DNA of 13,967 nucleotides from Candidatus Hermodarchaeota archaeon. Its GTDB lineage: Archaea > Asgardarchaeota > Hermodarchaeia > Hermodarchaeales > Hermodarchaeaceae. Below are positions 1-13,967 of this stretch, piece by piece (positions within the stretch are counted from its first letter, which is position 1; every line of letters begins with the position of its first letter). Where the stretch lies: contig JAEOUH010000021.1 in NCBI GenBank assembly GCA_016839365.1, positions 1 through 13,967 of the forward strand, read 5' to 3'. Position numbers and translations under genes: made by a program. The notes beneath the pieces are model-generated. The model did not search any database. It was not told where the DNA came from and saw only the letters and a program-made list of their open reading frames with translations.

Positions 1-48
1 GATCTTCTCGCTGCCTCATATCGGGGTGACTCTCTCAAATAAGGCGAT

Positions 49-648
49 TCAGATTCCTGCTAATTTGTAAATACGTTCTCGGTTCTTTTCGACAATTGTG
101 CTTATCTGTTCGAAGAGGTTTTCCCCAATAGAATCAATGGAAATGATCAGAGGTCCGAACTTTTCTACCTCCATAATCCAAAGCGCTTCAGGCATGCCAA
201 GGTCAAGCCATTCCGCGCTTACTATTCGACGAATTGCCTTAGCGGCTAATACTGCAGCACCGCCAGTGAAGGCCCCATAAACTGCACCGAACTGTTTCAT
301 TGCCAGGGCTGTCTTGGGTCCCATTCCTCCTTTTCCAATGATAACACGAACACCAAAAGCTTCAATGAATTTGTCTTCGAACATTTCCATCCGCGTGCTC
401 GTTGTCGGACCCGCGGCTACAACCTCCCATCCAGACTCTGTTTCTCTCACAATGGGTCCACAATGAAATACACATAATCCAGAAGGATCAATCGGTAGCG
501 CCTTATTCTCTTTAGACCATTCAAGGGCTCGTTCATGGGCTTCATCACGGGCAGTGAATATTGTTCCTGTTATGTAAACAATGTCATTTACGCGAAGCTT
601 TCGAATGGTCTCTTCTGAGATCGGGGTAGTTAAGTCGTAGGTTGGCAT
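49..648 (-). CDS. Fe-S hydro-lyase (class I fumarate hydratase / L-tartrate dehydratase family), beta subunit
   Basis: Motifs TARDEAH, HCGP, GPTTSTRM, IGKGG and DLGMPEA are typical of the beta (C-terminal) subunit. ATG at 648 is preferred over TTG 657 because a GAGGT SD lies at 662-658. Substrate (fumarate vs tartrate) cannot be fixed from sequence. Confidence 0.93.
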   Translation of the reverse strand: MPTYDLTTPISEETIRKLRVNDIVYITGTIFTARDEAHERALEWSKENKALPIDPSGLCVFHCGPIVRETESGWEVVAAGPTTSTRMEMFEDKFIEAFGVRVIIGKGGMGPKTALAMKQFGAVYGAFTGGAAVLAAKAIRRIVSAEWLDLGMPEALWIMEVEKFGPLIISIDSIGENLFEQISTIVEKNRERIYKLAGI

Positions 649-653
649 GTAGA

Positions 654-1529
654 TCAAACCTCATGTGAAGTAAATGTCACTTTTCCTTCCTTCGAAATAA
701 TGGCCGAGGCACGTCTGGCGGCCCAGCATTGGACGGCAAGACCAACAGGAAATGAAGCAGGATGTCTCATCGCTACATCGATATGTACATCCAAAGTTGT
801 AGTGTCTCCACCTAAGCCCATGGGGCCAATACCTATCTCATTAATGGCAGACAATAGATCTTTCTCCAACATAGCAATTTTCGCGTTTGGATGTCGTTGG
901 CGTACCGGTCTAAGCAATTGTTCTTTTGCGATTTTCATGCAGATGTCCGCCCCTCCTCCTATTCCAATTCCAAGAATTGTGGGTGGGCAAGGCTTAGCGC
1001 CTGCCTCGATTACTGAATCAATTATGAATTTCTTCATTCCGTTCAATCCTTGTCCAGGAGTTAGCATTCCTAGCTTACATACATTCTCTGATCCTCCCCC
1101 TTTTGGCAATGCAGTGATTTCTAGATCTGTTCCCTCAACTACCTTCCAATTAATCCAGGGAATGTAAAGACCAGTGTTATCTCCTGGGTTCTTATGCAGA
1201 ATAGGATCTACGGTATTAGGTCGTAGTGGAATTTCCTGCGTTGCTCTCTTAACTGCTTGGTCGATGATAAGTGGAAGTTGGTGAAGTAGTGGGAATTTCG
1301 AACCGACCGTTAAATAGAATATCTGGATCCCTGTATCTTGGCACATTGGAATTGCGTTATTCCTTGCAAGACTTATATTATCTAAAATGGCTCTTAGTTG
1401 GCTCTTAGCGGTGCTGTTGGTCTCTTTTGCTAATGCTCGTTCAAGACCTTCAGAAACATCAGAAGGTAAATCGGTTACAGCCAGCCGAAGAAGGGTCACG
1501 ATGGCGTCTTCTAATTTAGAATCCTGCAT
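654..1529 (-). CDS. Fe-S hydro-lyase (class I fumarate hydratase / L-tartrate dehydratase family), alpha subunit
   Basis: PMCQDTG, PKGGGSEN, KPCPP, GPMGLGG, HPASFPVG and QCWAARR motifs, including the three cluster Cys. ATG 1529 is preferred over TTG 1535 (AGGAG SD at 1543-1539). Confidence 0.94.
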   Translation of the reverse strand: MQDSKLEDAIVTLLRLAVTDLPSDVSEGLERALAKETNSTAKSQLRAILDNISLARNNAIPMCQDTGIQIFYLTVGSKFPLLHQLPLIIDQAVKRATQEIPLRPNTVDPILHKNPGDNTGLYIPWINWKVVEGTDLEITALPKGGGSENVCKLGMLTPGQGLNGMKKFIIDSVIEAGAKPCPPTILGIGIGGGADICMKIAKEQLLRPVRQRHPNAKIAMLEKDLLSAINEIGIGPMGLGGDTTTLDVHIDVAMRHPASFPVGLAVQCWAARRASAIISKEGKVTFTSHEV

Positions 1530-1570
1530 TCTCAACAGCTCCTAATTCAGGAATACCTGAGAATGCAAAC

Positions 1571-2161
1571 CTATGTTCCTATTCTTTTAGGTTGTGCAAG
1601 ATTTGATCCCAGCAGAATTTGTCGCAGAACCCCTTGCAAGATTTCGAGGGTGAATGAACCTTGTGTGGCTACCGTTTCAAAAATCTGGGATGTGCCGTTA
1701 AGTCCAAGCGTATTGATGAGTTCAAATCGGCTAATCATAGGCCAAATATCCCGCTTATTTAAGGCAAAGATTACTGGGATTTCATCCCCCAGCCGATCTC
1801 CAAAGAAACCCTTGAGTTCTTCCCAACATCGTTGGTTTTCCTTTACTAAATTTGGATTAGAATCCGCTACAAAGACGATTCCATCAGTTCCTGCAAGAAC
1901 GGTCGAGCGCGTTTCTGCATAATAATCTTGACCAGTTGCTGACCAAATATGAATCTGAATAACCCATTCACCATGTGAAAGCTCAATGGGTCCATAATCA
2001 AAGAACAGGGTTCTACCAGAAGTTGTCTCGATGGATTCTAGCCGAGATAAGATATTAAGACGGGAAAAAAGGGCACGAATACTTTCTGTTTTTCCACTCA
2101 TGGCAGGGCCGTAATAGACGATTTTTGTTTGAATGACTCGTTGGCTCCAATCAATTAGCAC
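1571..2161 (-). CDS. mglA: MglA-family small (Ras-superfamily) GTPase
   Basis: N-terminal IDWSQRVIQTKIVYYGP, G1 GPAMSGKT, switch I GRTLFFD (MglA signature with the intrinsic Arg), G3 SATGQ (MglA TVPGQ), DGIVFVADS, G4 NKRD, G5 TVAT. GTG start with a GGAGG SD. Confidence 0.9.
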   Translation of the reverse strand: MLIDWSQRVIQTKIVYYGPAMSGKTESIRALFSRLNILSRLESIETTSGRTLFFDYGPIELSHGEWVIQIHIWSATGQDYYAETRSTVLAGTDGIVFVADSNPNLVKENQRCWEELKGFFGDRLGDEIPVIFALNKRDIWPMISRFELINTLGLNGTSQIFETVATQGSFTLEILQGVLRQILLGSNLAQPKRIGT

Positions 2162-2176
2162 TCTTTTTCCTCCAGA

Positions 2177-3067
2177 TTAGATTGTCCAGAATCCCTCTAG
2201 TCGATCTCCAAACGCTTGTCCTGTCCCGTCTTGTACAGAGGTCTGGAAATCTTCGCCCCATTCAGCTATAATGAACTCCATCAGGCGGTTTATAGTCGCT
2301 CCTTTGTAATCCACTGCCTGCTGAAGCATCTTATCAGATATTACTGACTTTACTCCAACTCCTTGTAATAACCGAAGTCGTAACAGAATAATCATGACTC
2401 TCCAGGCCGCCTCTACAAACGCCTGGATGTGTTCACGGTAAAGGCTTTGTCGGATACGCTCTTCCTCTTGGTTGAGATCAACCAGGCTCTTTTCAAGCCG
2501 CTCACTTACTTTGCCTTGTGCAGCCCTTTTTAGGATTCTAGTTATTCTTTCAATCTTGGTGCGTGTTTCGGAAGTAACCTTTTCTAGCAATTTGTGTTCA
2601 AAATTCGTTTCAGAAAACGTGCTCGAATCTCCATTAGATTCGATTTTAAGTTTACCTTCACTGAACCGCAGAGTCAATGGAAGAACAGAAGACTTGGCTA
2701 ACGTCTGCTTGATGTCTTCTAGATGAACCTGATCGGTTGCTATTACCCATCCTTTATAATCTGTAATCTGGTTTGAGACAAGTTGCGCCGAAGATGATGG
2801 GGCACGATAAATCATTCGCTCTCCGTTATAGTCACCCTTTTCATGGTGAACCATCTGCTCATGTTCTGAATAGGATACAAAATCTGATCCGAAAACCATC
2901 TCGCGACGATGTGGCACAAGCTGAACCAACGACTCAGCAACCGAATCTACAGATTCGGACAACTCACCATAGATGATTATTGGGTGTCGATCTAATATTG
3001 TACGTAATACGATAGCCAGTTGTTTTCTTCCAAGGGTAAATAGCCCATTGTCCAGAAATGTGCTCAT
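2177..3067 (-). CDS. Uncharacterised protein with a DENN/folliculin-like core and a helical C-terminus
   Basis: 296-aa ORF whose start overlaps the upstream stop (ATGA, 3067-3064). The N-terminal helix-strand-helix-Pro pattern LFTLGRKQLAIVLRTILDRHPIIIYGELSESVDSVAESLVQLVP resembles the cDENN core by eye. The ORF is confident; the fold assignment is inferred. Confidence 0.6.
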   Translation of the reverse strand: MSTFLDNGLFTLGRKQLAIVLRTILDRHPIIIYGELSESVDSVAESLVQLVPHRREMVFGSDFVSYSEHEQMVHHEKGDYNGERMIYRAPSSSAQLVSNQITDYKGWVIATDQVHLEDIKQTLAKSSVLPLTLRFSEGKLKIESNGDSSTFSETNFEHKLLEKVTSETRTKIERITRILKRAAQGKVSERLEKSLVDLNQEEERIRQSLYREHIQAFVEAAWRVMIILLRLRLLQGVGVKSVISDKMLQQAVDYKGATINRLMEFIIAEWGEDFQTSVQDGTGQAFGDRLEGFWTI

Positions 3068-3990
3068 CGTGCAATTGCCTCCAAAAAACCATCCACATCT
3101 ATAGTCGGTTTCTGTGCTGGGGGTGCTTGTTGTAGCACCAATTCAATCTCAGCTATGAAATTTGGAATAATCAATCTCAGCAGACCAAGACGGGTCGAAT
3201 CCTTCTGAATTAAGGTACTAAAAAGGCCTCCCGCTAGCCGGTAGATGAAGTGTTGCCTCGAACCACAATCGCATAGAACCTGAAGAATCTTTGTTCGTTT
3301 GATTAATTGGGCGACTTTTCGAGACGTATCAAATAGAGTATAGGTTAGCGTGGAATCACGAATACGCTTTCCCTCGTTGAATCGCTGTGTCGGAATTAAA
3401 TAGCCTCCTTCAAGACAAACTTCACCTGTTTGAGCAGAAGGCAATGCCTGAAGAAAATCAGTGACAATCGCCGTTATTTGTTGAGCGGCGTTTTCGGTAA
3501 TTGTCATATTCAAAGTACCTGTTGACCAATTCTGCTGTGGTCCATCTCGAACACTAAACGCATTACAGATTTGAGTACGTTCTGCTTTCTCAAAGGATCG
3601 CAATGGCGGAATAAACTGCTCATTCCATAGAACCTCGTCTAAATGAGAAATAACCCGCTCTAATTGCAAAAATAGGGCTCCTAAATTACTTTGGCTTTGG
3701 GTCGTTACTGTAACGAAATAGTTGGCAGCTCGAGGAAGCGTGGCTAATAAGAATTTACTGCGTTCTCCTTCAATAAGCACATATGATAAATCGTCATGGA
3801 GCCTTTGTGCCACCGATAAGATTGCAGCAGCTGAAGATGATAAACCAAAAATCTCATTCTCTGATAACCAAACCCCACTACTAGAAATGGGGTAGCCATC
3901 TCTTTGAACTAATACCGAGTTCTCTACACCAGGAACCGATTTGATATTCTGTAAATGCACATTGAACTGGTCTAACATCCTATAGGACAT
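3064..3990 (-). CDS. Tandem Roadblock/LAMTOR2 (MglB-like) domain protein
   Basis: Domain 1: LQNIKSVPGVENSVLVQRDGYPISS...SSAAAILSVAQRL...VLIEGE...NLGALFLQLERVISHL, a classic roadblock. Domain 2 (about aa 165-285): CLEGGYLI...LFDTSRKVAQ...QVLCDCG...RLGLLRLII, the same layout but diverged. Confidence 0.85.
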   Translation of the reverse strand: MSYRMLDQFNVHLQNIKSVPGVENSVLVQRDGYPISSSGVWLSENEIFGLSSSAAAILSVAQRLHDDLSYVLIEGERSKFLLATLPRAANYFVTVTTQSQSNLGALFLQLERVISHLDEVLWNEQFIPPLRSFEKAERTQICNAFSVRDGPQQNWSTGTLNMTITENAAQQITAIVTDFLQALPSAQTGEVCLEGGYLIPTQRFNEGKRIRDSTLTYTLFDTSRKVAQLIKRTKILQVLCDCGSRQHFIYRLAGGLFSTLIQKDSTRLGLLRLIIPNFIAEIELVLQQAPPAQKPTIDVDGFLEAIAR

Positions 3991-4024
3991 TCTCTATATG
4001 CTCCATAATTTGAACAAGTTTGCT

Positions 4025-4058
4025 CTATAAAAACCAACAAAACTTTGGAAAACGAAAA
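4025..4058 (-). terminator. Oligo-T tract after the tRNA (probable terminator); TTTATA within it may be the TATA box of the roadblock operon
   Basis: Minus strand TTTTCGTTTTCCAAAGTTTTGTTGGTTTTTATAG directly after the CCA. TTTATA lies about 36 nt upstream of ATG 3990. Confidence 0.45.
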
Positions 4059-4174
4059 TGGTGCGGGGGGTGGGATTCGAACCCACGAAGGTCTACACCA
4101 CAGGAGCCTCAGTCCTGCCCCTATAATCAAAACAGGTTAATCCTGTTTTTTAGACCATGCTCGGGTACCCCCGC
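4059..4174 (-). tRNA. tRNA-Leu(GAG) with 28-nt intron (4150-4123) at position 21/22; CCA encoded
   Basis: Minus strand: acceptor GCGGGGG/CCCCCGC + ACCA; anticodon arm CAGGA-CTGAGGC-TCCTG (GAG at 4110-4108); long variable arm GGT-GTAG-ACC; T arm GTGGG-TTCGAAT-CCCAC. Removing 4150-4123 gives an 88-nt tRNA with a normal D arm, CCCGAGCATGGTCTAAGGG. Confidence 0.96.
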
Positions 4175-4205
4175 AAAGGGGATACCCTTCTCGTCTTCTC
4201 AACGC

Positions 4206-4220
4206 TTTTAAAATTTTTCT
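4206..4220 (-). promoter_or_regulatory. BRE-TATA promoter of tRNA-Leu
   Basis: Minus strand reads AGAAAAA-TTTTAAAA: a purine-rich BRE directly followed by a TATA box about 32 nt upstream of the mature tRNA 5' end. Confidence 0.7.
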
Positions 4221-4345
4221 TGATAAAGGGCTGACCCATTTGGCGCCAATCACTCAAACAAACATTATACTCAAGTGAAGCACATTATTCCTCTCTTCTT
4301 ACGATTGGAAAATCTAAATTCTCCGATTTTTAGGCTCGCATGAGA

Positions 4346-4485
4346 GGTAATACTACACTTTTTCAGCCTGTTTAACAAATAGAACCAAGAGCGCCCGAAG
4401 TTTCACGCGTTTTAGCCTCTCCCGTCTTATCTTTTTAGGGCTAGGTAATACCCTGATAATACTAGAACCTTTTCAGGATAATATC
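4346..4485 (+). promoter_or_regulatory. Direct repeats G(G/A)TAATA(C/T) upstream of cdrS-ftsZ: candidate RHH operator
   Basis: TAATACT 4348-4354, TAATACC 4446-4452, TAATACT 4457-4463, TAATATC 4479-4485. The last three are spaced 11 and 22 bp apart. Confidence 0.6.
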
Positions 4486-4505
4486 TAGGAGTGACCCTGA
4501 TTGCA

Positions 4506-4673
4506 ATGAAACTAATCACTGTTAATCTACCAGAAGCTTATGTCAATGGGATTGAACGGCTGATTCTCGAAAAACTGTATCCCAATCGAAGTGAAGCTAT
4601 TCGAATAGCCGTAAGGGACTTGTTGAAAAAAGAACTATGGGAGCCGAACATTCCACAACCGAAAGCCAGGTGA
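4506..4673 (+). CDS. cdrS: Ribbon-helix-helix (CopG/Arc/MetJ) regulator, CdrS-like cell division regulator
   Basis: MKLITVNLPE...IERLI...YPNRSEAIRIAVRDLL is the RHH signature. It lies directly upstream of ftsZ, as in the conserved archaeal cdrS-ftsZ2 operon. GGAGTGA SD at 4488-4494 favours ATG 4506. Confidence 0.88.
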   Translation: MKLITVNLPEAYVNGIERLILEKLYPNRSEAIRIAVRDLLKKELWEPNIPQPKAR

Positions 4674-4681
4674 ATGAAAAA

Positions 4682-6010
4682 ATGGAAAGCGGAATATCGA
4701 AGCTAGTTCGTGATGCAACTCAACGCCCAACTAAGACGGTTGCCCGGTATTCACAACCAGGGGCAAGAATTATGGTTGCTGGCATTGGTGGAGGAGGAAA
4801 TAATACGATTAACAGGTTAGTACAAATCGGTATTCAAGGTGCAGAATGTATCGCAGTTAATACCGATCAACAACATCTCGATCATGTACAAGCCCATAAA
4901 AAAATACTCATTGGAAAAACAATCACGAGGGGGCTTGGTACAGGGGGATTTCCCGAATTAGGAGCGGCCGCTGCAGAAGAATCACGTCAAGATCTAACGA
5001 ATCTTTTACGAGGAGTTGATTTGCTATTTATTGCTGCAGGGCTAGGAGGGGGCACCGGAACAGGTGCAGCTCCTGTTATCGCTGAAATTGCGAAGCAGAA
5101 TGGGGCAATTGTAGTGTGTACTGTGACTACACCATTCACCATTGAAGGCGCGAGAATTGACAAGGCTCATCGGGGTCTCCAACGTTTACGGAGATACGCA
5201 GACACAGTTATCGTTATTGATAATAATAAACTACTTGAAATTGCACGAGATTTACCAATAGATGAGGCTTTTAGTGTTGCCGATGAAATTCTTGCAAGTA
5301 TGGTGAAAGGAGTTACCGAAACCATTAGCTTACCTAGCTTGATTAACCTAGACTTTGCAGACGTTCGAAGTGTATTAGCTGGAGGCGGGGTTGCATTAGT
5401 TGGGTTAGGAGAAGCCACGCAATCTGATACTAAGGACTCCGATCGTATTTCAGAGGCTGTGAAGAATTCTCTCCACTCTCCATTACTTGGTGATTTAAGC
5501 GTAAAAGGTGCTACTGGAGCGCTGATTCATGTTATCGGTGGTCCCGATCTCAGCCTTGAAGAAGCGACTCGTGTTGCCGATGTGGTCACTCGCCAAATGA
5601 GACACGACGCAAGGATTATTTGGGGTGCACGAATCATACCAGATTTCGCTGGTTATGTCCGTGTTCTTCTTATTGTTACCGGGTTAGAGGGAAATTCGGC
5701 AGTCTTACCAGGGTTCCGAGGAAACATCGAGATTTTTGAGGATGTTGATTGGAACTCTCTTCAACTTTATCGCTTAGATTCAGCGGTAAGTGATGCTACA
5801 CAGGAAGAAGAGGAACTCATAGGTGCTACGCCTGTATTTCGTTCCTTTGATTCAGTCAAAGCCACCCAAACTCAAGCAGACGCTTCAATCACTCACACCG
5901 ATAACGGAAACATTGACGAGGAACCTTCAATCTCCCTCATTAGTACAAGTGTTTCAGGAACTCAGCCTTTACAGGGGCTTGGACTGAAAAAGATCGAATC
6001 GACTTCCTAA
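4682..6010 (+). CDS. ftsZ: Cell division GTPase FtsZ (FtsZ2-like)
   Basis: GIGGGGNN, NTD, GLGTGGFPELG, tubulin signature GGGTGTG, T7 loop LINLDFAD. The segment VKGVTETISLPSLINLD and the linkage to cdrS point to the FtsZ2 subfamily. AGGTGA SD at 4668-4673 favours ATG 4682 over 4637. Confidence 0.97.
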   Translation: MESGISKLVRDATQRPTKTVARYSQPGARIMVAGIGGGGNNTINRLVQIGIQGAECIAVNTDQQHLDHVQAHKKILIGKTITRGLGTGGFPELGAAAAEESRQDLTNLLRGVDLLFIAAGLGGGTGTGAAPVIAEIAKQNGAIVVCTVTTPFTIEGARIDKAHRGLQRLRRYADTVIVIDNNKLLEIARDLPIDEAFSVADEILASMVKGVTETISLPSLINLDFADVRSVLAGGGVALVGLGEATQSDTKDSDRISEAVKNSLHSPLLGDLSVKGATGALIHVIGGPDLSLEEATRVADVVTRQMRHDARIIWGARIIPDFAGYVRVLLIVTGLEGNSAVLPGFRGNIEIFEDVDWNSLQLYRLDSAVSDATQEEEELIGATPVFRSFDSVKATQTQADASITHTDNGNIDEEPSISLISTSVSGTQPLQGLGLKKIESTS

Positions 6011-6048
6011 TGTTAGTATTTGACATTCAGGTCCTGTCGCACCGTGGG

Positions 6049-6264
6049 TTATCCACCAATCCAACCAAGAAATGCTTGTCTTAATTGATCAAGTTGTATA
6101 ATGATAGACTGAAAAAGACCCTGGGACCATCCCATTACATCTAAAATTACGGTAATCAAGATTGTAATGGTCAATATGGCTAATCCTAACAGAAGGCCCT
6201 GTTCGATAAGTGGTGATCCTCTTTTATTCCGAAGAAATTCTTTGATTAGTTTTAGCCTAGTCAT
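6049..6264 (-). CDS. Small Flp-like type IV pilin with class III signal peptide
   Basis: Basic leader ending FLRNKRG|SPLIEQGLLLGLAIL: cleavage after Gly, Glu at +5, then a hydrophobic helix. Mature length 55 aa. Last gene of the ATPase-TadB/C run. Confidence 0.85.
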   Translation of the reverse strand: MTRLKLIKEFLRNKRGSPLIEQGLLLGLAILTITILITVILDVMGWSQGLFQSIIIQLDQLRQAFLGWIGG

Positions 6265-6297
6265 GTCATAGTCACATGAAAGAGTCTCCTCATAGGA

Positions 6298-6305
6298 TAT
6301 TTAAG
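6298..6305 (-). promoter_or_regulatory. TATA box of an internal pilin promoter
   Basis: Minus strand CTTAAATA about 34 nt upstream of the pilin ATG, inside the 49-bp intergenic gap. Confidence 0.5.
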
Positions 6306-6313
6306 CCCCCCAA

Positions 6314-6982
6314 TTACATGAGCACTGTCAATAAATGAGATATGAGTATGAAAGTAGCCCCAAAGGCAACTAGATTGATGAAAAGAGTTCTAATGGGGCC
6401 ATCAACCGTCTTGTTTAGACGATAGCCAGTAATAAGGATAGTAGAAACCGAAGCTACAACAACATAAACTGAAGACGTTGAGGAGAAACCAACAGTACTA
6501 GTCCATCCACTCTGATAGAAAGCGAGTGAAAGTAAAGGCGCAATAGCCGCAATCATACCAATAACAACAGCAGAGACAAATGAAAGGGCAAATACTTTCA
6601 CTCTTTGGCCTCTGACTAAGTTCTGTCGGTTCTTTGTCATTGCATGATTCTTTCTAACTTGCTTTAGAACTTGCAACATTCTATTTCCACCCAATACCGA
6701 GCCTTTTTCGATGAACCGTACAAATAATTCCAACAGGCGAGAATAACGGCTGCTGCCATATGCGATAACTAAATCCGACCAGGCACCATGAAAGGTTTTC
6801 ACTCCATTAGTCACGTCGTTTATCGCCACAAGAAGGTTTTCAGGTGTTTGCTTTCCAAAGTAGAGAAAAGTTCTGACCAAAGCATATTCCGGACTAATTC
6901 CTGAGGCTAGTTCAGTTGAAAGATGAGTGAGAAAATCAAGAAATTGGTCAAATTCAGTTCCTTCTAGCGGCATACCATTCAC
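6314..6982 (-). CDS. TadB/TadC-like (T2SS F family) pilus platform membrane protein
   Basis: FLTHLSTELASGISPEYAL is a GspF-type start, followed by a helical domain and about 3 C-terminal TM segments. Start overlaps the upstream stop by 4 nt. Confidence 0.75.
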   Translation of the reverse strand: MNGMPLEGTEFDQFLDFLTHLSTELASGISPEYALVRTFLYFGKQTPENLLVAINDVTNGVKTFHGAWSDLVIAYGSSRYSRLLELFVRFIEKGSVLGGNRMLQVLKQVRKNHAMTKNRQNLVRGQRVKVFALSFVSAVVIGMIAAIAPLLSLAFYQSGWTSTVGFSSTSSVYVVVASVSTILITGYRLNKTVDGPIRTLFINLVAFGATFILISHLLTVLM

Positions 6983-7764
6983 TCCCCCAACAATATCATT
7001 TCCTCTGGCAAGAGAGCTGACACTATGATCTTAGCAATCACTAGTTGAAAAATTGGTAAAAGGAGAATAAGAGGGTGATTTGCCAAGCCACGTATTGCCA
7101 CACCCAAAATGAAGATAATTGGTACAAACACCAAAACACCTGCAATTACCATCATCCGGCTCTCCCATTGTAATGTACGTCTCTCATACTTCCTTTGCAG
7201 ATCTTCATGAGCATCTAGAATTACTGCTTCAAGATTTGTAGAGGAAGCTTCTACAAACTGGATAAACGTGAGTAGCCCCCTTCGAAGAACTACCGAAGGC
7301 TGGCTGTTAGCGTATCCCCTCAGCAACTGTTCAGGAGCTGTTCCGCAATTCAGGGGTGATAACATATCAGAAAAAGCTGAGGAAACAACTCCATAGCCTC
7401 CCTTAGAGACATACTCTATTGCTTCAAAAACAGATCCCGTAGTAAGAAAAATCGTAGATAATTCCTCAAGAATATGTGGCGTCGCTTTTTCAATTTGCAC
7501 TAATTGCCTATGGTACTTGGATATCGCACCGTTCAAAGTAAATAGACAGCTCATTAGAGCAATTGTAATTCCTAACATTATTGCGCTTGGTAAAGGTAGA
7601 ACCAAATTTAGGAGACAGCTAGATCCAATCAACACTACAAAACCAATAATCACTAATCCGCTTAGGACTTGGCTAGGCTTGATAGAGCGCCGGTAAAGAT
7701 ACTCTATCGCTTCTCCAAACTCAGAAGGCATTAATCGTGTGAAGAAGCGCTTCTTCCCTGGCAC
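6979..7764 (-). CDS. TadB/TadC-like (T2SS F family) pilus platform membrane protein
   Basis: Two N-terminal TMs, a GspF-domain pattern (PHILEELSTIFLTTGSVFEAIEYVSKGGYGVVSSAF...GTAPEQLL) and two C-terminal TMs. Directly downstream of the ATPase. Confidence 0.85.
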   Translation of the reverse strand: MPGKKRFFTRLMPSEFGEAIEYLYRRSIKPSQVLSGLVIIGFVVLIGSSCLLNLVLPLPSAIMLGITIALMSCLFTLNGAISKYHRQLVQIEKATPHILEELSTIFLTTGSVFEAIEYVSKGGYGVVSSAFSDMLSPLNCGTAPEQLLRGYANSQPSVVLRRGLLTFIQFVEASSTNLEAVILDAHEDLQRKYERRTLQWESRMMVIAGVLVFVPIIFILGVAIRGLANHPLILLLPIFQLVIAKIIVSALLPEEMILLGE

Positions 7765-7777
7765 ATATTCGCCAATA

Positions 7778-9850
7778 TTAGCTAGAAAATTGATATAATC
7801 GACGGTTGTCGCCTCCCCTTTTCTCTCGCCCCTTTGTTTTTACTTGAGTGATTTCGGGGCTAATTAGATCCTTTCGTGCATACACCTCATCAAATGCTGC
7901 AACAATTTTGCCCGGATTATATTCCTGATTTGAGACTAGGGTTGTTAATGTATCCCGAAATATTTGTAGCTGCTTTCGGATAACGAGTGGCGTTATCTGC
8001 TGATACCTACAAGTCCTGGCAACGAGCGAAGTAAATAGGTCAGATACGTTCTGTTCAAGCTGACTTGAAGATTTGCTCCATTCAAAGATTGGAGTTAATA
8101 TCGCTTTTTCCGATTCAAACCGAACGTCACAAATCTGGGAAACCTTTCGGATTATCCGGCCCTGAACTACCTCCCTTACCATGTGGACTAGCAAACCAAG
8201 AGACTGAAAACACACCTCAGGTATGTCGTGATGGATCTTCCAACGTAGTAGCAATTCTTCATTTGAGTTCGCATGACATGTCTGGATTCCCTTAATACCT
8301 GCGCTGATGGCGTGAAACATTGCAGCACTATGCTCTGCTGTTTGGATTTCACCTAGAAAAACCCAATCAGGAGATCGATGCAACAACCGAATAATTTCAT
8401 TCGATTTAGTTGATTGAGTTTTTCCATATGAATCGAAGGGGTCAACTCGAAATGTAACCTTATGCCTATCTCCTTCATCTAATGAGATACTTTCCAGAGC
8501 ATCCTCAATCGCGATCTTTCTCCAACTTGGAGGTGCCAGGAGGTTAATTGCATTAGCTAGAGTCGTTTTTCCTGTTGAAGGTTCACCACTTATTGTTATG
8601 TTTATTCGAAGCGTCATACACAGAATCAGAAATGCCGCAGCTGAAAGTGAAATGGTCTTATTAGCGATAAGTTCAGGTATAGTCAGAGTTCGAATTCGGA
8701 TTTTTCTGATATTGAGATGTGGGCCGTCATAAGCAAGAGGTGGGATGTCAATGGCGGCACGAACATGAAATAAAGCTGTCTTTAGTTCCGTCTTAAGAGA
8801 GGGGTTCTGTTCATCAAGTGGTCTTCGGCTTTCCAGGCGAAGACGCGTAATGATATGTGATAGTTCTGACTCAGAAGGTGACAGGTTGGTCTTGCATCGA
8901 CCCCATACAGCATGGTCAAGATAGTATGGGGTTCCTGGTTTATCCAAGTAAATCTCCTGTACATCGTCATCTAAGAGTAAAGGCATGGTCTTTGTTAAAT
9001 TAAGAGTCTGTGCGGTAGCGTATACTGCCAGATTGTCTCGTTCGACATTGGATAACTCTTTGAAATGTGAGGCGAGATATTGCTTGAAGTCACCAATTTT
9101 TTGGTTTATCAAGGCATCAAGGGTTTGAAGTTTAACTTCATCATTGAGAAAATTTTGTTGCTGTAAAAACAGGGTTTGTAGGACTCTAGGTGAAAGGCTC
9201 TCGTTTAGAGAAACGATTGCCTGGTAATATTTTTCTAATGGTTTATTTGAAGATTCGAGCACTCGTATTGTGAATGGGTTCAAATCATATGTATCAAGAA
9301 GGTGATATGGCCCTTCAACTGGTATTGGACTGAAGGAGGTTTTCTCAGCTTTTTGAATTTTTAGATATGCTTCGAGTAAGGTCTTCGAATTAGCTGGCCC
9401 ATCCTCACCTAAGTGGCTTCTAATGATTGACACCAATCTTGTTTTATTCAATGAGGAGAGGAACTCACGTATTGTACGGTTTCGAGTCGGCTCAGAAGTT
9501 GCTTCTAATATTCTGTAAGCTGTGATAGGATCAGTATATAGCTTCCTTTCAATCTCGGGATATTCTCGATTGATTTCTGAAATATTCGCCTCGAATTTCA
9601 TAAGAGTCAAAACATACTCTTTCAGAATATCCACTGATGATCGAGGTAGCAAGATAGAGTGGGTACGGGTTATGAATTTACAGGAGAATGTGCCCTCAAC
9701 AAAAGGTAAAATCTTGAGAAATTGTTGTTGGCAAAAAGGGCTGGAGGAAATTTCACATTTGTCTGCTGCTTGATGGGAACAAATATCACAACTAAACAGT
9801 AGACATTTCGATGAATCTTGATCCTCAATCACTTGGAAAAGGCAAACCAT
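7778..9850 (-). CDS. Type II/IV secretion / pilus assembly ATPase (TadA/CpaF/VirB11/ArlI family)
   Basis: PLLLDDDVQEIY, RAAIDIPPL...LNIRK, Walker A GEPSTGKT, Asp box IEDALE, Walker B WVFLGE, His box TCHA. Long N-terminal extension with a Cys cluster. Confidence 0.93.
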   Translation of the reverse strand: MVCLFQVIEDQDSSKCLLFSCDICSHQAADKCEISSSPFCQQQFLKILPFVEGTFSCKFITRTHSILLPRSSVDILKEYVLTLMKFEANISEINREYPEIERKLYTDPITAYRILEATSEPTRNRTIREFLSSLNKTRLVSIIRSHLGEDGPANSKTLLEAYLKIQKAEKTSFSPIPVEGPYHLLDTYDLNPFTIRVLESSNKPLEKYYQAIVSLNESLSPRVLQTLFLQQQNFLNDEVKLQTLDALINQKIGDFKQYLASHFKELSNVERDNLAVYATAQTLNLTKTMPLLLDDDVQEIYLDKPGTPYYLDHAVWGRCKTNLSPSESELSHIITRLRLESRRPLDEQNPSLKTELKTALFHVRAAIDIPPLAYDGPHLNIRKIRIRTLTIPELIANKTISLSAAAFLILCMTLRINITISGEPSTGKTTLANAINLLAPPSWRKIAIEDALESISLDEGDRHKVTFRVDPFDSYGKTQSTKSNEIIRLLHRSPDWVFLGEIQTAEHSAAMFHAISAGIKGIQTCHANSNEELLLRWKIHHDIPEVCFQSLGLLVHMVREVVQGRIIRKVSQICDVRFESEKAILTPIFEWSKSSSQLEQNVSDLFTSLVARTCRYQQITPLVIRKQLQIFRDTLTTLVSNQEYNPGKIVAAFDEVYARKDLISPEITQVKTKGREKRGGDNRRLYQFSS

Positions 9851-9879
9851 ACTAACCGTAAACTTAGTTCAGAGATTCC

Positions 9880-9920
9880 TATTTAAAGCAAGAAAAAAAA
9901 TCTGATATAGGACTTTAAAT
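9880..9920. promoter_or_regulatory. Back-to-back TATA boxes for the ATPase operon (-) and the pilin-like gene (+)
   Basis: CTTTAAATA on the minus strand (9888-9880), about 30 nt upstream of ATG 9850. CTTTAAAT on the plus strand (9913-9920), about 33 nt upstream of TTG 9953. Confidence 0.55.
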
Positions 9921-9952
9921 TTCTTTTACTAAGAATAAGCTCTGGGCTTGCC

Positions 9953-10348
9953 TTGAATCAGAGTTTAGAGAAAATCGTAATAATCGGGCTTAACCTTACA
10001 CTTCTTATCACAATAGGTGTACCTTTACTCTTTTCAACTACCCAAGTACTCACCCAATCTGAAGAAATAATAGCATTCCAAGATTTCGTGCAAGAAGTTG
10101 ACCAATCGATCATTACAGCAGATCAAGAACGCGTATTTCTTACTAGACTCCTTTTTATTCCTAACAACGTGACAATTGAACCCGTGAATAATCAATTAAT
10201 ATTCAAAATATATCTAGACGATTGGCACATCGTTATCCGAACCTACAGATGTCAAATACAAGTGCTGGGGCTGCTTCATTCAGGAGGCCATCAACTTTCA
10301 GTTAATGCAACGGAATCGCTTATTCTCGTAAACTTTCAACCACTCTAG
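9953..10348 (+). CDS. Membrane-anchored protein, possible minor pilin / pilus accessory
   Basis: N-terminal QSLEKIVIIGLNLTLLITIGVPLL hydrophobic helix, then an amphipathic helix and a beta-rich domain. Divergent from the pilus ATPase. TTG start with an in-frame stop at 9908-9910. Confidence 0.6.
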   Translation: MNQSLEKIVIIGLNLTLLITIGVPLLFSTTQVLTQSEEIIAFQDFVQEVDQSIITADQERVFLTRLLFIPNNVTIEPVNNQLIFKIYLDDWHIVIRTYRCQIQVLGLLHSGGHQLSVNATESLILVNFQPL

Positions 10349-10359
10349 AAGGGAGAATT

Positions 10360-10602
10360 GTGATTATCTATCAAATACTAAGAATCGCACTCTGCTCTTG
10401 GCTTCTTCTGTTAATTGTTCAATCTGTGAGCAATGACCTTTCCTGTCTTGTCTTAATTTCTGGTGTAATAATAACGTCAATGCCCTTTGTGCTGTTTCTT
10501 TCATGGCTTGTTGGACCAGCGATTTTTCGTTCTACGTTGCTCTTCACGATGTTTACACTAATCGTAATTGTACTCCACGTAGTTCAATTAGCGATGTGGT
10601 AG
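10360..10602 (+). CDS. Small hypothetical membrane protein (about 3 TM)
   Basis: 80 aa, almost entirely hydrophobic. GTG start 11 nt after the previous stop, with GGGAG just upstream. Fills the gap up to the convergent tfb (15-nt overlap). Confidence 0.5.
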   Translation: MIIYQILRIALCSWLLLLIVQSVSNDLSCLVLISGVIITSMPFVLFLSWLVGPAIFRSTLLFTMFTLIVIVLHVVQLAMW

Positions 10603-11595
10603 CATTTTGAGAATATGCGGTTTTAGCAATTTTGCGTAGTGATCTCGCACACTGTATTCTGCAGCATTCGTTGCCTTGGAAATCAGCCGTTGAGTAAGGG
10701 CTGGTCGACGTTTTCCTAACTTTGCAATCAGAAAATCTGAACTGTAGACGACTGCAACGGCAAAGATGAACGGATTTCTTCCTCCTCGTTCGGAAACGCC
10801 AATTCTACTGAACAACTGATTCGAATACTTAACTAAATCTACCTGGTAAGCTTGAACTGAAAGACCTGCACGACGCAGTCTCAGGCGTATTGTAGGATGG
10901 TTGACGGTCTGTGACACGATACGCTGCAAGTAATCTTCACTTTTTCTCTTGATAGGTGCAAGTGGTATCTTCTTCTTGACCTCCAGGGCTTGACGGATAA
11001 TCGAGCGGCTCGTTACTCGATGCCCAAGCTTCTGAAAGGCTTCTGCGATTTCCTGAAGCGTAATGGGGGCGTTTTCCTTGGATTCTCGGACGGCCAGCAT
11101 TAACCCATAAGCCATGAGAGTGAGATGGCTTGTGATGTCGCTATTCTCGAGCTTCTTGTCCATCTTTTGATAATAATAAGCGGCTTTGTCCTTGATGCTA
11201 TCTGTCAATGAAAGTAAATCGGCTACTCGGTTGAGGGATCTTAGTGCTCGATATGTTGTTTCCCGTTTAGCGATACGCAGACGTAGATTATAATCATACT
11301 TGAGTCTTCGAAACAGTTGCTGCCTTCTTGGGGCTAAAGGTCTACCCGCTTGGTCGTAGAAGAAGCGACTGGCTTGGTAGTCAATGAAACTTCCCAGTCC
11401 ACCTACCATGGCCGATCTTTTTCCCAATGCAACATACGCTTTAGACTGCGAGGAAGAACAATCCTCATCTCTATGCATCTGGTAAGGTGAACTCACTATC
11501 TGCCGTGCCAACACTAGACCGCAGGCGGCGCAAACGTATTCTCCGTTCGTAAGCACAGTGTATCCCGAACATTCATTGCATTGCAGGTTCTCCAT
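10588..11595 (-). CDS. tfb: Transcription initiation factor IIB (TFB) family protein, divergent paralog
   Basis: N-terminal Zn ribbon CNEC...GEYVCAACGLVL, B-linker RRLK, and two cyclin repeats (LNRVADLLSL...AAYYY...ITLQEIA; GRNPFIFAVAVVY...LTQRLIS...EYSVRDHY). Confidence 0.88.
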   Translation of the reverse strand: MENLQCNECSGYTVLTNGEYVCAACGLVLARQIVSSPYQMHRDEDCSSSQSKAYVALGKRSAMVGGLGSFIDYQASRFFYDQAGRPLAPRRQQLFRRLKYDYNLRLRIAKRETTYRALRSLNRVADLLSLTDSIKDKAAYYYQKMDKKLENSDITSHLTLMAYGLMLAVRESKENAPITLQEIAEAFQKLGHRVTSRSIIRQALEVKKKIPLAPIKRKSEDYLQRIVSQTVNHPTIRLRLRRAGLSVQAYQVDLVKYSNQLFSRIGVSERGGRNPFIFAVAVVYSSDFLIAKLGKRRPALTQRLISKATNAAEYSVRDHYAKLLKPHILKMLPHR

Positions 11596-11908
11596 CTAAT
11601 TATCACTTCGAGTGATTCTGCTCTCTCAAAGTAGTACAACTCTTAACCAAAATTTCGGGGAAACACGGTGCGTTCTAAAGGCGACAAAATTCGTGCACAC
11701 CGACCGATTCGTAGGCTTCAACGAATAGTATAATCAGAGAGACACCTAGCTGAAACTACTCGAACTAATCAAAGCTGATGTGACTTACACTTTTCGTTGG
11801 TGCCAACACCGAAAAAACCTAAATCAAATACTGCCAAATGCGACTTAACAACATATAAAAACGGATGGATAATCACTACTCAGAACCAGAATATCTGGAG
11901 GACCCATT

Positions 11909-12355
11909 ATGTCACAAAGTACAGGGGCTCGACACTTTTTCAAAGAATTAGCCTCTTTGATAGGAGCCACCGTTGTAGTTAGTACCAATACTGGTAAATC
12001 TCTCACAGGAAAGATGCAAGGGTATGATCCCGCCACATTAAGTGTGATATTAGGAGAAGCTCGAGATACAAAAGGAAATCTCTTTCACCGTATTCTAATT
12101 ACTGGGCATACAATACTTGAGCTGGTAAAAACTGAGGATCCTTTTGATTTGAAAGGGTTAGCTGAGCAGTTTGAAGCCCTATTTCCTCCAGGAGAGGTGC
12201 GATTTCTTGAAGACGCCCGAGTCATTGTTGTCCTTAACAAGGTTCGCGTTACCGAGCAAGGCGTAGAAGGCACAGGACCACTCGCTGACAGAATTAGAAA
12301 GGTATACACAAGATTTGTTGAAGAACAGGAAGCTAAAGAACAAGGTGCTACCTAA
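11909..12355 (+). CDS. Lsm/Sm-like RNA-binding protein with C-terminal extension (SmAP3 type)
   Basis: Sm1/Sm2 fold (ELASLIGATVVV...GKSLTGKMQGYD...VILGEA...ILITGHTI) plus an Lsm_C-like domain (VIVVLNKVRVTEQGVEGTGPLADRI). GGAGG SD. Confidence 0.9.
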   Translation: MSQSTGARHFFKELASLIGATVVVSTNTGKSLTGKMQGYDPATLSVILGEARDTKGNLFHRILITGHTILELVKTEDPFDLKGLAEQFEALFPPGEVRFLEDARVIVVLNKVRVTEQGVEGTGPLADRIRKVYTRFVEEQEAKEQGAT

Positions 12356-12370
12356 GAAGTCACGTTCGCA

Positions 12371-13967
12371 ATGATTGAAATCCTACACAAAGATTTGCTT
12401 GCCCGAATTGCGAGGTTTGACACTAAAAGTGGAGTAGTCCATACACCCACCTTCATTCCTGTAGTTCACCCTACAAGAGAGCTAATACCACCGCGAAAAA
12501 TGTTTCAAGAATTCAACTGCCAAGTAATCATCACCAACGCATATCTTCTCTCAAAGGCCAAGTGCGAAGGGAAAGTCCATGACATCCTCGATTTTCCAGG
12601 TTCCATCATGACTGACTCAGGAGCTTACCAACTACTTACCTATGGAGATGTTCAAATTACTCCTAACCAAATAATTCGCTTTCAAGAGGAAATTGAAACC
12701 GATATTGCAGTCATTTTAGATATCCCAACAGGGGGGAATGCAACTTACAGCGAAGCGGAATTCACTGTAGAAGAAACCCTCAAGCGTGCAAATGATCTGT
12801 TTCTAAAAAGATCAAAATCAAAAATCCTATGGGTTGGTCCAATACAGGGAGGCACTTATCCTAACTTAGTCGAAAAATCCGCACGCATAATTAGTCAACT
12901 TGGCTTCTCGATATATGCTATTGGGAGTCCCACTCAACTAATGGAACAATATCAGTTCAATAAGTTAGTTGAATTAGTGCTAACTGCGAAAAGACATTTA
13001 CCATCTAACAAACCGGTTCACCTCTTTGGGGCAGGGCATCCTTTGATTTTCCCCCTCATCGTGGCCTTGGGATGTGACATGTTTGACTCTGCTGCTTATG
13101 CGTTATTCGCTCGACATGATCGCATTCTATCACCTGAAGGCACTTACCGACTAGCAGATATTCAAGATGGCTTCTGCAACTGTGCCACCTGTTCCAGATA
13201 CACGGTTTCTGAAATGAAAAAATTAGAGAAGAACATGCGTGTTCAAGTACTAGCTGAACATAATCTGCGTGTCTGCCAAGATGAGATTTCTCGGATTAAA
13301 CTAGCAATTCGGGAAGGCCGTCTCTGGCGAATGGTTGAAAGTCGGCTCGCAAGCCATCCAGCCTTAGTTGACGCAATGTATAGCTTACAATCATATCAAC
13401 CCTTTTTCGAAAAATTCTCACCTGTCACAAAAAAACGGGCACTCTACATCACTAGCCCTTGGTCTCTTTACCAACCTGAAGTTTACAGACACAAGAAACG
13501 AATGGAGCGGTTTTCGCCTCCTGAACCTGAACGAACCATGCTTCTGCTTTTTTCTGCTCCTCAGAACGGTCCCTATCATTTAGCCAAAGAATATATTCGC
13601 TTCCAAAGCCAATATCACGCCCTTGTAACAGAGTCCTCAGAACCTTTTGATACAGTTTTTGTCTCGTCCATCTTCGGTTTAGTTCCGACTGAAATAACCA
13701 ATCTTTATCCCCTTGCACAAAACTTGGTTCCGCAATCCGATTTGTTCGCAATCGACTCGGCGATTATTGAGCAATTAGGGGATTATCTAGCCAGACTGCA
13801 ACGATACACTAGGATAATCGGAATATTCGGGAAATCGAACAAATGGCAGTCATTCACTCGAAAATGTAGACGATTGCTATCAAAGCTAGGGCGAGACTTT
13901 AGGTTATTTACTACCGATTTCAGTAAGGCGTCTTTGAAATCAATAATCTCGCAGTCTTTCCTCGAAC
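12371..13967 (+). CDS. tgtA: tRNA-guanine(15) transglycosylase (archaeosine TGT), 3' end beyond the window
   Basis: Translated by hand from ATG 12371 with no stop before the window end: MIEILHKDLLARIARF...TPTFIPVV, IITNAY, MTDSGAYQ (catalytic Asp), GPIQGG, HLFGAGHP, GCDMFDSAAY, Zn site CNCATC...EHNL, FGLVP...YPLAQ. Confidence 0.97.
   Translation, partial: MIEILHKDLLARIARFDTKSGVVHTPTFIPVVHPTRELIPPRKMFQEFNCQVIITNAYLLSKAKCEGKVHDILDFPGSIMTDSGAYQLLTYGDVQITPNQIIRFQEEIETDIAVILDIPTGGNATYSEAEFTVEETLKRANDLFLKRSKSKILWVGPIQGGTYPNLVEKSARIISQLGFSIYAIGSPTQLMEQYQFNKLVELVLTAKRHLPSNKPVHLFGAGHPLIFPLIVALGCDMFDSAAYALFARHDRILSPEGTYRLADIQDGFCNCATCSRYTVSEMKKLEKNMRVQVLAEHNLRVCQDEISRIKLAIREGRLWRMVESRLASHPALVDAMYSLQSYQPFFEKFSPVTKKRALYITSPWSLYQPEVYRHKKRMERFSPPEPERTMLLLFSAPQNGPYHLAKEYIRFQSQYHALVTESSEPFDTVFVSSIFGLVPTEITNLYPLAQNLVPQSDLFAIDSAIIEQLGDYLARLQRYTRIIGIFGKSNKWQSFTRKCRRLLSKLGRDFRLFTTDFSKASLKSIISQSFLE

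Follow-up and report, generated by a model that had tools for sequence, protein, structure and literature searches.

Eukaryotic membrane traffic and nutrient signalling are organised by small GTPases together with roadblock or longin and DENN regulators. The characterised proteins that carry a DENN module are either GEFs, as DENND1 is for Rab35, or parts of GAP complexes, as in FLCN-FNIP and C9orf72-SMCR8, and FLCN and SMCR8 make their catalytic contacts through their longin domains, not through DENN. The described systems closest to the locus studied here are the bacterial MglB-MglA pair of Myxococcus xanthus and Thermus thermophilus (3t12, 3t1q, 6izw); the eukaryotic longin-DENN proteins FLCN-FNIP (6nzd, 3v42), C9orf72-SMCR8 (7o2w, 6lt0), DENND1A/B-Rab35 (6ekk, 3tw8) and DENND10 (8p0v); and Rag-Ragulator, with its LAMTOR roadblock heterodimers and RagA/C.

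An operon of roadblock, DENN and small GTPase genes has also been predicted in most Asgard archaea (Liu et al. 2020/2021, doi 10.1101/2020.10.19.343400). These authors named its parts a LAMTOR1-like roadblock, a DENN-domain protein and a Rab-like small GTPase (their Fig. 5b), likened the operon to FLCN/Ragulator, regarded the DENN protein as a candidate GEF and considered the GTPase distinct from Rag. The triad described below is one more instance of this operon: roadblock, DENN and non-Rag small GTPase genes are adjacent and co-directional, the set is conserved across most Asgard lineages, and nothing essential differs. A sequence-only reading of this DNA had stated that no characterised system with such a layout was known, which has to be corrected, as comparative genomics had already predicted the operon. 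What we add is small: the GTPase is MglA-type and not "Rab-like", the roadblock protein is a predicted single-chain pseudo-dimer, the DENN protein is without a longin domain, and Asgard lineages that are DENN-less retain plain roadblock-GTPase pairs. We read the triad as the Asgard "roadblock - DENN - small GTPase" operon, which probably encodes a GTPase switch together with its own regulators.

Layout and conservation of the operon

The window, that is, the whole stretch of DNA analysed, comprises 13,967 nt of a Candidatus Hermodarchaeota archaeon (GCA_016839365.1, contig JAEOUH010000021.1, positions 1 to 13,967). The source genome of the triad is a Hermodarchaeota-like metagenome assembly. 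Reading the sequence confirmed exactly the arrangement first proposed, namely three co-directional genes with an ATGA overlap at the first junction and a 15-nt gap at the second (Table 1). A GGAGG Shine-Dalgarno-like motif lies within the 15-nt spacer ahead of the GTG start of gene 3. The 68 nt upstream of gene 1 contain a TATA-like TTTATA at 4026-4031, and this region is likely the promoter of the operon. The -4 overlap between genes 1 and 2 was also found in close relatives and in loci L041-L043. Judged from the sequence, the roadblock, DENN and GTPase genes form a tightly packed three-gene operon with predicted translational coupling.

Table 1. Positions of the triad genes, their junctions and the domains of gene 1 (nucleotide positions are those of the window)
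Feature	Position	Strand	Description
Gene 1, tandem roadblock	3064-3990	minus	308 aa, ATG start (ORF list)
Gene 2, DENN + dDENN fold (predicted)	2177-3067	minus	296 aa, ATG start (ORF list)
Gene 3, MglA-type small GTPase	1571-2161	minus	196 aa, GTG start (ORF list)
Gene 1/gene 2 stop/start overlap	3064-3067	minus	ATGA (sequence reading)
Gene 2/gene 3 spacer	2162-2176	minus	15 nt, TCTGGAGGAAAAAGA (sequence reading)
Region from tRNA-Leu gene to gene 1	3991-4058	minus	68 nt (sequence reading only)
Gene 1 N-terminal roadblock domain	residues ~5-121		
Gene 1 C-terminal roadblock domain	residues ~165-297		

The sequence-only reading had made its proposal depend on the triad being conserved in other genomes, and a check across Asgard genomes bore this out. 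The DENN gene was present in 236 of 400 Asgard genomes (67 of the 90 high-quality ones), and 17 of 18 distant genomes sampled from other Asgard families contained the triad. Among the 40 loci with all three genes placed on one strand, the gene order was identical in every case, both junctions ranged from -4 to +29 nt, and the equivalents of the gene 2-gene 3 spacer were 2-23 nt long. These loci span about a dozen Asgard families, with gene 2 identity falling to 25-35%. A search for loci by close alignment returned mostly Hermodarchaeota, Promethearchaeota and Thorarchaeota records, together with one spurious actinobacterial fragment. From the 40 same-order loci we judge the layout to be more than chance, and the sequence comparisons argue that the triad is kept in one order across most Asgard lineages.

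The neighbours of the triad in the window are an RHH-ftsZ pair and a pilus cluster with T2SSE- and T2SSF-like genes, and two relatives keep this whole neighbourhood, including ftsZ and the pilus genes, at 53-56% identity. This surrounding, along with the fact that the best-matching characterised GTPase is MglA (see below), would suit a triad that chiefly controls cell polarity, division or pili, as MglA/MglB does in Myxococcus, and is tied to the ftsZ and type-IV-pilus-like genes instead of having a role in membrane trafficking or nutrient sensing. We think this unlikely: of the 18 genomes taken from other Asgard families, 17 carried the triad, but none had ftsZ next to it, and the retrieved stretch included a T2SSE-like gene in no more than two (L046, L051). 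Because of these counts we regard the ftsZ/pilus linkage as local synteny outside the conserved unit. The ftsZ and pilus genes were set aside as possible parts of the unit, their synteny being confined to close kin.

The roadblock and GTPase proteins

The call of a tandem roadblock protein for gene 1 was upheld by Pfam, by PDB matches of both halves and by comparison of the halves with each other. Pfam Robl_LC7 matched residues 12-84 (E 8.4e-7; 29.1 bits, where the cutoff is 23), and the N-terminal half matched the Asgard roadblock protein 7f8m in the PDB (E 3.5e-7). Positions 170-290 of the gene 1 family profile matched the roadblock chain 9jue_D (1.4e-8) and CvnB5 (3leq, 2.4e-5), and MglB weakly (E 0.03-0.05). 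The profiles of the two halves aligned with each other in hhalign at 93% probability (E 2.6e-7, 121 columns). Gene 1 encodes two roadblock domains in one chain, which would fold as a single-chain pseudo-dimer. MglB and Roadblock_LC7 proteins form homodimers of single-domain subunits that act as a GAP, unlike the fused, asymmetric two-domain chain found here.

The best PDB matches of gene 3 were MglA of Thermus (3t12, E 9.1e-29) and of Myxococcus (1.3e-23), with residues 3-183 aligned, far ahead of Arf1 (E 1.7e-5 only). Residue conservation was scored in 33 orthologues. The P-loop G18-P-A-M-S-G-K24-T, the switch I segment G49-R50-T51 with its intrinsic Arg, and N135-K-x-D138 were invariant or nearly so, and R50, G77 and Q78 were invariant in all 33. 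In S74-A-T-G77-Q78, likewise invariant or nearly so as a whole, a Ser replaces the canonical G3 Asp, as Thr does in MglA; R50, Q78 and S74-A-T-G77 align with the ERTLFFD and TVPGQ segments of MglA. Gene 3 therefore has in common with MglB-MglA the P-loop GPxxSGKT, the intrinsic switch-I Arg, Ser/Thr for the G3 Asp and the catalytic Gln. The E-values and the motif conservation sustain the earlier MglA call, and gene 3 is classed from its sequence as an MglA-type GTPase that is predicted to be catalytically competent, with a switch-I Arg, a catalytic Gln and a non-Asp G3.

The likeness to the bacterial pair extends to the gene arrangement, in that the roadblock gene lies upstream of the GTPase gene on the same strand, though with the DENN gene between them, and the C-terminal domain of gene 1 resembles MglB at the E 0.03-0.05 given above. 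The Asgard operon differs from MglB-MglA in having its roadblocks fused in one chain and not as a homodimer, in the DENN-fold gene inserted between the roadblock and GTPase genes, in its archaeal host and in a GAP activity that is putative. With Rag-Ragulator it has in common the use of roadblock domains as a platform for a small GTPase. Membership in the Rag/Ragulator group was nevertheless rejected, because gene 3 is not a Rag: its 196-aa protein is a single domain without a C-terminal roadblock domain, Pfam gave no Gtr1_RagA match for it, and its best matches are MglA.

The fold of the gene 2 protein

Searches of Pfam, NCBIfam and PDB sequences gave no match for the gene 2 protein, no curated threshold of the DENN clan was reached, and the protein has no P-loop motif. 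A structural model was built with AF2 on a 52-sequence alignment (pLDDT 87.8, pTM 0.85), a single-sequence fold (pLDDT 39) having been set aside. A Foldseek search of the PDB with this model returned nothing at E <= 0.001, all E-values being above 0.009, so an exhaustive structure aligner was required, and the model was compared by VIA-align with 48,161 chains. DENN-family chains ranked first and took six of the top eight places, with Z scores of 12.3 for DENND10, 12.3/12.2 for the FLCN C-terminal domain, 10.4 for C9orf72, 10.1 for DENND1A and 9.8 for SMCR8. The model superposed on DENND10 residues 157-357 and on FLCN residues 347-558 (each Z 12.3), and the alignments spanned residues 1 to ~275 of the model, covering both the alpha/beta part and the helical dDENN part. 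About 185-206 residues were aligned with the eukaryotic DENN chains, at 8-14% sequence identity.

Other comparisons pointed the same way. Shape matches of gene 2 in the ESM Atlas included Avl9/DENND11 (TM 0.54) and DENND2D (TM 0.50); its named neighbours by protein language model were all of the DENN clan, including Folliculin_C/SMCR8_C at 0.92; and Folliculin_C was tied as the most frequent weak Pfam match in the gene 2 family, in 3 of 52 members (best E 4.8e-4). At the level of fold, the predicted model has the central alpha/beta sandwich of DENN followed by the helical dDENN part. An N-terminal longin/uDENN domain was not found, as the alpha/beta DENN core begins at residue 1-30 of 296. Fused longer relatives of gene 2 (546-2000 aa) were not found in a search that is itself weak evidence, and the longer matches from the representative search carried no roadblock or longin Pfam domain. 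The AF2 model, VIA-align, the ESM Atlas and the language-model neighbours thus support the DENN/folliculin-like call of the sequence-only reading. The gene 2 protein is predicted to share its DENN and dDENN fold with folliculin, C9orf72 and the DENND proteins but not their N-terminal longin, an assignment drawn from fold and embedding similarity.

Secretion ATPases scored near the DENN chains in the same comparison (GspE 2oap at Z 10.4, FlaI 4ihq at Z 10.0), and many RecA/AAA+ chains followed at Z 7-8. In a 2026 paper the DENN fold is described as common throughout the tree of life. Gene 2 might be no DENN homologue at all, and instead the nucleotide-free, degenerate form of a P-loop ATPase domain of secretion or archaellum type that acts solely as a structural adaptor, its resemblance to DENN arising from convergence or very deep shared ancestry; the Foldseek E-values and the failure to reach curated sequence families would agree with this, as would the reported abundance of the fold across life. 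We hold this explanation to be very doubtful, because DENN chains came first (Z 12.2-12.3) and held most of the leading places with alignments running through dDENN to ~275, the named language-model neighbours were exclusively DENN-clan with Folliculin_C/SMCR8_C among them, Folliculin_C recurred among the weak family matches, and the profile-based annotation of Liu et al. (doi 10.1101/2020.10.19.343400) independently arrived at DENN.

With the DENN assignment retained, gene 2 has in common with the eukaryotic longin-DENN proteins its fold (Z 9.8-12.3) and its pairing with a partner of the roadblock/longin superfamily and a small GTPase. It differs from them in having no longin in the same polypeptide and in its low sequence identity; moreover, the GTPase that it would serve belongs to the MglA type instead of to Rag, Rab or Arf, and the Asgard operon encodes no second, heterodimeric DENN subunit.

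A putative switch and its possible origin

Based on the MglB-MglA pair, the roadblock pseudo-dimer would bind the switch side of the GTPase in its GTP-bound state, in the way that an MglB dimer contacts MglA. It would play a GAP role, speeding hydrolysis by bringing Arg50 and Gln78 of the GTPase itself into place. The DENN protein may dock on the roadblock platform, so that DENN and roadblock together would provide in trans what eukaryotic longin-DENN proteins hold in cis; from there it could tune nucleotide exchange or GAP activity, as a GEF or a co-regulator. The GAP and GEF roles of the gene 1 and gene 2 products are putative. In line with this reading, Zhang et al. 2012 derived longin from MglB-like roadblock domains and described the DENN core as a P-loop-like fold that lacks nucleotide-binding residues.

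The present evidence fits a regulator and an effector alike. The DENN protein could be a downstream effector that binds the GTPase when it carries GTP and relays the signal, being neither GEF nor co-GAP. Against this, the DENN modules characterised so far belong to GEFs (DENND1-Rab35) or to members of GAP complexes (FLCN-FNIP, C9orf72-SMCR8), and its gene is tightly coupled in translation to the roadblock gene, which points to a regulator complex of fixed stoichiometry, so we consider an effector role improbable. There is a parallel for it in RomRX, which was long held to be the GEF of MglA and has lately been re-read as an effector (PMC13408092).

All three protein types are kept here in one coupled unit of an archaeon, which bears on the origin of eukaryotic GTPase regulators. 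The sequence-only reading had suggested a prokaryotic intermediate to Rag-Ragulator-folliculin systems; such an intermediate is conceivable, with the qualification that the GTPase of the operon does not belong to the Rags. An MglA-type client GTPase and a roadblock partner that is predicted to be a single-chain pseudo-dimer sharpen the picture. As a tentative and rather doubtful scenario, the triad would be a "split" forerunner, still surviving, of the longin-DENN regulators of eukaryotes. In an Asgard ancestor, an MglB/MglA pair may have acquired a DENN-fold protein, which may have formed with the roadblock pseudo-dimer, in trans, a joint GAP/GEF machine. Its later fusion to a longin/roadblock domain may have given rise to the folliculin, C9orf72 and DENND families.

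The triad offers a compact setting in which to test how DENN proteins first joined GTPases, an idea already published, and the present instance is of value as a clean subject for biochemical work, with three short soluble proteins and intact motifs. If the split-precursor scenario is true, the plain roadblock-GTPase pairs of DENN-less Asgard lineages would represent the older state. Some whole Asgard families are without the DENN gene (0 of 31 in family f7, for example), and in such families the closest GTPase (E ~1e-43) occurs in plain roadblock-GTPase pairs, which agrees with the addition of DENN to an MglB/MglA core.

The roadblock-DENN-GTPase operon and its conservation

Contig C74, which makes up the window, comes from a metagenome-assembled Asgard genome of 2.2 Mb (84% complete); on it, gene 1 (P0001), gene 2 (P0002) and gene 3 (P0003) are consecutive minus-strand ORFs. 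Genes 1 and 2 are joined by an ATGA overlap at 3064-3067, and a 15-nt spacer, TCTGGAGGAAAAAGA, lies ahead of gene 3. The coordinates and junctions of the sequence-only reading agreed exactly with the ORF listing and the sequence.

Coordinates of the triad, its neighbours and the loci compared (in the window unless a locus is named)
Feature	Position	Strand	Size	Basis or remark
Gene 1 (P0001)	3064-3990	-	308 aa	ORF listing
Gene 2 (P0002)	2177-3067	-	296 aa	ORF listing
Gene 3 (P0003)	1571-2161	-	196 aa	ORF listing; GTG start
tRNA-Leu(GAG) gene	4059-4174	-	116 nt	68 nt upstream of operon; encoded CCA
Ribbon-helix-helix (RHH) gene	4491-4673	+	60 aa	Pfam RHH_1, E 1e-5
ftsZ gene	4637-6010	+		Tubulin + FtsZ_C
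Pilus- or archaellum-like cluster	6049-9850	-		T2SSE/T2SSF-like genes
TFIIB-like gene	10588-11595	-	335 aa	
Lsm-domain protein with Lsm_C extension	11909-12355	+		
Archaeal tRNA-guanine transglycosylase	12371-13966	+		TGT + DUF5591; continues past window end
Roadblock (99 aa)-GTPase pair, or roadblock-GTPase-roadblock trio	L080 1103-2040; L076 996-2540	+; -		DENN-less Asgard genomes, closest GTPase relative
Solitary DENN-family gene	L053 7037-7933	+		Genome G168, 79% complete

Conservation of the triad in other genomes had been set beforehand as a test of the proposal. We found that the gene order was unchanged in most of the best 30 loci, in 17 of 18 further, distant genomes from other Asgard families, and on metagenome contigs whose proteins are just 27-55% identical. 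Among the 40 loci with all three genes placed on one strand, both junctions measured -4 to +29 nt. The close relatives named in sequence records were Hermodarchaeota, Promethearchaeota and Thorarchaeota. A profile search identified gene 2 in 236 of 400 Asgard genomes and in 67 of 90 high-quality ones, and found it missing from whole families (e.g. 0/31 in family f7). In five near-complete genomes of DENN-less families, the closest GTPase (E about 1e-43) was encoded next to a roadblock gene, with no DENN gene. Complete reading of two of these five loci showed one of them to be roadblock-GTPase-roadblock. These loci fit an MglB/MglA-type core onto which the DENN gene was added. Separately, the DENN-family gene at L053 has no roadblock and GTPase neighbours and may be a lone paralogue or reflect an assembly gap; a congener of its genome (G169) carries roadblock and DENN genes side by side.

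Domain assignment of the three proteins

Residues 12-84 of P0001 matched Pfam Robl_LC7 over the family cutoff (E 8.4e-7), and its N-terminal half matched the solved Asgard roadblock protein 7f8m (E 3.5e-7). With a family profile built from 37 sequences, each half matched solved roadblock proteins: positions 5-119 matched 7f8m (4e-6), positions 170-290 matched 9jue_D (1.4e-8) and CvnB5 (2.4e-5), and positions 161-297 matched MglB more weakly (0.03-0.05). The two half-profiles also aligned to each other in hhalign (93% probability, E 2.6e-7, 121 columns). Given these matches, sequence comparison identifies P0001 as a tandem roadblock protein, as had been proposed, which would form a single-chain pseudo-dimer.

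Sequence searches of Pfam, NCBIfam and PDB returned no match for P0002, and its sizeable family (64 close clusters; 76 representatives at E <= 1e-3 in a search of 1.84 billion proteins) is annotated 'hypothetical' throughout. Single-sequence prediction was unusable. AlphaFold2 on a 52-sequence alignment (pLDDT 87.8, pTM 0.85) modelled the protein as an alpha/beta sandwich, spanning roughly residues 30-145, with long helices after it. Foldseek against PDB gave weak matches, with DENND1A/B at ranks 3-4. Exhaustive structural alignment placed DENND10 and folliculin in the lysosomal complex on top (both Z 12.3), then the folliculin C-terminal domain crystal structure (12.2), C9orf72 (10.4), DENND1A (10.1) and SMCR8 (9.8). 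The aligned ranges were the DENN and dDENN parts (e.g. FLCN 343-558), and the longin part of DENN-family chains was never matched. The secretion ATPases GspE (10.4) and FlaI (10.0) were mixed among the C9orf72, DENND1A and SMCR8 scores, and a degenerate ATPase-like adaptor that is not a true DENN homologue is an improbable reading of gene 2: the best alignments were to DENND10 and folliculin. The beta1-alpha1 turn has no Walker-A motif, in agreement with Zhang et al. 2012 (PMC3521125), who describe the DENN fold as P-loop-like but lacking the residues that bind nucleotides. Shape search of the ESM Atlas retrieved Avl9/DENND11 and DENND2D clusters (TM 0.50-0.54), and all protein-language-model neighbours belonged to the DENN clan (C9orf72-like, Folliculin_C/SMCR8_C, SPA, DENND11). 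Pfam Folliculin_C weakly matched 3 of 52 family members (best E 4.8e-4), and tied with fvmX5 for most members weakly matched. At the level of fold, and on a predicted model, P0002 is thus most plausibly a DENN/dDENN protein that lacks longin, in line with the original DENN/folliculin-like call.

The closest solved relatives of P0003 were Thermus MglA (E 9.1e-29) and Myxococcus MglA (1.3e-23), over residues 3-183; Arf1 scored no better than 1.7e-5. The MglA hallmarks (P-loop GPAMSGKT, switch-I G49-R50-T51 and NKxD) were invariant or nearly so across 33 orthologues, as was S74-A-T-G77-Q78, in which Ser replaces the Asp of Ras-like GTPases. The label 'MglA' given in the sequence-only reading is more precise than the 'Rab-like' of the literature.

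Proposed switch and its precedent

What these results show is a coupled, conserved operon that combines an MglA-type GTPase, competent by its motifs, with double roadblock and DENN-fold proteins. By analogy with MglA-MglB structures and eukaryotic longin-DENN complexes, the roadblock pseudo-dimer would bind the switch face of the GTP-form GTPase and may act as a GAP through the GTPase's own Arg50 and Gln78, while the DENN protein would dock on the roadblock platform as a putative GEF or co-regulator. Liu et al. (doi 10.1101/2020.10.19.343400) likened the same module to the folliculin complex plus Ragulator, stated that its GTPase is not a Rag, and considered it a strong candidate GEF. A rival reading, with the DENN protein as an effector of the GTPase, seems unlikely. 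Asgard roadblock and GTPase structures have been solved by Tran et al. 2024 (PMC10933270), who did not treat this operon, and a 2025 study (PMC12290439) connected the longins of Asgard archaea with the GAP longins of eukaryotes. Since Liu et al. had predicted the layout for most Asgard archaea and our literature search turned up no bench studies of the triad, it is already known, as a prediction. The domain interpretation in the sequence-only reading was largely right, but the layout it picked out is not new. The triad is a known predicted system of evolutionary importance, to which the present analysis adds small refinements.

Genes around the triad

Around the triad lie genes for fumarase, the RHH-ftsZ pair and a cluster of pilus-like T2SSE/T2SSF genes. 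These surroundings are outside the conserved unit because they are common to close relatives only, and a role of the triad as a polarity, division or pilus controller, for which MglA kinship and such neighbours might speak, is doubtful. The RHH gene overlaps the ftsZ start; the pair is divergent from the triad and recurs in the relative L002. The pilus-like cluster encodes a 71-aa protein, a 222-aa protein, a T2SSF-like 261-aa protein and a 690-aa T2SSE ATPase, and its synteny with the triad was seen only in the close relatives L002 and L003.

In six genomes from two further Asgard families (L044, L045, L047, L048, L049 and L054), a homologue of the TFIIB-like protein (34-45% identity) is encoded at a distance of about 2-3 kb from the triad; in L047, L048, L049 and L054 a second small-GTPase paralogue separates the two. 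The D-arm of the tRNA-Leu(GAG) gene is interrupted by a roughly 28-nt intron, and the gene was missed by ARAGORN and Rfam on the unmodified sequence; in silico removal of 27-33 nt led ARAGORN to call tRNA-Leu(gag).

Follow-up and report, generated by a model that had tools for sequence, protein, structure and literature searches.

Upstream of the cdrS-ftsZ gene pair of a Candidatus Hermodarchaeum (Asgard archaea) genome lie several TAATACT-like words, and we were interested in whether these are genuine operators, which protein reads them, and whether they share an origin with the site of aCcr1, the cell-cycle regulator of Sulfolobales, as had been suggested by an initial annotation of the sequence. 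The whole stretch of DNA analysed (the window; 13,967 nucleotides) is contig C74 of a 2.2-Mb genome that is 84% complete. The genes around the words are as follows:

4059-4174, minus strand: tRNA-Leu(GAG) gene, in the same intergenic region, outside the cdrS module
4506-4673, plus strand: cdrS, 55-aa ribbon-helix-helix (RHH) protein (Pfam RHH_1, E 8.2e-6)
4682-6010, plus strand: ftsZ (Pfam Tubulin and FtsZ_C)

The cdrS-ftsZ arrangement has been described in Halobacteria and noted across archaea (PMC7439475). CdrS orthologues of 85-98% identity were found in 12 other Ca. Hermodarchaeum genomes, always with ftsZ as the next gene, and besides these 13 genus genomes the pair also occurs in several other Asgard families. 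A tblastn search of the genome showed ftsZ to be single-copy in the assembly; two in-frame ATG codons come into question as its start, 4682 and the alternative 4637, which overlaps cdrS. An RNA-library contig covering the cdrS/ftsZ junction (4646-4800) is a weak indication, as the RNA data amount to two short metatranscriptome-library contigs that give no start site and may stem from DNA carry-over. Upstream of cdrS, a roadblock/DENN/MglA operon on the opposite strand ends at 3990, which leaves a spacer of 516 bp. Rfam and plain tRNA scans of the whole window gave no match. The tRNA-Leu(GAG) gene in the spacer, missed by the plain scan, was recognised through the alignment of the cdrS loci (conserved in at least 11 of 13, absent from one) and called by ARAGORN after in silico removal of 26-39 nt; it carries a non-canonical D-loop intron of ~28 nt at about 4123-4150, and its TATA box TTTTAAAA lies at about 4206-4218. 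The variable hairpin in this gene resembles a terminator but is the intron. In seven genus genomes orc1/cdc6 (origin) is located ~35 kb from cdrS-ftsZ on one contig, so that the division operon is origin-proximal.

All four words of the initial annotation were found on the plus strand at the positions claimed, TAATACT at 4348-4354, TAATACC at 4446-4452, TAATACT at 4457-4463 and TAATATC at 4479-4485, and the 11- and 22-bp spacings proved exact. TAATAC occurs 12 times in the window compared with 5.45 +/- 2.33 expected, a number reached by one of 200 shuffles, and TAATAYY 19 times compared with 7.6 expected, reached by none of 200. While the octamer GGTAATAC is found 49 times on both strands of the whole 2.2-Mb genome, two copies of it and one GATAATAC fall within a stretch of 118 bp upstream of cdrS. 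Alignment of the cdrS upstream regions of this genome and 12 other species of the genus (n = 13) led to the following elements:

4240-4249, no strand: invariant palindrome TTGGCGCCAA, an E2F-type TTTGGCGC site (13/13 genus genomes)
4346-4354, no strand: distal box GGTAATACT, core GTAATAC at 4347-4353; invariant in 13/13 with diverged flanks, fits the degenerate aCcr1-box consensus
4431-4439, plus strand: T-rich stretch CTTTTTAGG directly upstream of proximal box 1, possible weak TATA box
4444-4452, no strand: proximal box 1 GGTAATACC; GGTAATAC invariant in 13/13, ninth base C in 12/13
4455-4465, no strand: proximal box 2 GATAATACT followed by AG; GATAATAC and AG invariant in 13/13, ninth base T or C
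4470-4474, plus strand: TTTTC, invariant five-column run located after box 2 and ahead of the start codon; putative promoter or leader element
4477-4485, plus strand: fourth 'box' GATAATATC, an AT-rich stretch and a different kind of element
4497-4503, plus strand: CTGATTG, 3-9 nt before the ATG (GAT at 4499-4501 invariant, rest near-invariant), putative Shine-Dalgarno-like ribosome-binding site

In the 250 bp before cdrS, the sole invariant runs of at least eight columns among the 13 species were 4346-4354, 4444-4451 and 4455-4462, against background columns with 49% pairwise identity of which 9.5% are invariant; shuffling of the invariant columns gave P ~0.0004 for a run of at least eight. 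The proximal boxes start at -62 and -51 from the cdrS ATG in 13/13 species and the distal box at -159 in 11/13 (-160 and -161 in the other two), and the three boxes as well as the 11-bp distance between the proximal ones are kept in all 13 orthologous promoters. Strong purifying selection acts on the boxes and on their arrangement. Less became of the fourth word, which varies across the genus (GATAACATC, GAGCATTAC, GGAAACATG and GACAATATG were observed) and fails the aCcr1-box consensus at position 8, so that it does not count as a box. The longer near-duplicate proposed for 4348-4366 and 4457-4476 was reduced in the same way: the box plus AG is common to both copies, whereas the distal TTTTCAG is not retained in other species. 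Neither of these two features exceeds chance. Proximal box 1 (GGTAATACC) is a perfect 9-bp palindrome around a central A:T, and the TAC(C/T)AG tail of proximal box 2 matches the boxes at two further genes described below, xerA and an E2F-like gene.

Three candidates for the TATA element before cdrS were considered, namely the T-rich stretch at 4431-4439, box 2 itself, or TTTTC. The first is T-rich in most of the 13 species, with exceptions such as CTTTCAATT, and is possibly a weak TATA box by analogy with homologous promoters, in which the TATA box directly precedes the box pair. As a separate observation, the spacers of the whole upstream module (4240-4465) are frozen at 106/107 bp and 97-99 bp despite 49% sequence identity, and neither an ORF nor an Rfam match was found between its elements; the frozen geometry may be due to looping, a positioned histone stack or another cause.

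The box recurs elsewhere in the genome with the consensus (G)(G/A)TAWTAC(C/T)NG and the core palindrome GTAWTAC. The genome has 169 copies of this core; 24 are located outside ORFs of at least 100 aa, and the core shows no genome-wide enrichment there, behaving like control words; any regulon should therefore be small. Conservation checks of several non-ORF sites, those on contigs C5, C11, C45, C53, C71, C75, C90 and C93 not among them, led to three further promoter regions. One belongs to a paralogue of cdrS, cdrS2, whose product (59 aa, RHH_1) is 56% identical to CdrS; four boxes phased at 11-12 bp extend here from the TATA box to the TTG start, and GGGTAATACGC is invariant in 16/16 genomes of two genera. 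The spacer between a xerA-like gene (XerC/D-type recombinase) and a divergent 60-aa gene carries two GGTAWTACC boxes in 12/12 genomes, of which one adjoins the upstream edge of the xerA TATA box and the other follows closely on that of the 60-aa gene. Finally, GTAWTACCAG immediately precedes the TATA box of an E2F/DP-like winged-helix gene in 13/13 evaluable genus genomes and in 3/3 genomes of the sister genus. At these other promoters the central W flips between A and T from species to species while the arms stay fixed, as a protein site with two-fold symmetry predicts. The box, identical in 13 relatives at cdrS, recurs before four other conserved genes and is therefore a real regulator binding site, and it is predicted to mark a small conserved regulon consisting of cdrS-ftsZ, cdrS2, the xerA-like gene with the divergent 60-aa gene, and the E2F/DP-like gene. 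The 60-aa gene (contig C89:14488-14670, minus strand) is itself conserved and belongs to no Pfam family; 34 homologues were found, all unnamed or 'hypothetical' except for one odd JGI label, and those with an organism name come from Asgard MAGs labelled Promethearchaeota, Thor-, Odin- or Hodarchaeota.

The same promoters bear on the idea that the boxes are core promoter elements (TATA/BRE) instead of regulator sites, for which their AT-richness, their location 45-60 bp before the start codon and the TATA-like appearance of GATAATAC could be taken. Recognisable TATA boxes of the genus are of the types TTTTAAAA (tRNA-Leu), TTAAAT (xerA) and TTTTTAAC (E2F-like gene), whereas the box is found in either orientation and upstream of, downstream of or overlapping them: at cdrS2 and the 60-aa gene it overlaps the TATA box or comes after it, at xerA and the E2F-like gene it comes first, and at cdrS the order hinges on which of the T-rich elements serves as TATA box. 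One copy moreover lies 160 bp upstream of cdrS, and the 9-bp invariance is far stricter than that of TATA boxes, so we consider this explanation extremely improbable.

For the protein reading the boxes, the literature on Sulfolobales offers a close parallel. The motif of aCcr1 is AGTATTA (PMC9976892), as the initial annotation had stated correctly, and this is the same site as the aCcr1-box, a 9-bp palindrome given as A(T/G)G(A)TA(G)A(T/G)TACN (PMC9976878). The core GTAWTAC is common to both systems, and GGTAATACT, GGTAATACC and GATAATACT fit the aCcr1-box consensus exactly, in agreement with the designation as aCcr1-type boxes. Binding of the same core by aCcr1-3 of Sulfolobales and by gp21 of the virus SIRV2 is known from EMSA and ChIP (PMC9976878, PMC9976892, PMC13199686), the three Sulfolobales paralogues reading similar boxes (PMC13199686). 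The homology of CdrS to this family was confirmed by BLASTP against SIRV2 gp21 (= ORF59b, aCcr1 family; E 2e-7, 37% identity): both proteins share a near-identical beta-strand, K-(L/I)-I-T-x-(N/K)-(L/I)-P, and NRSE-IR-A at the start of helix 2. Of the aCcr1 residues required for binding, R2, K7 and R27 (PMC9976878), the CdrS counterparts are K2, N7 and R28. As in the aCcr1 system, small homologous RHH proteins with several paralogues are accompanied by similar 9-bp palindromic boxes with a GTAWTAC core, of which one or two per promoter are placed on or close to the core promoter of a division gene. The two systems differ in their targets, which here comprise ftsZ, a recombinase gene and an E2F-like gene and not cdvA/ESCRT, in the flanks (G...C here, A...T there), in the distal copy at a fixed distance of ~100 bp, and in the box being upstream of the TATA box at two targets here and not between TATA box and start codon.

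It seems rather probable to us that the boxes are operators for a dimeric RHH regulator of the CdrS family, i.e. CdrS, CdrS2 or both. That they would serve a dimeric protein is suggested by their palindromic form, the flipping central W at other promoters and the tandem pair 11 bp apart. An RHH-family reader is indicated because RHH genes account for two of the five conserved target promoters and carry multi-copy phased arrays there, the usual layout of autoregulation, and because homologous Sulfolobales proteins have been shown by experiment to bind exactly this core. The 11-bp-spaced pairs of 7-mers in the promoters of cdrS homologues in Bathyarchaeia and Thermoprotei, described below, point the same way. 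The phased arrays and the identity of the core speak against an unrelated non-RHH factor, e.g. of the winged-helix type, whose agreement with the aCcr1-box would be a coincidence. Many dimeric factors could use a palindrome of 7 bp, and the core lacks genome-wide enrichment, which would be compatible with such a protein, but we regard it as improbable. The GTAWTAC core alone cannot name the reader, since other RHH proteins, such as a NikR-like protein in this genome, use similar cores.

Within the CdrS family the choice is less clear. Strict autoregulation of cdrS by CdrS, as proposed initially, appears possible at somewhat less than even confidence. At the positions that likely read the DNA, CdrS has K2/T5/N7 and CdrS2 has H2/S5/K7; the two proteins therefore need not share a site, and BLASTP of CdrS2 against gp21 gave no alignment, so that the detectable aCcr1-family similarity belongs to CdrS and weighs against CdrS2 as the only reader. 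If CdrS2 alone read the boxes, it would control cdrS-ftsZ from outside, and CdrS would not be autoregulating and might have other targets. This finds a parallel in Halobacterium, where CdrL, a second RHH protein, and not CdrS, has been shown to bind the cdrS-ftsZ2 promoter (PMC7439475), and it would agree with the cdrS2 promoter having the densest array, with four phased boxes in two genera. It would also agree with the sister genus, in which the box at the E2F-like gene persists and CdrS2 was found, whereas canonical ftsZ, ftsZ-linked cdrS and a xerA homologue were not found in four MAGs of ~80% completeness. A loss of cdrS-ftsZ there is unsafe, as SepF was detected in 4/4 of these MAGs and orc1/cdc6 in 1/4 (a divergent tubulin-family gene in 2/4); the absence of ftsZ, cdrS and xerA may reflect either real loss or an unassembled origin-proximal region, and for the same reason the sister genus cannot decide between CdrS and CdrS2. 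Taken together, we hold exclusive reading by CdrS2 to be unlikely, although it deserves more weight than any non-RHH factor.

In the mechanism proposed for a CdrS-family reader, it is inferred which protein binds, whether it activates or represses, and where transcription starts. A single RHH dimer would occupy each box, with the two-stranded beta-sheet reading the GTA/TAC half-sites. Owing to their distance of 11 bp, the proximal boxes lie on one face of the helix, and two dimers would bind this pair cooperatively, on or beside the cdrS-ftsZ core promoter, with the distal box 97-99 bp upstream adding a further dimer. Feedback is likely at cdrS and cdrS2, with repression expected where the boxes cover the region from TATA box to start; if the TATA box of cdrS were at 4431-4439 as in the homologous promoters, the pair would cover the transcription start and repression would be predicted. 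The box before xerA and the one before the E2F-like gene border BRE/TATA on the upstream side, which would be compatible with activation as well as with TFB exclusion.

Classical RHH operators (Arc, CopG, NikR) consist of adjacent sites for cooperating dimers and belong to bacterial repressors. The cdrS promoter resembles them in that its sub-sites are spaced by roughly a helical turn, face the same side of the DNA and overlap the regulator's own promoter, and differs in the small multi-gene regulon tied to cell-cycle genes and in the additional distal site. With CdrS/CdrL of Halobacteria it shares an RHH gene of 55-60 aa immediately before ftsZ, apparently in one transcription unit, a palindromic motif and a circuit that includes a second RHH protein; CdrL is said to be confined to Halobacteria, whereas the paralogue in Hermodarchaeum, with 59 aa, is CdrS-like and not a CdrL. 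For Haloferax CdrS, described as an activator, 18 ChIP sites are quoted, mostly 41-110 nt upstream of transcription starts, and its own promoter is absent from those quoted (PMC8406309). Its motif is said to resemble the aCcr1-box (PMC9976878).

The initial annotation had gone further and proposed one ancestral RHH/operator pair shared by FtsZ-based and ESCRT/Cdv-based division. The protein homology and the shared core stand, and GTAWTAC was also detected upstream of cdrS homologues in Atabeyarchaeia and in some Thermoprotei MAGs. A single ancestral operator is weakened, however, because the promoters of Bathyarchaeia homologues, which are 63-70% identical to CdrS, carry the different palindrome ATGTTAT-N4-ATAACAT, because the box is absent from several other Asgard cdrS-ftsZ loci and from the ESCRT genes, and because other RHH families use similar cores. 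In this genome no GTAWTAC was found upstream of the ESCRT-III operon (contig C7) or of sepF, both of which the initial annotation had suggested scanning, and the division gene with boxes is ftsZ. What the bathyarchaeal promoters and that of a Thermoprotei MAG homologue (AGTATTACT followed by GTAAATAC) have in common is a pair of 7-mers spaced by 11 bp directly after the TATA box. Judging from the bathyarchaeal palindrome, the operator itself is not ancestral to the whole CdrS family.

A common origin of CdrS and aCcr1 with similar motifs has already been proposed in the discussion of PMC9976878, for which the pairing in Hermodarchaeum is independent support, within the limits that the ESCRT genes here have no box and the bathyarchaeal homologues use another palindrome. 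Our literature search for a published cis-regulatory site or regulon of Asgard cell-cycle genes found none, and papers mentioning both 'CdrS' and 'Asgard' deal with gene synteny only. An RHH cell-cycle regulator with a GTAWTAC operator is a known type of system, here in a lineage where it was previously undescribed and with an unexpected regulon, by which the experimentally known RHH/GTAWTAC pairing of Sulfolobales is extended to an FtsZ-dependent lineage close to eukaryotes. With two candidate proteins (55-59 aa) and five promoters to consider, the boxes offer a concrete target for mutation that requires no culturing.

The palindrome TTGGCGCCAA at 4240-4249 adds a second type of site to the module. 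In 11 genomes it is separated from the distal box by 106 bp and in the other two by 107 bp; it is kept in the one genome without the neighbouring tRNA gene, and large insertions occur solely on the tRNA side, so that it belongs to the cdrS side. Four copies are present in the genome, one of them 145 bp before orc1/cdc6 inside the origin (contig C76), where the site has a genus-wide conserved core CGCGCCAAWTGTGAAC. The copy at C85:22151 was put down to chance, since it falls in the CDS of a small ribosomal protein gene and its variation follows the third codon positions, and the remaining copy is inside an ORF. TTTSGCGC-type sites are hence conserved before cdrS-ftsZ (13/13) and, as CGCGCCAAW, before orc1/cdc6, and both are candidate E2F sites; for comparison, the E2F1 promoter sites are TTTGGCGCGTAAA and TTTCGCGGCAAAA (PMC3875678). 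The E2F-like protein (161 aa; contig C37:31142-31627) scored 34.4 bits with E2F_TDP compared with a Pfam cut-off of 25.7 and contains RRLYD, in line with the RRXYD recognition motif (PMC8564135); among PDB sequences it matched only E2F4 and E2F8, both weakly. Asgard E2F homologues have been reported earlier (PMC7617429), and the subfamily was found in 24 of the 201 Asgard genomes sampled; no GTAWTAC was detected upstream of its relatives in two other Asgard families.

Because the E2F-like gene is itself a conserved GTAWTAC target, a reciprocal cell-cycle circuit is conceivable in which the E2F-like protein would read TTGGCGCCAA and the cdc6-oriC site, while a CdrS-family RHH protein would read the boxes at the E2F-like gene, ftsZ and xerA. 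With two E2F-type sites as its basis such a circuit is possible, and we put it forward as a speculative proposal that is more likely wrong. If it were true, E2F-type transcription of replication and division genes would predate eukaryotes and would have been wired to archaeal RHH cell-cycle regulators; the E2F-like gene together with the E2F-type site makes it testable whether Asgard E2F homologues act on cell-cycle genes.

Two other occurrences of box-like sequences were set aside. On contig C50, a NikR-like gene (RHH plus nickel-binding NikR_C domain; C50:1953-3796) is divergent from a radical-SAM gene, and between the two sits GTATTA-N16-TATTAC, an arrangement with the geometry of the E. 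coli NikR operator. By this N16 geometry the AGTATTAC pair on C50 was assigned to the adjacent NikR-like gene and not to CdrS. At C85:24249 a copy of GGTAATAC with TTTGGCGCG 110 bp upstream reproduces the layout at cdrS and lies next to an AT-rich promoter; as it is not conserved in the genus, it was regarded as a chance occurrence and serves as a negative control. Close to it, at C85:24290-24385, we observed a highly conserved and apparently self-complementary leader before a 131-aa gene, which may be a structured RNA.
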